Source: a virus (taxonomy: Duplodnaviria; Heunggongvirae; Uroviricota; Caudoviricetes). Taken from it: a DNA stretch of 64,000 nucleotides. The notes below the pieces were generated by a model, which did not search any database, was not told the DNA's origin, and saw nothing but the letters and a program-made list of their open reading frames with translations. How positions within the stretch are numbered: the stretch's first letter is position 1; every line of letters begins with the position of its first letter. The translations under genes and the position numbers were made by a program. Where the stretch lies: IMG/VR virus record IMGVR_UViG_2675903313_000009; one strand, given 5' to 3'. Of the stretch, positions 1 through 64,000 are shown piece by piece.

Positions 1-3
1 GTC

Positions 4-711
4 TTGTCTGAAATGCCGAGAGCGACGAGAATTATCGCTCTCGGTGAGTTCTATTTTATCTCCCGAGGTTTCGATCTAATTCGATTTACCGAATACGAGC
101 TTGTTGATTCGGCCTATGAACGCTGTATTGTTGGCGAGTGTCTTGAGTCATGTGATCCTGATTACCAAGAGCAGGAAGTTAAGCGACTCAAACGTGCTGG
201 TTACACACCTCTTGAGATAGGAGCAGAAATTGAATCCTACAAGTTGCATGTGGGGCAGCCAGTCCAAACAGTCTTCCGCGTGGCCTACTGCGAGTTTCCA
301 ATCAAGGATAAATCTGGAGTAAAAGTCAGCGCCAAGCAGATTAGAGGGGTTTTTACTCATGCTGATTATATGGGATTAGGCATCGCAAGTTTTGCTTACC
401 TTTATCTCGTAGATAAGTATCAGTACTTGGTTTGCGATACGTTACAGACGGTAAAAGGCGCAACTCTTTGGGCTGTGAGTATGCGCAAACATGGACTGGT
501 CGAAATTTACGATACGAAGAACGAAAATTTTATAGAGGAATTGGGTGAGGATGCCTGTGGCGTAAGTGGTTTTATTCCGTGGGATATCGGTAAGTCTGAC
601 GGAGGCCAGATGCGAAGACGTGAAGAGTGGGGGACTAATAAAATCAATCTCACCCCAGGTGCTTGTACTCATATAGTGAACATTCTGACTAAACGATCTA
701 TGAATCAATAA
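4..711 (+). CDS. hypothetical protein; ORF reaches the window edge so the 5' end may be truncated
   Basis: 235-codon ORF on the dominant coding strand, immediately followed by an intrinsic terminator; no recognisable motif. Confidence 0.45.
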   Translation: MSEMPRATRIIALGEFYFISRGFDLIRFTEYELVDSAYERCIVGECLESCDPDYQEQEVKRLKRAGYTPLEIGAEIESYKLHVGQPVQTVFRVAYCEFPIKDKSGVKVSAKQIRGVFTHADYMGLGIASFAYLYLVDKYQYLVCDTLQTVKGATLWAVSMRKHGLVEIYDTKNENFIEELGEDACGVSGFIPWDIGKSDGGQMRRREEWGTNKINLTPGACTHIVNILTKRSMNQ

Positions 712-732
712 ACCCGCTACGGCGGGTTTTTT
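712..732 (+). terminator. rho-independent terminator
   Basis: stem acccgc/gcgggt with 4-nt loop followed by T6. Confidence 0.7.
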
Positions 733-812
733 GTTATTAAGCCCCCCCTATGTACCTATCATTAAACCTTTACACCGCAGCCGTAGGCATTTAGGCTATA
801 TCACATATAAGA

Positions 813-825
813 AAACAAGTTGTTT
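813..825. promoter_or_regulatory. O1 dyad motif AAACAA-N-TTGTTT upstream of parA (candidate operator)
   Basis: aaacaagttgttt about 35 bp upstream of the parA start; same dyad recurs at least 6 more times in the window. Confidence 0.45.
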
Positions 826-860
826 CAGACGATAATTATATACGCAAAGGGAACTCTCCA

Positions 861-1529
861 ATGACCAAGATCTTTGTGGTTGGCGGCACAAAGGGCGGGC
901 CTGGCAAATCCACCGTTGCCCAGCAAATTGCCGTTTGCCTGAAAGTCAAAAAGAAGAAGAAGGTTTATATTACCGATATAGATATTCAGCGCACGACAAC
1001 GAGCTGGTGTGAAGACCGTCGACAGAACGAAGACCTTGAGCTGATTCCTTTTGCATACGTTCAGGATGACATCATTAAGCACCTAAAATCGCTTCAGGGT
1101 AGAGCTGAGTTTGTAGTGGTAGATGCTGGTGGCTTCGACTCCGAAATTCAGCGACAAGCGATGCTGATGGCTGACGTTATCATTATCCCGCTGCGTCCTA
1201 AGCGTCGTGATTTGAAATCTTTACGTGACATCGATCCTATTATCGACAATGTTCGCAATGTAAACGATAAAGTGAAGGTCCGCGCGGTCATGAACCAGTG
1301 CCCGGCTTTGCCATCACAAGTGTCTCGCATTCTGGCGGCTAAAGAGATTGTTGAGACGTTTGGCATCGAGTCTGCGCCAGTCAATCTATATAACCGCAAC
1401 GTCTATGATGATGCGGAAGAGTCTGGTCGTTCTATCTTTGAAATGACCGGTAGCGAGCGCGACAAAAAGGCGGAAGCCGAGTTTGAAGAATTTGTAGATT
1501 ATCTGTTGAGTCTGGAGGAAGAAGAATAA
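861..1529 (+). CDS. parA: ParA/MinD-like partition ATPase
   Basis: deviant Walker A GGTKGGPGKST near N-terminus; about 220 aa; followed by small RHH-type partner with overlapping stop/start. Confidence 0.8.
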   Translation: MTKIFVVGGTKGGPGKSTVAQQIAVCLKVKKKKKVYITDIDIQRTTTSWCEDRRQNEDLELIPFAYVQDDIIKHLKSLQGRAEFVVVDAGGFDSEIQRQAMLMADVIIIPLRPKRRDLKSLRDIDPIIDNVRNVNDKVKVRAVMNQCPALPSQVSRILAAKEIVETFGIESAPVNLYNRNVYDDAEESGRSIFEMTGSERDKKAEAEFEEFVDYLLSLEEEE

Positions 1530-1888
1530 TGTCCATGAAAATGGGTGACCTAGCAAAGCGCAAAGAGCCTGATGCACCGGCTAAGAACACAACTCCTTTG
1601 CGCCAACCAGTCAGACCACAGGGACGCCCGACTCGTGGCAAAGAGAAAATTAAAAGCCGCACAATGTCACTGGAGGACGAATACTTCGAACTGCTGGAGA
1701 TGATGAAGTTCATCCCTCGCTTCGAGAAGTTCACTCGTTCTGACGTGATTCGTGCTGCTATTTTCCATCTTGCGGAGAAGACACCGCAGGAAATCGAGGA
1801 CATCGTGAAACTTAACGAGGCGATCACAGCTGCCGATGTCACGATGCGTACCGATGAAATCAAACGCGAGTTGATGAAGAAAGGTTAA
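1529..1888 (+). CDS. ribbon-helix-helix (ParG/CopG-like) DNA-binding partner of ParA
   Basis: 119 aa, basic disordered N-terminus then predicted beta-alpha-alpha segment (KSRTMSL...EDEYFELLEMMK...RSDVIRAAIFHL); start overlaps parA stop. Confidence 0.5.
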   Translation: MSMKMGDLAKRKEPDAPAKNTTPLRQPVRPQGRPTRGKEKIKSRTMSLEDEYFELLEMMKFIPRFEKFTRSDVIRAAIFHLAEKTPQEIEDIVKLNEAITAADVTMRTDEIKRELMKKG

Positions 1889-1893
1889 TTTTA

Positions 1894-2652
1894 TTGAGGT
1901 GCTGCTTGGCACCTCTTTCTATAGGTTCCCTAATGCTCTACAAATATATTGGAAGTGAAGATTCGCAAAAAGTGTTACGTAACCTCAAACGGTTTGTAGA
2001 GGACGGCACTATCTCTGCTAGCGCACCTTCTTCATTCAACGACCCATCAGAGTTCAAAGTTTCGATAACGATGGGAGGTACAGAAGTGGAGCACCGGAAA
2101 CACTTTGAAGACAATGGATGTAAGGATTTTTCCTTTGAAGACTGGGATGCTGTAGCTCCTGAAGCTGCAAAATCGTTGGCTGTGGATTTGCGGAAAGAAT
2201 CATTAGGGGCTTTTGGTGTGGTGTGCTTGTCACCAAACGAAGATAACATCTTGATGTGGTCACATTACTCAGTGTCGCATAAAGGTTTCTGCATAGGCTT
2301 TGATGATGATTTTGTTACCTCTATTGAGGGGTATCACAGCTTTGATAATGTGAAATATATACCTTCTGTTCCCGTGTTCGATGAAGTTACAGATGAGTTT
2401 AAGGTACTTTTTGATAAGCTCTTTTTCTACAAGCACGAATGCTGGAAATATGAGGAAGAACAAAGGGTTATTACTAAAAAAATAGGCGCTCAGGCATTTG
2501 ATAAGAAATATATTAGAGAGATCATTCTTGGACATAACGTTTCTCCTGAAGTAGAAGAATATGCCCGGACACAGCTAGACACGAGCATCGAGGTTTACAA
2601 AATGAGTACACCTGATGATGGTTATCTTCTTGTCAAAGAAAAGCTGAAGTAG
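1894..2652 (+). CDS. hypothetical accessory protein (motifs reminiscent of DUF2971-type proteins; unverified); alternative ATG start at 1933
   Basis: ORF with lower GC than replication genes; motifs NDPSEF and LMWSHYSVSHKGFCIGF; TTG start at 1894 or ATG at 1933. Confidence 0.5.
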   Translation: MRCCLAPLSIGSLMLYKYIGSEDSQKVLRNLKRFVEDGTISASAPSSFNDPSEFKVSITMGGTEVEHRKHFEDNGCKDFSFEDWDAVAPEAAKSLAVDLRKESLGAFGVVCLSPNEDNILMWSHYSVSHKGFCIGFDDDFVTSIEGYHSFDNVKYIPSVPVFDEVTDEFKVLFDKLFFYKHECWKYEEEQRVITKKIGAQAFDKKYIREIILGHNVSPEVEEYARTQLDTSIEVYKMSTPDDGYLLVKEKLK

Positions 2653-2718
2653 CTCCAGACTTTCCTCAAATGATTATGTTGGGCGCTTTTCTTATTGAAC
2701 TGGTTAGTGAGGCTAATA

Positions 2719-3891
2719 ATGGATTTGTTCTCAACCAAAATAGCAAAAAACAAGCTGCACGAATCTTTTAAACAGATTTATCAAGATAATACATATGCTC
2801 CAGTAAGAGAAGTGATACAGTCGTGGGGGCGTGGGTTACTGGAGCGTAGCGGTGAGCAGACTAAATTCGTTAAAGAGTTTCAGACAACCTTCAATTCCGC
2901 CTTATGGGAATTGTATCTGAACGAAATGTTTATTCGTCTCGATTATTCTGTCGACTACACAAAAGACAGTCCCGATTTCTGTGTTACTACACCGTCAGGC
3001 TACCAGTTTAACGTCGAAGCTGTGATATCAGATCGGCCACATAATCCACCTGCAGGTGTTCTTTTTAGCGAATCAAAATTCAAACATCAATCAACGCTAA
3101 AATTAATCGGAAAAATCAAAGACAAACATGATCTTTTTACAGGAGTTAATGGCAAAAAATTCCCGTACTCTACGATGTCTCATGTAGTTAATAAGCCGTT
3201 TGTTCTGGCGCTTGCACCCTTTGACTCCGATTTATCATTGTCTCAAAATAACACAATCATCAATCGAGTGTTGTTTGGCATTGAGGAACCTACCACCAGA
3301 AATTTGGTGACTGGCAGCCAAACTAAAGTTACCTCAATCAAAAAGAATGAAGACGTTGAAATTCCATTAGGTATATTTACTAACGACTCATATAAAGAAA
3401 TAAGTGCGGTTATTTTCTCCACCACCGGCACTTTTGGAAAAGCCGTGGTTCAAAGCGGTATCGGTAGATATGTAAGGTCAACACGATATCGAGCCATTGA
3501 TGTGAATGATTTCATCGCCAATGAAGGGATGAAAAACGAGGGAAAGCACACACAAAGGATAGGACCTGATCATTTCATCACTACATATCGGCATTTTTTA
3601 AATAACGAAGTCACTGGTGCGGATATTGTAGTTTGTCATTCCACTGCTCATGAAGAGACGCACTTTGACGGCCTTCATATTTACTACAATCCTTTTGCGA
3701 CAGTGCCACTGGACAGAAATATTTTCTTCCCCCCAGAGATAACTCATAATTTTTACGATATGGAAAAAGAACAGTCTGTTCAGAATCATCCTGATGGAGC
3801 GCTGGTATCTAGACAGGTTTTTGAACCAACTAGAGCACATTTTAGGTATATCATGAAACATTGGTTTCCAGGCTTTCTAAAAGATGTTTAA
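2719..3891 (+). CDS. hypothetical accessory protein (ORF open from 2695)
   Basis: ATG at 2719 preceded by GAGG 7 nt upstream; AT-rich coding sequence; no recognisable catalytic motif. Confidence 0.5.
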   Translation: MDLFSTKIAKNKLHESFKQIYQDNTYAPVREVIQSWGRGLLERSGEQTKFVKEFQTTFNSALWELYLNEMFIRLDYSVDYTKDSPDFCVTTPSGYQFNVEAVISDRPHNPPAGVLFSESKFKHQSTLKLIGKIKDKHDLFTGVNGKKFPYSTMSHVVNKPFVLALAPFDSDLSLSQNNTIINRVLFGIEEPTTRNLVTGSQTKVTSIKKNEDVEIPLGIFTNDSYKEISAVIFSTTGTFGKAVVQSGIGRYVRSTRYRAIDVNDFIANEGMKNEGKHTQRIGPDHFITTYRHFLNNEVTGADIVVCHSTAHEETHFDGLHIYYNPFATVPLDRNIFFPPEITHNFYDMEKEQSVQNHPDGALVSRQVFEPTRAHFRYIMKHWFPGFLKDV

Positions 3892-3914
3892 GCATCCTGC
3901 TGGTTGAATTTGGA

Positions 3915-3978
3915 ACCTGCTTCTGTATATAAATACTAAGTTACTTATTATTATTTATACGGAAGCAGGTCTTTTTCT
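3915..3978 (+). terminator. long imperfect hairpin plus T-run; copy 1 of a conserved hairpin element
   Basis: arms acctgcttctgtatataaata / tatttatacggaagcaggt followed by ctttttct; a near-identical element occurs at 50318-50383. Confidence 0.5.
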
Positions 3979-4079
3979 ATGCCAACTTCCCAGACACATT
4001 CCCTTCCGTTTCCACTTCCAAAAACTGCCACCAGTCGCTATCATCCGCTCATTGCAATAAGTAAGTAACTACCTATCTG

Positions 4080-4829
4080 GTGAGCCACATGAGCCAAATC
4101 TTTTTTGATACCATTGACAACGACCAGTACGACTTCATGACAGAGTGGAATACCGCTGTTATGGACAAGTGGGTCGCTGAAAACATTGGTTTGTCGCGCT
4201 GCAAAGACGAGGCTGAACTCTTCGAGACGAAGTGGTTTGATTACCGCGATATGCATCCTCTCATGGCCACCTGTCTGTTTACGGAGGCGTACAAACGTCA
4301 GTACTCAAATATCATGCTGACGCACGGTCGCGAACACTTTGAAACAGCTCCGTTCACCACCGGGTTAAAACGCCTGCCTTATCAGGAGTTGTCGACTGCC
4401 AATAAAACGTCGCTATGGAAAGCACGCCAGTTTGCTGATCGCTATTGCTGTTCATACGACTACTTTATCTCCACGGTTCTTTCCGCAGCTGCACGGCGTC
4501 TGTGGGACAAGTTGCCGCGCCCACAGCATTTATGGCAGCCAGAACTGGTTGAGATATTCGAAGAGAAATTATCCAGACGCGCAACAACCCGTCTGGATGA
4601 CTCTCTGGTTAGCTTTAAGCATATGGGAGACATGCAGTTCAACCCGATTCAGGAAAGCTATTTTGAGTGGATTCTGGAGCGTTTGCGCATCATCCCCCGC
4701 AGCAAGCGCATACGCGCAATTTTCTCTGCTATCTGGCTAATGGAAATCGTTCCAGAGCGCCTTATTTCCGCCCACTTTCCAGAAGAACTGGAAGAAGCAC
4801 GGCGGTTTATTGATCCCCTATCTAATTAA
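4080..4829 (+). CDS. hypothetical protein
   Basis: 249-codon ORF on coding strand; alternative ATG at 4089; no recognisable motif. Confidence 0.5.
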   Translation: MSHMSQIFFDTIDNDQYDFMTEWNTAVMDKWVAENIGLSRCKDEAELFETKWFDYRDMHPLMATCLFTEAYKRQYSNIMLTHGREHFETAPFTTGLKRLPYQELSTANKTSLWKARQFADRYCCSYDYFISTVLSAAARRLWDKLPRPQHLWQPELVEIFEEKLSRRATTRLDDSLVSFKHMGDMQFNPIQESYFEWILERLRIIPRSKRIRAIFSAIWLMEIVPERLISAHFPEELEEARRFIDPLSN

Positions 4830-4841
4830 CTAATACTAGAA

Positions 4842-4854
4842 AACAATTTGTTTA
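4842..4854. promoter_or_regulatory. O1 dyad motif (candidate operator) upstream of helicase gene
   Basis: agaaaacaatttgtttaaaa about 20 bp upstream of the ATG at 4873. Confidence 0.45.
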
Positions 4855-4872
4855 AAAAACAAAGGAAAGCAC

Positions 4873-6213
4873 ATGACCGAACTTTGCCATACAGGACGCG
4901 GGCTGTCCGAAGAGTTTGATGAAGATTTCCAGAACAGACTGACGGCATATTTTTGTCGTGATCACGAGTTTCTTACTCGTGCGGGAGATCTGGTTGTGCC
5001 TAGCCAATTTGCCAATGCGGCCAATGCCATATTGGTTAATATGGTTTCGGGCTATTACCGTATGTACAAGAGCGCGCCTTCTTCATCTGCGATTCTGGAT
5101 ATGCTTAAGCGCGCGAAACGCGATAAGACCATCCGTGAGGAACTCTTCCCGGATGTTGTTGCTGCGTTTAAGCGCATCCTTGCAGAAAAATTGTCTGATA
5201 CCACGTACATGGTTGACCAGGTATCCACATTCGCAAAAAGTGTAGCGTTTGATGATGCTCTGATTAAAGCTGCTGAACTGAAAGAGAAGGGCGACTTTCA
5301 GGGGGCGATGGCAATCATGGCCAAGGTTCAGCAGATAGGCTCGAACGAAGCGACCGGAATCTATGACTACTACACCTCCGCAAGTGAGCGATTGAAAGCG
5401 CGTGAATATGAGGCTTCAGAGGAGTATGTGCCAAACAGCATTACAACTGGACTCCCTCTGCTCGATAGGTTGCTGTACCAAAAAGGCTGGGCGAAGCGTG
5501 AAATGGTGCTCTTCATGGGGTTCGCTAAATCCGGCAAATCGACCGCAATGGGTGAGTTTTCCATAAACGCAACGCTTGCTGGCTACAATGTTCTGTATCT
5601 CTCGCTGGAGGTTCACACCACCATTTTATCCGACCGTTTTGATGCAAGATTGTCGGAGACAGAAATGTCCAAGCTGGTGGAACGGCGCGATGAGGTTCAT
5701 CGTAAGTTGGCAGAGTTGGGAGCCACGAAGGGGATTGGTAGTTTGTGGGTGGTTGAGCGTCCGTCAGGAAGTATGTCACCGGCAGATCTGGACCGTATGC
5801 TTAACAGCATGAAAGCCAACGGCATGGTGCCTGACATGGTTGTTGTCGACTACGCAGATTTGATGCGTGCCAGTTATGACCTTCGTGATGATCGCGCCAA
5901 CATTCGTAGTATCTACACCGATTTACGTGCTCTTTATGACAAGCATAACGTTGCTGGGATTACGGCATCGCAGACAAACCGTGAAGGTGGCGCGTCAGAA
6001 GTTGCCACAATGATGCACGCTGCCGACAACATCGAAAAAGTACGTATTGCTGACCTGGTAATAACGATCAACAAAACCGAAGAAGAAGAAGCGAAAGGAG
6101 AGGCTCGTCTCTACTTTGCTGGTTCACGTAACCAGCAGGGAGGGATCAGCATTCGCGTTAAACAAAACCTCGAACAAATGCGCTTCATTGAGCGAATCTT
6201 AGACGTTACCTAA
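4873..6213 (+). CDS. replicative DNA helicase (DnaB/T7 gp4-like RecA-fold)
   Basis: Walker A GFAKSGKST, Walker B MVVVDYADLM, arginine-finger-like TASQTNREG; conserved start context aaggaaagcacATG. Confidence 0.8.
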   Translation: MTELCHTGRGLSEEFDEDFQNRLTAYFCRDHEFLTRAGDLVVPSQFANAANAILVNMVSGYYRMYKSAPSSSAILDMLKRAKRDKTIREELFPDVVAAFKRILAEKLSDTTYMVDQVSTFAKSVAFDDALIKAAELKEKGDFQGAMAIMAKVQQIGSNEATGIYDYYTSASERLKAREYEASEEYVPNSITTGLPLLDRLLYQKGWAKREMVLFMGFAKSGKSTAMGEFSINATLAGYNVLYLSLEVHTTILSDRFDARLSETEMSKLVERRDEVHRKLAELGATKGIGSLWVVERPSGSMSPADLDRMLNSMKANGMVPDMVVVDYADLMRASYDLRDDRANIRSIYTDLRALYDKHNVAGITASQTNREGGASEVATMMHAADNIEKVRIADLVITINKTEEEEAKGEARLYFAGSRNQQGGISIRVKQNLEQMRFIERILDVT

Positions 6214-6294
6214 AAAATAAGCGTGGAGAACACCTCCACGCTTGATTCATTGGTGAAACAACTTTTCTTTTGCCAAACCACAAAAGAAAAACAC

Positions 6295-7476
6295 ATGAAC
6301 CTTTATATTATATCAACATTTAGGTTGGTCACAATATTGCCTATTAAAAGTGGAATTATCGTGAGCGAGCTGAAAGAGCTAATTACCGAATTAGATTTTG
6401 AACAATGGTTGGACACTGAAGGTATCGTTTATCGACGTGGAGGCGTGAGTGCTCGCGGTCGTGAAGTGAATATCAAGGAGTGTCCGGTATGTGGCAGCTC
6501 CAACTGGAAGGTATATTTCAATCTGACCAGTGGCGTCGGCAAATGCTTTGCTGGTGATCATCCCGAAGAGATTCAGTTCAATAAGCTGATCTTCCTCAAG
6601 CACTACAGCGGTAAATCACGACGACAGTTCGAGGAATATGTGCAGAACGCGCTGATCTCACAAGGATGGGCGCCGAAGAAGGAAGAGGTCGTGCTGGCCA
6701 GCAAGGTTGAACTCGAAGGGCCAGTAGCTCTCCCTCGACATTACGAACTCCCCATTGACGGTCGTCTTCCTGATTATCTGGTGGAGCGCCATATCTCCCC
6801 GGATCTGGCCAAATACTTTGATCTGCGTTACTGCGTCGAAGGCAAGCACGCATACGTCGATCCGTACACAGACCAGGTCAAAGGGCAGGTGTTTGATATG
6901 CGCATCCTGATACCGGTTTACGATCTGGATGGCGTGATGAAGACCTTCCAGGGGCGTGACATTACCGGTGCAGCAGAACGTCGCTACCTCTTTCCTATGC
7001 AGCTTCCAGCTTCAGGTAGGTTTCTCTACAACGGCCATAATGCAGTCGGCAAACAGACTGTAGTTGTCTGTGAGGGGGCGTTCGATGTTATGGGGGTCAA
7101 ACGAGCTATTTTTGACGAAGAAACATTACGTGATTACGTGGAACCAATAGGAACGTTCGGGATGCATCTATCTGGTAACACCACTCAGGATGCAGAAGAT
7201 CAGCTGGGCGCGTTCCTGACGCTCAAGGCGCGTGGGCTACGTAATGTGATTATGATGTGGGATAGTGAAAAGCAGGCTATACGCAACACTATGGCCGCAG
7301 CCAGGCGACTGAGCAGTATTGGTCTTAATGTGAAAATTGCATGTTTGGGCGAGGAAGGACTCGACCCCGGCGATGCGACCCCGGGGCAGATTATCAAAGC
7401 CTACTATTGCGCAAAACCTTACTCACGACAGCTTGAACTTTTAAGCAAGGTAAAAGGCATAGCTGCATTAGTTTGA
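6295..7476 (+). CDS. DNA primase (zinc ribbon plus TOPRIM-like); ORF open from 6223, alternative GTG start at 6361
   Basis: CPVCGSSNW...KCFAGDH zinc-binding motif, acidic VVVCEGAFDVMGV and MMWDSE segments; start context aaagaaaaacacATG. Confidence 0.6.
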   Translation: MNLYIISTFRLVTILPIKSGIIVSELKELITELDFEQWLDTEGIVYRRGGVSARGREVNIKECPVCGSSNWKVYFNLTSGVGKCFAGDHPEEIQFNKLIFLKHYSGKSRRQFEEYVQNALISQGWAPKKEEVVLASKVELEGPVALPRHYELPIDGRLPDYLVERHISPDLAKYFDLRYCVEGKHAYVDPYTDQVKGQVFDMRILIPVYDLDGVMKTFQGRDITGAAERRYLFPMQLPASGRFLYNGHNAVGKQTVVVCEGAFDVMGVKRAIFDEETLRDYVEPIGTFGMHLSGNTTQDAEDQLGAFLTLKARGLRNVIMMWDSEKQAIRNTMAAARRLSSIGLNVKIACLGEEGLDPGDATPGQIIKAYYCAKPYSRQLELLSKVKGIAALV

Positions 7477-8613
7477 ACCAGTATTAGTCACATACACATT
7501 GACCGAAAATGATTTAACTTCAGTATTGAAGTTGTCAGTCATTACCGCGAGGTAGGCATTTTTGGTATCTCTGAATTGCTTCAGGATGATTTGAACGTTA
7601 TCTGTGCAAACAAACGAGGTAGCCAGATTGCCTCCTTTCTCTGAAAAATCCTTCAGGAATGTGCAGTCAACTTTGCCATCATTAGCGGTGAAGGTAGCAT
7701 CATCACCCTGCCAGGTAAATGTAGCGTTAACGCCCTTATCAATGGATTTAGCAATAAGTCGCTGGGTGGCGGATTTTGTTTTGGCTTTGGAAGCCGGCGC
7801 TCGATATTTGCCGCTTTCTTTCAGTTCTGCAATGTAATCGCAGCCTCTTTTTTCTCCTTTATCGCAAGCAGTCTGATAAAGGTCGGCTGCTTTTTTATAG
7901 TCCTTTTTTACACCTTCCCCATTCTCATACATAATGCCAAGATTGGTTATGGCGTCGGCGTTTCCAAGTTCCGCTGCCTTTTTATACCACTTAACTGCTT
8001 CTGCATCATTGCGTTTAACGCCTAACCCATCATCGTATAGTATTCCTAATCCTATCATAGCTTCTGAACTGCCTTGGTCTGCCGCCTTTTTGTAATAAGT
8101 AAAAGCCTTTTTATAATTCTTTTTAACGCCTTTACCATATTGGTAATACGCCCCAAGAACTGAAGTTGCTTTAACATACCCGGCATCAGAGGCTAGTTTG
8201 AAGTATTTAATGGCGAGTGCATGATCTACTTTACCAAGCAACCCCTTTTGATAAATAGCACCAAGATTGTTGTAGGCTCTACCTTCACGAGCATCCCCCG
8301 CAAGTTTGTAGTACTCAACAGCTTTATTTAGGTCTTTATCTACACCCTCGCCAAATGTGTACATAACCCCAAGTGCATAATATGCTACTTTGTCTCCCTT
8401 TTCTGCAGCGAGATCAATCCACTTCTTGGCCTCAACTACATCCTTATCAAAACCATTGATACCATCAAAATAATTTGTCCCTAACTCACTTTGTGCTGCG
8501 GTATCCCCTGCGGTAGCGGCTTCTATCAGCGTTTGTTTATTGTCTGCGTTAACGAATCCAGAGCTAAAAAGCAAAGTTAATGCCAGCAACGATGAAGATT
8601 TTATGTATTTCAT
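7468..8613 (-). CDS. Sel1-repeat (TPR-like) secreted protein
   Basis: N-terminal signal peptide MKYIKSSSLLALTLLFSSGFVNA; about 7 repeats of G-x-G-V-x-K-D/N-x-x-K-A-x-x-W/Y-Y-K-x-A; opposite strand to neighbours. Confidence 0.8.
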   Translation of the reverse strand: MKYIKSSSLLALTLLFSSGFVNADNKQTLIEAATAGDTAAQSELGTNYFDGINGFDKDVVEAKKWIDLAAEKGDKVAYYALGVMYTFGEGVDKDLNKAVEYYKLAGDAREGRAYNNLGAIYQKGLLGKVDHALAIKYFKLASDAGYVKATSVLGAYYQYGKGVKKNYKKAFTYYKKAADQGSSEAMIGLGILYDDGLGVKRNDAEAVKWYKKAAELGNADAITNLGIMYENGEGVKKDYKKAADLYQTACDKGEKRGCDYIAELKESGKYRAPASKAKTKSATQRLIAKSIDKGVNATFTWQGDDATFTANDGKVDCTFLKDFSEKGGNLATSFVCTDNVQIILKQFRDTKNAYLAVMTDNFNTEVKSFSVNVYVTNTGSN

Positions 8614-8846
8614 ATTTTTTGTTCTGTTGATATAGGATGAACAGTTTAGACGCGGCAAGCGTCAAGTGTGCGAAAAAGGGTACTTAAATTTAGTTAATAT
8701 GTCAGCTTTGTTGATTTAGTTTATGGTCGGTAAAGTTACTAGGAAACTAATAACCATAAGAAATAGTACGCCATTTAATTATTGTGGCACTGCTCGTGTT
8801 TTGATTAACTAATACCTGCGATAAATATAAATAAAGGGAAGCCAAC

Positions 8847-9260
8847 ATGAGCAAAAATAAGCTGATTTTAACAGGAGCTTTATTGTCTTTGTTTGCTTTA
8901 GTGGGGTGTAAGCCTACAGACGAGAAGGCTATTGCTCTGGGCCAACAAGCAATTGCGGATGATATGAAAGATCCCACGTCGGTGATGTTTAGGAAAGATA
9001 AGTTTGTCAGGACTGATCATGACGATGGGAGTGTGACAGGCTTTGTGTGCGGAGAATTGAACGCCAAAAATGGCTTTGGTGCATACGTGGGCTATCACTC
9101 ATATGTTGTTGAACTCGAAATGAAGCCAAAGGGCATGTTTTCGAAAGGGGTGGTATACAAAATCCTATCGAAGTCGTTGGCACCTAATGATCCTCATGAC
9201 TTACAGCGTTATAAGCAGGTCTACAGAAAGATGTGCAACAGTGAGGCTGTAGCTCATTAA
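8847..9260 (+). CDS. lipoprotein (candidate superinfection-exclusion type)
   Basis: signal peptide with lipobox LVGC; 137 aa; divergent from the Sel1 gene. Confidence 0.65.
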   Translation: MSKNKLILTGALLSLFALVGCKPTDEKAIALGQQAIADDMKDPTSVMFRKDKFVRTDHDDGSVTGFVCGELNAKNGFGAYVGYHSYVVELEMKPKGMFSKGVVYKILSKSLAPNDPHDLQRYKQVYRKMCNSEAVAH

Positions 9261-9385
9261 TGGTGAATGCCGGGCAGACTATAAGCCCGGCATCTTCGTA
9301 TAGGGAACTATTGCGCCTAAAATGATAAGTAGATACATACTTAGTTTTTTGTAAGAATACTTTCATCTGTTAGCTAGGAGTTGGT

Positions 9386-10162
9386 ATGAAAGACGAAATT
9401 CAGAAATTGGCCTGTGACATCATTGATAAAACAGGTTTAGAAATCAGCGAGGGCAGTCGACTAGACATCATTGGAAAGGCCGTCAATACAGCAATGAATC
9501 ATATCGCTGCTCGTATGGACGAGATCCCGCTACCAGGGTTGCCTTATCTGAAAGTTGAGTTACACGTATGGGGCGAACCTTCTTGTGCACGGCGTTCTGC
9601 ATTAGTTGTTTTTATTAGCAAAGAAAACCCGCTCAGTCTTAAAGTGCAGGTTGGAGCATGGCTTGATGGCAGAGTGATCTACACAAATACCGTTTTTTGT
9701 CTTTCAAACGACGAAACTATTGAAGCGGCCATTCAAGAAGCAGTTCTAGCAATGCGCAGCAGCGGTTTGATGAAGAATAACTACGAAGAGTACTTGCGTT
9801 CGATAAGTGGTGAAAAGACATTATCTCTGAAAGCAGATTTCGTTACCCCGAAAAATCTGTTGGAAGTTTTGATTAATAAAGGGGCTAATAGTGCCGTAAA
9901 TGTAATCAGAGAGAGTGAATACGCGTCTCTTTGGGATATGTGCAAAAGCCAGTTGGATCTTGTGCATATCGTTGTAGATGCGGGGAAGGCTTGTGATGGC
10001 GTAATGGCGGAATTTACTGGGAAGATGGTCAGGATTGCTAACGAATTACCGATGATTAAACAAGAGGCTAAATCATACGCCACCAATCATGTCACAGAGC
10101 TTCTTGCCCCTTATCGCTTAGAAAGCGATCAGCGCAAGATGATTAGCTGGGGAAGTTGGTAA
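9386..10162 (+). CDS. hypothetical protein
   Basis: 258-codon ORF on coding strand, RBS-like aggag upstream. Confidence 0.5.
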   Translation: MKDEIQKLACDIIDKTGLEISEGSRLDIIGKAVNTAMNHIAARMDEIPLPGLPYLKVELHVWGEPSCARRSALVVFISKENPLSLKVQVGAWLDGRVIYTNTVFCLSNDETIEAAIQEAVLAMRSSGLMKNNYEEYLRSISGEKTLSLKADFVTPKNLLEVLINKGANSAVNVIRESEYASLWDMCKSQLDLVHIVVDAGKACDGVMAEFTGKMVRIANELPMIKQEAKSYATNHVTELLAPYRLESDQRKMISWGSW

Positions 10163-10229
10163 GCTCTCTGTGTGTCGTTTTTTACGCAAACAATGATAGG
10201 TAAGCACAAGATTATTTCTGGCGGTAATT

Positions 10230-10700
10230 GTGAAAGCTGATTTGTCAAAAATCCCTTCTATTTCAGGAAATAACGGTTATTCACTTCGTTGTGAGGAAGT
10301 AAAGATAAACGGTGAGTCGGCATATTGCAGCTACTCCGTTTGCCAGCACACCATTCTTGCCTTCAAAGAAAACCGTCTTCCTCGAACTTCATTCCAGTCG
10401 TGCGCAACCGCTATCAAAGCAGGCAAATGCAAGGCGTTAAAAATGATGGTTGAAGAGATTCGTAAAGGAGAATCTCTGTATTTCGAAGATATGACCGCGC
10501 TCATTAAGGAGGTTGAAGAACGGAATAAACAAGCCAGAACTTTAAAACGAAAACGTGACAGTGTAACGATTAATAGCATGGTTAAGAAGAGCACCACATC
10601 ACAAACAGCGATCACTGACGTGTATGCGGCGTTGCTTGAAGAAACAACAAAAGAAACACATGAGCAAATCGATCAACATATGGAGGTAAAACAACAATGA
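10230..10700 (+). CDS. hypothetical Cys-containing protein
   Basis: 156-codon ORF (GTG start), stop overlaps ligase start. Confidence 0.45.
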   Translation: MKADLSKIPSISGNNGYSLRCEEVKINGESAYCSYSVCQHTILAFKENRLPRTSFQSCATAIKAGKCKALKMMVEEIRKGESLYFEDMTALIKEVEERNKQARTLKRKRDSVTINSMVKKSTTSQTAITDVYAALLEETTKETHEQIDQHMEVKQQ

Positions 10701-12019
10701 AAAAGTTGATCGCACTTAAGCATAAGCTGGACGAAATGAAAGCTATGGGAACCAATGCAAAAAAAGAGGCATTGGCCAACATGGATGACTTCGAGCAAAG
10801 CATGGTTTCATTGATGCTCAACCCTTTCATCCGTTTTGGGGTAAAGAAATACAAAGTGGCAGAGCCGCTTAGTGAGTCCATCCCAAGTGACGAAAAAGCC
10901 ATTGATGTACTGAATAAGCTGGCCTCTCGCGAGCTAACGGGGAACGCAGCAATAGCTGCTGTTGAGTCTATCGTGGCGTCAATGTGCGCCGATGGGCAGG
11001 ACGTGTTCCGTCGTTTCCTCTTAAAAGACCCGAAAGCGGGTGTTGGGATTAGCCTATGCAACAAGGTTTTTGAAAATCCCATTCCGAAATTCGAGGTGCA
11101 GCTGGCGTCACCGTATAAAGAAAAAGGCGACAAATACCCCTTCAAGCCAAATCCTAAAGCAAAATGGCCGATGATTGGCAGCCTTAAGCTCGATGGTTTG
11201 CGAGTAATTTGCGAGGTTATTGTTGACGAAGAAGAGGTTAACTTCCTTTCTCGTACTGGTAATCCAATCACGTCTCTCGATCACCTAAAGCCAGCCATGC
11301 TCGAATTAGGCAAACTTTCAGGCCACAAACACATCTTCTTCGATGGTGAAGGCACAGCCGGTTCATTTAACCAGTCCGTATCTGCATTGCGCAAAAAGAA
11401 CGTGCAGGCAATTGGCGCTATTTATCATATTTTCGACTTCTTCCTACCGGAATGGCGAGCACAGGCTAAATCCAAAGAGTATGCAAAGACAGGTATGAAG
11501 CTGAAAGAGCGCCTGGCTATGCTGGTGGCGTTGTTCAAAAACGATCGCAGTGAAGGCTACACACAAGACATTCACCTGCATCCGTTCTATATCATCCATA
11601 GCCACGAAGACTTCATCGAACGCTTCATGAAACGCCTGGACGATAACGAAGAAGGGGAGATGGGCAAAGATCCGAACTCTGTTTACGAGTTTAAACGTAC
11701 CCGCAGCTGGTGGAAGTTAAAAGACGAAGATTCAGAAGATGGTGAAATTATCGACTTTGAGCCGGGCGATCCGGACTCTGGTTTTGCCAACACGCTTGGA
11801 AAAATTGTTATTCGCCTTGAAAACGGTGTGATTGTTCGTGCGAGCGGCATTAAGCATAAATATCTGGACGAGATCTGGAACAACAAAGAGAAGTACCGTG
11901 GTCGTATTGTCGAGGTTCATTGTCACGAGAAAACGCCGGATGGCAGCTTACGCCACCCACGACTGAAATGGCCGCGTTGCTTACGCGATACAGAAGATCG
12001 AATCGGAGATAAAGAATGA
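10697..12019 (+). CDS. ATP-dependent DNA ligase
   Basis: nucleotidyltransferase motif I KLDGLR, motif III-like FFDGEG, C-terminal OB-like region. Confidence 0.7.
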   Translation: MKKLIALKHKLDEMKAMGTNAKKEALANMDDFEQSMVSLMLNPFIRFGVKKYKVAEPLSESIPSDEKAIDVLNKLASRELTGNAAIAAVESIVASMCADGQDVFRRFLLKDPKAGVGISLCNKVFENPIPKFEVQLASPYKEKGDKYPFKPNPKAKWPMIGSLKLDGLRVICEVIVDEEEVNFLSRTGNPITSLDHLKPAMLELGKLSGHKHIFFDGEGTAGSFNQSVSALRKKNVQAIGAIYHIFDFFLPEWRAQAKSKEYAKTGMKLKERLAMLVALFKNDRSEGYTQDIHLHPFYIIHSHEDFIERFMKRLDDNEEGEMGKDPNSVYEFKRTRSWWKLKDEDSEDGEIIDFEPGDPDSGFANTLGKIVIRLENGVIVRASGIKHKYLDEIWNNKEKYRGRIVEVHCHEKTPDGSLRHPRLKWPRCLRDTEDRIGDKE

Positions 12020-12195
12020 TGCTCGGTTGGATGATTGCATTTTTAGCAGTTGGTTTTTTCATAGGTATTGTGGTGATGTCCAGTTGCATCAATGACTACA
12101 TTAAAAGCGGTGTTATAGAAAGACGCGGTCGTATTTATCGCATTGTAGAAATAACCAACACCGTGAAGGAGATTAAGGATGATCGTATTAAGTAA
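12016..12195 (+). CDS. small single-TM membrane protein (paralog family member)
   Basis: 59 aa, ATG overlaps ligase stop (ATGA); hydrophobic N-terminus then RRGRIYRIVEITNTVKE tail resembling the 12391 ORF tail. Confidence 0.4.
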   Translation: MMLGWMIAFLAVGFFIGIVVMSSCINDYIKSGVIERRGRIYRIVEITNTVKEIKDDRIK

Positions 12196-12394
12196 ACGGG
12201 AGAAGGAAACGCTTCATGAAATCAGTAAGTGGCCGGAGTTCCCTGAGTACTGGAAGCCTAAAACGCGAGCTAAGTTAGAGCGTTTAGGGTTGGTTGCAAA
12301 CGTTTCTGAAACGTGGTGTTCGGCCAACTACCAGTTAACTGATAAAGGGAAAGTATTGCTACAGCAATTAGTAGAATCAGGAGTGTTAAAATGA
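12179..12394 (+). CDS. hypothetical small protein
   Basis: 71 aa ORF with AAGGAG 7 nt upstream of the ATG. Confidence 0.45.
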   Translation: MIVLSKREKETLHEISKWPEFPEYWKPKTRAKLERLGLVANVSETWCSANYQLTDKGKVLLQQLVESGVLK

Positions 12395-12543
12395 TTCCAT
12401 ACATCTCATTAGCTTTTATGGGTGGCTTCCTTATCGGCTTCGGCATCTGTCGTGATTTAATTAAGCAGGAACTTAAAACCAAAACACTGTGCATCGGAAA
12501 GCGTGTGTATCGGGTAGTTCATGAAACAAAGGTGAAAAAATGA
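12391..12543 (+). CDS. small single-TM membrane protein (paralog; MIPY N-terminus)
   Basis: 50 aa; hydrophobic helix then GKRVYRVVHETKVKK; start lies inside the recurring 13-mer AATGATTCCATAC. Confidence 0.4.
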   Translation: MIPYISLAFMGGFLIGFGICRDLIKQELKTKTLCIGKRVYRVVHETKVKK

Positions 12544-12830
12544 TCAATTTGACTTCTTGGAACTGGTGGTTGGCCACCTATTTCTTAGCGGCCGGAGTCG
12601 CATTCGCCTTTTACGTAGGTCAGTTAGTCGTAAAACTGTTGCTGATTAAATTTGCTAGTCATAAACGTATCGATGATGGTCTGTGGCGTCTTGGCACCCT
12701 GGTGGAAATTCGCTACGGGCAACTTAAGGAGAACGAAACCATTACTATCCAAGCGAAACGATTCACTGCCACCATTACAAGAACACCTAGTCGTAGAGTG
12801 GCCTTGATCAAAAAAGTCACAACCGAATAA
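12540..12830 (+). CDS. small membrane protein
   Basis: 96 aa with N-terminal TM helix; ATGA start/stop overlap with preceding ORF. Confidence 0.45.
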   Translation: MINLTSWNWWLATYFLAAGVAFAFYVGQLVVKLLLIKFASHKRIDDGLWRLGTLVEIRYGQLKENETITIQAKRFTATITRTPSRRVALIKKVTTE

Positions 12831-13220
12831 AAACATATTGATAAGTATTTACTTACTTATCTTTTGTGTATAAGATGACTTTGTTTTCGTTGAGACGCGA
12901 CTGTTTGAACTTAAATACAAGTGCAAACGAAGAAGTCTATCTGGCAGTAGCCTAATAAGCCAAACACCAGCGAGGTCAGTTTCCAGCCTCGTTACCGAAA
13001 TGGGACACACTGAGCGAGTGTGATTGCAGAACGCAGGAGGGAACATTCATGTTCCCTCCGATGAAGTAACAGAATGGGCGGTTGGTATATTTTCAACTCC
13101 ATATGACTCCCGGATTCTTAGCCACTGACCGCCCATCCTGTTACGTCATTTTGTTCAATTATGTCGTTTATACTGGGTTAAAAAGCGGCGACGTAGCCCG
13201 GCTGGTATGGTTAGCCAGCA

Positions 13221-13342
13221 CACAACGTTGAGGCCATTACATTTTTATCAATTCTAAGGTTCTATTCACAGAGATACCGGCGAACGTTGATATGTAACAT
13301 GTTGGGCAAACATTCAATCGGAGTAGTGGCCTCAACGTTGTG
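13221..13342 (+). other. long inverted repeat (16-bp perfect stem, about 90-nt loop) upstream of tRNA cluster
   Basis: cacaacgttgaggcca pairs with tggcctcaacgttgtg; stem sequence resembles the hairpin after tRNA-Ser. Confidence 0.5.
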
Positions 13343-13608
13343 AAGACGGGATTGTTGTGTAGGTTTAACCACTGTTGCCATTGGTGCCTGTTTTCACAAC
13401 AAATGATTCCATACATCACATAGTATAAATTACAAAGTAGGTGCTGTCCTCAGAAACATCATCTACTTAAAGATTTTGCCTTCTACTATTGAGCGAAGTC
13501 GAAAGCGTCTGGCACTAACGAAAAGTGCAAGTAGCGGTGCGTTTCCTGGCAGAAACTAAACCGTCGCGATTGGCACTGTTGAGTAATAAATACTGGCAGT
13601 GCTGAATT

Positions 13609-13683
13609 GATGGTGTAGCTCAGCGGTAGAGCAGTTGGCTGTTAACCAACTGGTCGGTGGTTCGAATCCACCCACCATCGCCA
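13609..13683 (+). tRNA. tRNA-Asn (anticodon GUU)
   Basis: cloverleaf read by eye: acceptor GATGGTG/CACCATC, anticodon loop CTGTTAA, T-loop TTCGAAT, encoded CCA. Confidence 0.85.
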
Positions 13684-13688
13684 ATTTA

Positions 13689-13775
13689 GGGGAGTTAGTC
13701 CGTAGAGGTAGCGGTGTAGACTGTAAATCTACTGTCATGGCGACTCGGGTGGTTCGACTCCATCACTCCCCACCA
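13689..13775 (+). tRNA. tRNA-Tyr (anticodon GUA), class II with long variable arm
   Basis: acceptor GGGGAGT/ACTCCCC, anticodon stem GTAGA/TCTAC with loop CTGTAAA, T-loop TTCGACT, encoded CCA; D-arm not fully resolved. Confidence 0.7.
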
Positions 13776-13779
13776 AATT

Positions 13780-13855
13780 GCCGGTTTAGCTCAGTTGGTA
13801 GAGCAGTCGCTTTGTAAGCGAATGGCCAGCGGTTCAAGTCCGTTAACCGGCACCA
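13780..13855 (+). tRNA. tRNA-Thr (anticodon UGU)
   Basis: acceptor GCCGGTT/AACCGGC, D-arm GCTC-AGTTGGTA-GAGC, anticodon loop TTTGTAA, T-loop TTCAAGT, encoded CCA. Confidence 0.8.
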
Positions 13856-13863
13856 ACACAACA

Positions 13864-13939
13864 GGTAAGAGCATTGGGCGAATCGGCGATACTGACCCAC
13901 AAGGCCGTAAATCGATAGAGTCAGACCAGTGCTCTTACC
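13864..13939 (+). other. inverted-repeat hairpin between tRNA-Thr and tRNA-Ser (14-bp stem)
   Basis: ggtaagagcattgg pairs with ccagtgctcttacc (one G-U), loop about 48 nt. Confidence 0.5.
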
Positions 13940-14045
13940 GTTGTGATGAATGCACAGGCTGATGTGCCGCAACTACAGTAGTGCGCGCTTTGCGGGGCTT
14001 GCTACAACCCTGTGTCGGAGTTCAGTACCGACCATCACAATAGCT

Positions 14046-14132
14046 GGAGAGTAGGGAGCATGGTGCTCAAGCGGTCTTGAAAACCGTTCCATTGTGCAAA
14101 CGATGATGGTTCGATTCCATTACTCTCCGCCA
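14046..14132 (+). tRNA. tRNA-Ser (anticodon UGA), class II
   Basis: acceptor GGAGAGT/ACTCTCC, anticodon stem GCGGT/ACCGT with loop CTTGAAA, long variable arm, T-loop TTCGATT, encoded CCA. Confidence 0.7.
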
Positions 14133-14134
14133 GA

Positions 14135-14212
14135 CACAGCGTTGAGCGGTTTGGCCTTTTAATCAACTCGATTAAGACTCCGCTAACATAAACCAGACCG
14201 CTCAACGCTGTG
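14135..14212 (+). other. inverted-repeat hairpin after tRNA-Ser (16-bp perfect stem)
   Basis: cacagcgttgagcggt pairs with accgctcaacgctgtg, loop 46 nt; stem sequence related to the 13221 hairpin. Confidence 0.5.
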
Positions 14213-14289
14213 ATAGATAATTACGGCAGACGTTCTTAACCATAGCTTGCTAACATCTTAGCAACACTTTTTTCAGCGCAAAATTCAAA

Positions 14290-14309
14290 GGGGCTTCGGC
14301 CCCTTTTTT
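14290..14309. terminator. bidirectional rho-independent terminator
   Basis: ggggc-ttcg-gcccc stem flanked by A-run and T6; sits between the tRNA operon and the convergent minus-strand gene. Confidence 0.8.
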
Positions 14310-14324
14310 GTTGAACAGTGCAAT

Positions 14325-15587
14325 TTACTTTACATAGTCGCCCAGTTTTAATATTTCGCGCTTATATTCTTTAACCATGCTACTGGATTCAGTATAAATT
14401 CGATTTAAAAGATTATCGCTATCTTTATTCTCATTTATCTTAATGAGTGATAATTTAAATTCATAGTCATCAAATGCCACAATCAAATGGTGGCCTGGGA
14501 TTATATCTTCGTCACTCTTGAAGTATATATCTTCAAGTATGTAATCTAGTTGATTAGATTTTCTTTTCTCGATGTAATCTTCAGCCATAGCTATTACATC
14601 ATTCCTGTCATTTAACCTGTTTTTTTCGGAAGGCACATCTTCGTAATGTTGCACGATTGAACAACCAATAAGGCGTGGGATGTAAACGTCAAAATGAGTA
14701 ACTCTATCATTCGCGGTTTTAAGTTGTTCCTCAAAGTAGTTTCTTACATGTAAAGGCAACTTCTCAAAGTAATCATTAATTATAGGAGAACAAGGAGTTT
14801 TATAATTCATAAGAACCGACGGTACGAGCTGTGGGCGTCGAAACATCCAGTCCCTTTTAACGTCCGATGGAACATAATAACTTTTAATGATATTATCAAA
14901 ATAATTTATCATTCGAGATTTGAATATTTTATTGAATCTAAGGTTTATGAATGTATCCAGATAAGGCATATTTGAATAAGCATCATCAAAAAATATTTCA
15001 TCATTGAAAAAATCATATTTATTCAATAAACAACACAGTTTTTCCGAATTAATATGTTCACAATAATCGATTTTTAATCCAAAGATAGCAATGATCAACT
15101 TCATCTGAGGTGGGATTTTAAAAATTAATTGTGATACATACGCTCTTTTTTCCTTGAGACATTCCCCATCAATATAAAATGAACTATCCACATACTCAAA
15201 TATATTAATAATATGCTTCACATACTGTATTACCTCATGCTGTTTTACCAATGGGTAATAGAGTCTATGTAACTCATCGCTGTTTAAATTAATTTTGTGT
15301 TTATCGATAATTTGTTTTGCAAGAAGACATAACGCATCATGTTGATTTAATAAGGAATCAAACCATTGTTTAAATGCACTCTTTCGCATTTCGAACAATG
15401 ATTCAGTTGTTAATTGAAGGGCTGAAAAAGCTGCTTTTGCACTTTTTCTCGCTTCGTAGGCATTCCATGCTGTTGCTATAAAAGCAAATGCTGTAGCCAA
15501 TGTTCCAACAGTTTGACCATTTAAAACAACCCAATCCCAAAAAATAACGGTGAGCAGTAGTATAATAATGAAAATTAAAAAAGGCAT
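14325..15587 (-). CDS. hypothetical membrane-anchored protein, strongly AT-rich accessory gene
   Basis: 420 aa, N-terminal TM helices then large soluble domain; much lower GC than flanking genes; opposite strand. Confidence 0.6.
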   Translation of the reverse strand: MPFLIFIIILLLTVIFWDWVVLNGQTVGTLATAFAFIATAWNAYEARKSAKAAFSALQLTTESLFEMRKSAFKQWFDSLLNQHDALCLLAKQIIDKHKINLNSDELHRLYYPLVKQHEVIQYVKHIINIFEYVDSSFYIDGECLKEKRAYVSQLIFKIPPQMKLIIAIFGLKIDYCEHINSEKLCCLLNKYDFFNDEIFFDDAYSNMPYLDTFINLRFNKIFKSRMINYFDNIIKSYYVPSDVKRDWMFRRPQLVPSVLMNYKTPCSPIINDYFEKLPLHVRNYFEEQLKTANDRVTHFDVYIPRLIGCSIVQHYEDVPSEKNRLNDRNDVIAMAEDYIEKRKSNQLDYILEDIYFKSDEDIIPGHHLIVAFDDYEFKLSLIKINENKDSDNLLNRIYTESSSMVKEYKREILKLGDYVK

Positions 15588-15761
15588 GTATGTATTTCAC
15601 TCTACTAACTATAAATTATTAGGCTAATGTTAACCAAACAATGCCTTAATTAATAGATTGATCGAGGCTTTAATAGCTTTATAATGCAGACTGCAAAGAT
15701 AAGTATGCACATACCTATCTTCTTTGTAAGTAAAGTTGCATATCAATTCTATGAGGTAACA

Positions 15762-16007
15762 ATGACGATCACTATCTACGGACGAGATAACTGCTCATAC
15801 TGCAAACGTGCGGTCGAGCTGGCGAAGCAACTAAAGGGACATGGCTACGGTGATTATGAGTACATCGACATCACCACTGCCGGTATCAACAAGGAAAAAC
15901 TAAGTGAAATTGTTGGTAAACCGGTAGAGACTATCCCCCAGGTGCTGATCGATGGCCAGCCGATTGGCGGATACACAGAACTGGCTGCATACGTCAGCAC
16001 CCTCTGA
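15762..16007 (+). CDS. glutaredoxin/NrdH-like redoxin
   Basis: 81 aa with CSYC active-site motif and C-terminal TIPQVLIDGQPIGG; ORF open from 15684. Confidence 0.75.
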   Translation: MTITIYGRDNCSYCKRAVELAKQLKGHGYGDYEYIDITTAGINKEKLSEIVGKPVETIPQVLIDGQPIGGYTELAAYVSTL

Positions 16008-16012
16008 TTTTA

Positions 16013-16034
16013 ACGGCTCACAGGAGCCGTTTTT
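16013..16034 (+). terminator. rho-independent terminator
   Basis: stem acggctc/gagccgt followed by T5. Confidence 0.65.
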
Positions 16035-16086
16035 ATTCCCACCAAACTCACTCCCATTTCCCTTAAAATTCAAAAAACAACGTCAA

Positions 16087-16119
16087 AATGATTCCATACC
16101 TACTATGTATGGAATCATT
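16087..16119. other. candidate site-specific recombination core site (13-bp inverted arms, 7-bp spacer)
   Basis: AATGATTCCATAC-ctactat-GTATGGAATCATT, perfect arms, 100 bp upstream of the tyrosine recombinase gene. Confidence 0.5.
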
Positions 16120-16217
16120 ACTGAAAATGAGTTACTTTTACTCTTGATCCTATAAGAATCTATGCCTAATATACTGTTTACTTATACAGTGAATCGGCGT
16201 AACTCGGTGATTGTCAT

Positions 16218-17321
16218 ATGAAAAATAGCTTTGACAGAGCACGCGCTGCGGAGAACACCTCAAAAGAGGCGATTGAGTATCTCGAAAGAGCATCTCAAAT
16301 GCAGGCCGTTATGATCTCGCAGGTCAGCAATGACATGAGATTCTCGGACGCATTCATGTTATTCACTCGCTTATCTCTGCTGATAACAAGACGTCGGCCA
16401 GAGATCGCTGTTCATTGTATTTTGATACATGTTTTGCCGCACATTGCCGATGTAAAAGTAAGTGACATTAATAGGTTCATGGTGAACCAACTGGTCAACC
16501 CACTAATACTGGATGGCAAAATTGTTATGGGCCGCCGCGTTTTCTCTCTGATGAAGCAGTTCCTTAGCTGGTGCGCCTTCCAGGGGATGATAGACGTGTC
16601 ACCGTTAAACGATATGTCACTAAACAAAGTTGCCGGTGGCGCAAAGCCCACACCTCGCGAGCGGAAGCTGACCGACGCAGAGGTATGGGTGTTCTGGAAT
16701 ATATGGGACTACTTCAATGTGTGCGCTGGTACAAAATGGGCGGCCAGGCTGTGTCTTGTATCCGCAAGACGACCTGACGAAGTACTGCGGGCTAAAAAAA
16801 GTGAGTTCAATCTTAAGCGTGGGGTTTGGAATCAAGGCAAGAGGAACAAATCTGCCCGTGAGCATTCGCTGCCTTTAAGCACATTAATGCGCACATGTAT
16901 TGAAGAGTTGTTCGAATACGGTAAAGGCAGCCAGTGGCTCGTGCCTTCGAATAAAAAAATCGGGAAAGACCTTCCTATGTCTAAAGTGGCAATAGCCCAG
17001 GCATTACGTCGTATCCTGGAACGACCAGAACTGATGGAGCTTGAGCCATTTACACCCCGAGACTTGCGCCGTACTGCGCGTAGTTACTTCCCAGCATTAG
17101 GCATAAGCCAGGAGGTATCACGCAAAATCATGAACCACAGTCTTGAGGGGATAGATCGAGTCTACGACCGGCACGATTATATGGACGAGATGCGAGACGC
17201 CTTAGAAAGTTTCTCGACGTACATCGCATCAATCGTAGAGCAACCGGATTTAGACGAAATTGACCACAAATTCAAGGGAGATCGTCTATCAACAGAGCTT
17301 ATTCGTGTAAATTTTTCATAG
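16218..17321 (+). CDS. tyrosine recombinase (integrase/resolvase family)
   Basis: catalytic-domain motifs LVSARRPDE, TPRDLRRTARSYF and HSLEGIDRVYDRHDY (R...H-x-x-R...Y). Confidence 0.8.
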   Translation: MKNSFDRARAAENTSKEAIEYLERASQMQAVMISQVSNDMRFSDAFMLFTRLSLLITRRRPEIAVHCILIHVLPHIADVKVSDINRFMVNQLVNPLILDGKIVMGRRVFSLMKQFLSWCAFQGMIDVSPLNDMSLNKVAGGAKPTPRERKLTDAEVWVFWNIWDYFNVCAGTKWAARLCLVSARRPDEVLRAKKSEFNLKRGVWNQGKRNKSAREHSLPLSTLMRTCIEELFEYGKGSQWLVPSNKKIGKDLPMSKVAIAQALRRILERPELMELEPFTPRDLRRTARSYFPALGISQEVSRKIMNHSLEGIDRVYDRHDYMDEMRDALESFSTYIASIVEQPDLDEIDHKFKGDRLSTELIRVNFS

Positions 17322-17702
17322 AGACTTTATGGCCTCAACAACCTTTTGTGATGCGCCTTTCTCTTTACCGAATCGCTCGTTATATGCAGCAAGAACCTGT
17401 TTTTCGTCCTCGTTAAGAGGAGCGGTGCCTTCTTTGTATAAAAATGCTGCGAGTTCAGGTTGGCGTTCTTCCAGCACCATCATCATAAGACGACTTGGCT
17501 CAATACCCAGCGCCAGCGCCAACGGACGAACCTTATCGATAGGCAAAGGAATTTTGCCACTTTTAATTAAAGAAAGGTTGTTGGCATTTTTATAACCAAT
17601 AAGTCTGGCTATTTGGGCCTGACTCATAGGTGAGGATTCAATCAGCCCTGCGATAAAAGCAGCATAGCGACTTTCTATAAATTCAATCTTGTTGTCAGAC
17701 AT
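17316..17702 (-). CDS. XRE-family helix-turn-helix regulator (repressor-like)
   Basis: HTH SQAQIARLIGYKNANNLSLIKSGK; divergent from downstream genes; palindromic operator in its promoter. Confidence 0.6.
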   Translation of the reverse strand: MSDNKIEFIESRYAAFIAGLIESSPMSQAQIARLIGYKNANNLSLIKSGKIPLPIDKVRPLALALGIEPSRLMMMVLEERQPELAAFLYKEGTAPLNEDEKQVLAAYNERFGKEKGASQKVVEAIKSL

Positions 17703-17733
17703 TGTTACAACCTTTGCGCGTTCAATTCTCTCT

Positions 17734-17747
17734 GGTAAGTGCTTACC
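17734..17747. promoter_or_regulatory. O2 palindromic operator GGTAAGTGCTTACC in the repressor promoter
   Basis: 6-bp inverted arms with 2-bp centre, about 32 bp upstream of the repressor start; near-identical copy upstream of nrdA. Confidence 0.5.
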
Positions 17748-17952
17748 GATATTACATCAAAGGTTAGGGTTGTAAAGCTATTATCATTTTTTCGATAGGC
17801 ACTTAAAAGACCGGTTAAAGGCCATTGCACGGAGAAAAATTAGCCCAAAACAGGTAAGAAAATTAACTTGCATATGATATGAATGTATTCAGTATTGATA
17901 TAAATTTTAGTAGTATTCCTTACCATAGTATAAGTTAGAATGGATTGATTGA

Positions 17953-18165
17953 ATGAACACCACTATTTCCAGCCTAATCGCTCTTGAGATCGGACACGTA
18001 CAGAAATTAGCTGATGAGTGTGTAGCTGACATCCTCACCGATCTACCGAATGAGCAGATTCAGGTTGGTGTGAATGACACAACTGGCTTTATATTCGAAC
18101 TTAACAACAAACGCTTCACGCTTCTCAATATCGGCTCCGGGTCTTTAGCCGTCAGAATCTGTTAA
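17953..18165 (+). CDS. hypothetical small protein
   Basis: 70 aa ORF divergent from the repressor gene. Confidence 0.4.
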   Translation: MNTTISSLIALEIGHVQKLADECVADILTDLPNEQIQVGVNDTTGFIFELNNKRFTLLNIGSGSLAVRIC

Positions 18166-18263
18166 CCCCTCTTCTCCCTGCGCGAATGGCTTAGTTCCCT
18201 GTTCGCGCAGTGCTACATTAAACACACTAGTAAATAATTTGTTTTCATAACAAAGGATTAGCC

Positions 18264-20372
18264 ATGTCTAAAAAACGTTCCATCAAAGAGGTTCAGGACT
18301 TCCGTGACAGTGTAAAACGAGTAGTCGCTCTCCTTTCAGGTAAAAACATCCCTGTTGCAGAACGAGGGGACGACGCTTATGTACGCTATAACGATGATGG
18401 AGAGCCAATTCTCGTAAACATCCCATCAATCCCGGATAACGCAACACCGGCATTGATGAATGCTGTGCGCGGATTTCTCGATCATGAGGTTGCTCACATT
18501 TTGTTTACCGATATTCGTGTGTCCAACAAAATGAGAGAAAAAGGACGCGTTCCTTCCTGGTCGCTATGGAATGCCTTAGAAGACGTGTTCATCGAGCGAA
18601 AAATGGGTCAGGTCTTTAACGGAACAAGACGTAATCTGATGGCAACTCAGCGCCTTATAATCGAAAAAGTCTTTAAACCAAAGGCTTCAGAGGCTATTGC
18701 TTATTGTGGCAAAGATCAGCGCGCGCTTTTTCTAAACTTCTTTCTCTGTCCGGTTGTAAGAGCCTGGGATGGCCAAGCACCGTTCGTAGATTTCATGGAT
18801 GAACATTGGCCTGTCATTGAGAAACCAATTTCATTATTAAAAGAACATGGTATCGATGTGGCCGTGCGTAACATGTCTTGCACCGAGGATTGTGTAAAGG
18901 TGGCTGCGACCATAGCTAAGATCCTCAAAGACACTGAAAGTGAAAGCAAAGGTAAGGAGTCAGCTCCGGGAAAAACTTCCGATCCTTCAGACGCTGACCA
19001 GACGGATGCCTCTGGAGAAAACAATGAAGACAACGAAGATCATGAGACTCCCTCAGTGTTAGATAATTACAAATCTATCAAATCAGAATCACATAGTAAG
19101 TACAAACATGATAATAACGACAGTGATGATTCAGATAATTCTGAATCATCAGAAACAATATTCGATGATACAGAAAATGATAAAGAGGTATCAGATTCTG
19201 ATGCTTCTGATAACGCGGCGTCAGAATCATTAACCGCTGACCACGAAAAAAGAAAAACGACAGAAGACGGCTCTTCAGATATCCCAACTCCGTCAAAAAT
19301 GAGTCTGGAAGAGGCTTTAGAGGAGTTGGATAGCATGGAAGATGAAGTCGGAGGCATGACAGAAGATGCGCTATCCGAAACGATTAAAAGCGAGTTAACA
19401 GAAAGCTCGAAAAGCGAATACAGGCCATACAATCGCTCATACGACTTCATCGGCTCGATTGATCAGGCAGAAGCCCATATCAAACGGCTTATTAAAACAT
19501 TCTCCGATATTGATTTGGGAGGATATCCAATCAGCCGCTATCGCATCGTTCCTGAAGGCAACCAGCTCTTCGACAAATATATTGAAAAGCATCTTTCGTC
19601 AGGTGTTTCGTCGACGCTGGCAAAAGACCTGGAGCGAGCAATAGCAAGCAGAAACAGAGTTCAGTTTATACCGGGCCAGCGTCGGGGGCGCATTCATGGT
19701 TCTAGTATCTACAGATTAGCAATGAATGATGCTCGCGTGTTTCGTAAAAAAGAAGAATCTAAAGCCGTTAACGCCTGTGTTCAACAAGTGATTGATTTAT
19801 CAGGTTCAATGAGTGGTATAACGATTAAACTGGCTCTTGCAAGTGCATATACCATCGCCGATGCCCTTGATCGAATAAATGTTCCCAACATTATCACCGG
19901 CTTCACTACATTTGGTAGTCATATGGCGGCAGGAGAACTTAAGGCTGTCAAGTATGAGTTCTCTCGCTTTGAATCTTTAATGCTACCTATCATCAAAAAT
20001 TGGAATGAAAAGGTAAATTCTCGCGAAGTTCGCTCACGTATGGGGTGCGTAGGCTACACATTCCCACTTCTTAATAACGTGGATGGTGAAAGCATAGCCA
20101 GCCTTGCATCGTTATTTTCCGGTCGCATGGAGGACAGGAAGATCATGCTTGTTCTGAGTGATGGCGCGCCGTGGGCTGTTGGGAGAGGTTTTGACGCTCA
20201 TTTGCGTTCAGTTGCGAAGCAAATTGAAACGCAGACTGATATTGATTTGATGGCAATTGGCATCATGACTGACGCACCGGAGAGATTTTACTCAAATCAT
20301 GCCCTGGTAACGAGCGTTGATAGTCTTGGTTCATCTGTAGTTACTGAACTATCTCGTATCATTTTAAAGTGA
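18264..20372 (+). CDS. von Willebrand factor A domain protein with acidic linker (CobT-like)
   Basis: MIDAS motif IDLSGSMSG in the C-terminal domain; 140-aa D/E/S-rich central stretch. Confidence 0.65.
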   Translation: MSKKRSIKEVQDFRDSVKRVVALLSGKNIPVAERGDDAYVRYNDDGEPILVNIPSIPDNATPALMNAVRGFLDHEVAHILFTDIRVSNKMREKGRVPSWSLWNALEDVFIERKMGQVFNGTRRNLMATQRLIIEKVFKPKASEAIAYCGKDQRALFLNFFLCPVVRAWDGQAPFVDFMDEHWPVIEKPISLLKEHGIDVAVRNMSCTEDCVKVAATIAKILKDTESESKGKESAPGKTSDPSDADQTDASGENNEDNEDHETPSVLDNYKSIKSESHSKYKHDNNDSDDSDNSESSETIFDDTENDKEVSDSDASDNAASESLTADHEKRKTTEDGSSDIPTPSKMSLEEALEELDSMEDEVGGMTEDALSETIKSELTESSKSEYRPYNRSYDFIGSIDQAEAHIKRLIKTFSDIDLGGYPISRYRIVPEGNQLFDKYIEKHLSSGVSSTLAKDLERAIASRNRVQFIPGQRRGRIHGSSIYRLAMNDARVFRKKEESKAVNACVQQVIDLSGSMSGITIKLALASAYTIADALDRINVPNIITGFTTFGSHMAAGELKAVKYEFSRFESLMLPIIKNWNEKVNSREVRSRMGCVGYTFPLLNNVDGESIASLASLFSGRMEDRKIMLVLSDGAPWAVGRGFDAHLRSVAKQIETQTDIDLMAIGIMTDAPERFYSNHALVTSVDSLGSSVVTELSRIILK

Positions 20373-20467
20373 ACAAAACAGCCTTAACGATAAGTAACCA
20401 CTTACGATATATAATGATATATTTATATAAGAAGTTGAACGCTCATTAGAGAACAAAGGAAAAACGC

Positions 20468-21703
20468 ATGACGACTACTGCACTGCAAAATGAAAAAAAT
20501 CCTTCTGATTACCTTGTTTGCAAGTGGTGCGGCAAATCATTTCACTATTTTAAGTCCCATGTAGCCAATGGTAATTGCGAGGGCATTCCTGAGTCAGTAA
20601 AAGATGCCGATCCTGACACCGTACTGAAAATGTACACAACGCAGTTTCCAGATGAACCAACGCTATCGAAAAAGGCACTTGATGCAATTCAAGCTAAACG
20701 TGCCGAGCAAAAAAGCGAAATGGCCAAATCTTCTGGCTTGACCAGTAGCCCTGGCTACACAGGCACAGTTGAGTACAAGACAGATCTGGTCGCAGCTCAC
20801 GAACTGCTAAACGTAACGGTGGAAGAACTCGGAACAAAACGTGGGACGCCGCTCATGGTTAGCGTCAACGTCAATACGCCGTATCCAGAGTTCGTTCCCG
20901 AAGTGAAGAAAGGCTACGTATATGGCGACTTCGAACTGATCAAAGATATTTTCATGATGCTTGAACTTGGCATACCTGGCTATTTGTGGGGTCATGCAGG
21001 AACAGGCAAATCGTCATTGCCTACACAGCTATGTGCTTTGCTCAATCGTCCGTTGATCCGTGCCCAACATACAGCATCAATGGAAGAGGCACATGTTACG
21101 GGGCAAATTCTGGCGCGTGATGGCTCTACGTATTTCGAACCTGGCTTGCTTGCGCTCGCAATGAAGCATGGCTGGGTTTACCTCGCGGATGAATACGACT
21201 TTGCGTTTCCACAAATTCTTGGCGTGTATCAGCCAGTGCTGGAAGGTGAAGCGTTGGTCATCAAAGAGGCAACTCCAGAATGGCGTCGCATTACTCCGCA
21301 TGAACGGTTTGCTTTCATTGGCACTGGCAACACGAACGGATCTGGTGATGAAACCGGCTTGTACCAGGGTACAAACATCCAGAACGCCGCGAACTTTTCG
21401 CGTTTTGGCATCGTTTCGAATGTGAAATACATGAGCAAAGACGCAGAGATCAACATGTTGACAAATGCAGGCATCGTGGATGAATACGCTGAAAAGATGG
21501 TTAAGTTTGCCGGTATCGTTCGCGATGGATACGAAGAACACCTCATTAGTCAGCCAATTGGCCCTCGTGAACTTTTGTTGTCGGCCAAGATTGGAATGAT
21601 GCGAGGCGACTTTGTGACAGGTATTGAGCGTTCTTTCATTAACAAACTCCCTTCAGCTTCTGCACAAGCGGCTCGTGAAGTTGTTCAAAAAATATTTGGT
21701 TAA
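20468..21703 (+). CDS. AAA+ ATPase (CobS/MoxR-like)
   Basis: Walker A GHAGTGKSS, Walker B VYLADEYDFA; N-terminal CxxC...C cysteine cluster. Confidence 0.65.
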   Translation: MTTTALQNEKNPSDYLVCKWCGKSFHYFKSHVANGNCEGIPESVKDADPDTVLKMYTTQFPDEPTLSKKALDAIQAKRAEQKSEMAKSSGLTSSPGYTGTVEYKTDLVAAHELLNVTVEELGTKRGTPLMVSVNVNTPYPEFVPEVKKGYVYGDFELIKDIFMMLELGIPGYLWGHAGTGKSSLPTQLCALLNRPLIRAQHTASMEEAHVTGQILARDGSTYFEPGLLALAMKHGWVYLADEYDFAFPQILGVYQPVLEGEALVIKEATPEWRRITPHERFAFIGTGNTNGSGDETGLYQGTNIQNAANFSRFGIVSNVKYMSKDAEINMLTNAGIVDEYAEKMVKFAGIVRDGYEEHLISQPIGPRELLLSAKIGMMRGDFVTGIERSFINKLPSASAQAAREVVQKIFG

Positions 21704-21705
21704 TC

Positions 21706-21909
21706 GTGCGTAAAGGATGTTTCGGCTCTCTTATCGCTGCTTCTGAAACTGGTAAGGCTTGTCTGGTGTGTCCAGACAAGCCCGATTGTCACCAATCAGC
21801 AAAAGAAGTTGCGATTTCGATGCATGGGAAGTTCGTAGGCTTCCCCAATGACAAAATCAAAAAAACCAGAAAGGTAAAAACACATGAAGGCACTGATGGT
21901 TCGAACTGA
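21706..21909 (+). CDS. small Cys-rich hypothetical protein (uncertain)
   Basis: 67 aa, GTG start, overlaps the polymerase start region. Confidence 0.3.
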   Translation: MRKGCFGSLIAASETGKACLVCPDKPDCHQSAKEVAISMHGKFVGFPNDKIKKTRKVKTHEGTDGSN

Positions 21910-24900
21910 CTTCTCACTTGGGGAGTCGGCTCTAAAAGCAGAAAACGCGGTGAAGATTGCCAGAGAAGCTGGCTACACCGCTGTAATTTCAGCAGATAGC
22001 ATGAATATTGCGAGCGTTATTCCACTACAACGTGCCGCTGGTGACGACATGGCGGTTATTTGTGGTGTGAAACTAAACATTGTTGATGATCCCACATACG
22101 AGCACCGGGCTAAACTTGCTAAAGAATCTATGAGATGTATGGAATCATTAGAGCGGGGACGTAACTACTCGTTTACCGCTCTAATTAAAAATGAGCAAGG
22201 ATATCGCGACATCTGCGAACTAATGACGGTGGCCAACACACGAGAACAGTTCTACTTTGTACCGCGTCTCTCGCTCGAAAAGTTGGTTTCTACATATGCC
22301 AAAGGCAACATCATCCTGCTCACTTCCGACATCGGTAGCGTGTTCCAACGCAACGATTTTGCAAAAATCATAAGCTCACTGATTACAGCGGGCGGGAAAG
22401 ACAACTTCTATAGTGTGGTTTATCCGCACCCTACCCCATTCTACGACCAGATTAACGTCCGAGCGATGAAAGTCGCCAGCGCACTGAAAATAGAGCCAGT
22501 AGCGTTCTATCCCGCTTATTACGAATCGATCGACGATGCAGACATTAAAGACATTGCGCACATGGTTACGAACAACATAAAAATCGACCAGCCGCATCGT
22601 CTGCGTATCCCCCACCAGCGAGATAACGCCATCAATGGTCGTCGCCATCTCCTTGAGGCGCTTAAAGCCTTCTCCGTTCGCATGGATGTGCCGGTAACAG
22701 CTGCAATGGCCTCAACAACGCAGGACTCCATTATCGATGCCTGCACATGGCGCTGGCATGAATTGCCACCAGCACTGCCCAAGATGGCAGACGACGAACC
22801 TGCAACGCTGATGAAACTGGCTGTTGCAGGGCTGCGTAAACGTCTTACCACAAAAGAGTTTGGATACACACCACCTGCTTCTGAGAACAGGGTTTATGTT
22901 GAGCGGCTAAAGTACGAAATGGACACGCTGACTCGCCTGGGATTCTGTGGTTACTTCCTGATGGTACGCGATCTGATGAATCACAGCCGTGAAACTGGCA
23001 TTCCTGTCGGGCCTGGTCGTGGTTCCTCTGCCGGTTCTCTGGTGGCGTGGTGCATAGGCATAACCAACGTCGACCCAATCCGTCACGGTCTTCTGTTTGA
23101 GCGTTTCATCAACCCTGAGCGTCTCGACTTGCCGGATGCGGACTTGGACTTCAGCCAGGCACGTCGCCATGAGGTGATCGAGTATCTGAATGAACGCTAC
23201 GGCGAAGATTACGTTGCAGGCATTCCGAACTTCACCTACCTGGGCGCAGCCTCTGCACTACGTGACACCGCTCGTATTTATGGTGTGGAGTCCGCAGATA
23301 TGGCGGTATCAAAAGAACTGAAGAACGTCGAGGATGATAGCCTTCCATTGGAAGAGCTGCGCGAACAACTGGCAAGTCTCGACAAATACGCAACAAAATA
23401 TCCTGATGCATTCAATGCAGCCTGCAAGTTACAAAGCCTTATGCGTGGCTTTGGTAGACATGCGGCAGGGATGATCGTAGCAGGTGTTCCTCTAACAGAA
23501 CGTACACCGGTTGAGCGCCGTGGTGACGCGCGTTGTATCGCATTTGACAAGCGTTACTGCGAGGCTATGGGCCTAATTAAGCTGGACGTACTTGGTCTGG
23601 CAACTCTCGATTTGCTCGATAGTGCAAAACGCTACATAAAAGAGAACACAGGTGAAGATATCAATCTTGATGCCATTTCTCTTGAAGATCGCAAGGTGCT
23701 GGATGGTTTTGCTGCTGGGTACACTCAAGGTGTTTTCCAGCTTGAATCAGGCCCAATGCGCAAGCTGCTTAAAGATTTAGGTGGTGGAATTGAGCCAATG
23801 AGCTTTAAAACGGTTGTTGCTACGACTGCGCTCTTCCGGCCGGGGCCAATTCAGTCAGGCATGTTGGATGACTATGTTTCTGTAGCCAAAGGCTTTATGA
23901 CGCCGGAATCATTACACCCCGTTCTTGATGAACTTACCGCAGAAACAAATGGCGTGATTCTCTATCAGGAACAGACGATGAACGCGACTCGATTGCTTGC
24001 TGGCTTCACAATGGCTGAAGCTGACGGCGTTCGTAAAGCGATCGGTAAAAAAGACATGGAAAAAATGAAGAGCATGGGCGAGAAGTTCATCGTTCAGGCT
24101 CAAGCTGGCTGGATAGACGTTGAGCTGGAAGATGGCACTACACAGCGCATTCACCGTGCGGAACATTTTAAATGCGAAGACGGAACTCTGAAAACTGTCG
24201 AAGAGGCACTTGAGTACGGCGCAAAACTACCTATAAACGCAGTACGCGTTACAGCGTCACATCCAGGGCTATCAGAGATGAAAGCGAAGGAGATCTGGAC
24301 CGCATTCGAAAAGAATGGTGCCTACCAGTTCAACAAATCACACTCTGTTGCTTACTCCTTAATCAGTTATCAATCTATGTGGTTGAAAACTCATTATCCC
24401 GCGGAGTTCTTCGCTGCTGCTCTCACTATTCTTGGCGAAGATAAACACCAGGGGCTGGTTAAAGATGCGCTGACCTATGGTATTCGCGTATTGCCACCAG
24501 ACGTTAACGTGTCATCTAACCGAATCGAGATCCGCACGCTTGAAGATGGCAGCCAGGTGCTGTATGCGCCCTTCTCTGCTGTGAAAGGGTGTTCTGAGAA
24601 TGGCTGCCAAGCCATCATGAGAGCGCGAGAAAAAGTTGGCGGCAAATTCGAGTCACTGGCGCAATTCGAAGAAGCTGTCGAGAAACGTGCCTGTAATAGT
24701 CGAGTGCGCGAATCGCTGCAAAAAGTAGGGGCGTTTGCATCCATCGAGCCAGGCAGTCTGCCAGCAACTGATCCAGAGCGCCTACGCGACCAGGCTGAAT
24801 TGATGGGAAACCTTGTCATAGACGCAGTTAAAGCCTCACGTCCGTTTGAGATGAACCCCAAACGTTCGGCTGAAATTAACGTACTCATGACGCGGATGGC

Positions 24901-25402
24901 GGCTGAAATGGGCTTAGGTGATGAACTAATCCGCCCCAGCATTGGTATTAAGCCGAAAATCATGATCATTCTGGACAATGCGAACGGCAATGATGCTCGA
25001 ACCGGTTACTTTATGGAGAACGGATACGACGACTTTAAGGCCAAGCTATTGACGGCTGGAGATTTACGCATGGGCGATCTCTATGTCACAGGTGTTTGCA
25101 AGAAGGTTAAAGACAAAGAAAAAGACTACACCAAAGACGAGATCGGCCAGTTCACCGACTTTATGCGTGAAGAGATCAATCTGGTGCGTCCGACCTATGT
25201 GCTGACGTGTGGCAGCCGGGCAACTTCATTGTTTAACAACAAAAACAAGCCATCCGATTTGGTCGGCAGGAAGGAGTATCTTCCAGACCTTGACGTTACT
25301 GTCTTTTACGGGTTTAACCCCAACATTCTTTACTTCAGACCTGAAGAGGGAGAACGACTAGAAGCGATATTAGCCGACGTAGCAGAAACCATTAAGACGT
25401 GA
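21884..25402 (+). CDS. dnaE: DnaE-type (DNA polymerase III alpha-like) replicative polymerase
   Basis: 1172 aa; segments GIPVGPGRGSSAGSLVAW, LLFERFINPERLDLPD and FNKSHSVAYSLISYQSMWLKTHYPAEF closely parallel E. coli DnaE. Confidence 0.9.
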   Translation: MKALMVRTDFSLGESALKAENAVKIAREAGYTAVISADSMNIASVIPLQRAAGDDMAVICGVKLNIVDDPTYEHRAKLAKESMRCMESLERGRNYSFTALIKNEQGYRDICELMTVANTREQFYFVPRLSLEKLVSTYAKGNIILLTSDIGSVFQRNDFAKIISSLITAGGKDNFYSVVYPHPTPFYDQINVRAMKVASALKIEPVAFYPAYYESIDDADIKDIAHMVTNNIKIDQPHRLRIPHQRDNAINGRRHLLEALKAFSVRMDVPVTAAMASTTQDSIIDACTWRWHELPPALPKMADDEPATLMKLAVAGLRKRLTTKEFGYTPPASENRVYVERLKYEMDTLTRLGFCGYFLMVRDLMNHSRETGIPVGPGRGSSAGSLVAWCIGITNVDPIRHGLLFERFINPERLDLPDADLDFSQARRHEVIEYLNERYGEDYVAGIPNFTYLGAASALRDTARIYGVESADMAVSKELKNVEDDSLPLEELREQLASLDKYATKYPDAFNAACKLQSLMRGFGRHAAGMIVAGVPLTERTPVERRGDARCIAFDKRYCEAMGLIKLDVLGLATLDLLDSAKRYIKENTGEDINLDAISLEDRKVLDGFAAGYTQGVFQLESGPMRKLLKDLGGGIEPMSFKTVVATTALFRPGPIQSGMLDDYVSVAKGFMTPESLHPVLDELTAETNGVILYQEQTMNATRLLAGFTMAEADGVRKAIGKKDMEKMKSMGEKFIVQAQAGWIDVELEDGTTQRIHRAEHFKCEDGTLKTVEEALEYGAKLPINAVRVTASHPGLSEMKAKEIWTAFEKNGAYQFNKSHSVAYSLISYQSMWLKTHYPAEFFAAALTILGEDKHQGLVKDALTYGIRVLPPDVNVSSNRIEIRTLEDGSQVLYAPFSAVKGCSENGCQAIMRAREKVGGKFESLAQFEEAVEKRACNSRVRESLQKVGAFASIEPGSLPATDPERLRDQAELMGNLVIDAVKASRPFEMNPKRSAEINVLMTRMAAEMGLGDELIRPSIGIKPKIMIILDNANGNDARTGYFMENGYDDFKAKLLTAGDLRMGDLYVTGVCKKVKDKEKDYTKDEIGQFTDFMREEINLVRPTYVLTCGSRATSLFNNKNKPSDLVGRKEYLPDLDVTVFYGFNPNILYFRPEEGERLEAILADVAETIKT

Positions 25403-25409
25403 TCCCATA

Positions 25410-25439
25410 AACATGGCCTCTATGGCCATGTTTTCTCTT
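25410..25439 (+). terminator. rho-independent terminator
   Basis: stem aacatggcc/ggccatgtt followed by ttttctctt. Confidence 0.7.
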
Positions 25440-25527
25440 ATCCCCTCATATCCCCTATCCTCGAACTCCTTGCCTTATCATCACAATGATATAATCAATA
25501 TAAGATGATAAGTAAAAAGGAAAGCAC

Positions 25528-25959
25528 ATGATCACCGATATTTACGAGAAAATAATGTCTGATCTCGAGTTTGACCGAGACAATCTGGAGGAAGTCTGGC
25601 GTAGACAACCCCGCCTTTTAATGGAGTATGGCTCAAAACTCGCTCATGCAGAAAGAAGTGTCGCAGAGGCAAAACTTAACCTTGAAGCTGTTGAAGCAAA
25701 GCTATACGACACAGAGCGTAAGAACTTGAGTATGAACGGCATTAAGTTCAACGAATCTGTACTGGACGCTAAGGTTAAAACAAACCCACAGTATCTGTCT
25801 AAACGGCAGAAGTTGGATGAAGCACGGCACATCGCAGACATATACAAACATGCTGTCGCCGCCTTTTCGCATCGCCGAGACATGATCGTTCAGGCGTCAA
25901 AGATGGCCATCGTTGAATTAGAGCGATTAGGCTCTGAACGCTTTATTACTCCCCGTTGA
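25528..25959 (+). CDS. hypothetical coiled-coil protein
   Basis: 143 aa; conserved start context aaaaaggaaagcacATG. Confidence 0.5.
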   Translation: MITDIYEKIMSDLEFDRDNLEEVWRRQPRLLMEYGSKLAHAERSVAEAKLNLEAVEAKLYDTERKNLSMNGIKFNESVLDAKVKTNPQYLSKRQKLDEARHIADIYKHAVAAFSHRRDMIVQASKMAIVELERLGSERFITPR

Positions 25960-26076
25960 TTTTTGATAGATAATAAGTATGTACTGATCTATTATTTAAC
26001 AGCTCGAAAGAGCCACGAATGAACGAAAGCCCAACGCGCATAGCGCCATCGGCCAAATCACAACAAGGAGAAACAC

Positions 26077-27105
26077 ATGTCTAAGACATTACTTGATTTG
26101 CTTAACAAAACTCGTGAAGACATTGCCGCCAAACGTGGTAACAACGTTGATCTGACTCGCTTAAAAGACGGCGTCAACTATATCCGCATCTTCCCGAATA
26201 AAGACGACCCAAACGGTAAGTTCTTCCAGACTTTCGGTATGCACTACGTTAAGTATCAGAACGAGGAAGGTAAAGAAGCAACCAACGCTTATATTTGTGA
26301 GCAACATACTCACGGTCGCGCTTGTCAGCTATGCGAAATGGTGATGGAAGGTCGCGCTCGTCACAAGGGTAACAAAGCAATGGAAGAACGCATCGGTCAA
26401 ATGCGTGCCACTCCTCGCTACCTGGTCAACGGCATTCTTTCTGCTCGTGAGGATTTCGCAGATGCTGAGAAATGCCAGTTAATCGAGCTGCCGTCTACTG
26501 TATTCGATGATATCTGCAAAGCAATCACCGAAGACATCGCTGATGATATCGGCAATCCACTGAGCAAAGAGGAAGGCTACGCATTCCTGATTAAACGTAC
26601 TGGCTCTGGTCGCGATACCAAATATGACGTCTCGCCTAAGCGTAAAGTCTACAAAGGCGATATCGAAGATAAATTCTGGAACACCCAGCATGATCTGATC
26701 GCATACGCAAATCAGGCTGATGAAACTCGTCTTCTGTCGACAGTTCGCACTATGGGTCGTCTGATTGGCATCGCTGCACCAACTGCCGCAGCATCTGCAC
26801 CAGCAATTTCCTCAACCGCGAAAACATCGGCTGCGGCACTACCTGGATTTGGCTCTGTCACTGGTCATACAGAAGGAGCGACTGCTGTAGCAACCGCTCA
26901 CACCCCAGCTTCTGAACCAACCAGTCTGGTTGATGAAGAAATCCTCCGTGCCGTTGAAACTGAATTTAAACCAGAGGCAAGTTCCGCTGCCGTTGCCGTA
27001 TCAGTCAAAGAGTCTGAAGCAGTCGCAGCGACATCTGTAGCAACCGCATCTGCGACGGAAGATGAAGGTCTGGATGACCTACTGAGAGAGCTGGACTCTC
27101 TGTAA
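26077..27105 (+). CDS. putative single-stranded DNA-binding protein
   Basis: Cys/His cluster CEQHTHGRACQLC, Ala/Thr-rich linker and acidic C-terminal tail EDEGLDDLLRELDSL; sits between polymerase and nuclease genes. Confidence 0.4.
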   Translation: MSKTLLDLLNKTREDIAAKRGNNVDLTRLKDGVNYIRIFPNKDDPNGKFFQTFGMHYVKYQNEEGKEATNAYICEQHTHGRACQLCEMVMEGRARHKGNKAMEERIGQMRATPRYLVNGILSAREDFADAEKCQLIELPSTVFDDICKAITEDIADDIGNPLSKEEGYAFLIKRTGSGRDTKYDVSPKRKVYKGDIEDKFWNTQHDLIAYANQADETRLLSTVRTMGRLIGIAAPTAAASAPAISSTAKTSAAALPGFGSVTGHTEGATAVATAHTPASEPTSLVDEEILRAVETEFKPEASSAAVAVSVKESEAVAATSVATASATEDEGLDDLLRELDSL

Positions 27106-27121
27106 TCCCATTACGTGACCA

Positions 27122-27150
27122 GTAAGGCGTCTACGGACGCCTTACTTTTT
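27122..27150 (+). terminator. rho-independent terminator
   Basis: stem gtaaggcgtc/gacgccttac followed by T5. Confidence 0.7.
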
Positions 27151-27165
27151 GGAAGGAATGTACCG

Positions 27166-28110
27166 GTGAATTATCTCTTCGTAGATGGCAATAGCCTGGG
27201 TTATTACCACCAACAATCTGACAAATTGCACAACGGCGAAATGGAAGTACAGGCTGCTTTCGGCTTTGTTAAGAACGTCCGTCGTTATGCCTCCATCCTC
27301 CATGCCCGACCTATGATTCTTTGGGATGGATTTAGTGACAAGCGTCGCGACTTTTACCCGGACTACAAAGCAAATCGCGACGACGATCCTGATATGAAAA
27401 AGATGAAGGAAGGCTTTGCTATCCAGAAGCCATACATCCTCAAAATGATGACCGCGCTTGGAGTTACCCAACTCATTGCAAAAGATGCAGAAGCGGATGA
27501 TCTGGCCGGGCTGCTGGTAGCCAGCATTGCACCGCAGCCAATCGTTGAACACATCTATCTGTTAACAGGCGATAGCGACTGGCTTCAGTTAGTTCGCGAA
27601 AACGTAAGCTGGGTAAGCCTGCGCGAAGACGCCAAAAACAAGCAGGTTAATTTTGAGCAATTTGCGGAGCTGACAGGATTCGCTACTCCTCGCGCATTTT
27701 TGGAAGCAAAAGCATTACAAGGCGATAAATCGGACAACATTAGCGGTGTTGGTGGCATTGGTGCTGGCGGTGCGAAAGAGCTGCTGCATGAATGGGGAAG
27801 TGTCGCAACGATGGTACGCGGCATCAACGACGGCTCAATCGTGGTTGACAAAGGACGCCATAAGACCGCCTTCAACAAACTAGCGAAGAATGCCTTCAAC
27901 GAGAAAACAGGCTGTCGAATGCTCGAAGCGTTCAAGAGAAACATCACGCTAATGAACCTGATTGAGACGAAGTTTCCGCCTACCGAAATCGAAACAATCA
28001 AAGGCAATCGTGACGTGAAAGCATTCGAGCAACTGTGCTACGAGCTGAATTTCCGTTCGTTCCTTGAAGACCTTGAAGTGTTTGTTCTTCCATTCGAAAG
28101 GTATTGCTAA
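27166..28110 (+). CDS. 5'-3' exonuclease / flap endonuclease
   Basis: N-terminal YLFVDGNSL motif and helix-hairpin-helix GDKSDNISGVGGIGAGGAKELL; GTG start after the terminator. Confidence 0.8.
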   Translation: MNYLFVDGNSLGYYHQQSDKLHNGEMEVQAAFGFVKNVRRYASILHARPMILWDGFSDKRRDFYPDYKANRDDDPDMKKMKEGFAIQKPYILKMMTALGVTQLIAKDAEADDLAGLLVASIAPQPIVEHIYLLTGDSDWLQLVRENVSWVSLREDAKNKQVNFEQFAELTGFATPRAFLEAKALQGDKSDNISGVGGIGAGGAKELLHEWGSVATMVRGINDGSIVVDKGRHKTAFNKLAKNAFNEKTGCRMLEAFKRNITLMNLIETKFPPTEIETIKGNRDVKAFEQLCYELNFRSFLEDLEVFVLPFERYC

Positions 28111-28376
28111 TGCTTAAATCGATTATCAATGGCGCTACAACCACCCCTGCCCAACTGGCAAAAGAGATTGTCTTTTATCACGGTGAGTACGCTGTCATCG
28201 CACTGCCGTCAATTCTAGGCGCTGCCGGAATGAAAGCGACAGATCGCGAGTTTGGATTAGTCAGCGAGCAGGTCGTAAAAATCCTCGCTCGTGTATCCAG
28301 ACTCCTTAACCACGATGCGATTGTATTCGATGAATCCGCCGCTTTAAAACGAATCAACGAAACAAAAGGAGCCTGA
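28104..28376 (+). CDS. hypothetical small protein
   Basis: 90 aa ORF with overlapping start/stop in the operon. Confidence 0.4.
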   Translation: MLMLKSIINGATTTPAQLAKEIVFYHGEYAVIALPSILGAAGMKATDREFGLVSEQVVKILARVSRLLNHDAIVFDESAALKRINETKGA

Positions 28377-28378
28377 TC

Positions 28379-29452
28379 ATGGCAAAAGGAAAATCCGCAC
28401 TGGCACTTGCTCTGAAAAAGAAAATCGGTAGCAACGACGAAATTCAGAAAGTAACTCATTGGATTGATACAGGCTTTCCACCGTTAAACAAAGCTATTTC
28501 TGGTCGTTACGATGGCGGCTTCCCATGTGGTCGTATCGTCGAAGTATTCGGTCCTCCAAGTGCAGGGAAAACGTTCCTTGCAACAGCAGCGATGATCTCC
28601 GCTCAAAAACAAGATGGTCTGGCGGTATTCCTCGATCATGAAAACAGTTTTGACGTTGGCCTGGCTGTAGCCAATGGCCTGAACGCAGATGAGGATGACG
28701 GTCAGTGGGTATACAAGCAGCCTGACACCTTCGAAGACTCTGTAGAGTTGATCGGCACAATACTTAAATTGGTACGTGATGAAGAGCTTATCCCTGAATC
28801 AGCACCTATCTGTATCGTGGCTGACTCACTTGCGTCTATGGTTCCGAACTCCAAAGCCGAGAAGTTCGAAAAGATGGCTGAAGGCACTGCCAAAGACAAA
28901 GATCAGCTAAACATGAACGACAATACGGCACTGGCTCGTGCGACAAGTGCGAACTTCCCTACTCTGGCTTTGTGGGCACGCAAATACAACGCCTGCATCA
29001 TCTTCTTGAATCAGGTTCGCACAAAAATCGGTGTAATGTTTGGCGACCCTACTACGTCGCCAGGTGGAGATTCACCGAAGTTCTACGCTTCTGTACGTAT
29101 CCGTCTTGGTGCATCGGTGATGAAGGATGGTAAAGAGAAGATCGGCCAGGACGTAGGCGCAGAATGCATCAAAAACAAAGTTGCACCACCGTATGGCAAA
29201 TGCACCTGGAAATTCTACTTCGATCCTACTCGTGGCCTCGACGTTATCGAATCGCTCGTCGAGTACATGCTGGAAGAAGGATACCTGCCAAAGAACGCCA
29301 GCGGGCGAGTTGAAATTGGTGACAAGAAATACACCAAATCGCAGATCGTCGAGATGTATCGGGAGAAGCCACTGGCTGAAATCATTGCGGCTTTGCAGGC
29401 AATCGACGACCGAAGAGCAAAAGACAACCCCACCGAGTCAGTAGAAGAGTAA
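28379..29452 (+). CDS. RecA-like recombinase
   Basis: GRIVEVFGPPSAGKT Walker A, FLNQVRTKIGVMFGDPTTSPGGDSPKFYASVRIRLG and KNKVAPPY parallel E. coli RecA. Confidence 0.9.
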   Translation: MAKGKSALALALKKKIGSNDEIQKVTHWIDTGFPPLNKAISGRYDGGFPCGRIVEVFGPPSAGKTFLATAAMISAQKQDGLAVFLDHENSFDVGLAVANGLNADEDDGQWVYKQPDTFEDSVELIGTILKLVRDEELIPESAPICIVADSLASMVPNSKAEKFEKMAEGTAKDKDQLNMNDNTALARATSANFPTLALWARKYNACIIFLNQVRTKIGVMFGDPTTSPGGDSPKFYASVRIRLGASVMKDGKEKIGQDVGAECIKNKVAPPYGKCTWKFYFDPTRGLDVIESLVEYMLEEGYLPKNASGRVEIGDKKYTKSQIVEMYREKPLAEIIAALQAIDDRRAKDNPTESVEE

Positions 29453-29456
29453 ACAC

Positions 29457-29482
29457 AAGGCGTCCACAGGACGCCTTTTTTA
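29457..29482 (+). terminator. rho-independent terminator
   Basis: stem aaggcgtcc/ggacgcctt followed by T6. Confidence 0.75.
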
Positions 29483-29544
29483 TCTCTTGAAAATATATAA
29501 GTACTTACTTATTATTTTCGCATAACAACCACATAGGAAAACAC

Positions 29545-29745
29545 ATGATCAAAATCTATCTATTGGCAGTAGCCACAGGCGTTTCAGTGGCTCTCATCTA
29601 CGGTTTACTGGTTCCGTCGCTGATTTCTACCAAGAGTGATTTAGCCGTCATGTTTGGAGTTATCGTTGGTTTTGGTGCTCCTGTAATCGGTCTTATTGCT
29701 GGTCGTAAGTTTATCAACTCATTAATCAAAGCAAAGGGGAAATAA
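29545..29745 (+). CDS. small two-TM membrane protein (partner of SPFH lipoprotein)
   Basis: 66 aa, two hydrophobic helices; sigma70-like promoter TTGAAA-N17-TATTAT upstream. Confidence 0.55.
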   Translation: MIKIYLLAVATGVSVALIYGLLVPSLISTKSDLAVMFGVIVGFGAPVIGLIAGRKFINSLIKAKGK

Positions 29746-29748
29746 GTA

Positions 29749-30579
29749 ATGAAGAAAGGTTTACTTGCAGTTGCTCTGGCGGCTATTTGCACAATGGGTC
29801 TTACTGGCTGTGATCGCGTGGAGCCTGGATACGTTGGCATCAAAGTAAACAAATTAGGTGAAGACAAAGGGATCGGTGAAGTGGTTGGCGTTGGTCGCCA
29901 ATGGACAGGTCTTAACACCGAACTTTACGTATTCCCGACCTTCAAACAAATGAAGACCTACGACGAGCCGTTCACATTCCAGATGAGTGACGGTACTGCT
30001 ATTGGTCACAAAATTGGCGTTGCGTATCTGGTTAATCGTGACAAGGTAACGACGGTGTTCCAGACCTATCGCAAAGGCGTAGACGATATCACCGAATCAG
30101 ATCTGCGTCAGAAAATTGCCGACTCTCTAAACCGTTTGGCCAGCCGTATGACCACTGACTCATTTATCGACGGTGGTAAGGCGCAATTGCTGGACAACGC
30201 ACTGAAAGACATTCAGAAAGAGATGTCTCCGGTTGGTATTGAGGTACTGAGCCTGTCATGGGTTGGAAAGCCTGATTACCCAAAAACCGTCATTGAATCT
30301 ATCAACGCCAAAGTAACGGCTAACCAGCGTACTCTGCAACGCCAGCAGGAAGTTGAACAGCGTAAAGCTGAGGCGAATATGCTACGTGAACAGGCTAATG
30401 GTGAAGCTGATGCTATCCGTGCTCGTGCGCAAGCAGAAGCAGACGCCATTCGTCTGCGCGGTGAAGCTCTGCGTCAAAACCCGAACGTTATGGAGCTGGA
30501 AGCCATCAATAAATGGAATGGCCAGTTACCGCAGTACATGACTCAAGGGGCTAACACTCCTTTCATTACAGTGAAATAA
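29749..30579 (+). CDS. SPFH/band-7-like lipoprotein
   Basis: lipobox LTGC; central domain then Ala/Glu/Arg-rich coiled-coil tail (QRKAEANMLREQANGEADAIRARAQAEADAIRLRGEA) typical of the band-7 family. Confidence 0.6.
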   Translation: MKKGLLAVALAAICTMGLTGCDRVEPGYVGIKVNKLGEDKGIGEVVGVGRQWTGLNTELYVFPTFKQMKTYDEPFTFQMSDGTAIGHKIGVAYLVNRDKVTTVFQTYRKGVDDITESDLRQKIADSLNRLASRMTTDSFIDGGKAQLLDNALKDIQKEMSPVGIEVLSLSWVGKPDYPKTVIESINAKVTANQRTLQRQQEVEQRKAEANMLREQANGEADAIRARAQAEADAIRLRGEALRQNPNVMELEAINKWNGQLPQYMTQGANTPFITVK

Positions 30580-30594
30580 CTCCCCTTAAAAGTT

Positions 30595-30622
30595 CAGGCG
30601 TCCAGTTGGACGCCTTTTTTAT
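30595..30622 (+). terminator. rho-independent terminator
   Basis: stem caggcgtcc/ggacgcctt followed by T6. Confidence 0.75.
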
Positions 30623-30641
30623 CGCAATTATCTTATTAAGA

Positions 30642-30654
30642 AAACAATTTGTTT
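30642..30654. promoter_or_regulatory. O1 dyad motif (candidate operator)
   Basis: aagaaaacaatttgtttaaaa about 17 bp upstream of the ATG at 30671. Confidence 0.45.
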
Positions 30655-30670
30655 AAAAGGATAAGAAAAC

Positions 30671-31096
30671 ATGACAGTTATTAAGAAACTCTACGATGCC
30701 GCAAACGTGGCTCTGGATGTTATTGATGATGAAGTAGCAAAAGGCTTTCCTGAACCTGATTGGGCGCATCAGCTACGAAACGCTATCGCAGAAATGACCC
30801 CACCAGATCCAACCCCCGACGAGACAGACTGGCAGCGATTCATCCGTATGTACGCTCAGGAAATAGGTCCAACGCCAACGGCAGAGCAGGCAATGCTGCT
30901 GAAATACTTCAAAGAGGCGGGAGAGGATTTACCAATTGATGACTCAGCATATTGGTTCCACTGCGCATGGCGTAAGTATGACGTGATATTCACACAAGGC
31001 ATGGGAAGCAAAGATATGGTTGTGTGGCATCTACTCCATATAGACACAGCCGTTGACAGAGTTATTGAACAGTTTTTCCCTAACCAAGAAGATTGA
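30671..31096 (+). CDS. hypothetical protein
   Basis: 141-codon ORF downstream of an O1 motif. Confidence 0.5.
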   Translation: MTVIKKLYDAANVALDVIDDEVAKGFPEPDWAHQLRNAIAEMTPPDPTPDETDWQRFIRMYAQEIGPTPTAEQAMLLKYFKEAGEDLPIDDSAYWFHCAWRKYDVIFTQGMGSKDMVVWHLLHIDTAVDRVIEQFFPNQED

Positions 31097-31151
31097 TCGC
31101 CTATTCATAACTAACAAAATAAGTAAACACTAACCACAAAAGGAAAAACAC

Positions 31152-31427
31152 ATGAGAGTTTTAGTTCGAATCGTTACCAGCACTGTCTATGACGTGTTTC
31201 CGCTTTTTATGGTCAAAGTCGATGGCCTTAACGATGAAGAAACTGACGCGCTGATCCAGCGTACTCTTGTTGAATATACAGGTCATGACGCTGATTCAGT
31301 GATGGTTGATGATGATGGTGTTTGTTGGCATAACGGCAACTGTTGGTACGTAGAAGAGACTCAACAAATCAGTAATGAAGATGCTGAACATCTTGAGCGT
31401 ATTTTAAGCATCAGCACTTTTGAGTGA
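31152..31427 (+). CDS. hypothetical protein
   Basis: 91 aa; conserved start context aaaggaaaaacacATG. Confidence 0.5.
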   Translation: MRVLVRIVTSTVYDVFPLFMVKVDGLNDEETDALIQRTLVEYTGHDADSVMVDDDGVCWHNGNCWYVEETQQISNEDAEHLERILSISTFE

Positions 31428-31466
31428 GTTTACAGTAAAGTTTATATAAGTTAGTATCTACCTATC

Positions 31467-31646
31467 ATGAAGATTTTTATTGAATACTTGTTACTCATCG
31501 TTTCAATAGCTTTTGTCATCGACTGCATTTTCACTGGTGTCATTCGTAAAGTCTTTTCCCCGGTGCACGACGTAGTCATAAACGCTTTGGCTATCGTGCT
31601 CGTATTTAATTCAGCATTTGATGTAATCAAAGAGGTGGCAGCATGA
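31467..31646 (+). CDS. small membrane protein
   Basis: 59 aa hydrophobic ORF; stop overlaps the next ATG (ATGA). Confidence 0.4.
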   Translation: MKIFIEYLLLIVSIAFVIDCIFTGVIRKVFSPVHDVVINALAIVLVFNSAFDVIKEVAA

Positions 31647-31978
31647 AGACCATCCCATTCGCGCTGTTGTTTCTTTCTTCGATCGTTGTGGCCGACACCA
31701 CTGTTTATCAGTGTGAAATGTCTGTAGCCGACGTTAAGAATGGCGCTCTTACCGACGTCATAAAAGCACCATATGGAGCGATGGTCGTAGACAGCGGCGA
31801 CCAGTTCTATATTGTGCGTGACGATCGAGTGTTGTCATCCCCATATCTCACAAATCGTAATGGCAAATTAACCGGCGTCGGAGAAGACCACTTCGTATAC
31901 AACAAATACAAGGGCTTTTATGGCGTTCACGCTTCTCAGCAAAGCTACCTTTTCGATGACTGCAAGGAGGTTGGGTAA
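31643..31978 (+). CDS. secreted hypothetical protein
   Basis: N-terminal signal peptide MKTIPFALLFLSSIVVA. Confidence 0.5.
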   Translation: MKTIPFALLFLSSIVVADTTVYQCEMSVADVKNGALTDVIKAPYGAMVVDSGDQFYIVRDDRVLSSPYLTNRNGKLTGVGEDHFVYNKYKGFYGVHASQQSYLFDDCKEVG

Positions 31979-32190
31979 TGGCATTAACACTGGCAGGTCT
32001 GGAAATCGAGAAAACAAGCGGCTACTGGCGTGCTAAGGGTTTCAAGCAGCCTGGCATTCTTGAGCGTCTGGAACGTGAAGATGGGTATATCGTCCACCAG
32101 CGGCGTGAATGGCGTATGTACGATCCAGAAACAGGAAAACTGACTACAAAAGCCGGAACACTTTGGGGTCTGTTAAAGAAAATACACTAA
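31978..32190 (+). CDS. hypothetical small protein
   Basis: 70 aa ORF, start overlaps the previous stop. Confidence 0.4.
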   Translation: MALTLAGLEIEKTSGYWRAKGFKQPGILERLEREDGYIVHQRREWRMYDPETGKLTTKAGTLWGLLKKIH

Positions 32191-32237
32191 ATGCAAACTG
32201 ACTGCGGCTCGTTCCGCAGTCATATTTCATAGTCGTC

Positions 32238-32770
32238 ACCGCTGACAGCATACACAATCAACTACCGCTGATAGCATATCGAGAGTCTATATCACCGCTC
32301 ACAGCATACTTTACTCGATTTTTTACCGCTGGCAGCATACTTAAGACATTGCATGAATAATGTGTACCGGTATGGGTATAACCAGAACAAAATTACCGCT
32401 GGCAGCATACGAAGGTCTGACATATACCATTAATTACCGCTGATAGCATATCCAAACAAAAATTCCTCAATAAAACACCGCTGACAGCATACGTTCTATC
32501 AGGGAGCAGCAGGCAATAAATGCCTTTCACTACAAGCAATCAGCGCAATAGCAATAGAATGTTAGTGAGCGCAAACCTATATGGAATGCACTCTTCGAGG
32601 TTAGTAACCACTGGGGAGGTATGACAGAGCATTGAGTGGTGATAGATGATTTACCGCTCACAGCATACGTTTATCTCACTATACCGCTGGTAGCATATCT
32701 TTAACCGTTCACAGCATACTTTTCAGAAAAATAGCCGCTGATAGCATACATTTCACCGCTGACAGCATAT
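32238..32770 (+). repeat. iteron array downstream of repA (incA-like copy-control locus), 12 copies
   Basis: 16-bp direct repeats ACCGCT(G/C)NYAGCATAY at 32238, 32264, 32294, 32325, 32395, 32436, 32477, 32653, 32683, 32704, 32734, 32755. Confidence 0.8.
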
Positions 32771-33864
32771 CAAAGCAGTTTGAGACTATTGGAAAGGATC
32801 TCAATCATCTTGATATTTTCAGGCGTCAAATTCTGCGAAAGTTCGGTTATCTTGTTGATAATGTTCTGTTTGGCATCAATTTCCCCAGCTTTCTCATCTG
32901 GTTTTTTGGGTTCGATGTCTTCAGGTTTTGGCGGTGCGACTTTGAGTTTTGGATTGCGGCTGTGAATCTGGATATAGATCGACCGCCCTCGCTTAATCTC
33001 GCTGTATTCGAGATAGCCCAAATCTTGGAGAGCTTTTAAGCCGTTACGTATAGTCTGATTCTGCGAGCTGACATTCCTGCTACTCAAATTGAGTCGCGCA
33101 CGTAATCGAGCAAGCGATACCGGCGCAGGCTTGGTTGGAAGACTTTCGATGAAGGTGTACAGAGCCTGTGCTGTTTCTTTGCGTGGTAGCTTATTGATAA
33201 CCTTTAACTGCAAAAGAACCTTATGGTCAAAGCGATATAGTTCGGCCAGCTTCGGTTCTGCATAGAACACCACCGTATCTTTCTGCTCGTTGTAGTCCAC
33301 GCTATTGATGAGGTGCACCATCAGAAGCGAGATCTTGTTAGAGCCGTCGACATTCTTTTCTTCATACGTTCTCTGAAAAGACAGAGTTGTACGCATGATC
33401 TTCAAAAGACTGTTTGTAAGCCGGTCGCGGAGTGTTTTGCGGATCTGTGACGATGGATAGCCACAAAACTTCGCAAATTTCGTGATGCTTAACTCGACAC
33501 GACCGTTAGGTTCGCCGTATTCTGCCAGCGAACGCACAACGCCCACCCACGTTTTGAAATCATGATCCATGTCGAGACGAGGACCGGTTATCTTGATATC
33601 GGAATAACCTTCAGAACGGGCTACTTCGAGCTGAACAAGCTCCTTTGAAGCATCGATCTCATTTGGCTTATTACGCTTGCTGTATTTTGTCCCCTTGAGC
33701 GTGGGCACGAACAACCCCAGCCGCATCAACGCAATTGGTTGGACTGTATTGTTGCTATTAGGGACAAGTTCCCCTGTGTACAATTCAAGGGAACCTTCTT
33801 CAAAGTTGTCGAGATTATCTTCTACTTCTTTGTTATTTTTACCTTTTTTATTTTTTGTGGACAT
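32770..33864 (-). CDS. repA: iteron-binding replication initiator (RepA/Rep3-like)
   Basis: 364 aa basic protein flanked on both sides by iterons; ATG at 33864 preceded by aaagg; ORF open to 33984. Confidence 0.7.
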   Translation of the reverse strand: MSTKNKKGKNNKEVEDNLDNFEEGSLELYTGELVPNSNNTVQPIALMRLGLFVPTLKGTKYSKRNKPNEIDASKELVQLEVARSEGYSDIKITGPRLDMDHDFKTWVGVVRSLAEYGEPNGRVELSITKFAKFCGYPSSQIRKTLRDRLTNSLLKIMRTTLSFQRTYEEKNVDGSNKISLLMVHLINSVDYNEQKDTVVFYAEPKLAELYRFDHKVLLQLKVINKLPRKETAQALYTFIESLPTKPAPVSLARLRARLNLSSRNVSSQNQTIRNGLKALQDLGYLEYSEIKRGRSIYIQIHSRNPKLKVAPPKPEDIEPKKPDEKAGEIDAKQNIINKITELSQNLTPENIKMIEILSNSLKLL

Positions 33865-33884
33865 GTGGACACCTTTGTCATTCA

Positions 33885-33986
33885 ACCGCTGACAGCATAC
33901 TTGATTTGCCGCTGGCAGCATACCAAAAACAGTTGGCAGCATACGGCGAACCGTTGACAGACTATCAATTACCGCTGGTAGCATAC
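33885..33986. repeat. origin-proximal iterons (incC-like), 3 intact plus 2 degenerate
   Basis: accgctgacagcatac, gccgctggcagcatac, accgctggtagcatac plus partial copies, immediately upstream of repA. Confidence 0.75.
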
Positions 33987-34025
33987 ATGAACATGGCTTC
34001 AGACCAGTCGTGGCGCGGCTTACAG

Positions 34026-34099
34026 CGATCGGGGATCTTATTTGATCTATACAAGGATCTATCTATGGATCTCTTTATTAGGATCTATCCTGTGGATAT
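34026..34099. promoter_or_regulatory. GATC cluster plus DnaA-box-like site (plasmid origin core)
   Basis: six GATC sites within 60 bp (repeated GGATCT units) followed by TGTGGATAT. Confidence 0.6.
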
Positions 34100-34185
34100 G
34101 TGAATAATTAAAACAGGCATTTACTACCTTCGGCGCACCTGGTGGGTTATCGTTGCCTCGGCTAACAATCACAGAAAAATGACAT

Positions 34186-34839
34186 ATGGATCTAAAACGC
34201 ACGCGCTGGGTTCGTCGTCTTGAAGACGGCTCCTACACTATCGAATCAAATTCCAACCTGAATAAGCAGAAGTTGCTTTGTGACATCTGCGGTATAGCGG
34301 CGAAGTGCCCGATCTACGAAACCAGAATTAAACTTGATAAGGCTGGTGTGAATTTTCATTTAAACAGTTGCATCAGGTACGTTCCATTGCTCGCATTTCG
34401 TAAACCGATCATCGGATTGGATGCCCCCTACTTCAACACACTCCGTTCAGGTGTGACGTGGCGAGATCGTTTATCACCAGACAAGCTGATTTGCCTTGTA
34501 TCCGCAGACACAGGGAAAATCATCCGTTTTGGGAAAGTAGACAAGGTTTACTCAGGTCCAGTAGACGAAATGTTGCGAAAACACAGCCGGTTTAATCATC
34601 TCTGTATGGGGGGTGAGAAAATCGAGAAGGTAGAAGAAGTGATCCGCAAATCCTACGGACACTTCCTAACCAAAGATAGCCTGCTCACCGCAATCTACAT
34701 CAGACATGTAAAACGTGAGTTCGACCTCGAATACCACAGTGAAGAAGAGCTTAACCTTGTTGACCCACGTCCAAAAGCTGGCGTCATAAGCATAAACGCA
34801 GCGCGTAACGCGCGTAAAAAGCCCTCCGACACGATTTAA
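34186..34839 (+). CDS. hypothetical protein
   Basis: 217-codon ORF next to the origin; no recognisable motif. Confidence 0.5.
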   Translation: MDLKRTRWVRRLEDGSYTIESNSNLNKQKLLCDICGIAAKCPIYETRIKLDKAGVNFHLNSCIRYVPLLAFRKPIIGLDAPYFNTLRSGVTWRDRLSPDKLICLVSADTGKIIRFGKVDKVYSGPVDEMLRKHSRFNHLCMGGEKIEKVEEVIRKSYGHFLTKDSLLTAIYIRHVKREFDLEYHSEEELNLVDPRPKAGVISINAARNARKKPSDTI

Positions 34840-34986
34840 ATGGTTTAGTAGGCCCATCCACAAACAAAAAAAGAGCGCTCGTTACATAGGCGCTCATTGG
34901 CTTTTAGAACTTTTCCTGTTTAAAATTTACTCATCCAAGTAATGGTAATCCTTTAAGAGACAAACCCTCAAAACTAATACAACTAT

Positions 34987-35244
34987 TTAAATAAGTTTTC
35001 TATCCACAAATAGTTGTCGAATTTTATTAAATTCATCGGAGGGTAAATCTTTAATTTTTTCTGAACATGCTCCTGCAAATGTGATCAATTTGGCTTTTTG
35101 CATATGGTCAAATTTATTTTCTACATTTCCACCTCGAGGAGCGTATTTCACTTCATCATCTTTTATTTCTAGAACGACCCGTTCTTGATTCGTATGGGTC
35201 TTGTACAATCCACCAACAACAATATTTCTTTCATCAATAGCCAT
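34987..35244 (-). CDS. hypothetical small protein (AT-rich, opposite strand)
   Basis: 85 aa ORF on the minus strand in an AT-rich stretch. Confidence 0.4.
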   Translation of the reverse strand: MAIDERNIVVGGLYKTHTNQERVVLEIKDDEVKYAPRGGNVENKFDHMQKAKLITFAGACSEKIKDLPSDEFNKIRQLFVDRKLI

Positions 35245-35565
35245 TGATAATCAATCCTTTTTCAATTTGGAAAATTCCTCTTATACGGTAATTGTTGATA
35301 ATAAAAATATCAAATGATACATGACCCATGAGATAGTTCATTCATATGTAACGATGAGACTTTTGCCTACCATATACATCTAAGCACTTCAATGAAACTC
35401 TAGCCGCCTTGTAAGCAATCCATTCAACAATTTTGGTAGGTATTCACTTACCTATTTATTTTGTAATACTATGCCTGTTGATGTTCTTCTGTGCCGTGCT
35501 GTGTTGGTTGCTCACCTCTCGAGCAAGCTTAAGATTTGTATCAAATAACCACAAAGGAAAAACAC

Positions 35566-36651
35566 ATGACTTTGCCATACGGCGTCATTTCTGACTGCCA
35601 CTACCACAAATGGGATGCGTTCTCCACGACGAACGCTGAGGGGCTTAACTCCAGACTTGAAATACAGTTGGAAGCAACGAAAGAAGCAGCCATCGCCATG
35701 AAGAAGGCCGGTTGTAAGTACATGTTGGTTGCCGGTGATACATTTCACGTCCGAGGAACTGTGTCCCCTTCTGTTTTGCATTACGTAACTGAAACGTACA
35801 AGTGGATTATCAACGAGCTTGATCTGACAGTAGTAATGCTGGCCGGTAATCACGATCTTGAAACCAACGATTCATTATATAGCGCCAACGCAGCAGCATC
35901 GCTGAGTTCTATCGGCGTGGTAATCGTATGTGGCAAGCGCCCACACTCAATAAAAATTGGTGATGTGACTGTCCACCTGATTAGCTGGCGTAACAATCAT
36001 GCAGAGCTTATCAGCGATCTGAAAGCATTACGTAAGAGCGTAGAAGGTGATAATCATGATGTTGTTATCCATACATCCATTAACAAAGCCATTCCAACAA
36101 TGCCTGACGTCGGTATCGATGCGCAGGAGTTAAAGGATATCGGCTTTCGTCTCGTGCTTAGTGGGCATTACCACAACCATAAAGAGGTCATTCCTGGAGT
36201 TATCAGTGTCGGTGCGCTGACCCATCAAAATTGGGGAGATGTTGGATCTCTGGCTGGTTACATGATCGTAAACCCGGACGGCAGTTTCAGTCACTACGAA
36301 ACCAGTGCGCCTAAATTCATTAACCTGGAAGATTATGTTGCCGATGACCAAATTCGCGGCAACTACGTGCGTTTCCGCGCCGTAATTGAGAACGATGAAG
36401 AAGGCATTAAGTACCAGAACATCCTCAAAACAATGGGTGCAAAAGGTGTCGTGTGCAACTTCATCCGTAAGTCATCAATGATGGAAGGGACAGCAAGCAC
36501 AACGGAAACCAGCAAAATCGATAGCCTGGGAGAGTCGGTATCTGCTTATTGCAAGATTGTCCACGATACTGACGGCGGATTTGATCTAAGCAAGTTGGAT
36601 ATTTTGTGTCAGGAAATCCTCACCGAAGCGGAGAGTTCGGAGGCTGTGTGA
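35566..36651 (+). CDS. Mre11/SbcD-like nuclease
   Basis: metallophosphatase motifs DCHYHKW, GDTFH, AGNHD, SGHYH; start context aaaggaaaaacacATG. Confidence 0.85.
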   Translation: MTLPYGVISDCHYHKWDAFSTTNAEGLNSRLEIQLEATKEAAIAMKKAGCKYMLVAGDTFHVRGTVSPSVLHYVTETYKWIINELDLTVVMLAGNHDLETNDSLYSANAAASLSSIGVVIVCGKRPHSIKIGDVTVHLISWRNNHAELISDLKALRKSVEGDNHDVVIHTSINKAIPTMPDVGIDAQELKDIGFRLVLSGHYHNHKEVIPGVISVGALTHQNWGDVGSLAGYMIVNPDGSFSHYETSAPKFINLEDYVADDQIRGNYVRFRAVIENDEEGIKYQNILKTMGAKGVVCNFIRKSSMMEGTASTTETSKIDSLGESVSAYCKIVHDTDGGFDLSKLDILCQEILTEAESSEAV

Positions 36652-36692
36652 GGCAAAGTCGTTATGGGAGCTTTCGAGACTTTGCCATCACG

Positions 36693-36884
36693 ATGAAAAG
36701 ACTTGAACGAGGCCAGACGGTGATGTTTCACAAGCCCTACCCGCCACAAGGAAATCCCGTAGCGTTTTATCTTGGAAGGTTAACCAGAAAAGGCGTATTG
36801 AGGCGCAGATCCTTCCCGGCGCATACGGAGTTCAGATTGAAAGAAGGTCAAAAGCTAACACACGGTATCAAAGGTGTTATATGA
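36693..36884 (+). CDS. hypothetical small basic protein (uncertain)
   Basis: ORF between sbcD-like and sbcC-like genes; start assignment uncertain. Confidence 0.3.
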   Translation: MKRLERGQTVMFHKPYPPQGNPVAFYLGRLTRKGVLRRRSFPAHTEFRLKEGQKLTHGIKGVI

Positions 36885-38797
36885 AGTTTTTAAAGCTCCA
36901 GGTTGAGAATTTTATGGCTATCGCCAGCGCGGAGGTCGAGTTAGATCAGCGTGGTTTAGTGCTCATTCAGGGTGTTAATAGTGATGATAGTTCCGCATCA
37001 AGTAATGGCTCTGGAAAGTCAACGCTAATGAATAGCCTGATGTGGTGTCTTTATGGCGAAACAGCTCATGGTGTGAAGGGTGACGATGTGTTGTCTACCG
37101 ACCATGAAAAGAACTGTCGTGTTGCAGTAACCATCGAGGATGAAGGCAAGAGATATGCGATCATTCGTCACCGTAAACACAAAGAGTTCAAAAATCGGCT
37201 TATCGTTCGTGGTGAAGACGGCGATATGACGAAAGGCAAAGATGCGCTGACGCAAGAGTTCGTCGAGCGTCTGATCGGTGCATCTAAAGAGGTTTTCATG
37301 GCTTCCATCTATGCGAGCCAAGAAGCTATGCCAGATTTACCTGGAATGTCCGACAAAAACCTCAAAACCATCGTAGAAGAAGCCGCTGGCGTTGACAGAC
37401 TGACACGCGCCTACGCTATTGCTCGTGAGCGAGCTAATGCAGCTGCCGCACGTATGGATGTGGTTAAAACCAAATTGGAGTCGACAATCTCGACCATTGA
37501 GGCAACACAGTCAGAAATTGAGTCAGCGAAAGCCTCCTCTGAATCATGGGAGCAAGAGCGTTCTAAACGTTATGACGATGCCCTGGCTGGGCTGGCCAGT
37601 GCCGAAGTTGAGTTAACGGAAGTTGAACTTGAGATCCGCACTCTTCCCGAACAGATCCGTGATACCGAGAAGGCAATCGAAAGTGAGCGCAAAAAGTTAG
37701 CCTCAAAAGAAGAACATGACGCCAAGTTGCTCAAAGTTCGTGGTGCGATAACTGATATTCGGGCAAGCATCAAAGCTACAGAAAATAGTCAGGCTGATGC
37801 AATGAACCGCGCGCGTAATTTTAAGACCAAAGCAGAAGAGGTTGGTACTAAAGTGGGATCACCATGCCCTACTTGTGGCAAAGCCTACTGCGAAGAAGAT
37901 CTATCAACGGTGAAGGAGAATTTCATTGAACAAGCACGTCAGGAAATTGGTCAGGCGAAGACACTTGCAGAGGCAATGGCTAAACACAAAACGAATCTTG
38001 AGAAAGCGTTAAGCATTGAGTCTGCCCTTGTTAAAACGACACCTGATGTAACGGCTATCATTGCCCGGATTGAAGAGCTTACGAAACAACTCTCATCTTT
38101 GCGTCATCGTGAGAAGGAGGTTGTTGCTATTGAGTCTCTTGTGACTCGTGCTCGTACTGAGGTCGATCGTATATCAAAAGAGATTAATCCGTTTATTGCT
38201 CTTATCGCCAGACACGAAGATAACCTGGTATCCAGTAAGTCTACCTTCAAGTCCTTAAAAGATGAGTTGAAGGCTATTCAGGAACAAACGTTGCTATTGG
38301 AAAAAGCTCGTCAGGTCTACTCTCCTGCCGGGGTGCGTTCTCATATTTTGACGTCTGTTACGCCTTTCCTGAATACACGCACTGCCGAGTATCTCAATAC
38401 GTTGTCTGACGGGAATATTACTGCTGAGTGGTCGACGATGGATGTCACTAAAAAAGGTGAGTATCGCGACAAATTCAACATTAGTGTGCAGAAGAAAGGT
38501 TCAAGTAAGTCGTTCCAGACCCTCTCTGGTGGTGAGAAGCGGAAGGTTCGCATTGCGTGTTCTTTGGCATTGCAGGATCTGGTTAGCAACCGGGCGAGTA
38601 AAAACATCGATTTGTTTATCGGCGACGAAATTGACGATGCACTCGATACAGCCGGTCTTGAACGCCTCATGGGTATTCTGGAGTCCAAAGCTCGCGAGCG
38701 AGGTACTGTGCTGATTATCTCCCATAAAGAGATGAAGTCATGGTTCCGGGAAACTATTACGCTGGAAGTTAAAGAGGGGCGCAGCTATGTCGTTTAA
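36881..38797 (+). CDS. Rad50/SbcC-like ATPase
   Basis: Walker A GSGKST, long coiled-coil with CxxC zinc hook (CPTCGKAYC), ABC signature LSGGEKRK, Walker B LFIGDEIDD. Confidence 0.9.
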   Translation: MKFLKLQVENFMAIASAEVELDQRGLVLIQGVNSDDSSASSNGSGKSTLMNSLMWCLYGETAHGVKGDDVLSTDHEKNCRVAVTIEDEGKRYAIIRHRKHKEFKNRLIVRGEDGDMTKGKDALTQEFVERLIGASKEVFMASIYASQEAMPDLPGMSDKNLKTIVEEAAGVDRLTRAYAIARERANAAAARMDVVKTKLESTISTIEATQSEIESAKASSESWEQERSKRYDDALAGLASAEVELTEVELEIRTLPEQIRDTEKAIESERKKLASKEEHDAKLLKVRGAITDIRASIKATENSQADAMNRARNFKTKAEEVGTKVGSPCPTCGKAYCEEDLSTVKENFIEQARQEIGQAKTLAEAMAKHKTNLEKALSIESALVKTTPDVTAIIARIEELTKQLSSLRHREKEVVAIESLVTRARTEVDRISKEINPFIALIARHEDNLVSSKSTFKSLKDELKAIQEQTLLLEKARQVYSPAGVRSHILTSVTPFLNTRTAEYLNTLSDGNITAEWSTMDVTKKGEYRDKFNISVQKKGSSKSFQTLSGGEKRKVRIACSLALQDLVSNRASKNIDLFIGDEIDDALDTAGLERLMGILESKARERGTVLIISHKEMKSWFRETITLEVKEGRSYVV

Positions 38798-39530
38798 ATT
38801 AAGTCGCTCGCAGTTTTTGCAGGTATTTGCAGTGATGCAGTCGATAAAACTGATCAATGGGCATACTTCCAATGGTGCGGCTCCACGTATTCTGTGGGGC
38901 AGCAACAATATTGACGGAGTACAATTCGCCGCGTTGCTTGGTCTAATATCCGAGACGCCATTGATGCAAAGTTTGAAATCACTACCACCTGGATGTATTG
39001 CGCCGATCCTGATTAATCCTTTTGTTGAGGGGGGATATCTTCCCAACGTCGGGCCTGGGTTTATTGCATCCCATGAAACTGAAGATCTTAACATTAATAG
39101 CGAAGGGTTCTTTGGGGGAATGGGTGCGCATCACTGTATGGCTTTCACGAACCTTATTCGACTTGCCAATAAGCGGGTGGATAGTTTGGCATCGCCAGGT
39201 GATGCTTTTACTGGTTTCCTTATCCAAAGGAGGGATAAAAAGTACAGTGCGGACAAACTACAGTTTGTTGGTAAGTATGGAGAAATGGTAGAAATCGAAC
39301 TTCAGCTCCCTCATGTTTTAGCAAACGATAGTGCAGACAGTCGGAGGCTGTTGGGCATCATGCGTCATTTCATAGCAAGTGGTGTTAAACATGCCGCAGA
39401 TAAACGTGTCACGCAGGAAAATGAGTATTCAGACTTTGCAAACTATCCCCAACCAACGTTGCAAACGGCAATAGTAGCCAATTCGTTGGAGGCGAGATTA
39501 TTGGAAAACCCTATATGGGGAACATGGTAA
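38787..39530 (+). CDS. hypothetical protein
   Basis: 247-codon ORF overlapping the sbcC-like stop. Confidence 0.5.
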   Translation: MSFKLSRSQFLQVFAVMQSIKLINGHTSNGAAPRILWGSNNIDGVQFAALLGLISETPLMQSLKSLPPGCIAPILINPFVEGGYLPNVGPGFIASHETEDLNINSEGFFGGMGAHHCMAFTNLIRLANKRVDSLASPGDAFTGFLIQRRDKKYSADKLQFVGKYGEMVEIELQLPHVLANDSADSRRLLGIMRHFIASGVKHAADKRVTQENEYSDFANYPQPTLQTAIVANSLEARLLENPIWGTW

Positions 39531-39539
39531 GGAGACTAT

Positions 39540-40109
39540 ATGAGTAAAAAAATCAGCGTAGTTGGTGTTGATCCCTCAATGAGCAACTTTGGGCTTGCTG
39601 TGGGCACTTTAGACCTTGAGACGGACGAACTTGAGATTCACGGCCTTACTCTTGTTGAGACTAAAGCGGGGAGTAACAAAAAGACCGTTCGTGTGAACAG
39701 TGACGATCTGCGCCGAGCCAGTGAAATATGGCGTGTTGCGAAGCCAATCATTGATAAGGCAAATATGGTTTTTTGTGAGCTACCGGTTGGGAGCCAAAAC
39801 TCTCGTTCGCAGACGTCTTACGGTATTTGTATCGGTGTACTTGCGTGTGTGGATAAGCCATTGATCCAGGTTACTCCAAACGAAATCAAGCATTTTGTCG
39901 GCAATAAACTTACTACATCGAAAGAAGAGATTATCCAGTGGGCTACGAAAAAACACCCTAAAGCACCGTGGCTGCGTCGTAAGCAATCTGGACAGGATGT
40001 TCTCGTGAACAAAAACGAACATTTGGCTGATGCGGTGGCTGCCATCCATACCGGTATGCAAACAGATCAGTTCCGCCAGGTGCGCGATGTTCTTAAGTCT
40101 CTCATTTGA
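39540..40109 (+). CDS. RuvC-like Holliday junction resolvase
   Basis: N-terminal VVGVDPSMSNFGLAV and C-terminal EHLADAVAAIH resembling RuvC catalytic motifs. Confidence 0.55.
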   Translation: MSKKISVVGVDPSMSNFGLAVGTLDLETDELEIHGLTLVETKAGSNKKTVRVNSDDLRRASEIWRVAKPIIDKANMVFCELPVGSQNSRSQTSYGICIGVLACVDKPLIQVTPNEIKHFVGNKLTTSKEEIIQWATKKHPKAPWLRRKQSGQDVLVNKNEHLADAVAAIHTGMQTDQFRQVRDVLKSLI

Positions 40110-40121
40110 TTTCATTGATAG

Positions 40122-40135
40122 GTAAGTGCTTATCT
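40122..40135. promoter_or_regulatory. O2 operator-like motif GGTAAGTGCTTATC within a sigma70-like promoter upstream of nrdA
   Basis: TTGATA-aggtaagtgcttatctat-TAACAT; 13 of 14 identical to the motif in the repressor promoter; followed by a hairpin (40142-40165). Confidence 0.45.
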
Positions 40136-40182
40136 ATTAACATGGGCCACTATATTTAGTGGCCCTCTTTATTTGGTGATAC

Positions 40183-42498
40183 ATGATAAGCATCGTAAAA
40201 CGTAACGGCCAAACAGAGCCGTTATCCGAAGAAAAATACAACCGCGTCGTAATGTATGGCGTAGAAGGCATTCGTGGTGTAAGCGCATCCGCTGTAGCAA
40301 TGGGAGCTGCGGCCAGCATTTTTGATGGGATTACCACCAGCCAGTTGCATGAGGCTTTGGTTAAATCTGCCGCTGATTTGATCTCACCAGAAGCACCAAA
40401 TTACTCACAGGTGGCTGCCCGCCTGAACATTTTTAAAATCCGCAAAGATGCCTTCGGTCGTTACGACTATCCGAACTTCTACCAACACATTGTCAAGAAC
40501 GTTAACAAGGGCGTTTATGACAAGGATTTGCTGACACATTATTCGTTTGAAGAGATCGAAGAACTCGGCAATTACATTAAGCCGAAACGTGACGATCTTT
40601 TTGGCTATGCAGCTACGGTGCAGTTGCAAAGCAAATACCTCGTTCAAAACCGTGTTACTGGTGAGATTCATGAGGGGCCGCAACATATCTATATGCTGGT
40701 AGGCATGTGTCTGTTCCAGAATTGGGAAGACGACTGCGCTGGCAAAACACGTATGGAGATGGTCAAAGGTTTCTATGACGTTACAAGTACGTTCAAACTG
40801 TCTCTGCCCACACCAATCATGGCCGGCGTCCGTACTCCAACCCGTCAGTTCTCCAGTTGTGTGCTGATTGAGTCTGGCGATAGTCTGAAAGGGATTAGTG
40901 CAGCTTCAGCCGCAATTATCGACTACGTTTCACGTCGTGCTGGAATTGGTATTGGTTTTGGCCGTATCCGTGCGCTGGGCAGCGAGATCCGCAATGGTGA
41001 AGCCACCCATACCGGAGTTATTCCATTCCTGAAGCATTTCCAGACGGCTGTTAAATCTTGTTCGCAAGGTGGTGTTCGTGGTGGCGCAGCAACAGCGTTT
41101 TACCCGATCTGGCATCTTGAAGTTGAAAGTCTGCTGGTGGTGAAAAATAACCGTGGTATTGATGAAAACCGCGTTCGCCATCTTGATTACGGCGTCATGA
41201 GTAACCGTCTAATGTACCGTCGACTCGTCAGAAGCGAGAACATCACTCTGTTCAGCCCGCATGATGTGCCTGATATGTACGAAGCCTTCTTCACAGACCA
41301 GGAGCTGTTTGAAAAGCTGTACCATAAATACGAAGCCGATGATTCAATTCGCAAGAAGTCAGTACCTGCCATTGAGCTGTTCTCATCTCTGATGCAGGAA
41401 CGAGCGTCCACGGGCCGAATTTATATTGCGAACGTCGATCATATTAATGAGCATGGCGCTTTCATTCCTGCTCTTGCACCTGTCCGCCAGTCAAACCTGT
41501 GTATGGAGATCACCCTACCCACCCGTCCACTGGCATTTACCGACGACCCGAACGGTGAGATCGCGCTATGCACTTTATCCGCTTTTAACCTCGGAGCCAT
41601 CCGTTCACTGGAGTCTCTTAAAGAGGTGGCGTTCTATGCCGTTGCTGCACTGGATTCGTTACTGGATTATCAAGACTATCCGATGGAGGCAGCCGAAGTG
41701 CCTGCCAAAGCTCGTCGTAGCTTGGGAATTGGTGTAACCAACTTTGCTTATTACCTGGCAAAGAATGGCGTTCGTTATTCTGATACCGCTGGCAATAAAC
41801 TGGTGCATGAAACGTTCGAAGCTATCCAGTATTACCTTCTTGATGCCAGCTGCCGACTTGCCGAAGCAAAAGGTGAGTGTGACTGGTTTGAGCAGACCAA
41901 ATACGCAATTGGTCAGTTGCCGATCGACCATTACCGTTCTTCATTAGACGAAAGTGGCGAAACAAACTTTGAGTTAAAGATGCCGTGGGAAGAACTGCGT
42001 GAACGTATTGCAAAATACGGCCTTCGCAACTCCACACTGACGGCACAAATGCCATGCGAGACTTCCAGCCAGATCACTAATTCCACCAACGGCATCGAAC
42101 CGCCTCGTGGCCCGGTGTCAGTGAAATCTTCTAAGGACGGCATCGTCAAGATGGTCGTGCCTGAGTTTGAAAAACTGAAGGAACAGTATGAATACCTGTG
42201 GGATATGCCGGACAACCGCGGCTATCTGACAAAGGTGGCGATCATCCAGAAGTTCTTTGACCAGGCTATTTCGGCCAATACCAACTATGACCCTTCTCGC
42301 TTTGAAGGCGATAAAGTCCCAATGATGACGCTACTGTCAGATTTGCTTCTCGCCTACAAGATGGGAGTTAAAACGCTTTACTACCACAACACCAGAGATG
42401 GTGCAGGAAAGCGTGATGACGACGAACCGCAGAATCCACTGGCGCAAGCTGTAGCCGTCGAGCCAGAAGATGAGTGCGACGGAGCCTGCAAAATCTGA
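40183..42498 (+). CDS. nrdA: ribonucleotide reductase class Ia alpha subunit
   Basis: 771 aa; N-terminal ATP-cone, catalytic core, C-terminal redox tail ending ECDGACKI. Confidence 0.95.
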   Translation: MISIVKRNGQTEPLSEEKYNRVVMYGVEGIRGVSASAVAMGAAASIFDGITTSQLHEALVKSAADLISPEAPNYSQVAARLNIFKIRKDAFGRYDYPNFYQHIVKNVNKGVYDKDLLTHYSFEEIEELGNYIKPKRDDLFGYAATVQLQSKYLVQNRVTGEIHEGPQHIYMLVGMCLFQNWEDDCAGKTRMEMVKGFYDVTSTFKLSLPTPIMAGVRTPTRQFSSCVLIESGDSLKGISAASAAIIDYVSRRAGIGIGFGRIRALGSEIRNGEATHTGVIPFLKHFQTAVKSCSQGGVRGGAATAFYPIWHLEVESLLVVKNNRGIDENRVRHLDYGVMSNRLMYRRLVRSENITLFSPHDVPDMYEAFFTDQELFEKLYHKYEADDSIRKKSVPAIELFSSLMQERASTGRIYIANVDHINEHGAFIPALAPVRQSNLCMEITLPTRPLAFTDDPNGEIALCTLSAFNLGAIRSLESLKEVAFYAVAALDSLLDYQDYPMEAAEVPAKARRSLGIGVTNFAYYLAKNGVRYSDTAGNKLVHETFEAIQYYLLDASCRLAEAKGECDWFEQTKYAIGQLPIDHYRSSLDESGETNFELKMPWEELRERIAKYGLRNSTLTAQMPCETSSQITNSTNGIEPPRGPVSVKSSKDGIVKMVVPEFEKLKEQYEYLWDMPDNRGYLTKVAIIQKFFDQAISANTNYDPSRFEGDKVPMMTLLSDLLLAYKMGVKTLYYHNTRDGAGKRDDDEPQNPLAQAVAVEPEDECDGACKI

Positions 42499-42561
42499 CA
42501 TATGGTGGGGGATATCCCCACCTTCTCTTTGATTTGTAAGCCTTGTTTAAACACATAAGAT

Positions 42562-42573
42562 AACAACTTGTTT
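42562..42573. promoter_or_regulatory. O1 dyad motif (candidate operator) upstream of nrdB
   Basis: gataacaacttgtttaaacg about 30 bp upstream of the ATG at 42605. Confidence 0.45.
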
Positions 42574-42604
42574 AAACGCACCAAAAAAGAAAAAGGAAAA
42601 ACAC

Positions 42605-43747
42605 ATGTCATATTCAACGTTCCGTTTGGGTGCTAATGATGCAACCAAAGAGCCTATGTTCCTCGGACAATCTGTCAACGTGGCACGTTACGATCAGCAA
42701 AAATACCGTGATTTTGAAAAGTTGATTGAACGTCAATTGTCTTTCTTCTGGCGGCCGGAAGAAGTTGATATTTCGAGCGATCGTATCGACTTCAACACGA
42801 AGCTGCGGGACCACGAACGTCACATTTTTCTGAGCAATCTCCGTTATCAAACGTTACTCGATTCAGTTCAGGGACGTAGCCCAAATGCAACGCTGCTGCC
42901 GCTTATCTCTATTCCTGAACTGGAAACGTGGGTTGAAACGTGGTCTTTCTCTGAGACTATCCATAGCCGCAGCTACACCCACATTATTCGTGGCATGGTG
43001 GACGATCCGAGCATTGTTTTTGACGGTATTGTTACGGATGAAGAAATCATCAACCGAGCGATCAGTATCTCTGCTGAATATGACAGGCTTTATGGGATGA
43101 CCTGCGAGCGCCAGTCGTTAGGTGAGAAGGAATTTGAGCGTCTGTACGTAAATGAATATGGCTGGGAGCCATACCCTTTGCACCGTCAGCTTTTCCGCAC
43201 ATTGGTGTCCATTAATGCGCTTGAGGCGATCCGTTTCTATGTAAGTTTTGCATGTACTTTTGCCTTTGGCGAACGGAAGTTGCTTGAGGGTAACACCAAA
43301 ATTATGCGCTTTATTGCCCGTGATGAAGCTCTGCATTGCGAAGGAACTGAACGCATGATCCGCTTCATGCGTACCGGTCGCGAAGGTTTATTGTGGAAAG
43401 AGATTGCTGCTGATGAAGAAAACGTCATTTACGACACCATGAAATCAGTCGCCGAACAAGAAATGAACTGGGCAGACTATCTCTTCAAAGATGGTTCGAT
43501 GATTGGTTTAAACGCGGATATTCTCAAAACGTATGTAAAATACCGCACCAATCTGGCTATGAATCGTCTTGGCCTGAAGGCTTTATTTCCAGAAGTTACC
43601 ACTGATCCGCTGGTCTGGATGAACAAGTGGTTGTTAACCGACACACTGCAAATTGCACCACAAGAGGCAGAGCAAAGCACATATCTGGTAGGTCAGATCG
43701 ATTCTACCGTGGATAAGGCTTCTCTAAGCCAGTTTGCAGACCTGTAA
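42605..43747 (+). CDS. nrdB: ribonucleotide reductase class Ia beta subunit
   Basis: 380 aa; near-colinear with E. coli NrdB ([45 protein letters not shown]). Confidence 0.95.
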
Positions 43748-43824
43748 ACCGATACAAAGCATTATGTGGCCTGGCAACGCTGGGCCACAATGGATCACAA
43801 GAATTAAGAAGGAACAAAACTAGC

Positions 43825-44694
43825 ATGAACTTTACCAAACTGACTGACCACCTGAAACTTGCCACCGATCGACTCATTGGATTTAAGCCAGAACCATATG
43901 AGTTGCATGAAGGCCATGGTGTAGCCACTGAAAGTATTTACAAGATGGTCGATCAGTTTCATGAACTCTTCCAGCATCCGAGACGCGTTATGCCGACACC
44001 AGAGCTGCTTCGTCTCCGTGCAAGCCTGATTCATGAAGAAGCTGTAGTGGAAGGTATTCCAGCCGCAATGAATGGGGATATTGAGCAACTGCTGGATGCA
44101 ATGGCCGACTTTTTATACGTTGGTGTTGGTACGATGGTCGCCATCAAAGGTGGTATTTCTACCGGCATGACTTATTACACGCAGGAACAGAGCATTGATC
44201 GCTTTATGCAGACAATTTTTGTGCCTGGTAACACTGTTTTCGATGATATGGCAATGCCATTTCAGGAAGCTCGTGAGGCGTCATGTATGCTCGAAGAGCT
44301 GGCAGATAAACTTGAGAACAAGACTGTTAAGGATTCTGAGCTGATTCAGGAACTGCGCCGTGTAATGAACAAAATCTATGTGGCGTGCATGATGACCTAT
44401 CGACTGGCTGATTTCCTCGGTATCAATGTCGTCGAGCTGGTTGGCGAAATTCATCGGTCCAACATGACAAAATTATGGCCTGCAGATGCCAAAGAGCGTC
44501 GCCATGCTGTGGCCAACTGCAAATACGACTCTTCTGACCTGGGATTTCGCCATGCTGATGGCACCGATAAGATGATCGGTTTTCGAATTTCCGATGGAAA
44601 GATTCTGAAGTCTCCAACCTATAGTGATGTCGATTTATCCTCCTTTGTTGAGCAAGCTAAAGCCTCAGCAATGTACGGAATGATCAAAAAATAA
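43825..44694 (+). CDS. MazG-like all-alpha nucleotide pyrophosphohydrolase (putative)
   Basis: E-x-x-E ... E-x-x-D pattern (HEEAVVE ... EQLLDAMAD) in the N-terminal half; located inside the nucleotide-metabolism operon. Confidence 0.4.
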   Translation: MNFTKLTDHLKLATDRLIGFKPEPYELHEGHGVATESIYKMVDQFHELFQHPRRVMPTPELLRLRASLIHEEAVVEGIPAAMNGDIEQLLDAMADFLYVGVGTMVAIKGGISTGMTYYTQEQSIDRFMQTIFVPGNTVFDDMAMPFQEAREASCMLEELADKLENKTVKDSELIQELRRVMNKIYVACMMTYRLADFLGINVVELVGEIHRSNMTKLWPADAKERRHAVANCKYDSSDLGFRHADGTDKMIGFRISDGKILKSPTYSDVDLSSFVEQAKASAMYGMIKK

Positions 44695-44865
44695 TTGTAG
44701 GTAGTTATCTATCTGTGTATATTGCGTTGGCGCGTTAAATTTCTGAAACAACTATTCGTTTTTGGTGGCCTGTGGCCACCATTTTTTTATCTATCTGGTC
44801 TTGTTCTCTCAATAAATGTAAACTCACACAATGAATAAGTGATTACTTATCTTTGTGAGGTTTTT

Positions 44866-45969
44866 GTGTCACTCCTTTTGAATCGTGAGCATACGAACGG
44901 TCAGGTAACAAACGCATCGTATGCAAAAGTTATTGAGACGGTGCTTAAAAGCGGCGTGCAGGCTGATGATCGCACAGGCACTGGTACTTTAAGCACCTGC
45001 TACGTTCCCTCTTACTACATGCTTACTGGTGGGACTGTGCCGCTTATTTCTGGAAAGGCGGTAAATCTTAAGCCACTACTTGTCGAACTTGAGTGGTATC
45101 TGAAAGGCACGGGCAACATCCAATTTCTCAAGGATAACGGCGTTAAGATTTGGGATGCATGGGCCGATGAGAATGGCGATTTGGGGCCGGTTTACGGTAA
45201 GCAGTGGCGTCGATGGGAAGATACCCGCATCGTGAGCCATAGTGAATATCTGAGCAAGATCGATACTTTCCGTGAACGCGGGTACAAAGTCGAGGGATAC
45301 CTGGGTATCAGTGAAGATCGCGTAGTGCTGTCCCGTGAAATCGATCAGCTACAGCGTATTGTCGATACACTGCGCACGAACCCTACCGATCGTCGCATCA
45401 TGCTTAACGCATGGAACGTAGGCGAGCTTGAGGATATGAAACTGCCACCTTGCCACTTTGTCTTCTCTTTGTGGAGTCGTGAGCTTGATTTTGAAACCCG
45501 TTTAACGATGGCAACTGACATTGGTCTTCAACACAGTCGCCTCGGTTATGAGTCTATCTACACCAAGATGCTATACGATCTGGAGATGGACGGCAGTGTT
45601 ACTGAAACTGAACTGGATGAACTTGGAATCCCCAAACGCATCCTCAACTCCTGCCTCGTACAGCGTAGCGTAGACACTTTTGTTGGTATGCCATTCAATA
45701 TTGCTGGCTATGGCATTCTCACTCATTTTCTCGCGAAGATTACGGGTCACATGGCCGGTGCATTTGTGCATTTTGGCTTTGACGTGCATTTGTACAACAA
45801 CCACATGGAAGGTGTGTGTGAGCTAATGCAACGACAGGCTCCAGAGCATTCAGATCCGGTCGTTATATTCCCTAATGAATGGTCTGAGCTGGATGATTTC
45901 AAATGGGACGAGATTCTTATTCTTGGCTATGCCCCTCTACCGTGGATCAAGGTTCCAGTGGCGGTGTGA
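44866..45969 (+). CDS. thyA: thymidylate synthase (ThyA family) with two lineage-specific insertions
   Basis: DRTGTGT, WADENGDLGPVYGKQWR, catalytic LPPCH, FNIAGYGIL, YNNH; GTG start with GAGG upstream; ORF open from 44839. Confidence 0.85.
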   Translation: MSLLLNREHTNGQVTNASYAKVIETVLKSGVQADDRTGTGTLSTCYVPSYYMLTGGTVPLISGKAVNLKPLLVELEWYLKGTGNIQFLKDNGVKIWDAWADENGDLGPVYGKQWRRWEDTRIVSHSEYLSKIDTFRERGYKVEGYLGISEDRVVLSREIDQLQRIVDTLRTNPTDRRIMLNAWNVGELEDMKLPPCHFVFSLWSRELDFETRLTMATDIGLQHSRLGYESIYTKMLYDLEMDGSVTETELDELGIPKRILNSCLVQRSVDTFVGMPFNIAGYGILTHFLAKITGHMAGAFVHFGFDVHLYNNHMEGVCELMQRQAPEHSDPVVIFPNEWSELDDFKWDEILILGYAPLPWIKVPVAV

Positions 45970-45970
45970 T

Positions 45971-46384
45971 ATGGCAAGAGGTATGTATGTCTTATGCGAA
46001 ATTGAAGGTGTGCTGGCAAATACCAGCCATCGTAAATCTGTATCTGACTCGGATGCAGGCCAATTCATTGCCGGTGATGAACTCATTTTCCCCACCAGCC
46101 GTATGTTGCGTGGTTTTGCTCGCTCAGGGGCTGAAGTGGTGCTTATCAGTAGCCGCTCTGAAACTCTTGAAGCGCCCACTAAACGATGGCTGAAAGATTT
46201 TGGTGTTGATTACGACTGGCTTCATCTCGTACCGAATAGCACTAGTTATGAGAAGCATATTAAGCGCACATTAGCGGAGCATAAAGGCGATCTGCTTATC
46301 GCTGCGCTGGTGCACGATCCTCGACTCCGTGCCGCTTTAGCTGACTCTCATCATAGACCGGTCATCTATGAGGTGAGCATATGA
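45971..46384 (+). CDS. hypothetical protein
   Basis: 137 aa; ATG one base after the thyA stop; ORF open from 45875. Confidence 0.45.
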   Translation: MARGMYVLCEIEGVLANTSHRKSVSDSDAGQFIAGDELIFPTSRMLRGFARSGAEVVLISSRSETLEAPTKRWLKDFGVDYDWLHLVPNSTSYEKHIKRTLAEHKGDLLIAALVHDPRLRAALADSHHRPVIYEVSI

Positions 46385-46857
46385 AGATGATAGCTGCTGT
46401 TGGCCGTAACTATGAGATCGGCATAGCGAACGAACTGCCCTGGCGTTGTTCTACCGATCTGAAGCTATTTAAGAGACTCACCAAAAACGCCACTGTCGTT
46501 ATGGGGCGTAAAACGATGGAAAGTCTCAAACGCCCTCTTCCAGAGCGTCATAACCTCGTTTTGACGCGCTCGCATGGCTTTGTACCAAATGGATTCTACC
46601 CTGCTGGTGTGGATGATGTGCTACGATTACCAGAGCCTGTGTGGGTGATTGGCGGGGAACAAATTTACTCGCTATTCATGCCGCATGTTGAAGAGATTTG
46701 GCTCTCTCACATCGGCGTTGATGTACCAAACGCCGATGCATTCTTCCCGACAAGCATGATGCGTAACTTAGGCTTTGTGCCTGTTGAAACAGTTTTTACC
46801 CAACGAGCCAGCGAGGAAGAGCCTGGCTTTTCGCAGATCGTATACAGAAGGTCGTAA
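46381..46857 (+). CDS. dihydrofolate reductase
   Basis: 158 aa; MIAAVGRNYEIG, LPW, VVMGRKTMESL, VIGGEQIY parallel FolA. Confidence 0.9.
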   Translation: MKMIAAVGRNYEIGIANELPWRCSTDLKLFKRLTKNATVVMGRKTMESLKRPLPERHNLVLTRSHGFVPNGFYPAGVDDVLRLPEPVWVIGGEQIYSLFMPHVEEIWLSHIGVDVPNADAFFPTSMMRNLGFVPVETVFTQRASEEEPGFSQIVYRRS

Positions 46858-47501
46858 TGGATTACCGGATTGGGATCACTGGTGCTCAGGGCAGTGGGAA
46901 AACAACCCTGGCAAAATATATCGACAAACATTACGGAATCCCTTACGTGGATGCTGGGGTCGGAAGTTTGATGAGCCGACTCGGTGTTCGAGTAGGTGAG
47001 TCTATGCCTCTATATGAGCGGCTTCAGATTCAAATGGAAATAGCAAAGCATATAGAGCTACTTACGCGTGGTGTTGAAGGCTTTGTTATCGATCGCACAC
47101 CTGCTGATGTTATGGCCTACACGTTGGATTTGGTCGGCCATACCAATGAAGATCGATGTATTGAGTTAGCCCTCGATATCGAAAAGTTTTGCCACAAAAC
47201 TGCTATTTCAAATTTTAACGCCATTGCTGGCCTACGCCCGGGGGTCGCTCTCTCAGAGCGAGATTACTTGCGGTCACAACGAGCATCATTAGACCGTCTG
47301 TATGTCGCTCGTATTGATGCGTTGATGTGCGGGGAACTGACAAAAATTCACCTGCATCCGCAAAGGGGAGATCTGCAAACCTTCGTCGTTTCCAACCGGT
47401 ATCGCACAGTTGAAGCAAGAGCCAGATCAGTAATGAGAATGCTCGATAACGCGGTAGAAAAGATAGAAAACCGCTTCTGTGGCCGAGTAACCGTTCATTA
47501 G
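46857..47501 (+). CDS. P-loop nucleotide kinase (dNMP-kinase-like)
   Basis: Walker A GITGAQGSGKTT at N-terminus, about 210 aa, within the nucleotide-metabolism operon. Confidence 0.55.
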   Translation: MDYRIGITGAQGSGKTTLAKYIDKHYGIPYVDAGVGSLMSRLGVRVGESMPLYERLQIQMEIAKHIELLTRGVEGFVIDRTPADVMAYTLDLVGHTNEDRCIELALDIEKFCHKTAISNFNAIAGLRPGVALSERDYLRSQRASLDRLYVARIDALMCGELTKIHLHPQRGDLQTFVVSNRYRTVEARARSVMRMLDNAVEKIENRFCGRVTVH

Positions 47502-47562
47502 AAATTGTTCGCCTCTTCGACATTGCGACAATAAAACTCTCAAAATGGGTTAAGGATAAAAA

Positions 47563-47982
47563 ATGTTTAGTGAACTGTTGCTTGAAGATGAACTGGATCG
47601 GAAAACAACAGAGGCTTTGATTCGTGTAGCGGACGAACATTCCCGGTCGCTTATGAGCGATCGAGAGGCTCGTCTGGCTATTCGTGCCATATTCGAAACT
47701 GCGCAGGGGCTTGTTGGTACACAAGTGGGTGAAGCCATTAACATCGCCATGTCTCAGTTCAGTGAAGGCAGTAAAAAGCCTCTGTTTCCTATGCATTTGA
47801 TGCTGGCTGGTGGCACGGTGCTTTATATCTCTGTTTGTCTGGATAGCAACCAAATCAATATTCTCAACACTGTGTCAGGTAAGTGGAAAGATCCGATTGT
47901 CTGTGAAACCAGTGAAGAAACTTTGAAAAAAGCGGCTCAATTTGTACGTAGCGCACTACTTAAGGGCGCTAAGAAGTTGTAA
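47563..47982 (+). CDS. hypothetical protein
   Basis: 139-codon ORF with RBS-like aggataaaaaATG. Confidence 0.5.
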   Translation: MFSELLLEDELDRKTTEALIRVADEHSRSLMSDREARLAIRAIFETAQGLVGTQVGEAINIAMSQFSEGSKKPLFPMHLMLAGGTVLYISVCLDSNQINILNTVSGKWKDPIVCETSEETLKKAAQFVRSALLKGAKKL

Positions 47983-47991
47983 GGAGTTCTG

Positions 47992-48549
47992 ATGACAACG
48001 ATTGTTGCAGGCATCGATATCGAGTCTACGGGACTGGATTTCCTTGCTGGTCATAAAATTATTGAAATCGCAATTACCCGCTATGAACTGGAGACACAGA
48101 GACATATTGATAGTCTGGAGATGCGTTTTAACCCTCGCAGAAACATAGATCCGAAAGCTCAAGCCGTTCATGGCATTTCATTGGAACAGCTCGCAGCTGA
48201 ACCTTTGTTGTCAAATCATGCCAGCGAAATTGGCGCTTATATGGGGGCATGTAGTGTGTGGGTTGCTCATAACGGCGAAGCATTTGATATACCATTTATT
48301 CGACACGAGTTTTCAGGGTATGGAGTAAGACTGCCAGAAGTTCCTGTTATAGATACTATGTTATCGGGATTGTGGGCCACAGAAGACGGTAAACGTCCCC
48401 GCCTTGAAGAGTTGGCCTTCTCTCTTGGCTTTATATACGATCATGCCAAAGCACATAGTGCCTTATATGACACAAACTTAATGATGCAATGCTTCTTTAA
48501 GGCACGTAATAAGTACGGATTTTTTAAATTACCCTCTGAAATTGTGTAA
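47992..48549 (+). CDS. DnaQ-like 3'-5' exonuclease (DEDDh)
   Basis: Exo I GIDIESTGLD, Exo II HNGEAFDIPFI, Exo III AHSALYDT. Confidence 0.85.
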   Translation: MTTIVAGIDIESTGLDFLAGHKIIEIAITRYELETQRHIDSLEMRFNPRRNIDPKAQAVHGISLEQLAAEPLLSNHASEIGAYMGACSVWVAHNGEAFDIPFIRHEFSGYGVRLPEVPVIDTMLSGLWATEDGKRPRLEELAFSLGFIYDHAKAHSALYDTNLMMQCFFKARNKYGFFKLPSEIV

Positions 48550-48555
48550 AACAAA

Positions 48556-48592
48556 AGCCTGCTTTAAAGAGAGTTTGAAGCAGGCTTTCTTT
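48556..48592 (+). terminator. rho-independent terminator
   Basis: stem gcctgctt/aagcaggc followed by tttcttttaaa. Confidence 0.65.
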
Positions 48593-48709
48593 TAAAGAAC
48601 AGTCGCCTTTCAATCATTTCCTGCCTGTATTTAATACTTTTCCGCCTGATAGGTTTAGTCAAAATGCAGCCATCGAAACGCAAATGTAACCAAACAGAAG
48701 GAGACTTAC

Positions 48710-49519
48710 ATGAGTTCGGTTGAAAATGTAATGACAAATGATGATCTGGACGAGCTGACAGCCATGTTGCAATCACTTGATGAACCAGTAAAAAAAGCTG
48801 CACAGGTTGAAAATACTGATGATATTGACGATCTGCTGCTCGGCCTAGATGCTGGCGTAGCCATGAGTTCTGATGATGTTGCCGAAGAACTGTTCAATGA
48901 AGAAAAAGCAGGTGATTTCAGCTCTACTTTAAATGAGTTGGAGTTAGCGCATGAGCCTATAAACGTAATTAACGCTGAAAGTGTTGAAGCTGCCGAAAAC
49001 GAGCCAGAACAATTGGGATTTATTGAGGTTGAAGAGTGTGTTGAGGTTAATGATGAATTAAAAGTTCAACAGTCAAATGATAGCAATACAAATAAAAAAG
49101 CTCGTACTGCAAGAGGTCCTCGTTTTACTTTAAGTGATAAAGATGATTCGTTTTTCAATAAAGCGGGCTTAGAAAAAGATATTTTCTTAGACGCTTACGA
49201 TAACGCGCCTGTCAAAGCAAAGGATAAGATATTAAACCTTCTTAATTGGTTTAGCGGAGGTCCAGATATTAGTGTTTACACGGTAATTTCCATGAGACAC
49301 CTTCTCACAGAAAAGAAGGCTACAAGTAATAGTATTAAGATTGCTTTAATGAGCAATCCAGAAAAACCGTATCCGCTTAACACTGCGTCAACTCAGGCTG
49401 GGCAAATGATGGCTGTATTTCCAGCGACAGGAATTGCCGTTAGAGACGGTGGAAATCTAACATTGAACGAAGAATCACCGATCGTTAAGAAGTTTGTCGC
49501 GGAGTACACTATTGGATGA
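48710..49519 (+). CDS. hypothetical protein with highly acidic N-terminal half
   Basis: 269 aa; first 110 residues dominated by D/E; immediately upstream of the Dam-like methyltransferase. Confidence 0.5.
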   Translation: MSSVENVMTNDDLDELTAMLQSLDEPVKKAAQVENTDDIDDLLLGLDAGVAMSSDDVAEELFNEEKAGDFSSTLNELELAHEPINVINAESVEAAENEPEQLGFIEVEECVEVNDELKVQQSNDSNTNKKARTARGPRFTLSDKDDSFFNKAGLEKDIFLDAYDNAPVKAKDKILNLLNWFSGGPDISVYTVISMRHLLTEKKATSNSIKIALMSNPEKPYPLNTASTQAGQMMAVFPATGIAVRDGGNLTLNEESPIVKKFVAEYTIG

Positions 49520-49702
49520 CGTTCCCCTACTTAAAATAAAGCCCATAGAGAGCTTTATAGTACTGGGTAAGCCAATCACATACCCAGCACCACAAAAACG
49601 CGCCAGAGAGCTTCTCGTTTGCATTTCTGGCGCGTTTTATTTGATTGCCAGACATAAAATCAAATGCAAAAATAGGTATATACTTACCTATCGAGAAAGA
49701 AG

Positions 49703-50296
49703 ATGATTGCAGCCGAAAAAATCAAACAGCGAAAGCGCGACAACTCTCTTCGTGACCTCTGGAGAACACCTGACTGGCTGTTTTCTGCCATTCAACGTTA
49801 TCTTGGAGTGACATTTGATGTTGACGTTGCCTGCAACAAGGACAATGCAAAGCTGCCTAATTTCATAGGCGTTGAGCGTGATGCTTTGAAATCTGAATGG
49901 GGACAGCCAGGTACAATTGCCTTCCTCAATCCACCCTACTCCAAAATCTACCCCTGGATTGATGCGGCTATACGTGAGCAGGCTCGCGGAGTTACAACAG
50001 TGATGCTAATTCCTCAATCCCTAGATACAAAGTGGTATGAGCGTGCAACAGAGTGTGCGAATGAGACGATTATTCTGTCTGGTGGCCGCGTAGCGTTTGT
50101 CGAACCTGACGTAAATCTGGGTCAGGTAGAAGTAAACATCAACCCAGGTGGCAGTATGCTCGTTGTTTTTCGAGGATTCTGTCAGGACGCTGGGCACTCT
50201 ATAAGCAAGATCCCTTTGGACGTCATGAAAAGTCTGGGAGGGTATGATCATGCGAATGTGATCAGGAAAAAAAGACCATCAAAGAAGGCTGCTTAG
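49703..50296 (+). CDS. phage-type DNA N6-adenine methyltransferase (Dam-like)
   Basis: catalytic motif FLNPPYS; about 197 aa. Confidence 0.75.
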   Translation: MIAAEKIKQRKRDNSLRDLWRTPDWLFSAIQRYLGVTFDVDVACNKDNAKLPNFIGVERDALKSEWGQPGTIAFLNPPYSKIYPWIDAAIREQARGVTTVMLIPQSLDTKWYERATECANETIILSGGRVAFVEPDVNLGQVEVNINPGGSMLVVFRGFCQDAGHSISKIPLDVMKSLGGYDHANVIRKKRPSKKAA

Positions 50297-50317
50297 TTTG
50301 TTCTGGCGTCTGTAATT

Positions 50318-50383
50318 AGCCTGCTTCTGTATATATAAATAACCACATATTAATTATTAATATACGGAAGCAGGCTGTTTTGT
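50318..50383 (+). terminator. long imperfect hairpin plus T-run; copy 2 of the conserved hairpin element
   Basis: arms agcctgcttctgtatat / atatacggaagcaggct followed by gttttgt; arms nearly identical to the 3915 element. Confidence 0.5.
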
Positions 50384-50481
50384 ATCAGAGACTCCAGACC
50401 TGAACATCACTACAGAATCCACTAGAACCCCTTCCCAGACGCTTTAAAATCGATTTTATGAACCACTTTAAGGAAACCAAC

Positions 50482-50712
50482 ATGTCATACCCGACTAATG
50501 TCGTTGCGCTCGTAGAGAGCGATTTTCTGGCCCAGGCTCGTGAAATGATGAAAGATCGTGAGCAGGCTTTCAACTTGTACGAATGGGCAATTAAGTGCTT
50601 GCATCTTGGCGAGCATCGCGAACTTGTTGAACAGCTTTTAGGTGAGTTGATCAATGAGGTGTTTGCCTTGAATGTTCAACTACATGGTAGAGAAAATAAT
50701 CAATCACAATGA
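50482..50712 (+). CDS. hypothetical small protein
   Basis: 76 aa; start context aaggaaaccaacATG; ORF open from 50458. Confidence 0.45.
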   Translation: MSYPTNVVALVESDFLAQAREMMKDREQAFNLYEWAIKCLHLGEHRELVEQLLGELINEVFALNVQLHGRENNQSQ

Positions 50713-50719
50713 TAGATAA

Positions 50720-51290
50720 GTACAAACTATTCATAAAGTGAATTGTAAGTGCTAAGATCTGATAGTTTCCAGTCGTAGACTGGAGACTCGACCTGATGGG
50801 TGGGGGTAAGCGTCACTGGCGTCAGGTTTAAAAAAGCTCACTACCAGCGTAGAACTGGTGCCGTTTAGGTGTCGGGGAAGGGGGAACCAAAGTGAGCAGA
50901 GACAAGGGTCACTTTATGATTGTCGAGTCTGGGGTGTTTCGAGAGGTTGAATCCAGTACTCCCCTTCATAAAGTGTGGGAAGATCTCGGTTCTGGGGTGC
51001 TGTCATCCATAACTTCCCAAGTCTAAGCTGGCAGTAGACTTAGACCATAACTTTTCAGGTTATGAAACGACCAGGTTGGTGAGAGATTTTTATACTCACC
51101 TCCCTGGGAGAGTATTACCTGAAAAGACAACCTCTCACTTCGTTCGAGGTGAACTTCACTCACTTCGTTCGTTCAGTTCAGGTTTATAAAAACCTGTTCT
51201 GGGAAGTAATTTGTTTATTTTAATAATTATTAACACGCACGCGTGTGCGCACGCGCGAGGAAAAATCGGCGCGGCGCTTGATTCAGGAGT
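50720..51290 (+). other. 570-bp structured noncoding region (candidate ncRNA or origin/packaging element)
   Basis: no credible ORF; G-runs, repeated tctggggtg, several local hairpins, tandem tcacttcgttcg repeat, 25-nt perfect alternating purine-pyrimidine tract at 51233-51257. Confidence 0.4.
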
Positions 51291-51294
51291 TTAT

Positions 51295-51885
51295 ATGACG
51301 ACGAAGACACCAGCCCGATCGCAAGCAAAAACTCGCAAAAAAGACAAAAACAAAAATTCTCCCCGCACCAATCCCACAACGCCTGTCGTAGAGTTCAATC
51401 CCCAGCTTAAAACCGTGAAAATCTTTAGTGATGGCTCTTGCCTTAAAAATCCGGGTGGCCCGGGCGGTTACGGTATCGTTCTCCAGTATCGTGGTGAGGA
51501 ACGCGAGTTCTCAGATGGTTTTCATAGCACCACCAATAACCGCATGGAGATGATGGGGGCACTTATCGGGCTGGAGCGTTTGAAATATCCATGCAACGTT
51601 ATTTTGCACTCTGATAGCCAGTATCTGAAAAACGGCATGACACAGTGGATGAAATGGTGGAAACGCAATGGATGGATGACTTCTGACAAAAAACCGGTAA
51701 AGAATGTTGATCTGTGGAAGCGTCTGGATGAGGCCGCAAGTCGACATAATGTTCGCTGGAAGTGGGTTAAAGGTCACGCCGGGCATCGTGAAAATGAAAT
51801 ATGTGATCGACTCGCGAAGATCGCAGCTTTTTCAGCAGCAGATATGCCTCACAAGAAAGATATTGGTTTTGTTTATAACAAATAG
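51295..51885 (+). CDS. rnhA: ribonuclease HI with basic N-terminal extension
   Basis: [38 protein letters not shown] parallel E. coli RNase HI; ORF open from 51211. Confidence 0.9.
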
Positions 51886-52033
51886 TAAGTAAGTGTTTAC
51901 CTATCATTTTAAATCATGTATCTTATCGGCGTCAGGATGACAATGTGTCGGTAAGACACAGTTCCAGGATGGAACGAGAAAGGCGGCTGGCAATCGCCAG
52001 CCGCAACTCTTTCTGACACTGGATGGAGTCCAC

Positions 52034-52528
52034 ATGGCACGTCAAACCTATTTCACTTCTGTAACTAAACGTCCTCGTTCTTTACGTCAAATTTTGGCCG
52101 AATTATTTAGCGGTCGTGTTATGTCACGTCTTGATGAACTAGAGACTACCGTTCGGTTGCTGAATGAACGTTTAGATAATCAAGCGTCAGTTGTTGCGAA
52201 CGTGGGGGCGATTGTTGCCTCTGGTTCTTCACGCGAAGCGAAAAGTACACGGCCTTTAGTGAAGGAGAAAAACAACAAGGACAGTTCGAATGGAAAATTT
52301 TCAAAGAAAGAGGCTGAAACCAATGGCCTACGTTCTCATTATAGTTTCACTGGCGACGGTAGCCGTTCCAGCCGGCCAGAGCCTTTTGATGCCGGGTTCA
52401 TCCATCACCACACCTCCGTCGACGACAATTACCACCACTCCAGTAGAGCGTCCTGTCACTCTGGATGGGATGACGGTGGATGCGATACCTCAAGTTCATC
52501 CGGTTACTCAGGATCATGCTGTGACTAA
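52034..52528 (+). CDS. hypothetical protein (3' part overlaps 52323-52541 in another frame; extent uncertain)
   Basis: N-terminal 95 residues look protein-like; C-terminal part low-complexity S/G/H/C-rich. Confidence 0.3.
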   Translation: MARQTYFTSVTKRPRSLRQILAELFSGRVMSRLDELETTVRLLNERLDNQASVVANVGAIVASGSSREAKSTRPLVKEKNNKDSSNGKFSKKEAETNGLRSHYSFTGDGSRSSRPEPFDAGFIHHHTSVDDNYHHSSRASCHSGWDDGGCDTSSSSGYSGSCCD

Positions 52529-52541
52529 GGCGGTTGTATGA
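52323..52541 (+). CDS. small membrane/secreted protein with Thr/Pro-rich linker
   Basis: ATG with agagg 9 nt upstream; hydrophobic N-terminus MAYVLIIVSLATVAVPA; ORF open from 52290. Confidence 0.35.
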   Translation: MAYVLIIVSLATVAVPAGQSLLMPGSSITTPPSTTITTTPVERPVTLDGMTVDAIPQVHPVTQDHAVTKAVV

Positions 52542-52726
52542 ACTGGTTTTCAAATCACTTTGGAAAAATTTGGCTGGCAATTCTTGCCCTCATGGCCGCC
52601 GGTTGGGTATCGAACATTATAAAACTTGTTTGCTCTGGCGATCTCCAGTTTCAGGCTGGCATGACCTTGGCTCGTGTAGTTGGGATTTTTGTTTTTCCAG
52701 TCGGTTCGGTACTTGGTTATTTCTGA
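52538..52726 (+). CDS. small two-TM membrane protein
   Basis: 62 aa, two hydrophobic helices; start overlaps the previous stop (ATGA). Confidence 0.4.
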   Translation: MNWFSNHFGKIWLAILALMAAGWVSNIIKLVCSGDLQFQAGMTLARVVGIFVFPVGSVLGYF

Positions 52727-52782
52727 CGGCTGTTAGTGCATATGCATTGACCATCTTTGCGTAAGCAATTTATGTAATTAGA

Positions 52783-52795
52783 AAACAACTTGTTT
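52783..52795. promoter_or_regulatory. O1 dyad motif (candidate operator) upstream of TerB-like gene
   Basis: agaaaacaacttgttttgac about 25 bp upstream of the ATG at 52820. Confidence 0.45.
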
Positions 52796-52819
52796 TGACA
52801 AATAATAAAAGGAAAACAC

Positions 52820-53245
52820 ATGTTAGGTTTCTTCAAAAAGAAAACTCGTAAAGCTGTTATCGAAGTCAAAAAAATGGAGAACCGTGATGCGGTTGAGGCC
52901 ACCGTGTGGGGCGCGTACATGATCTCCTATGCCGACGGCACATGTGACGCAAAAGAAATTGCCATTCTTGAGAAGACAATTGCAGCTCTGCCTGCGTTTT
53001 CTCCGTTTGCTGGTGAAATTGCCCAAATGAGCGCCAATATCCGTGCTCGTTACGAAGCGTCCCCTCGTTCTGCTAATGCACAGGCTATTCGTGAGCTGTC
53101 TGATATTGCGGGTACTCCAGAGGCGGTCGATGTTCTGTGTCTGTGCCTTGATATTGCCGATCAGGACGGCATTGGTGAACAAGAAGAGCAGGCACTGAAA
53201 AAGATCGCCCAGGCGCTTCAGTTGTCACTGGATGCTTATCTCTAA
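52820..53245 (+). CDS. TerB-like domain protein
   Basis: two ADG...E repeats (ISYADGTCDAKEIAILEK and DIADQDGIGEQEEQALKKIAQAL) typical of TerB-type domains; 141 aa. Confidence 0.5.
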   Translation: MLGFFKKKTRKAVIEVKKMENRDAVEATVWGAYMISYADGTCDAKEIAILEKTIAALPAFSPFAGEIAQMSANIRARYEASPRSANAQAIRELSDIAGTPEAVDVLCLCLDIADQDGIGEQEEQALKKIAQALQLSLDAYL

Positions 53246-53403
53246 TGCTTGAGAGATTCCGGCTTGTGATCGTCATTGCTCTTCTGGTGATGGCGGTGTT
53301 GGTGGATTTTACGGGAAAGATGATGTCTGTCATTTCTGATGGCGTCCTCATTGGTTTGGCGATCTACTTCGCTTATCCGTTAGTTCGTAAAGCAAAGTGT
53401 TAA
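53245..53403 (+). CDS. small membrane protein
   Basis: 52 aa hydrophobic ORF; ATG overlaps the TerB-like stop (TAATG); followed by a terminator. Confidence 0.4.
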   Translation: MLERFRLVIVIALLVMAVLVDFTGKMMSVISDGVLIGLAIYFAYPLVRKAKC

Positions 53404-53405
53404 TG

Positions 53406-53435
53406 ACAAGGGCCATTTGGCCCTTGTGTTTCGTT
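53406..53435 (+). terminator. rho-independent terminator
   Basis: stem acaagggcc/ggcccttgt followed by gtttcgtt. Confidence 0.65.
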
Positions 53436-53511
53436 GACCGAAATAGAGAGTTTGCACCTTTACGTTTAGCTTGCTCCCCTTTTATGCCACATCACAATAA
53501 AGCCAATAAGA

Positions 53512-53524
53512 AAACAACTTGTTT
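53512..53524. promoter_or_regulatory. O1 dyad motif (candidate operator)
   Basis: aagaaaacaacttgtttaag about 18 bp upstream of the ATG at 53543. Confidence 0.45.
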
Positions 53525-53542
53525 AAGCATTAAGGAAAACAC

Positions 53543-54109
53543 ATGTGCGAGAAATGCAAAGCAATAGCTGATGAACAAAACGCCCTATTCGAAGAAATGG
53601 ATGCTAATGAACTTGTCAAAATGTTAGGCATTGTTCGGGGAACAGAAGACGTTTCTATATTTGAGAGACTGTTTACAGTACTTAATTTTAATTCCACCTT
53701 TGAAGAGCCAACTCAGGTTGTAGCTTTGGCACACCATTTCGGTGTTCATTATCTTGCCGAAAAAGAGCGCGCTAATAAGTTGCAGGCGACTTTGGATATG
53801 GTGAGCGAGACTCAAGGAACCCATGACGGTAACAATAGTGAGACGATTATTGCCAGCAAAGATCGTGAAATTGCCGGACTTAAGTCTTCTCTAACGATGT
53901 TGATGTCTGCAATCAATCTTATGTCTTCTAAAGCGGGATATAAAATGCCATCACTAAACAGTGACGATCCAATGGCCGTTCGCCAGCTTTTGGGAGCAAT
54001 GGCCGACCAGCTTGATGATACGAAAAGTCGGCTTGAAGACATGATGCGGGAGCTTACGCATCGCCACGACTTGAATAAGCAACCGCACAAAACGCAATAC
54101 GCACTCTAA
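53543..54109 (+). CDS. hypothetical protein
   Basis: 188 aa; start context aaggaaaacacATG. Confidence 0.5.
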   Translation: MCEKCKAIADEQNALFEEMDANELVKMLGIVRGTEDVSIFERLFTVLNFNSTFEEPTQVVALAHHFGVHYLAEKERANKLQATLDMVSETQGTHDGNNSETIIASKDREIAGLKSSLTMLMSAINLMSSKAGYKMPSLNSDDPMAVRQLLGAMADQLDDTKSRLEDMMRELTHRHDLNKQPHKTQYAL

Positions 54110-54250
54110 TACTGCACCAGTCGACAGGGGGCGAAAGCCCCCATTTTTACGCCTTAAATCTGCTGTAACGCCTATGAATGCAGCTTTTATGCCTTTTCAA
54201 GTTTGCGATAATTACACCAATCAGAAAACAAATTATTTAATGGTGTAATT

Positions 54251-55936
54251 ATGAATACAGCCCTTTCCATCATCGACGATGCCAGCTCAAACACGGCTAT
54301 CGACTATCGTCAGGAAATGAATGTCATCCACGAAATCGTGGCCGAGTGCGAGAAAGAGATCGCCTTCATGTATCAGGTACACGACTTCGTTTATGGCGAC
54401 GAACGCCACAACATGATTAATCGCCTGCTGAGACTAAACCATCGACCAGATGAAGATCGCTCGCGTTTAAATCGAGGTTGGTTGGATAAAGTCGATCTGG
54501 AATGGGTGAAACAGAATATTTGGGCCGAGTACTGGAGGAAGGTCACGGACATGACTAACGTTTTGCTGATCATGCCAGCTTCCCGTCGAGATGAGTGGCG
54601 CGAGCAGTTTATAGAGGGCAAACAGGAAGTCATCAAAACTGACAGAACCGGCTACCAGATGAAGGTTAAAGAGTTCGTTGGTGTACCGGAGTTCAAAGCA
54701 GAAACGGTCATACCCACGATGCTTAATTTGCTGAATGACAGGCACAAATATCTCTCTGAGCGCGTGTATGGCTTGTTTAAGGCGCTGAGTCCTGCGCACA
54801 AGACAAATAAGACAAACGGTTTCAGCGAGCGTCTGATAATCGCTGACTGCATTTCTGATTTCTGGCGGGACAGCGTTAGCGTGAACTATCGCAAAGAGGA
54901 CTACATCGACGATCTGCGTGTCTTGCTTCATTTCTTCGCGCACAAAGAATTTATTACCATCAACCGCACTGCTGAGGTGCTATCAGCTGCGTATCGGGCA
55001 AACGACTGCCAGACCGGTGACTGGATGAACGTCGATGGAAATCTGATGCGCGTGAAGATGTTCAAGAACGGCAACGTTCACTTTGAAATACATCCTGACG
55101 TGGCCTGGAAGTTGAATGAGGTGCTGGCTTACAGTATGCCTGCTGCAATCCCCGCGCCATGCCGAACTGCGCCAAAAACACGGGCACCAAAGCAGTTCGG
55201 GTTAATCCAGAAGACGATCTCCGTGCCGGTTCGCACTGCGCTTCGTGACGGGCGATTGAGCAAAGACAAAGGCGTATGGTACTTCTCTGATTCAGCTCTC
55301 CAGAAGTCGCAGGTGGAAGAGCTTGAGCGCACACTGAGCTTCATTGGCGGCGTGCAGGAGAAAAAGCACTGGCAGTTCCCGTATGACATCGGCCATACGC
55401 TAAATACGATTGTGGCTACCGGTTTAATACCGGATACAAAATCACACCAGTTCTACCCTACCCCACGCTTGATTGCTGAGTACGTTGCAAGAGCCACTGA
55501 ATTGAAGCCTGGTGAGAAGCTGTTGGAGCCTCAAGCCGGACGTGGGGATCTTCTGGCCTATATAAACGCCGATCTGGAAGATGTTACCTGCATAGAAATC
55601 GCACCTCTCTTCGCTGATATCCTGCGTGGAAAAGGGTATACGAACACGATTTGCTGCGACTTCATAAAGTGGTCTGAGGACAACGCAGGTTATCAGTTCG
55701 ACAAAATCGTTATGAACCCGCCGTACTCGCTTGGTCGTCATAGAGAGCACACGCTGGCTGCGCTGGGGCATCTGAAAGTCGGCGGGCGTCTTGTAGCAGT
55801 ATTGCCGGGCACTGCGCCAATACTGGACTGGATGACGATGGATAATTACGTTTATGCCAGAGGGAAGTCGTTTACCAACGAGTTTGAAGACACAGGGATC
55901 ACAGTCAGCGTATACGTTTTCAAACGCGTTAAATGA
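54251..55936 (+). CDS. DNA N6-adenine methyltransferase fused to a large N-terminal domain of unknown function
   Basis: C-terminal region with FYPTPRLIAEYV, FxGxG-like LEPQAGRGDLL and catalytic NPPYS; about 400 aa of unassigned N-terminal sequence. Confidence 0.6.
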   Translation: MNTALSIIDDASSNTAIDYRQEMNVIHEIVAECEKEIAFMYQVHDFVYGDERHNMINRLLRLNHRPDEDRSRLNRGWLDKVDLEWVKQNIWAEYWRKVTDMTNVLLIMPASRRDEWREQFIEGKQEVIKTDRTGYQMKVKEFVGVPEFKAETVIPTMLNLLNDRHKYLSERVYGLFKALSPAHKTNKTNGFSERLIIADCISDFWRDSVSVNYRKEDYIDDLRVLLHFFAHKEFITINRTAEVLSAAYRANDCQTGDWMNVDGNLMRVKMFKNGNVHFEIHPDVAWKLNEVLAYSMPAAIPAPCRTAPKTRAPKQFGLIQKTISVPVRTALRDGRLSKDKGVWYFSDSALQKSQVEELERTLSFIGGVQEKKHWQFPYDIGHTLNTIVATGLIPDTKSHQFYPTPRLIAEYVARATELKPGEKLLEPQAGRGDLLAYINADLEDVTCIEIAPLFADILRGKGYTNTICCDFIKWSEDNAGYQFDKIVMNPPYSLGRHREHTLAALGHLKVGGRLVAVLPGTAPILDWMTMDNYVYARGKSFTNEFEDTGITVSVYVFKRVK

Positions 55937-55997
55937 TAGGTAAATACTTACTTAATTTATGTAAGAATGTAGTTACTAAACGATAAGAGAAAAACAC

Positions 55998-56702
55998 ATG
56001 AGCAACCTCCAGTTAGAGCATTTTAACGTCACAGGCCATTCCGATTTTCCTTTCAAGTTTACATTGAAAGGTTATGCAGAGGATGCGGTAGGCCAGATCA
56101 TTATTGATAAAGGCATCGTTAAGTTTGAGGGGAATTTTGATGAATCCGCGAAAACATTCATAGACTTCGTTGCCAAACGTTGGAGCGAGCAATGGAAAGA
56201 CCTGGAAAAGCGCGCTAGTGAGTTTGATCGGTTCATGGATGCAATGGATACAGCAAAAGAGGCTCTTGCTGCCGGGACTCCGTTAGATCTGGAGTCACTT
56301 TTCAACGGCGAAGTGGCCTCTGCGATGTTCGCCACCATGTTCGCGGGTGAGTTCGTCCGCAGCGGTGCCAAAAACTACCTTGAGCTGGATTACAACGTCC
56401 CTGCAATTGGCGATTTCGTCGTTACCATCCAACGCAAAGAAGGTAAGACGCCAGGTGAACGCGTCGCAGAGCTTGAGGCCGTTGTGGATCAGCGTAACGG
56501 AGAGTGTGACCGTTTGATCAACGAGCTTCATGCACTTCGGGAAGAAAGAATATGCGCGGGTAGTAATACACGTAATGCAGCGGATATCTACTTCCAGTTA
56601 GTTGAGGAATGCCAGATTCCACCAGGTGGCTCTCTTGTCGATTACGTCAGACATTTAATGGCGGAAGTTAACTCCAGCCATAAAGATGGTGAGGTGCGCT
56701 GA
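55998..56702 (+). CDS. hypothetical protein
   Basis: 234 aa; start context aagagaaaaacacATG. Confidence 0.5.
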   Translation: MSNLQLEHFNVTGHSDFPFKFTLKGYAEDAVGQIIIDKGIVKFEGNFDESAKTFIDFVAKRWSEQWKDLEKRASEFDRFMDAMDTAKEALAAGTPLDLESLFNGEVASAMFATMFAGEFVRSGAKNYLELDYNVPAIGDFVVTIQRKEGKTPGERVAELEAVVDQRNGECDRLINELHALREERICAGSNTRNAADIYFQLVEECQIPPGGSLVDYVRHLMAEVNSSHKDGEVR

Positions 56703-57082
56703 TGTTTGGCATTGATGCACAGCGTATAGCAGCTTTTGCAAAAAGTCCTCTTGATAATCCCTTGTCTCGTAGTGAGCAAATGGCGCTGGCAAGGCTTTTT
56801 CTTCACATTCAAAAACAGGCAGACGTTTTCAATAACATGCCTGATCAACCTATTCTGGATGGTCACATCCAGATGGTCATTAACAGTCATGAGAAAGGCT
56901 GGGCTGCAATCGTCCCCTGCACAATTACATACAAGTTGGCGAAAGAGGTTCAAGAGTTTCGAAAAGTCAGCGTCGAATCAGAGTCTACCAAAGCCGCAAT
57001 AAACACTCTTATTCGCATGGGGTTCACATGGGACGGTGGAGCTTACTGGCAAGCACCTCAACCCATTTTATCCGACAATTAG
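56702..57082 (+). CDS. hypothetical protein
   Basis: 126 aa; start overlaps the previous stop. Confidence 0.45.
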   Translation: MFGIDAQRIAAFAKSPLDNPLSRSEQMALARLFLHIQKQADVFNNMPDQPILDGHIQMVINSHEKGWAAIVPCTITYKLAKEVQEFRKVSVESESTKAAINTLIRMGFTWDGGAYWQAPQPILSDN

Positions 57083-57220
57083 GCGCTACAAATCCTTCTG
57101 CATGAATAAATAAAGGCCATAAGTTATGGCCTTAAATAAATTGTTTTCTACCTTTTCTTATTTGTGAAAATAAACCAGCACTTGGTAGTGCTTATGTAAC
57201 AGCAAAGAAGAGAAAAACAC

Positions 57221-57721
57221 ATGAGTAACAAAATCGAAAATCCCGTAGTTCTCATTCACAAGCGCGAGAACCACGACTCCTATGCGGTGGCGATCACCAA
57301 TGGGAGTCACGATTTTTACGATGGCCTGCTAATGGCCTCAGTGTCGCCTGATGAGGCAGACAACTCTTTTGCCGTCTTCGCTATGGTTGGTTACTACATG
57401 GCTGCCGAAATTGAGAAGTTGCGGGCGCAAAGAGACGCATTAGCGGCGGAGAATGCAGCCCTGAAAGAATCTGAGCGAGCATTCGATGCGATGTGTGCCG
57501 AGGAACACGGAGATAATTGGGTTAGCGAATTAACGGAGACTCCAGCCACCGATACTTTTCTGGCTGAAGTACGTGCGCAGGGCGTGGATATGGCTCGTAA
57601 CGCGATGATTGATTTTGTTGATGGTGAAGTTGGGCCAAACAAGAACGTTCCGGGGCTGATTAGAGGCGCAGAGATATGCGTAAGTATTGCTGAACAGCTT
57701 CGTAAAGGAGTCATCCAGTGA
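57221..57721 (+). CDS. hypothetical protein
   Basis: 166 aa; start context gaagagaaaaacacATG. Confidence 0.5.
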   Translation: MSNKIENPVVLIHKRENHDSYAVAITNGSHDFYDGLLMASVSPDEADNSFAVFAMVGYYMAAEIEKLRAQRDALAAENAALKESERAFDAMCAEEHGDNWVSELTETPATDTFLAEVRAQGVDMARNAMIDFVDGEVGPNKNVPGLIRGAEICVSIAEQLRKGVIQ

Positions 57722-58185
57722 GCAAGATTGACTATCAGGCACTGCGTGAAAAGGCAGAGAAAGCAACGTGTGGTGAGTGGTCGCTCGAATATGGAGAGAG
57801 CCGATTAGATGGTGATGATGCGCTAATTCATCGTGAAGTTGCTGGATATATTCCTATTTGCAGAATTGAAGGAGCGCATCCTGAAAGCGGTTTCGATGAA
57901 GATTTCCAGATGGAACAGCAGGCCAATGCTGAATTCATCGCCGCAGCCAGTCCAGCTACCGTGCTGGCACTACTGGATGAGATCAACGCATTAGAGGAAA
58001 CGCGTATCAACGATGTTTGCCGTATTGCGGAACTAACAAAACAACTGGAGTTGGCAAAATCAAAACTCAACGAGCAGCGTGAGTATTACGAGGGCGTTAT
58101 CTCGGATGGAAGTAAGCGCATAGCCGCTCTTCTTCGCAAGGACAATCTTGCCAGCGCCACGAACATTGAAGGTGAAAGAAAATGA
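57718..58185 (+). CDS. hypothetical coiled-coil protein (possibly Ea22-like; unverified)
   Basis: N-terminus [21 protein letters not shown] recalls prophage ead/Ea22-like proteins from memory; needs a search. Confidence 0.4.
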
Positions 58186-58505
58186 CCACATCGCACTCTG
58201 CTATTACCCAAGAAAAAGCCTTCAACATACTCGAACGACTAGAGACGCTCGCTACGGAGGAGGATATATCCCCGGAGAAACTGGTTGAGTTCAGCCGTGT
58301 GATATTGCGTCGCAAGAACGATATGGAGCGGCTGACATCTGGCGCTCCATCCTTATCAGTCAGGCGAACACTTTGTTGCAGCTTCTGCAACAAATCCCAG
58401 TACGCCGTCAAAAAGTTAATTGCTGGGGACGCCGTTTTCATCTGCGACGAGTGTGTGGATGTGTGCAACAGAATTATCCGGGGAGAGAAAGAGGGATCAG
58501 CATGA
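58182..58505 (+). CDS. small protein with ClpX-type C4 zinc-finger domain
   Basis: [34 protein letters not shown] closely parallels the ClpX N-terminal zinc-binding domain ([34 protein letters not shown]). Confidence 0.75.
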
Positions 58506-59032
58506 AATTTTCCAAATTTTCTGAGTTGGTGAATCGTATTTTGTCCAACAACCACAGCCATCGTCGCGATATGGATGTAACGATCGTTGTTCATTCGCCT
58601 GGTCGCATCGGTTCAACACCATCAGTTGAGGTTCAGTCAATTCAGGCGGGTTTTGATTGGGATGCCGGGCAAGTGATGATTTTTCCAGCACAGCCACTGA
58701 CCACGCTAACACCAGAGCAGGTTGCTGATATCACTGATAGTGTGCGCAAAGGTCAGTCTTGGCACGCGTATCAGGAATACAAGAAGCATAAAGAGCAGTT
58801 GGAAAAATTGTCGATGGAGTTGGAAGCCGCTAAACAGCGGGAAAAAGATCTGTTTATGGAAAATGTTCGACTTAAGTCAGGTATAGCCGGTCTGATACAC
58901 CTCGGTATTCGATATGCGGATGTTGAGGTCATGAAAATTGCTGGAGATGCCCAGCTTTCTACTCCATGCACTGACAGCATCATAAACAGCATTGCAGCAG
59001 GCATTTTCACCAAAGAGGGGGCAGCACGATGA
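58502..59032 (+). CDS. hypothetical protein
   Basis: 176 aa; ATGA overlap with the preceding ORF; ORF open from 58373. Confidence 0.45.
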
Positions 59033-59214
59033 GAACACTAGAGGTTCGCGCTGAAGACGTAATCCCTGGTGATGTGCTCATAACATCTAAAGGTCAACAA
59101 TGTGCGGTTAAATCTTTTTGGATGGAAAATGACAAAGTGACTCTGTTCGGTACGGATGGTTCCGAAACTGATTATGACTACGACGAATTGCTTGTTGTTG
59201 AGAGAGCTGCCTAA
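59029..59214 (+). CDS. hypothetical small protein
   Basis: 61 aa; overlapping start/stop. Confidence 0.4.
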   Translation: MRTLEVRAEDVIPGDVLITSKGQQCAVKSFWMENDKVTLFGTDGSETDYDYDELLVVERAA

Positions 59215-59867
59215 TGACCACCGTTAACAATAAGAAATGCTACCCAAGCGAGAAATATCTTAATGAGCTGATCACCAACATTGAGTTTGCTGCAAGGGCA
59301 CCAGTTGAAGTCGTGAGAGCGATTGCAGCAGAGCTACAGAAGCACCGTAAGGCCTATGCCAATACAGCCGCATCTAAGGATGGTTGGATAAGCTGTAGTG
59401 AGCGAATGCCTGTAATTGGCGAGCTAAATTGGAGAACTAGTTTTCCTTTACTGGTTATGTGTGAGATCGGCGTTATACCTGCTTATTACGGCTTTGTGAG
59501 CGTTAATGGTGATAGGCATTATGGCTTTATGGAGAGTCTTAAATACGGAGACGATAACGGCAACCATCCTCAAACTAATGAATATGGTCTGATTAGCAAT
59601 GTCACACACTGGATGCCACTACCAGAACGCCGCAGGAGTCGAACAGTGAATAATGCAGAGTTATTTCAGAAAATATCGGCTCTCGCGACTGAATGCCACG
59701 CTATAGCATCTGAGCTTGATGTTGGCGATGAACGAACCGAGATGTTCGAAATATACAGTGTGCTGCGCAATCTCTGTCGGCGTGGCTACGCCACTCAAGT
59801 AGGGCGAATGACTAACCCACTACTCTCATCCTGTGATGAGGATGACTCGGATGAGGATGACGAATGA
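59214..59867 (+). CDS. hypothetical protein with acidic C-terminus
   Basis: 217-codon ORF in a tightly packed operon. Confidence 0.45.
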   Translation: MTTVNNKKCYPSEKYLNELITNIEFAARAPVEVVRAIAAELQKHRKAYANTAASKDGWISCSERMPVIGELNWRTSFPLLVMCEIGVIPAYYGFVSVNGDRHYGFMESLKYGDDNGNHPQTNEYGLISNVTHWMPLPERRRSRTVNNAELFQKISALATECHAIASELDVGDERTEMFEIYSVLRNLCRRGYATQVGRMTNPLLSSCDEDDSDEDDE

Positions 59868-60247
59868 TGCATAAATCAGTAGCCGGTGAGTTTCAGAAGG
59901 AAGTCGATAATACCACTGATCTATTGGACGATATTTTAAGCATTCTCGCGCTGCTTGAGGCTGGCGATTGGTCAGAACATTGCACTAAAACAGAGCTAGG
60001 CGGTCGGCTTGAAAGAGAGATTACACGACTGATTAGCGATGCCCAAAATGATTTGTCACCTGAGCATCTCCCCTGCGATGTAGTTCTTGTGCCAGGGATG
60101 AGGATACACGAAGGCGTCAGAACGAAAACATTATTAACCGCATTACAGAGAAGAGCCGAACTAAGCTCGCGGATAAAGTTGATGCCATCCAAAATATTTG
60201 ATGTCGTCAAATTTACGCCATCGCAACATACTGAGAGAGATAAATGA
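59864..60247 (+). CDS. hypothetical protein
   Basis: 127 aa; overlapping start/stop. Confidence 0.45.
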   Translation: MMHKSVAGEFQKEVDNTTDLLDDILSILALLEAGDWSEHCTKTELGGRLEREITRLISDAQNDLSPEHLPCDVVLVPGMRIHEGVRTKTLLTALQRRAELSSRIKLMPSKIFDVVKFTPSQHTERDK

Positions 60248-60870
60248 GCACGGTAGCGAAAGATCTCACAGAAGATATTCTCAATGAAATTATTGCTGGT
60301 GCAAATACCTCGCTTGAGCAACTTCTTGCGTTAGCACTGAGAGCCGAACGTCGAGACAGAAATCGTTTTTATGAGCGATTACCAGGGAAGCGACCAGATA
60401 GATCGGATGAAGAAGGTTGCGATATAGACTACATGGAGCCTTCAGAGATTTATCAACTTGGTAAAGATGACGGCTGGAACGCTTATCACGATGCTGTGAT
60501 GAAGTTGGATGAAAAAGTTAAACCTCTTTCTCGACCGGTAGATCACGGTTTCCGCGATAACTGCGAATGCTCTAGTTGCCAGACCACGGCCCGTATTTGT
60601 TCCGAATTGACAGATAAGTCCAGCCTAATCTACGAAGTTAATGTAGGCGGTAATACATGGGTCGAATGCACAAGAGCTGCATACGTAAGAGCAAAAGACA
60701 AGGGTGAATTAACCAGAGTTGTTACCCATCACCCAAATAATGAGCTTAAAGATCACCAGATTAGAGAACTGGTGAACGAGTTGCGGGATATTGCGGTTCA
60801 GTACCACGGAGCGCAGCAATTGCGGGAGAAAATTGCCAGAGCAGTGAACAACTCAGTCCGTAAAAAATAA
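60244..60870 (+). CDS. hypothetical protein (last phage-type ORF before the junction region)
   Basis: 208 aa; overlapping start with the previous ORF; followed by a hairpin lacking a T-run. Confidence 0.45.
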   Translation: MSTVAKDLTEDILNEIIAGANTSLEQLLALALRAERRDRNRFYERLPGKRPDRSDEEGCDIDYMEPSEIYQLGKDDGWNAYHDAVMKLDEKVKPLSRPVDHGFRDNCECSSCQTTARICSELTDKSSLIYEVNVGGNTWVECTRAAYVRAKDKGELTRVVTHHPNNELKDHQIRELVNELRDIAVQYHGAQQLREKIARAVNNSVRKK

Positions 60871-60925
60871 GCAATAGTACGATAAAGAGGCCCCATGCTC
60901 TTGATGGGGCCTGTAGCAACTAGCG

Positions 60926-61009
60926 TTATGGACGCTGGTTTACGTACTCAATGATCGCTTTGATAATCGCGAACATCGGCGGCACGATTTTGAACAGTAA
61001 GTTAACCAT
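60926..61009 (-). CDS. candidate 27-aa hydrophobic peptide (type I toxin-like; speculative)
   Basis: minus-strand ATG with GAGG 6 nt upstream; MVNLLFKIVPPMFAIIKAIIEYVNQRP; a degenerate copy of its 5' segment recurs near 61100. Confidence 0.2.
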   Translation of the reverse strand: MVNLLFKIVPPMFAIIKAIIEYVNQRP

Positions 61010-61314
61010 AACAGGCCTCACTTAGTTTTATCGCGCCTAGCTGCAAATACCTTTGGGCTTGCCTTTGCAGTTGCAATATCTGTAGTCGCCAGATACTTAC
61101 GGCACGATTTCGAGTTAAGGTAAGGTTTTAGAGTCACCAAAAACCTGGACTTAAATCTTCTTTGAGAACAACGATGTTTAGTAAATGGTCATTATTACCT
61201 AGTATGACCACTCAACGTTTCTTGATGAATCCAGTACATTCGGTTAATCTTAATTCAGTCGCCAGATACTTATGGCTCAGGAACAGAGCCGCAAACTCTG
61301 TTTCCTTTTAAAAA

Positions 61315-61340
61315 GCCCAGCCTAGTCAACTGGGCTTTTT
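61315..61340. terminator. bidirectional rho-independent terminator
   Basis: stem gcccag/ctgggc flanked by A5 and T5. Confidence 0.7.
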
Positions 61341-61637
61341 AATGTCTATTTTTAACCCAACATACCCTCAATACTGCAACATCAGTGTCTTGCGAATTAA
61401 GATAGTGTGAATAGATTTTTCATGCAAGTGCATAAGCCTGTGGATAACTCAGGAAGGAAAAAGTGACTTCTGCGCACTTTAGACCGGACAAGGCGTTCGA
61501 AAAAGTCAATGGGAAGAAAAAATTTGTTAAAAATAACGTTTGTTTGAATTGTATATATTTATGCCTTTCAATAGTTAGCATCTTATTAACATCTTTTTTA
61601 AGAGATAGAGTTCAAAAATATATAGCTTCAATATACA

Positions 61638-61653
61638 CTGTATGTGTATACAG
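61638..61653 (+). promoter_or_regulatory. LexA (SOS) box
   Basis: CTGTATGTGTATACAG, matching the CTGT-N8-ACAG consensus, about 20 bp upstream of the umuD'-like start. Confidence 0.8.
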
Positions 61654-61671
61654 TATTAAGAGGCGAGTATT

Positions 61672-62061
61672 ATGGGCTTCCCTTCTCCTGCGGCGGATTA
61701 TGCTGAGAGCCGTATTTCTCTTGATCAGCAGATAATTAGACATCCTTCAGCGACCTACTTCATGAGGGCAGCTGATAGTCATCATCGTGAGGGAATATTA
61801 CAGGGTGCATTGCTGGTGGTCGATTCCTCACTTACCCCGGTTGATGGTTCTCTGCTTGTATGCGCTCTGGATGGGGAATATCGCGTAAAAAGATACCGGA
61901 AGTATCCACGTCAGCATCTGGAGGATTTAAGAACCGGTAAGAAGGAAGCATTGCCAAAGGATGACGATGGATGCACGGGCAGCAATGCCGTGTTTGGTGT
62001 GATCACTCACATTATCAACGACGCAAGAAGTGGCGAGTTTGATGATTGTCCCGTGATGTAG
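61672..62061 (+). CDS. UmuD'-like (pre-truncated UmuD/S24 peptidase family) protein
   Basis: starts GFPSPAADY (the UmuD' N-terminus), then HPSATYF, DS(H), DGEYRVK and VFGVITHI parallel UmuD; no N-terminal cleavage region. Confidence 0.75.
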   Translation: MGFPSPAADYAESRISLDQQIIRHPSATYFMRAADSHHREGILQGALLVVDSSLTPVDGSLLVCALDGEYRVKRYRKYPRQHLEDLRTGKKEALPKDDDGCTGSNAVFGVITHIINDARSGEFDDCPVM

Positions 62062-62073
62062 GAGAACTGATTA

Positions 62074-62097
62074 GGCGGTGCAATGCACCGCCTTTTT
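62074..62097 (+). terminator. rho-independent terminator
   Basis: stem ggcggtgc/gcaccgcc followed by T5; sits between the convergent umuD'-like and apbC genes. Confidence 0.75.
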
Positions 62098-62098
62098 A

Positions 62099-63199
62099 TC
62101 ACACTGCGCGGAATGCGATTTCGCCAGGTATTACTTCACCTTGCCAATACATTTGGGCAGCAACGCGATCTGCGAGGTCACGATAAATAGCCGTAAATTC
62201 GCTATCTGGACGACTAATAACGGTTGGTGTTCCGTTATCCAGATCTTCACGAAGTGAGATATGAAGTGGCATTTGGCCTAACAACTGCGTGTTGTATTTC
62301 TCGGCCAGTTTCTCTGCGCCACCGGTGCCGAAAATTGGCTCGTGATGACCGCAGTTACTGCAAATATGCACACTCATGTTTTCGACGATACCCAGTACCG
62401 GCACTTCGACTTTTTCGAACATCACAATGCCTTTCTTCGCATCGATCAGCGCGATGTCTTGCGGCGTAGTTACCACAACAGCACCAGTTACAGGAATGTT
62501 CTGCGCCAGCGTCAACTGAATATCACCAGTGCCCGGCGGCATATCGAGAACAAGATAGTCCAGATCAGGCCATAGAGTTTCCTGCAACATCTGCATCAGC
62601 GCCTTGCTGGCCATCGGTCCACGCCACACCATTGCATTGTCGTCGGTGACCAGATAACCAATAGAGTTGGTTGCCAGGCCATGAGACATGATAGGTGCCA
62701 TGTGAGTACCGTCAGGTGAGGTTGGACGTTGGTTTTCCGCGCCCAGCATGGTTGGAATTGATGGACCATAGATATCGGCATCCAAAATACCAACTTTCGC
62801 ACCTTCAGCAGCCAACGCCAGTGCCAGGTTTACCGCCGTGGAGGATTTACCCACGCCGCCCTTGCCTGAGCTGACGGCGATAATGTTCTTAACGCCATTA
62901 ATGCCTGGTTGGTTTTTGACACGCTTAAGCGTGGCAATGTTGTACGACAGCTTCCAGTCAATAGCCTTTGCGCCAGTGATACGGAGCAGATCACCACTAC
63001 ATTGCTCTTTCAGGTCTTCAAAAGGCTTATTCCACACGAAAGGCATGATTAGTTCGACATGCAGTGTGTCATCCATCAACGCAACATGGTGTAACGCTTT
63101 AAGCGTAGTCAGGTTGTGTTTCAGGGTTGGGTGCTGAAAATTAGCCAGCGTACCGGCTACCATTGCTCTCAGGGCATCCGGCGATTTGGACTCGCTCAT
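62099..63199 (-). CDS. apbC: Fe-S cluster carrier ATPase ApbC/Mrp
   Basis: 366 aa; deviant Walker A SSGKGGVGKSS and CSNCGHHEP motif; near-identical to enterobacterial Mrp as recalled. Confidence 0.95.
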   Translation of the reverse strand: MSESKSPDALRAMVAGTLANFQHPTLKHNLTTLKALHHVALMDDTLHVELIMPFVWNKPFEDLKEQCSGDLLRITGAKAIDWKLSYNIATLKRVKNQPGINGVKNIIAVSSGKGGVGKSSTAVNLALALAAEGAKVGILDADIYGPSIPTMLGAENQRPTSPDGTHMAPIMSHGLATNSIGYLVTDDNAMVWRGPMASKALMQMLQETLWPDLDYLVLDMPPGTGDIQLTLAQNIPVTGAVVVTTPQDIALIDAKKGIVMFEKVEVPVLGIVENMSVHICSNCGHHEPIFGTGGAEKLAEKYNTQLLGQMPLHISLREDLDNGTPTVISRPDSEFTAIYRDLADRVAAQMYWQGEVIPGEIAFRAV

Positions 63200-63356
63200 C
63201 CCGTCTCCTTTATTTTAATTTGCGCAATTGTCGCCTTGTAGTGTACTCCAGCTACGACATTTAATCATTTATGAGAAATGCTGTTATCACATGGCAGACA
63301 TAAGGCCATTTTGTTACTATCAAGCCCCTTTTCACTACAAAGAAGTAATGCCTACT

Positions 63357-64000
63357 ATGACCCAAGTCGCGAAGAAAATTCTGGTGACGTGCGCGCTGCC
63401 GTACGCTAACGGCTCAATCCACCTCGGCCATATGCTGGAGCACATCCAGGCTGATGTCTGGGTTCGTTACCAGCGAATGCGCGGCCACGAGGTTAATTTC
63501 ATCTGTGCCGACGATGCCCACGGTACGCCGATCATGCTGAAAGCACAGCAGCTTGGTATCACACCGGAGCAGATGATTGGCGAAATGAGTCAGGAACACC
63601 AGACTGATTTCGCAGGCTTTAACATCAGCTATGACAACTATCACTCGACGCACAGCGAAGAGAACCGCCAGCTGTCTGAGCTTATCTATACTCGCCTGAA
63701 AGAGAACGGTTTTATTAAAAACCGCACTATCTCTCAGTTGTACGACCCGGAAAAAGGCATGTTCCTGCCGGATCGTTTTGTGAAAGGCACCTGCCCGAAA
63801 TGTAAAGCGCCAGATCAATACGGCGATAACTGTGAAGTTTGCGGCGCGACCTACAGCCCGACTGAACTGATTGAGCCGAAATCGGTAGTTTCTGGCGCTA
63901 CGCCGGTAATGCGTGATTCTGAACACTTCTTCTTTGATCTGCCCTCTTTCAGCGAAATGTTGCAGGCATGGACCCGCAGCGGTGCGTTGCAGGAGCAGGT
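63357..64000 (+). CDS. metG: methionyl-tRNA synthetase, 5' portion (continues beyond window end)
   Basis: [35 protein letters not shown] (HIGH motif) and zinc knuckle CPKC...CEVCG; no stop within the window. Confidence 0.95.

Follow-up and report, generated by a model that had tools for sequence, protein, structure and literature searches.

Directly ahead of a gene for RNase HI, the phage-plasmid DNA analysed here (64,000 nucleotides, hereafter the window) leaves 582 nt (50713-51294) between the stop codon of a 76/84-aa ORF on the left and the RNase HI ATG at 51295 on the right. What, if anything, does this gap encode? The initial annotation, which described an ORF-free region with several hairpins and a tract of alternating purines and pyrimidines (Pu/Py), considered a lytic origin primed from a transcript or R-loop, a structured non-coding RNA or a packaging site. 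The gap holds a previously unannotated gene, on the + strand, for a large and intricately folded non-coding RNA.

Coding capacity, conservation and distribution

The proposed lack of coding capacity was borne out. The longest ORF within the gap has 46 aa, and for each ORF 18-46 of the 59 homologues show a frameshift, a stop codon within the frame or the loss of the start codon. All those of at least 30 aa are disrupted in many homologues, near-identical ones included, and the search for a coding frame kept in relatives led to the rejection of every gap ORF: no conserved ORF was found in 50713-51294. The claim that this is the largest gap holds within the block of co-directional genes but not genome-wide, as gaps of 744-849 nt are present elsewhere in the genome annotation of Cyrano, a 98% identical phage-plasmid. 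The sequence motifs that had been listed were all retrieved: the G-runs GGGTGGGGG (50798-50806) and GGGGAAGGGGG (50874-50884), the twice-occurring TCTGGGGTG (50928 and 50991) and the supposed tandem duplication, which is an exact 13-nt direct repeat, CTCACTTCGTTCG (51134-46 and 51159-71). The other repeats of the gap occur in two copies only and are 9-16 nt long, and there are three GATC sites. The Pu/Py alternation ACACGCACGCGTGTGCGCACGCGCG (51233-51257) is perfect over 25 nt and is the longest in the 64-kb window, the runner-up having 14 nt.

The initial annotation overlooked that a core (50787-51208) is better conserved than the flanking coding sequence. In relatives from Salmonella, Klebsiella and Enterobacter, the segment 50787-51277 is 84-91% identical, whereas the flanking ORF and the RNase HI gene (rnhA) are only 72-78% identical and the 74 nt directly upstream of the core 42-61% identical. 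Conservation stops at 51208, and the RNA gene as a whole covers about 445 nt of the + strand (about 50764-51208). Part of the high identity could stem from recombination between lineages, selection aside.

The carriers are SSU5-like phage-plasmids of E. coli, Salmonella and Klebsiella, together with Enterobacter relatives. The RNA was found in 687 PLSDB plasmids. Among complete E. coli genomes, 232 of 5426 (about 4%) carry it, and none of the matches listed there has an annotation under it. It occurs once in the window, with a median of one copy per carrying genome. The carriers form two clades, A and B, whose versions are about 58% identical. More distant homologues were sought in metagenomes with the upstream 76-aa protein as an anchor, in IMG/VR with a conserved 23-mer, by BLAST with the clade B element and by tblastn in plasmids, and none of these searches found a carrier beyond the two clades. 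Loci of a third clade, C (Moellerella, Providencia, Pectobacterium), share the neighbouring replication-gene block, and nhmmer and motif searches of stretches of about 7 kb revealed no RNA match in them. The 76-aa upstream neighbour also occurs without the RNA and is therefore not an obligate partner of it.

Secondary structure and covariation

The suggestion of local hairpins and of a structured RNA received strong support from the covariation analysis, along with the RNA's own promoter and published RNA-seq data (see the next section). A model built on 59 sequences from the two clades comprises 84 bp in 11 helices, with 99.5% of the cells paired. Compensatory changes on both sides affect 26 of the 84 pairs, versus 1-5 in slid controls, and mostly represent one deep split between clades A and B plus a few changes within clade A. 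None of 500 shuffles reached the observed values. RNAalifold returned 98 pairs, 30 of them with compensatory changes, the minimum free energy is -162 kcal/mol (z = -4.4), and the variable hairpins hold their fold across 14-21 sequence variants. Pairing reaches 99.5% on the + strand versus 91.4% on the - strand, with 401 G.U cells; this strand-specific G.U pattern of the 445-nt core reflects a single-stranded RNA.

From the 5' side, the RNA opens with the hairpin P0 (50764-50788), whose sequence is variable and whose structure is constant: the 21 distinct sequences, with at least seven unrelated stems, all fold as hairpins (-3.9 to -17.8 kcal/mol). Being located at the predicted 5' end, it may serve to stabilise the RNA. 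The hairpin P1 (50791-50802 with 50814-50827; 12 pairs, 100% paired, four compensatory on both sides) presents the invariant GAUGGGUGGRGG in its loop. The P2 domain (50837-50896) is closed by a helix of five pairs (50837-41/50892-96), three of them compensatory, and contains the G-rich strand GGGGAAGGGGGAACC as well as the inner hairpin P2b (50855-62/50868-75), all 14 variants of which fold as hairpins. The P3 domain (50910-50975) is built on a 10-bp helix (50910-19/50966-75; 99.7% paired, two compensatory) and carries P3a (50927-32/50953-59; 95.8% paired, two compensatory), whose loop holds the invariant GAGAGGUUG. Within this loop, 50941-49 is perfectly complementary to 51128-36. The pairing is invariant and gives no covariation signal either way, and these two segments form a possible pseudoknot. 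P4 (50976-51019) follows, with an outer helix (50976-82/51013-19; 100% paired, three compensatory) and the inner hairpin P4a (50995-99/51004-08; 100% paired, one compensatory), and then P5 (51021-51045; 10 pairs, 100% paired, five compensatory), which shows the strongest covariation within the RNA.

The P6-P7 arm (51051-51126) is a long irregular hairpin (51051-60/51117-26, 51071-75/51103-07 and 51078-83/51095-51100) that is part of the minimum-energy fold in both clades. Its P7/P7b helix (helix 9) has two compensatory pairs, and the clade B version, whose sequence differs, forms a hairpin of about 30 bp with almost perfect pairing. A local hairpin (helix 8, 51046-53/51057-64), with one compensatory pair, competes with this arm. 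The 3' domain (51128-51208) comprises the invariant P8 (51131-34/51146-49), P9 (helix 11, 51150-55/51175-80), which has three compensatory pairs, P10 (51179-85/51190-96), whose fold is retained by 11 of 12 variants, and a conserved tail, UUCUGGGAAGUAA. The motif CACUUCGUUC, repeated in the P8 and P9 loops, belongs to the 13-nt duplication mentioned above. The 5' half of the RNA is G-rich and its 3' part is C-rich and G-poor. Three other helices were dropped from the model: 50786-91/50922-27, the 3' end of which is assigned to P1 by covariation, 51009-19/51200-10, which is absent from clade B, and an ACCAG/CUGGU helix in P2, which variants of clade A disrupt.

Expression, 3' end and downstream cassette

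A sigma-70 promoter precedes the RNA on the + strand (50730-50758), with a -35 box TTCATA (50730-35), a 17-nt spacer and an extended -10 box TGcTAAGAT (50750-58). A consensus promoter scan overlooked it (8/12 matches). In the alignment, the -35 box varies between TTCATA, TTTAAA, TTCAAA, TTTACG and TTTACC and the -10 box between TAAGAT, TAAAAT, TAGAAT and TAACAT, and the spacing of 17 nt is exact in both clades although the spacer sequence diverges. Transcription is predicted to start at about 50764-50766.

Published RNA-seq data on Cyrano, where a stretch of the gap is annotated as the ORF CYRAN_81, reveal a discrete transcript in lysogens. CYRAN_81 reaches 113 and 121 FPKM (mean about 117), counted on the 135-nt ORF (50892-51026), which is a part of the element, and with counts that, as used, do not fix the strand (PMC9928086). 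Four neighbours, RNase H among them, remain at 6.0, 9.5, 8.4 and 8.3 FPKM, so that the signal is 12-fold above the local background and at the level of those of the repressor and RepA (PMC9928086). Inside macrophages, it rises up to log2 10.3, about 11-fold, in parallel with the repressor (PMC9928086). It drops about 14-fold from 51026 to rnhA, without read-through into the latter (PMC9928086).

Beyond the core lies an A+T-rich spacer (51209-51232) that is variable in sequence and length (24-38 nt in relatives, where it is unalignable). The last part of the conserved module (51233-51265) consists of a Pu/Py tract, (CRCG)n, that is polymorphic, of CACGCGCGAGG (51250-60), which is conserved, and of an A-run (51261-65). 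Among 86-89 distinct contexts, the alternation runs over 7-29 nt and the A-runs over 5-10 nt, and CGCGCGAGG is retained in clade B as well. Hence the Z-DNA-prone tract pointed out in the initial annotation is real, but it is no conserved element: it consists of a hypervariable simple repeat that lies at a cassette junction. Sequences diverge completely directly after the A-run in the loci L237 and L276 and in clade B, and this stretch marks the junction of the conserved module with a variable downstream cassette. A role of CACGCGCGAGG as a repeated operator was ruled out, as it occurs once in the window.

At 51247-51283 on the + strand, a G+C-rich hairpin whose loop contains the A-run is predicted, with UUGAUU after it. 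The prediction holds for the versions from E. coli, Salmonella and Klebsiella, which differ in the outer stems (GCGC/GCGC, GCGUGCGC/GCGCACGC). This hairpin could act as a weak terminator or belong to the rnhA 5' UTR. It has no canonical U-tract, and a terminator scan found no canonical terminator at the 3' end of the RNA. Rho-dependent termination is possible. The conserved core has about 445 nt, and an end at the G+C-rich hairpin would bring the transcript to about 515 nt.

The downstream gene (51295-51885, + strand) is a true RNase HI gene, as had been assigned (PF00075, E = 1e-44), and follows the RNA in most carriers. In other carriers, rnhA is replaced by a Tad2-like gene, the candidate defence gene HEC-08 or an IS3, and in clade C the same place is occupied by type I restriction-modification or colicin genes without the RNA. 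The rnhA gene is thus a neighbour outside the RNA element, a replaceable cargo, and the link of the RNA with RNase H is incidental. No match to a PADLOC toxin model was found among the varying neighbour genes. A genome scan with the RNase H protein retrieved chromosomal rnhA loci only.

Known RNAs, competing readings and proposed function

An Infernal scan of both clades against Rfam 15, at gathering and permissive thresholds, gave no family relevant to the RNA at E <= 10. The best matches in the region have E = 0.06-0.07 and score below half of the gathering threshold; they belong to families of eukaryotes or viruses and reflect hairpins, and the only matches in the window at gathering thresholds are four tRNAs. 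The families that gave no match include RNAI, C4, 6S, tmRNA, RNase P and group I and II introns, as well as ROOL, GOLLD, OLE, raiA and HEARO, and ARAGORN found no tRNA or tmRNA in the gap. A literature search found no published description of the RNA, and the Klebsiella p2 paper holds nothing on the locus. By Rfam 15 and this literature search, the RNA is a family so far undescribed. A search of the 64-kb window for antisense targets found no complementarity of at least 13 nt, the longest being 12 nt, i.e. at chance level, so that nothing points to a simple antisense action on the element itself.

The RNA shares with ROOL, GOLLD, OLE, raiA and HEARO a length of several hundred nt, many covarying helices, the absence of coding capacity, carriage by mobile elements and a sequence better kept than that of the neighbouring proteins. 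ROOL and GOLLD are often found in prophages. Unlike these five families, with which it has no sequence or structure match, it is confined to one lineage of enterobacterial phage-plasmids, and its expression in lysogeny is shown here. It also recalls RNA II of ColE1/pMB1, another structured transcript of about 500 nt with its own promoter, G-rich segments and a connection with RNase H. In ColE1, the RNA-DNA switch lies in an A-run beside a G+C-rich sequence, and here too an A-run lies next to a G+C-rich sequence at the distal end of the RNA. In contrast with the ColE1 system, there is no antisense RNA I, RepA is encoded elsewhere, the spacer and A-run are variable, rnhA is replaceable, there is no skew or origin signature and related elements lack the RNA. 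RNAI gave no match. On the - strand, a single promoter-like site was found (50771-50742), which is oriented away from the body of the RNA, and no terminator. An antisense RNA would have A.C mismatches in place of the G.U pairs of P1. Another parallel is provided by the prophage origins of mycobacteriophages, ORF-free regions of plasmid-prophages that are transcribed in lysogeny (PMC7157519). Those prophages are devoid of repA, and the region is necessary and sufficient for their replication, whereas repA is present here and the RNA is missing from related elements (PMC7157519). A sequence relationship between the two is not expected.

The proposal of a lytic R-loop origin beside the RNase HI gene is not supported: the RNA is expressed in lysogeny, rnhA is replaceable, and there is neither a skew turn nor an origin motif. 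More generally, an RNA-primed origin is improbable. The models considered were a ColE1 RNA II-like origin, a T4-like R-loop and an origin without RepA as in mycobacterial plasmid-prophages. The RNA would anneal to its template in the vicinity of the GC tract and A-run and be cut by RNase HI, its 3' end then priming DNA synthesis. The promoter does lie about 500 nt upstream of the conserved GAGG-A(n) site, rnhA comes next in most carriers, the 5' half of the RNA is G-rich, the element encodes the T4-like recombination-replication proteins UvsY, gp32-like SSB, RecA and SbcCD, and the RNA-expressing origins of mycobacterial plasmid-prophages offer a precedent (PMC7157519). However, the RepA replicon is located about 17 kb from the gap and the only GC-skew dip lies in that region, cumulative skew being monotonic from 44 to 62 kb with no turn at the gap. 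In the gap, DnaA boxes are at background level, and neither iterons nor a GATC cluster were found. Clade C has the replication-gene block without an RNA match in the stretches examined, rnhA is dispensable cargo, the putative switch point is preceded by a spacer of 24-38 nt and carries an A-run of 5-10 nt, and the C-rich composition of the RNA near its 3' end disfavours a stable R-loop. There is no RNA I-like antisense unit, and the RNA, made in the lysogenic or plasmid state, is not read into rnhA. A structured gap beside an RNase H gene need not be an R-loop origin.

A cis-acting leader or attenuator, in which alternative folding and/or Rho would set read-through into the cargo and the RNA seen in lysogens would be the terminated leader, is rather unlikely, even though several features are in line with it: 51051-51060 has two exclusive pairings, in the local hairpin or in the long arm, both with covariation; the 3' third is C-rich and G-poor with many YC dinucleotides, as in Rho-loading sites; the signal drops about 14-fold before rnhA without an intrinsic terminator; and the G+C-rich hairpin lies immediately ahead of the rnhA ribosome-binding site. 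Against this, the RNA of clade B is separated from the next gene by a canonical terminator and by a further promoter close to the consensus (TTGACT-17-TAAATT), the cargo differs among carriers so that no common regulated function is evident, and a near-invariant multi-helix RNA of about 445 nt exceeds the needs of known leaders. Highly improbable is an element acting at the DNA level (Z-DNA or cruciform, recombination or packaging site), the remaining gap being unconstrained spacer. The Pu/Py tract is highly non-random and lies exactly at the exchange point of the downstream cassettes, but it is length-polymorphic and the least conserved part, the constraint being on the 445-nt core with its strand-specific G.U pattern. 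Nothing was found in favour of the packaging site put forward initially; the terminase genes (CYRAN_1/2, 135-2023) lie at the other end of the genome. Finally, a protein encoded by CYRAN_81 (44 aa, 50892-51026, GTG start) is effectively refuted. This ORF is annotated in OV696614 and is intact in 40 of the 59 sequences, but 14 sequences have a frameshift in it, among them that of an E. coli relative with 99.8% identity, one has an internal stop and four have no start. Furthermore, substitutions track base-pairing and not codon positions, and conservation continues beyond the ORF, for about 130 nt on its 5' side and 180 nt on its 3' side.

The reading that we consider probable is that of an independent gene for a large, accessory non-coding RNA of a new family, expressed in lysogeny and acting in trans. 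Its operation could be viewed as follows. While the phage-plasmid resides as a plasmid in the lysogen, the + strand would be transcribed from its own sigma-70 promoter into an RNA that would start with a protective 5' hairpin, fold into at least 10 helices forming a row of arms, possibly with long-range contacts, and end ahead of rnhA. This accessory ('moron'-type) folded RNA would then work in trans, most likely as a scaffold or decoy bound by at least one protein, and would serve the lysogen or the element against other mobile elements. Trans action, protein binding and a role in conflict are proposed from the genomic context, because the RNA heads a hotspot of defence, counter-defence, bacteriocin and nuclease cargo. 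Like the 'moron' and protein-sequestering RNAs (anti-sRNAs of Stx phages, IsrK, 6S, CsrB), it has its own promoter, is expressed from a dormant phage and probably acts in trans on functions of the host or of a competitor. It is nevertheless five to eight times larger than typical prophage sRNAs, lacks the GGA-loop arrays of CsrB and the open-promoter mimic of 6S and, unlike the RNAs of this group, has no complementarity of at least 13 nt within the element. A type III toxin-antitoxin system (ToxI-like) was ruled out because the repeats, a 13-nt motif present twice and others of 9-16 nt in two copies, form no tandem array of near-identical units of about 30-40 nt, as would be expected directly ahead of an endoribonuclease toxin gene.

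More tentatively, the RNA may be the founding member of a new class of large RNAs with a tertiary structure, on a par with RNase P RNA or ROOL in size and constraint and working as a stand-alone effector of lysogeny, for example as an RNA-only defence or counter-defence device or as the core of a ribonucleoprotein capturing a protein of the host or of a rival phage. Bacteria have few large non-coding RNAs with an elaborate structure, and hardly any are known from E. coli and its relatives, although no genomes have been annotated more intensively. This one is a candidate for an RNA-based function in the biology of plasmid-prophages, be it maintenance, immunity, defence or counter-defence, and is either unannotated in RefSeq or mis-annotated as a 44-aa ORF. 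The family of elements that hosts it spreads through clinical Enterobacteriaceae, often with resistance genes, and the RNA is present in hundreds of clinical plasmids from Klebsiella, Salmonella and Enterobacter.

The gap upstream of rnhA and its source element

The ORF-free gap that the initial annotation placed before the RNase HI gene (rnhA) spans positions 50713–51294, and the downstream gene encodes a bona fide RNase HI. The G-runs and the two copies of TCTGGGGTG described there are both present, the claimed duplication corresponds to an exact 13-nt direct repeat, and the 25-nt purine/pyrimidine alternation (51233–51257) is by far the longest of the window (runner-up: 14 nt). No other gap in its co-directional block is as large; the genome has larger ones elsewhere. 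This DNA-metabolism block encodes successively a polymerase III epsilon-like exonuclease, a Dam-type methyltransferase and a 76-aa ORF, followed by the gap, RNase HI and TciA/TerB. RepA is encoded ~17 kb upstream of the gap, and the genes of T4-like UvsY, gp32, RecA and SbcCD lie upstream of RepA. The region shares 98–99% identity with Escherichia phages CMS-2020a, Cyrano and PhiR41_1, about 80% with Salmonella phage SSU5 and 100% with a 113-kb E. coli plasmid (n=1). These matches identify the window as an SSU5-like phage-plasmid.

Directly after the methyltransferase stop codon, a long A+T-rich hairpin (50313–50388; GCCTGCTTC...GAAGCAGGC, then TGTTTTGT) resembles an intrinsic terminator closing the upstream operon and was not picked up by a simple terminator scan. 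The phage-plasmid RNase HI carries a lysine-rich N-terminal extension of ~37 aa (51295–51410), located outside its Pfam RNase_H match (residues 40–178). Four tRNA genes (Asn, Tyr, Thr and Ser-UGA) are clustered at 13609–14132; the last one reaches 47.3 bits with the Rfam selenocysteine-tRNA model (threshold 47 bits) and is a tRNA-Ser according to ARAGORN.

When 64 distinct homologous loci were aligned and identity was compared segment by segment, the gap was more conserved than its neighbours. In the Salmonella, Enterobacter, Cronobacter and Klebsiella versions, the core (50787–51277) shows 84–91% identity, compared with 73–78% for the upstream ORF, 72–76% for rnhA and 42–61% for the 74 nt that separate the ORF from the core. 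In PLSDB, 687 plasmids carry the element, their hosts being Klebsiella, Escherichia, Enterobacter, Salmonella, Citrobacter, Cronobacter and Shigella. Of 5426 complete E. coli genomes, 232 have it, nearly always on plasmids of ~106–116 kb; there is one copy in the window and a median of one per carrying genome. A second, divergent group (clade B; the window belongs to clade A) is represented by sequences of Cronobacter sp. JZ38 and Enterobacter sp. CP102, together with several contigs from IMG/VR and metagenomes; its core identity is about 58%. The PGAP annotation at the locus is empty, and none of the matches listed for the complete E. coli genomes has a RefSeq annotation under the element.

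Structure, promoter and coding potential of the RNA

The gap holds an RNA gene on the + strand (~50764–51208, core of ~445 nt). The structured ncRNA reading of the initial annotation is thus borne out by covariation among homologous regions, by a promoter of its own and by an RNA-seq signal in lysogens. RNAalifold, applied to 59 distinct sequences, gave 98 pairs, 30 of them with compensatory double changes and hardly any broken. A hand-curated model comprises 84 pairs in 11 helices and is 99.5% paired; 26 of these pairs have changed on both sides, versus 1–5 in slid controls whose 3' partners were moved by 1–3 columns, and in 500 shuffles the pairing, the covariation score and the count of compensated pairs always stayed below those observed. 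Nine of the 11 helices include at least one compensatory pair (five in P5, located at 51021–51045, four in P1 and three each in P2, P4 and P9). Three short hairpins that MAFFT could not align were folded one sequence at a time: the 5'-terminal hairpin (50764–50788) folds in all of its 21 distinct sequences, which include at least seven unrelated stems, as do 14 of 14 variants of P2b and 11 of 12 variants of P10. The minimum-energy folds of the two clades both contain the long P6–P7 arm, which in clade B is a near-perfect hairpin of ~30 bp whose sequence is unlike that of clade A. Concerning the strand, the 401 G.U cells of the model would be A.C mismatches on the opposite strand, where pairing falls to 91.4%; changes from G-U to G-C to A-U are frequent, and the + strand fold has an energy of -162 kcal/mol (z = -4.4).

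The segment 51051–51060 can pair in two mutually exclusive ways, either in a local hairpin (51046–51064) or at the base of the P6–P7 arm (51051–51126), and each pairing shows a compensatory change between clades; the two may constitute a conformational switch. Besides, the invariant loop GAGAGGUUG (50941–50949) shows perfect complementarity to CAACCUCUC (51128–51136), 180 nt downstream and likewise invariant. These segments may form a pseudoknot competing with helix P8, a pairing on which covariation is uninformative because both are invariant.

The promoter lies immediately upstream of the RNA (-35 TTCATA, 50730–50735; extended -10 TGcTAAGAT, 50750–50758), with a spacing of exactly 17 nt in every lineage of both clades and an unconserved spacer sequence. 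The 5' hairpin begins right at the predicted start (~50764–50766), a layout that would be typical of 5'-end-protecting hairpins. The gap is not coding: each of its seven ORFs (30–46 aa, both strands counted) is disrupted in 18–46 of the 59 homologues. One of them (50892–51026, i.e. OV696614 78657–78791) is CYRAN_81, a 44-aa 'hypothetical protein' listed as an expressed moron of Cyrano; it is frameshifted in 14 of the 59 homologues, one of them an E. coli relative of 99.8% identity, interrupted by an internal stop in one and without a start in four, and was rejected as an ORF arising by chance within the RNA gene. This mis-annotation is the sole literature trace of the RNA. The Infernal scan proposed in the initial annotation gave no match to any Rfam 15 family for either clade, and no published description came up in full-text searches that paired SSU5 or phage-plasmid with ncRNA, noncoding RNA or sRNA.

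The 3' end and the downstream cargo genes

Conservation ends at 51208, following UUCUGGGAAGUAA. Beyond lies an A+T-rich spacer of variable sequence and length (24–38 nt), then the purine/pyrimidine tract, the motif CACGCGCGAGG and an A-run. Among 86–89 distinct contexts, alternation lengths of 7–29 nt and A-run lengths of 5–10 nt were observed, and even E. coli sequences that are otherwise identical differ in them; the two are simple repeats prone to slippage rather than conserved elements. This length variation of the A-run (51261–51265) and of the (CRCG)n tract resembles that of phase-variable simple repeats, and both lie in and beside the loop of a hairpin that immediately precedes the ribosome-binding site of rnhA. 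In clade A, this G+C-rich hairpin forms between the tract and the start of the rnhA cassette, with the A-run in its loop, a lineage-dependent outer stem and UUGAUU or UUUGG thereafter; it may serve as a weak terminator or as an element of the 5' UTR. A scan found no canonical terminator at the 3' end of the clade A RNA, whose C-rich and YC-rich 3' third would, speculatively, suit Rho loading.

In several carriers, sequence similarity is lost entirely just past the A-run. In clade B, a Tad2-like gene (Thoeris anti-defence; PF11195, above gathering score; 4529–4840 of locus L164) is separated from the RNA by a promoter-like site (TTGACT-17-TAAATT) and, ~100 nt later, a canonical terminator (GGCTGGGTTCGCCCAGCC and a T-run). 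This segment (~4385–4500) could be a separate small RNA unit without clade A counterpart. Other loci carry a HEC-08 candidate defence gene with a DUF3644 region (L276, 3719–4810; E = 5e-146) or an IS3-family element (L237, 7884–9004). More distantly related phage-plasmids from Moellerella, Providencia and Pectobacterium retain the block of exonuclease, methyltransferase and 76-aa ORF but lack the RNA at this locus, where a type I restriction system or a colicin and its immunity gene is found instead (L304, 4649–6186; L305, 5961–7213). The RNA therefore heads a cargo hotspot and is itself accessory, and RNase H is an incidental neighbour.

Expression in lysogens and possible roles

For E. coli LF82, which carries Cyrano (97–98% identity to the window at the RNA locus), the RNA-seq re-analysis by Misson et al. 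(PMC9928086) placed CYRAN_81 12-fold above local background in lysogens and the repressor at 10-fold. In LB, CYRAN_81 reaches 113 and 121 normalised counts (their Table S1), which cover 135 nt only and come from libraries that may not be strand-specific, versus 6.0 for the methyltransferase, 9.5 for the upstream ORF, 8.4 for RNase H and 8.3 for the next gene. Over ten samples, its log2 values (6.8–10.35, against 2.3–5.8 for the neighbours) track those of repressor, integrase and RepA and peak in bacteria six hours inside macrophages. Within the limits of these counts, lysogens make the RNA as a discrete transcript; the profile makes it part of the lysogenic or plasmid-state programme, without read-through of a comparable level into rnhA.

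Taken together, the locus most likely encodes a large structured RNA of a new family, which the dormant phage-plasmid makes and which would act as a folded molecule. Near-invariant loops as well as stems point to a tertiary structure or several bound partners, and the RNA has no complementarity of at least 13 nt elsewhere in the window, which speaks against simple antisense action on the element. The position among defence, counter-defence and competition genes suggests that the RNA might serve in conflicts between mobile elements or in lysogen conversion. The main rival, a cis-acting leader gating transcription into the cargo cassette, would account for the two exclusive pairings of 51051–51060 and for the missing terminator but is rather unlikely, clade B having a separate promoter and terminator.

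Still less probable is a ColE1-like or R-loop replication primer, the lytic origin envisaged by the initial annotation. The 5' half of the RNA is G-rich, and the origins of mycobacterial plasmid-prophages are likewise ORF-free and RNA-expressing (PMC7157519); however, the RepA replicon lies elsewhere on the element, cumulative GC skew climbs steadily through the locus, DnaA-box matches stay at background level and neither iterons nor GATC clusters were found in the gap. Moreover, the RNA is expressed in lysogeny and not solely after induction, related elements exist without it, and its folded core lies at a variable distance from the putative cleavage site. The packaging site also proposed there was discarded, the terminase genes being at the opposite end of the genome. 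The sole dip of cumulative GC skew in the second half of the window occurs at 32000–36000, approximately where synteny with Cyrano places RepA and the origin.

Follow-up and report, generated by a model that had tools for sequence, protein, structure and literature searches.

Organization of the tciA–tciB cassette

The locus under study occupies positions 52770-53435 of a stretch of viral DNA of 64,000 nucleotides, the whole of which was analyzed and is called the window throughout. It contains, in this order, a dyad, an AGGA motif, an open reading frame (ORF) of 141 aa, an ORF of 52 aa and a hairpin (Table 1). The TAA stop codon of the first ORF (53243-53245) shares one nucleotide with the ATG of the second at 53245 (TAATG), and this layout predicts that the pair is translated as a coupled unit that is closed by a terminator. 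The block AAGGAAAACACATG is located at the Shine-Dalgarno sequence of the first ORF, and a second copy precedes the next gene at 53543. In comparisons with Klebsiella phage pJN2-26, the first ORF has a dN/dS of 0.03 and the second one of 0.23, and among four close relatives third codon positions account for 32 of the 46 variable columns of the first ORF. Since both ORFs evolve as coding sequence, and the features are present where the initial annotation of this locus had placed them, that observation is confirmed.

The cassette is almost certainly the phage-plasmid copy of the tciA–tciB gene pair of phage P1. This identification is based on matches to Pfam TerB and DUF3927 above their cut-offs and to PHROGs 632 and 1470, on 79% identity to P1 TciA, and additionally on a P1-like gene order and overlap, a profile match to 2JXU and a TerB-like fold. 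The pair is already named in databases, so that the finding itself is an ordinary and already known one. For example, PHROGs names both TciA and TciB and files both under 'moron/host takeover', the corresponding genes of phage Cyrano are annotated as 'P1 TciA-like' and 'P1 TciB-like', and both cassette proteins have identical, already annotated counterparts in RefSeq. Our results support the initial reading of the locus as essentially right; what went unrecognized in it was the P1 tciA/tciB identity.

Table 1. Features of the tciA–tciB cassette and of its immediate surroundings in the window.
Feature	Position	Strand	Remarks
Small ORF B	52290-52541	+	83 aa (72 aa from ATG 52323); phrog_15659
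Small ORF C	52538-52726	+	62 aa, two hydrophobic segments; phrog_6006, E 2.1e-25
15-bp dyad AAAACAA-C-TTGTTTT (earlier 'O1')	52782-52796	.	candidate operator/promoter-proximal element
tciA Shine-Dalgarno AGGA	52810-52813	+	6 nt before ATG, read from sequence
tciA	52820-53245	+	141-aa TerB-fold ORF
tciB	53245-53403	+	52-aa DUF3927 ORF, candidate inner-membrane hairpin
Intrinsic-terminator-like hairpin	53406-53427	+	closes two-gene unit, 9-bp GC-rich stem
Next dyad copy	53511-53525	.	17 nt before ATG of 188-aa ORF (53543-54109)
Third dyad copy	54223-54239	.	precedes DUF4942 gene

TciA belongs to a distant subfamily of TerB

The 141-aa protein had been called TerB-like from its motifs, with the Pfam TerB profile (PF05099) proposed as the check, and that profile does detect it, at 31.5 bits against a cut-off of 24.4 (E 2.4e-7, residues 33-136). 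It is 78.7% identical to P1 TciA (AF234173) across 141/141 residues and matches phrog_632, annotated as 'tellurite resistance', with an E value of 4.8e-63. TerB homology also holds at the profile level, as a profile of eight phage TciA sequences matches 2JXU (KP-TerB, a TerB of the ter-operon type with an experimentally solved structure) with an E value of 9e-15, residues 15-137 aligning to 21-144. A family profile is required for this, as a single-sequence phmmer search of TciA against the PDB gave no TerB match, and a tblastn search of TciA against plasmids did not reach ter-operon TerB. An AlphaFold model predicts an all-helical TciA that resembles TerB-like crystal structures. The TerB subfamily to which TciA belongs comprises 179 representatives at 50% clustering, nearly all of which are stand-alone proteins of 140-150 aa. 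An NCBIfam search returned no matches.

Two ADG...E repeats had been reported in this protein. Both acidic motifs are indeed present, as A38-D-G...E46 and A113-D-Q-D-G...E122, with the second thus reading ADQDG and not ADG. Residues D39, G40, E46, A113, D116 and E122 are invariant among eight phage homologues that share 36-79% identity. The charge of the protein is unevenly distributed, residues 1-22 having a net charge of +6 and the remaining acidic six-helix domain a net charge of -11. The association of TerB-like domains with conflict systems that had been drawn for this locus stands as an analogy, and it is not accompanied by a PADLOC match: in a search of PADLOC-DB v2 (E <= 0.01), neither TciA nor TciB nor any of the small ORFs upstream matched a model.

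TciB is a small DUF3927 protein with two hydrophobic segments

The description of the overlapping second ORF as a small membrane protein is borne out by Pfam DUF3927 (PF13064), which it matches at 46.6 bits against a cut-off of 25 (E 3.4e-12), and by the finding that 11 of 15 phage lineages have such an ORF directly after TerB (see below). It also matches phrog_1470, 'TciB-like', with an E value of 1.4e-21. A hydropathy and charge profile of TciB reveals two hydrophobic segments with basic residues at each end of the protein, which suggests a hairpin whose N and C termini both face the cytoplasm. Alignments show conserved DFT and S..DG motifs as well as conserved charged residues in or beside the membrane segments. 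Sequence conservation is otherwise limited, with the P1 and window TciB proteins only 38% identical and an Erwinia TciB-like protein lacking both of the conserved Asp residues. DUF3927 sequences fall into roughly 650 clusters.

We also considered whether TciB might be a fragment or relative of TerC, and rejected this as hhalign assigns a probability of 0.1% to its alignment with phage TerC and there is no Pfam TerC match. A third small membrane gene, tciC, is present only in two P1 records among those that we examined. A 54-aa ORF that follows tciB in the window was rejected as its equivalent, as this ORF lacks hydrophobic character, extends across the terminator and has no counterpart in the Klebsiella relative.

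A recurrent dyad precedes the cassette and a terminator closes it

A dyad upstream of the cassette was part of the initial annotation, and it proves to be an exact 15-bp palindrome with a 1-nt center, AAAACAACTTGTTTT, that ends 23 nt before the tciA ATG. It is over-represented in the window, where the pattern with up to two mismatches (<=2) occurs at 6 sites versus 0.32 expected, and a 17-mer version with up to three mismatches (<=3) at 13 sites versus 1.25 expected. Nine sites are good matches; all of these are located in non-coding gaps, and 8 of the 9 end 11-34 nt before a start codon on the + strand. The genes headed by a dyad code for a ParA/MipZ-like ATPase, a DnaB-like helicase, a CobT-like protein, a DUF7238 protein and NrdB, to which are added tciA itself, the 188-aa ORF and a DUF4942 methylase. 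Together with the two further copies downstream (Table 1), three dyad-headed units follow one another here, the cassette among them.

The dyad is identical in four close relatives of the window. In Klebsiella pJN2-26 the copy before tciA differs by one change at the center and one at the last base while the flanking intergenic DNA has diverged, and pJN2-26 retains the dyad at three syntenic positions, before tciA and before each of the next two genes. Additionally, the megablast match of the window to Klebsiella phages starts at position 52781, one base before the dyad. We found no consistent pair of sigma-70 -35 and -10 elements around the dyad, and the only promoter match that a scanner returned near it was rejected as it would leave no room for a ribosome-binding site. 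The dyad is therefore best described as a real and conserved element, probably regulatory, at or just after a putative transcription start, which may act as an operator, as part of a phage-specific promoter or as a site at the mRNA level. By the company it keeps, it would link tciAB with the replication and nucleotide-metabolism genes of the element. The designation of the cassette as 'O1-controlled' is a reasonable inference from the position of the dyad only. Since there is no terminator between ORF C and tciA, read-through from upstream may also contribute to expression. The DNA-binding proteins of the element include a 128-aa protein at 17316-17702, the counterpart of which in pTW10722_119 is annotated as an HTH regulator. 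Our literature search found no report on regulation in SSU5/pSLy3-like phage-plasmids.

At the other end of the cassette, the terminator reported after the 52-aa ORF is supported by the stability of the hairpin, which is calculated as -21.6 kcal/mol (z = -5.5 versus shuffled sequences), and the hairpin of the Klebsiella orthologue has a compensatory A:T to G:C change in it. The T-tract of this terminator is weak, reading GTTTCGTT.

Distribution of the tciA–tciB pair

The 1.5 kb around the cassette match E. coli plasmid pTW10722_119 at 100% identity and phage Cyrano at 97% identity. The identity to pTW10722_119 is local, being confined to these 1.5 kb, and this plasmid bears copies of IS100, of which the window has none. 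On a larger scale, window positions 39500-64000 are ~99% identical to non-mobilizable plasmids of 107-111 kb from E. coli and Shigella, and these plasmids are SSU5/pSLy3-like phage-plasmids. The genes of pSLy3 have been reported to include 'DUF3927 family' and 'tellurite/colicin resistance' entries (Pfeifer et al., PMC9600943). PGAP annotates the same cassette in 209 of 5426 complete E. coli genomes. Of its 213 copies 211 are plasmid-borne, and the records listed all describe a tellurite(/colicin) resistance or TerB family protein together with a DUF3927 family protein. Within the family of the window, tciA is the most variable segment (46 of 426 alignment columns versus 1 of 189 and 5 of 206 in its neighbors), and a single backbone carries two circulating alleles of ~92% identity.

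Among 15 diverse phage loci with a TciA homologue, 11 have a TciB-like ORF directly downstream, either overlapping or separated by a few bases. These paired loci are from P1 (two alleles that are 35% identical), D6, two lambdoid phages, Klebsiella pJN2-26, Salmonella phage SP-058 (Schitoviridae), the Erwinia jumbo phage ChrisDB, Pseudomonas phage Nican01, in which the TciB-like ORF is unannotated, Pantoea phage LIET2 and Salmonella phage Arash. The reciprocal search, seeded with TciB and limited to one genome per species (Buttiauxella, Enterobacter, Pseudescherichia, Franconibacter, Rosenbergiella, Pantoea and others), found a TciA-like ORF directly upstream in all 10 bacterial species, and in one of these loci (L102) the TciA-like ORF is merely a 47-aa fragment. 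TerB followed by DUF3927 is a tightly linked two-gene module, in which the stop and start codons overlap or abut. Other arrangements of phage TerB occur in two N4-like vibriophages (MS02 and BUCT194) where TciB is absent and TerC is found beside TerB, and in Pseudomonas phages PMBT3 and Cygsa01 where TerB has neither TciB nor TerC within 1.2 kb.

We also looked among the 179 subfamily representatives for natural TerB–DUF3927 fusions that could provide Rosetta-stone evidence, and no genuine one was found. The sole candidate, TciA–TciB fusion P0101, is an artifact of a 1-nt frameshift in a P1-type locus; its AF2 model is poor (pTM 0.40), renders TciB as one long helix and is uninformative on how the two proteins might dock. 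A scan of IMG/VR with the lambdoid allele returned 348 loci, and as all of these are at least 96% identical they do not constitute independent evidence.

Upstream small ORFs and genomic neighborhood

Two small membrane ORFs had been placed immediately upstream of the cassette (52323-52541 and 52538-52726), and both are real, with homologues in pJN2-26 that are 57% and 53% identical, respectively. The product of ORF B is hydrophobic near its N terminus and ends in a tail rich in Thr and Pro, and an ATGA overlap links ORF B to ORF C. The ORF C homologue of pJN2-26 is unannotated (positions 2252-2440 of locus L010). ORF B lies in the +1 frame within the 3' third of an ORF annotated by PGAP at 52034-52528. 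This longer frame has remained open in E. coli as well as in Klebsiella, and a dN/dS of 0.14 shows that its N-terminal part is clearly under selection. Within the overlap, dN/dS is 0.37 for the ORF B frame versus 0.95 for the 52034-52528 frame, so that selection there acts on the ORF B frame. In P1, lambdoid and lytic phages, tciAB occurs without ORFs B and C. As we observed ORFs B and C next to tciAB in this family only, the 'membrane-directed cluster' of the initial annotation holds for the existence and conservation of the small ORFs, and is otherwise a matter of synteny within this phage-plasmid family.

The wider neighbors of the cassette are genes for RNase HI, the small ORFs, a 188-aa hypothetical protein and a DUF4942 methylase, and the cassette sits within a nucleotide-metabolism region of the window and not adjacent to its lysis genes. 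There is no terZ, terA, terC, terD or terE near the cassette. There are likewise no tRNA genes or Rfam elements near it, the tRNA genes of the window being located at 13.6-14.1 kb only.

Proposed role of TciAB and its alternatives

The genomic settings of tciAB in other phages provide some indication of when the pair is expressed. In P1, tciABC is located between the C1-controlled Oban operator and ban, and in lambdoid phages tciAB directly follows the Q antiterminator gene and precedes the lysis genes; lytic-cycle transcription would reach the pair in both positions. Strictly lytic phages also carry tciAB. The Arash homologue is abundant in the mass-spectrometry proteome of phage preparations (PMC10585845). 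In the window, the presence of the dyad before helicase, NrdB, ParA-like and methyltransferase genes likewise fits with lytic-phase expression. Together, the P1 and lambdoid placements, carriage by lytic phages and the Arash proteome argue for action in lytic development over lysogenic conversion. The pair is also dispensable, as tciA, tciB and tciC of P1 were found non-essential by CRISPRi (PMC10695390), and the tci operon is one of eight variable regions in P1-like phage-plasmids, being absent in approximately half of one subgroup (PMC9603915). Our literature search turned up no experimental work on the TciA or TciB proteins of any phage, and the name 'tellurite/colicin resistance' rests on homology only.

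From these observations we tentatively propose, as a reading whose likelihood we place a little below even, that TciAB is a membrane-associated protection or exclusion module of the lytic phase. TciB would place the module in the inner membrane. TciA, through its basic N-terminal tail and its acidic, probably cation-binding DG...E sites, would then form reversible associations with the membrane and with TciB, in the way that TerB may with TerC in ter operons. Together, the two proteins would adjust or guard a property of the inner membrane such as ion flux, membrane potential or integrity. The cassette would be switched on with lytic or early genes from a promoter whose start region bears the dyad, and the benefit may be that the infected cell is shielded from superinfecting phages, from pore-forming colicins or from premature collapse. 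As an accessory function, tciAB would be dispensable for plaque formation. This mechanism is derived from the architecture of the module, from the TerC counterpart in vibriophages and from literature proposals on Ter and TerB proteins. For example, phage Ter genes have been proposed to act against superinfection (Aravind's group, PMC7824862), and TerB has been described as amphitropic, with TerB defense systems that include membrane effectors (bioRxiv 10.1101/2025.09.30.679545). Among the observations that count against this mechanism, TciB is predicted to have cytoplasmic tails of just 4-5 residues, which makes direct contact with TciA conjectural. TciB also has no detectable similarity to TerC, TerB occurs alone in PMBT3 and Cygsa01, and there is no PADLOC match.

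A more specific and doubtful version of this proposal is that TerB and DUF3927 constitute a self-contained 'mini-Ter' module, deployed in lytic growth by phages from many lineages, in which the DUF3927 hairpin replaces TerC as the membrane partner. Such a module might function as a sensor and effector of membrane state that excludes superinfecting phages or neutralizes abortive-infection defenses that target the membrane. If true, this would provide both a first concrete function and a minimal working unit for the TerB domain.

The homology of TciA to ter-operon TerB has also led to a different expectation, namely that the pair, expressed from the plasmid prophage, raises the resistance of the host to tellurite (oxidative/metalloid stress) and to colicins, to the benefit of the carrier strain. 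Ter operons confer tellurite, phage and colicin resistance (PMC9603915; PMC7824862), phage-plasmid reviews have suggested such a role (PMC11652158), and the PHROGs class 'moron/host takeover' given to both proteins would fit with it. However, TerB is the sole ter gene at this locus with no terZ/A/C/D/E nearby, strictly lytic phages bear the same pair without a lysogen to convert, the P1 and lambdoid pairs are in transcription units that depend on a repressor or on Q, and we found no experimental support in the literature, so that we consider lysogenic conversion unlikely. Another alternative is that, in the lytic cycle of the phage itself, TciA acts as a mimic of host TerB-type sensors or titrates them away, or engages membrane proteins of the host, either from the TerC family or others, and thereby blunts membrane-based abortive infection. 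TerB domains are indeed present in the validated defense systems Dionysus, Bunzi and Shango, the pair is found in lytic phages of many lineages, and the locus is highly variable and swapped between phages as is typical of conflict genes. But purifying selection on TciA is strong (dN/dS 0.03) and not diversifying, no host target is known and there is no similarity to known anti-defense or defense models, making counter-defense a distinctly unlikely role.

The remaining alternatives center on TciB. In the first of these, TciB would be a toxin of host takeover that depolarizes the membrane or blocks division in the manner of Kil or holin proteins, with TciA as its regulator or antidote, to arrest or reprogram the host early in the lytic cycle. 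A 52-aa hydrophobic peptide with two segments and conserved charged residues would suit this purpose, as would the strict order of A then B with translational coupling, which is like that of regulator/effector pairs; moreover, the P1 gene name contains 'inhibition of cell division', and a P1vir transcriptome paper places tciA/B/C with icd and kilA (bioRxiv 10.64898/2025.12.28.696737). That grouping was made by annotation and not by experiment, however, and the pair is stably kept on plasmid prophages (209 complete E. coli genomes), P1 can form plaques without it and no lysis genes adjoin it in the window, all of which leaves this role improbable to about the same degree as counter-defense. It is very unlikely, in our estimation, that the pair performs metal-ion housekeeping as a minimal Mn2+/Ca2+ unit, in which TerB would bind the ion and TciB would conduct or sense it, aiding enzymes such as the adjacent ribonucleotide reductase. 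The invariant acidic DG...E motifs of TciA, the conserved Asp residues in the membrane hairpin of TciB, the use by vibriophages of TerC (a metal-homeostasis membrane family) in place of TciB, and the location of the pair within the nucleotide-metabolism region of the window are all compatible with such a unit, yet homology between TciB and TerC is not detectable, the Erwinia TciB-like protein is without both Asp residues and metal binding by TerB is itself a prediction. The lytic-phase protection or exclusion module is the best supported of these readings.

Comparison with known systems

The structure of TerB has been available since 2008, and TerB has been linked to tellurite, colicin and phage resistance and is now found in several defense systems. 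The TerB of ter operons (terZABCDE(F), as in IncHI2 R478; KP-TerB, 2JXU) shares its Pfam family with TciA and has near full-length homology to it, with two DG...E motifs and a size of ~140-150 aa in common. It differs in that TciA belongs to a distant subfamily that single-sequence searches do not reach, and in that the window has no other ter genes and has a 52-aa DUF3927 protein as the partner instead of the multi-pass TerC. The vibriophages MS02 and BUCT194 are also comparable, as they code for a phage TerB of the same subfamily (34-36% identity) beside a gene for a membrane protein. In these phages, however, the partner is an upstream 339-aa protein of the TerC/Alx family and there is no DUF3927 protein. 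The TerB anti-phage systems (Dionysus, with DinB and its membrane and pore-forming partners, Bunzi and Shango) also combine a TerB-type domain with membrane proteins and have been proposed to keep watch over the membrane. In contrast to tciAB, which is phage-encoded with a partner of 52 aa, these systems are host-encoded, multi-gene and equipped with large effectors.

These comparisons place the cassette as a routinely annotated accessory pair of P1-like, SSU5/pSLy3-like and lambdoid phages. The pairing of TerB with DUF3927, together with its TerC counterpart in vibriophages, offers a small two-protein system (141 + 52 aa) for dissecting TerB. They also call for caution, in that the label 'tellurite/colicin resistance protein' on a phage-plasmid gene should not be taken to denote a resistance determinant.

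The closest known system is the P1 tciA–tciB(–tciC) locus (annotation of Lobocka et al. 2004, AF234173). Both loci have a 141-aa TciA, the two proteins being 78.7% identical, followed directly by a DUF3927 TciB of 52-54 aa, and in each the stop and start codons share 1 nt. Both loci belong to phage-plasmids of E. coli, and in both the function has been assigned by homology only. P1 differs in having tciC, which the window cassette does not. Additionally, the P1 pair resides inside the C1-controlled ban operon and is flanked by tRNA genes, whereas the window pair is a stand-alone unit with a dyad before it and a terminator after it, set among genes of DNA metabolism.

A recurrent motif heads tciAB and other genes

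The motif AGAAAACAAnTTGTTTA that precedes tciA occurs in nine copies in the window, directly 5' of ribosome-binding sites, where it heads early, replication and nucleotide-metabolism genes that are all on the + strand. It is also kept at syntenic positions in the Klebsiella phage-plasmid. A search for its regulator, for a transcription start site and for literature on the motif found none. The next unit downstream of tciAB that is headed by the dyad encodes a 188-aa protein, has its own terminator, and also has its gene adjoining tciAB in the Klebsiella relative. This protein belongs to phrog_5508, a group of unknown function, and matched no Pfam family.

Features of the tciAB region and of related phages
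Feature	Record	Position	Strand	Remark
Motif AGAAAACAAnTTGTTTA	window	810-826, 4838-4854, 18229-18245, 30639-30655, 42558-42574, 52780-52796, 53509-53525, 54223-54239, 57133-57149		
tRNA cluster	window	13609-14132		Asn, Tyr, Thr, Ser
Annotated ORF	window	52034-52528	+	164 aa
Embedded ORF	window	52290/52323-52541	+	83/72 aa; +1 frame of annotated ORF; hydrophobic segment at N-terminus
tciA	window	52820-53245		
188-aa protein ORF	window	53543-54109		
Terminator of 188-aa unit	window	54127-54142		
TerB homologue gp67	L097 (Salmonella phage Arash)	1132-1587		annotated 'structural protein'
TerC-TerB cluster	L007 (vibriophage MS02)	375-1923		
TerC-TerB cluster	L099 (vibriophage BUCT194)	1-1623		
TciB homologue	L006 (Pseudomonas phage Nican01)	1935-2117		unannotated
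Homologue of window ORF 52538-52726	L010 (Klebsiella phage pJN2-26)	2252-2440		unannotated

Variation and relatives of tciA and tciB

When the window is compared with L002, L012 and L013, phage-plasmids that otherwise hardly differ, tciA varies much more than the genes around it, with changes that are mostly synonymous. Additionally, the TciA alleles of two P1 records (L003 and L009) are only about 35% identical to each other's type. Together, this mostly synonymous variation and the divergent P1 alleles suggest that recombination frequently swaps alleles at the locus.

In six unrelated phages (P1, a P1 variant, D6, JLK-2012, ChrisDB and Nican01) tRNA genes, often Asn and Thr, lie within about 1.5 kb of tciAB; the tRNA cluster of the window is 39 kb away. 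This proximity may only reflect a common hot spot for accessory genes.

In the N4-like vibriophages MS02 and BUCT194, the gene directly 5' of a TciA-type TerB gene encodes a TerC-family membrane protein, and DUF3927 is absent from both clusters. BUCT194 has an additional TerB-family gene 5' of TerC, the MS02 counterpart of which is an incomplete ORF annotated merely as hypothetical. The label 'structural' on gp67 of the lytic phage Arash comes from its detection in mass-spectrometric data (77% coverage, 432 spectra). Since many enzymes are likewise present in the same proteome, genuine virion association is doubtful; the detection does show strong expression during lytic infection. Two conserved small genes are missing from the annotation of public records, one in Nican01 and one in pJN2-26.

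Overlapping frames upstream of tciA

Two long reading frames overlap at 52034-52541, and neither is interrupted in E. coli or Klebsiella pJN2-26. Within the overlap, dN/dS is 0.37 in the frame of the small ORF versus 0.95 in the long frame, so that by this measure selection looks confined to the former. The layout resembles that of an embedded gene, as in Rz/Rz1, or that of a frameshift site.

Follow-up and report, generated by a model that had tools for sequence, protein, structure and literature searches.

Sequence analysis indicates that the DUF4942-methyltransferase of SSU5-like phage-plasmids is a fusion of two modules, each also occurring alone

Introduction

Solitary methyltransferases are a main route by which phages and plasmids escape restriction, and an orphan methyltransferase on a mobile element is a well-known kind of enzyme. 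The gene analyzed here lies in a stretch of 64,000 nucleotides of the virus record IMGVR_UViG_2675903313_000009 (IMG/VR), referred to below as the window. A first-pass annotation had described its product as an N6-adenine methyltransferase fused to a large N-terminal domain. This raises the question of what the large N-terminal part contributes, which part of the protein is the enzyme, and what benefit the element may draw from it.

The answer concerns clinically important elements, since the family is found on IncHI1/HI2 multiresistance plasmids and on the SSU5/pHCM2/pKPHS1 phage-plasmids of E. coli, Salmonella and Klebsiella, and it is represented by hundreds of divergent clusters and in over 2,500 plasmid records. 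In this study, we analyzed the coding frame, catalytic motifs, domain structure, distribution, gene neighborhood and promoter region of the gene. Literature searches on the DUF4942 family and on the methyltransferases of SSU5/pHCM2 returned annotation tables or irrelevant papers and no study of the family.

Results

The gene and its parent element

The open reading frame was confirmed with exactly the coordinates given by the first-pass annotation. It encodes 561 aa followed by a stop codon. The first ATG past the upstream stop codon is the start, and homologues share the same initiator methionine in the alignment.

54251..55936, plus strand: whole ORF, homologue of SSU5_095 and member of PHROG 6263 (profile and sequence matches)

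The protein matches phrog_6263 over its full length (residues 1-561 on profile positions 1-548 of 548; E 1e-299). The gene shares 99.9% DNA identity with genes on ~110-kb non-mobilizable E. coli plasmids, which are annotated there as 'DUF4942 domain-containing protein', 98-99% identity with Escherichia phages Cyrano and CMS-2020a, and 90% DNA identity with SSU5_095 ('DNA methyltransferase') of Salmonella phage SSU5. Window, Cyrano and SSU5 have a common gene order of exonuclease, hypothetical protein, adenine methyltransferase, RNase H, TciA/TerB-like protein, DUF4942-methyltransferase and Ead/Ea22-like protein. The window thus represents an E. coli phage-plasmid of the SSU5/pHCM2 group, and the gene is a conserved accessory gene of SSU5-like phage-plasmids. 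Public copies are numerous (P0001 alone comprises 1,384 member sequences) and carry the names 'DUF4942 domain-containing protein', 'class I SAM-dependent methyltransferase' or 'DNA modification methylase'.

The C-terminal part is a complete small methyltransferase

Motifs, conservation and an alignment with M.TaqI delimit a catalytic core at the C-terminus. Conservation was assessed in an alignment of 156 family representatives, one per 50%-identity cluster.

55436..55933, plus strand: minimal gamma-type amino-methyltransferase Rossmann core, aa 396-561
55445-55465, plus strand: motif X HQFYPTP, aa 399-405
55520-55552, plus strand: motif I LLEPQAGRGDL, aa 424-434
55583-55600, plus strand: motif II with the acidic residue E449
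55652-55672, plus strand: motif III, D470-F471
55715-55726, plus strand: motif IV NPPY, aa 489-492
55772-55807, plus strand: LKVGGRLVAVLP, aa 508-519
within 55877-55897, plus strand: invariant F545

All motifs are intact. Among the 156 representatives, E426, G430, N489, P491, H500 and F545 are 100% conserved, and P490, Q400, D470 and E449 reach 97-99%. Pfam matches to aa 400-520 (N6_Mtase, RrnaAD, MTS) all stayed below threshold. The order of motifs is that of the gamma class, with the AdoMet motifs X and I-III ahead of NPPY, and each can be aligned motif by motif with M.TaqI, the best solved relative of this part of the protein. The C-terminal target-recognition domain of the gamma class is lacking; the ~70 aa that follow NPPY complete the Rossmann core up to the stop codon.

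Since NPPY also occurs in other enzymes, the protein might methylate RNA (rRNA or tRNA m6A) or a protein glutamine instead of DNA, and RNA methyltransferases are indeed among the top structural neighbors of the core, a point against the reading as a DNA methyltransferase. In a profile search, however, M.TaqI came far ahead of KsgA/Erm, QFYPTP as motif X and LEPxAGxG as motif I are motifs of gamma-class DNA enzymes, and in phage early regions the gene has DNA methyltransferase genes as neighbors. We therefore regard a non-DNA substrate as highly improbable.

The enzyme unit extends beyond this core. The core is preceded by a helix (ISVPVRTAL) and a small basic alpha/beta domain.

55208..55435, plus strand: start of module B, helix and small basic alpha/beta domain, aa 320-395

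G366, G367, F376, Y378, G391 and P394 are conserved within aa 320-395. With a mean pairwise identity of 28% the region aa 313-395 is nevertheless variable, and its pI is 9.2; aa 320-395 are a candidate DNA-contact or specificity element. When the C-terminal 166 aa were used as query, separate proteins of 220-290 aa were retrieved (e.g., P0314, P0327 and P0352). Their alignment with the 561-aa protein starts at residue ~327-356, ends at ~555 and shows 22-38% identity; it takes in the helix and the alpha/beta domain ahead of the core, where L, IGG, F and Y positions are conserved. For two of these proteins, the gene follows a cI-like repressor in a prophage early region, and no DUF4942 gene was found near either. 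The prophage proteins thus have the same small alpha/beta domain, all catalytic motifs and a location in phage early regions, but unlike the 561-aa protein they lack the N-terminal part. These comparisons indicate that aa ~322-561, called module B here, is a complete small methyltransferase that also exists alone. The first-pass annotation had confined the methyltransferase to the last 150 residues, which is roughly true of the core (aa ~396-561), whereas the autonomous unit takes up about the last 240 aa. The existence of such short enzymes also means that the N-terminal part is not needed to build the enzyme, which is a point against the function proposed in the Discussion.

The N-terminal part is a conserved DUF4942 module

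The ~400-aa N-terminal domain had been called unknown. A known family was recognized in it, as Pfam DUF4942 (PF13708) matches aa 140-295 (nt 54668-55135) with 74 bits against a cut-off of 25, although DUF4942 itself has no assigned function. Sequence composition and conservation divide module A, the name used here for aa 1 to ~320, into two sections, within which three conserved motifs stand out.

54251..54502, plus strand: acidic helical arm (pI 4.9), aa 1-84, 21% mean pairwise identity
54503..55186, plus strand: conserved basic core of module A (pI 8.9), aa 85-312, delimited by DUF4942 and conservation
54788-54808, plus strand: SPAHKTN with S180, H183, T185 and N186
54908-54919, plus strand: D221 and R223
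55079-55099, plus strand: HFEIHPD with H277

Residues 1-18 are disordered in the structure model, and the linker of aa 296-330 has a pI of 11.7. W95, W116, F148, L179, S180, H183, T185, N186, D221, R223, W258, D262, H277 and N289 are among the invariant residues. Mean pairwise identity is 46% in the DUF4942 core (aa 146-312) versus 47% in the catalytic core, and positions conserved to at least 85% number 41 of 167 versus 26 of 130. Module A is hence conserved like the catalytic core, unlike ordinary variable target-recognition domains, and this speaks against a role of that kind. A model of aa 19-395 alone reached a pLDDT of 85, with the HKTN loop as its one low-confidence stretch (pLDDT <50).

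Searches for relatives of module A gave little. An hmmsearch of its profile against PDB sequences found no match, Foldseek against BFVD returned only two uncharacterized phage proteins of ~250-270 aa, and when 24 divergent copies of module A were compared with Pfam at E<=10, DUF4942 was detected in all 24 and no other family. A PD-(D/E)xK-like reading of D262...E279-x-H281 was considered and dropped as there was no fold match.

Module A was found without any methyltransferase as well. A search with its profile, which gave only proteins of less than 400 aa, with permuted forms (methyltransferase first, DUF4942 second) outside its reach, detected proteins of 327-369 aa that consist of module A alone and keep all invariant residues. 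P0270 and P0272 are 79% identical, have a common end point just after the 'LPFSVL' helix, and come from two different conjugative plasmids, one context containing RadC, PemK and IncFII RepA and the other DndB and DotM/TrwB. Other short forms (P0276, P0284) are internal deletions that still carry the C-terminal tail of the core, and some come from contigs of 1-4 kb. The boundary between modules A and B accordingly lies around aa 320-345. As the main new result, these sequence comparisons show that the 561-aa protein joins two modules that each occur alone as well. The earlier description of a methyltransferase with a large N-terminal fusion partner is thereby supported, and the partner is separable.

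The persistence of module A without a methyltransferase weighs against the function proposed in the Discussion, and it suggests a different order of importance. Module A could be the primary unit and serve mobile elements on its own in establishment or anti-defence; the methyltransferase would then be a captured addition that it directs or complements, and module A may bind a DNA state or a host protein or may have a second catalytic activity. Several observations argue for this, namely P0270 and P0272 with every invariant residue in two different plasmid contexts, a conservation equal to or above that of the catalytic core, a fold without solved or Pfam relative, and the low pLDDT of the invariant HKTN loop, as often seen in mobile substrate-binding loops. 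DUF4942-only genes are also listed in annotation tables for E. coli/Shigella islands beside RadC/YeeU-YeeV modules. On the other side, no catalytic fold or known motif was recognized, several of the short forms are clear deletion derivatives or come from 1-4 kb contigs, and only one persistent N-only lineage is documented here while the great majority of the family is fused. We consider module A as primary unit, with either of the two roles, possible but doubtful. Residues that would be candidates for a second activity are S180/H183/T185/N186, D221/R223, D262, H277/E279/H281 and N289.

Distribution and gene neighborhood

The fused family comprises 365 cluster representatives at E<1e-30, almost all of 500-600 aa. 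At the DNA level 562 plasmid records carry the fused gene; at the protein level (tblastn) the number is 2,535, of which 1,360 are conjugative. It is also present in 41 phage records from Aeromonas, Pseudomonas, Marinomonas, Vibrio and enterobacteria. On IncHI1 and IncHI2 plasmids, the fused gene lies two genes from a Dam-family methyltransferase. In Variovorax and in an Enterobacterales chromosome it is located in lambdoid prophage early regions adjoining PF01555 and PF00145 methyltransferases, and Pseudomonas phage MR13 has a further methylase after it. A second orphan methyltransferase within 5 kb of the fused gene was present in 7 of 7 contexts inspected.

No nuclease domain was found in the ORFs flanking the gene in the window, and no nuclease partner was seen in the contexts examined. 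Neighbors differ among the SSU5-like, IncHI, prophage and Pseudomonas-phage loci, so that there is neither an adjacent recognizable restriction endonuclease nor a conserved partner gene, which is the situation of a solitary methyltransferase; a partner hidden among the small unannotated ORFs seems improbable.

The same data bear on the possibility that the protein serves a restriction or defence system, be it type IIG-like, MADS-like or of another type, as its modification subunit and that one of the neighbors is the partner but went unrecognized. Some homologues were deposited as 'RE endonuclease' or 'restriction methylase', and the PADLOC mad2 model matches aa 394-523 on profile positions 265-401 of 492 with E 1e-15. 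This match covers the generic core only and the neighbors are small phage accessory genes, so we rejected membership in the MADS mad2 family. The flanking ORFs, of the Ead/Ea22 type, are also without helicase and ATPase domains, and the neighbors are wholly different from one type of locus to the next. A defence-system subunit is the reading to which we give the least credence, as scarcely probable.

The K. pneumoniae plasmid pAI1235P_P2 retains only a remnant of 71 aa, directly next to an hsdR-hsdS-hsdM (type I R-M) cassette. The remnant shows that the gene is dispensable, and its replacement by an R-M cassette in one Klebsiella lineage identifies the site as a cargo locus for defence and anti-defence genes.

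A second methyltransferase and the GATC cluster

The Dam-like NPPY enzyme that had been reported as a second methyltransferase of the element was verified by two families above their cut-offs.

49703..50296, plus strand: phage-type N6-adenine methyltransferase (phage-type Dam), 197 aa, with NPPY at nt 49928-49939 (PF05869, TIGR01712)

It scores 131.6 bits against PF05869 Dam (cut-off 28.1; E 2.9e-38) and 113.3 bits against TIGR01712 (cut-off 97.05; E 8e-33), and it is syntenic with the 'adenine methyltransferase' of Cyrano and with SSU5_088. Like the DUF4942-methyltransferase it is an NPPY amino-methyltransferase encoded on the same strand in the same accessory region, but it is a single-domain protein of 197 aa with an unrelated architecture.

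GATC is the target of Dam, and the PF05869 family holds GATC-specific and non-specific members alike, which serves here as a lead only. The description of the origin as GATC-rich is correct insofar as six GATC sites lie within 34027-34085, spaced by 10-14 bp, in the gap that separates a Rep3-family initiator gene (32770-33984, minus strand) from the next ORF. Over the whole window GATC is not enriched (267 observed versus 245 expected). The suggested connection of the DUF4942-methyltransferase with this cluster found no support, as nothing ties the gamma-type enzyme to GATC.

The promoter region contains a perfect inverted repeat

Upstream of the gene, the following elements were found.

54127..54142, plus strand: terminator-like GC hairpin GGGGGCGAAAGCCCCC followed by a T-run, also in SSU5 and Enterobacter relatives
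54204..54212, plus strand: extended -10 promoter-like element TGCGATAAT, read from the sequence
54208-54219 / 54241-54252, no strand assigned: perfect 12-nt inverted repeat ATAATTACACCA / TGGTGTAATTAT, arms 21 nt apart

The terminator-like hairpin probably ends the upstream gene (53543-54109) and sets the methyltransferase gene apart as its own transcription unit. TGn and the -10 hexamer of the promoter-like element are kept in 7 of 7 relatives compared; a good -35 for this element was not found in the sequence.

The inverted repeat, 54208..54252, covers the -10 hexamer, the GGTG Shine-Dalgarno sequence and the first two bases of the ATG. Its gapped pattern occurs once in the window and in 0 of 100 shuffles, and the only further copy of the half-site in the window, with one mismatch, is at 11740. 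Folded as RNA, the region forms a hairpin of -12.4 kcal/mol (z -3.1). In phage Cyrano one compensatory A>G/T>C change preserves the 12/12 pairing, and in the SSU5, Enterobacter and Klebsiella relatives the repeat is degenerate while TGn/-10, spacer and GGTG are conserved. The repeat could be an operator, or a hairpin that hides the ribosome-binding site in read-through RNA. A transcript starting from the adjacent -10 would not contain most of the left arm, which makes the operator at least as likely as the hairpin. Of the 'O1 dyad' that had been noted for the gene, the perfect inverted repeat at promoter and start codon remains; apart from the one-mismatch copy the half-site does not recur in the window, and outside the E. 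coli lineage of the element the repeat is imperfect.

Orphan methyltransferases such as Dam and CcrM often regulate. The GATC cluster beside the Rep3-type initiator gene and the dyad over the gene's own promoter and start codon could accordingly mean that methylation is an epigenetic signal for the element itself, at its GATC-rich origin or its promoter dyad, and not protection from restriction. Against this, GATC methylation would most obviously come from the host or from the PF05869 enzyme that the element itself encodes, the site is not overrepresented in the window as a whole, homologues reside in unrelated replicons with different origins (IncHI plasmids, lambdoid prophages, Pseudomonas and Aeromonas phages), and some Klebsiella phage-plasmids replicate after loss of the gene. 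We judge a signal of this kind to be very unlikely.

Discussion

Proposed function

On balance, we lean towards the view that the 561-aa protein is a solitary DNA m6A methyltransferase that protects or marks the element, with module A as a targeting or other accessory part. Intact motifs, the basic character of module A and of the 313-395 domain, and the spread on mobile elements are points in its favor. The earlier suggestion of self-protection against restriction fits the genomic contexts, i.e., phage early regions and plasmids, a second orphan methyltransferase nearby and a nuclease partner that was not seen. Architecture, intact and conserved motifs, modularity, spread on mobile elements and the lack of a recognizable nuclease partner are observed, whereas DNA as substrate, methylation at N6 of adenine, what module A does and how the element benefits are inferred.

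Transcription of the gene would start at an extended -10 promoter of its own, with a terminator on one side of the gene and a series of small phage accessory genes on the other. The core of module B would bind AdoMet via motifs X and I-III, flip an adenine and methylate it at NPPY/F545. Module A, fused in front, would most likely add nucleic-acid binding, targeting or regulation, since the catalytic core itself ends without a C-terminal recognition domain. Methylation of this kind would make the DNA of the element less vulnerable to restriction in a host that it has entered by infection or transfer. For the N-terminal part, the two options proposed at the outset, target recognition or a second activity, are still the right pair; the separate existence of the two modules favors an accessory or independent role over obligatory recognition.

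A bolder version of the reading with module A as primary unit is that DUF4942 represents an autonomous mobile-element function with an unseen fold, serving establishment in a new host, which has captured a small phage methyltransferase. DUF4942 might then bind a DNA state or a host factor or be an enzyme, and methylation might be aimed at entering or replicating DNA or be coupled to the second activity. We think this unlikely; if true, it would mean a new class of anti-defence or establishment proteins on IncHI1/HI2 resistance plasmids and SSU5-like phage-plasmids. Independent of this, the conserved module A, without structural relative, may hold a function beyond target recognition, and the modular dissection offers an experimental handle in the comparison of full-length protein, module B alone and module A alone.

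Comparison with known systems

The direct family memberships of the protein are PF13708, PHROG 6263 and SSU5_095, so the sequence itself is already catalogued; these are catalogue entries to which no function, specificity or structure is attached. The closest known enzymes to module B are the gamma-class N6-adenine DNA methyltransferases, i.e., M.TaqI, M.BseCI, CamA and the HsdM cores. Classical gamma enzymes have a C-terminal recognition domain, which the 561-aa protein does not have.

Kinship with the promiscuous plasmid and prophage enzymes, M.EcoGIX/M.BceJIII and M.EcoGII, was considered and rejected, as both are beta-class enzymes with DPPY (PMC7736820, PMC7544214). M.EcoGIX/M.BceJIII are single-strand-specific SAY methyltransferases of the beta family encoded in plasmid leading regions (PMC7736820). 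They have DPPY and the reverse motif order, whereas motif I precedes NPPY in the 561-aa protein. As orphan m6A enzymes that protect mobile elements from restriction at entry, they are nevertheless a plausible functional analogue of the DUF4942-methyltransferase.

Promoter dyad of the DUF4942-methyltransferase gene

The promoter and start codon of the DUF4942-methyltransferase gene are covered by a perfect 12-nt dyad (window 54208-54252). In phage Cyrano, the dyad carries a compensatory pair (A>G / T>C). Its degenerate form in SSU5 and in the Enterobacter and Klebsiella relatives points to a lineage-specific regulatory feature.

Probable replication origin and partition-type ATPase

32770-33984, minus strand: Rep3-family (PF01051) initiator gene, 404 aa
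34027-34085: cluster of six GATC sites, spacing 10-14 bp
62099-63199, minus strand: ParA/MinD-type ATPase, 366 aa

The GATC cluster, in which five of the six sites are contained in GGATCT/TGATCT repeats, is located directly upstream of the initiator gene. The plasmid prophage probably has its origin here, with Dam sites clustered in it. Among Pfam families, the ATPase best matches NUBPL, a family of iron-transfer P-loop NTPases (E 2e-102). Its Cyrano homologue carries the annotation MinD. For partition, a plasmid prophage would not usually be expected to use an ATPase of this type.

Neighbouring genes

51211-51885, plus strand: RNase H (PF00075, aa 68-206), longest ORF, TTG start
52820-53245, plus strand: TerB-domain protein (PF05099)
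58182-58505, plus strand: 107-aa ORF with ClpX-type C4 zinc finger (PF06689, E 1.2e-15)

By starting at TTG, the longest RNase H ORF gains a basic N-terminal extension of ~65 residues. The true start is probably located further inside, since the Cyrano homologue comprises 594 bp. The TerB-domain protein, whose counterpart in Cyrano is the homologous P1 TciA-like gene, and the two methyltransferases are found in one accessory array. In the 107-aa ORF, the zinc finger forms the C-terminal 36 residues and an AAA+ domain is absent; the product could be a mimic of, or a competitor for, the ClpX substrate/adaptor-binding domain.

Homologous loci in other plasmids

L018, K. pneumoniae pAI1235P_P2 (NZ_CP079122.1), 5001-10180: gene remnant and type I R-M locus
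L003, IncHI1 plasmid (NC_016825.1), 6327-10608: IncHI block
L004, IncHI2 plasmid pS38, 3561-7845: IncHI block
L009, IncHI-type plasmid, 5655-9638: IncHI block

In pAI1235P_P2, an SSU5-like phage-plasmid, the DUF4942-methyltransferase gene is shortened to an N-terminal 71-aa remnant, annotated as 'restriction endonuclease subunit M', which is adjoined by a type I R-M cassette (hsdR, hsdS, hsdM) in opposite orientation; the phage-type Dam is retained upstream. The three IncHI-type plasmids encode a full-length homologue (31% identity) within a conserved block near replication genes, consisting of a Dam-family methyltransferase on the opposite strand, a ~360-385 aa protein labelled 'DNA-binding' or hypothetical, the DUF4942-methyltransferase and then a ~55-58 aa ORF.
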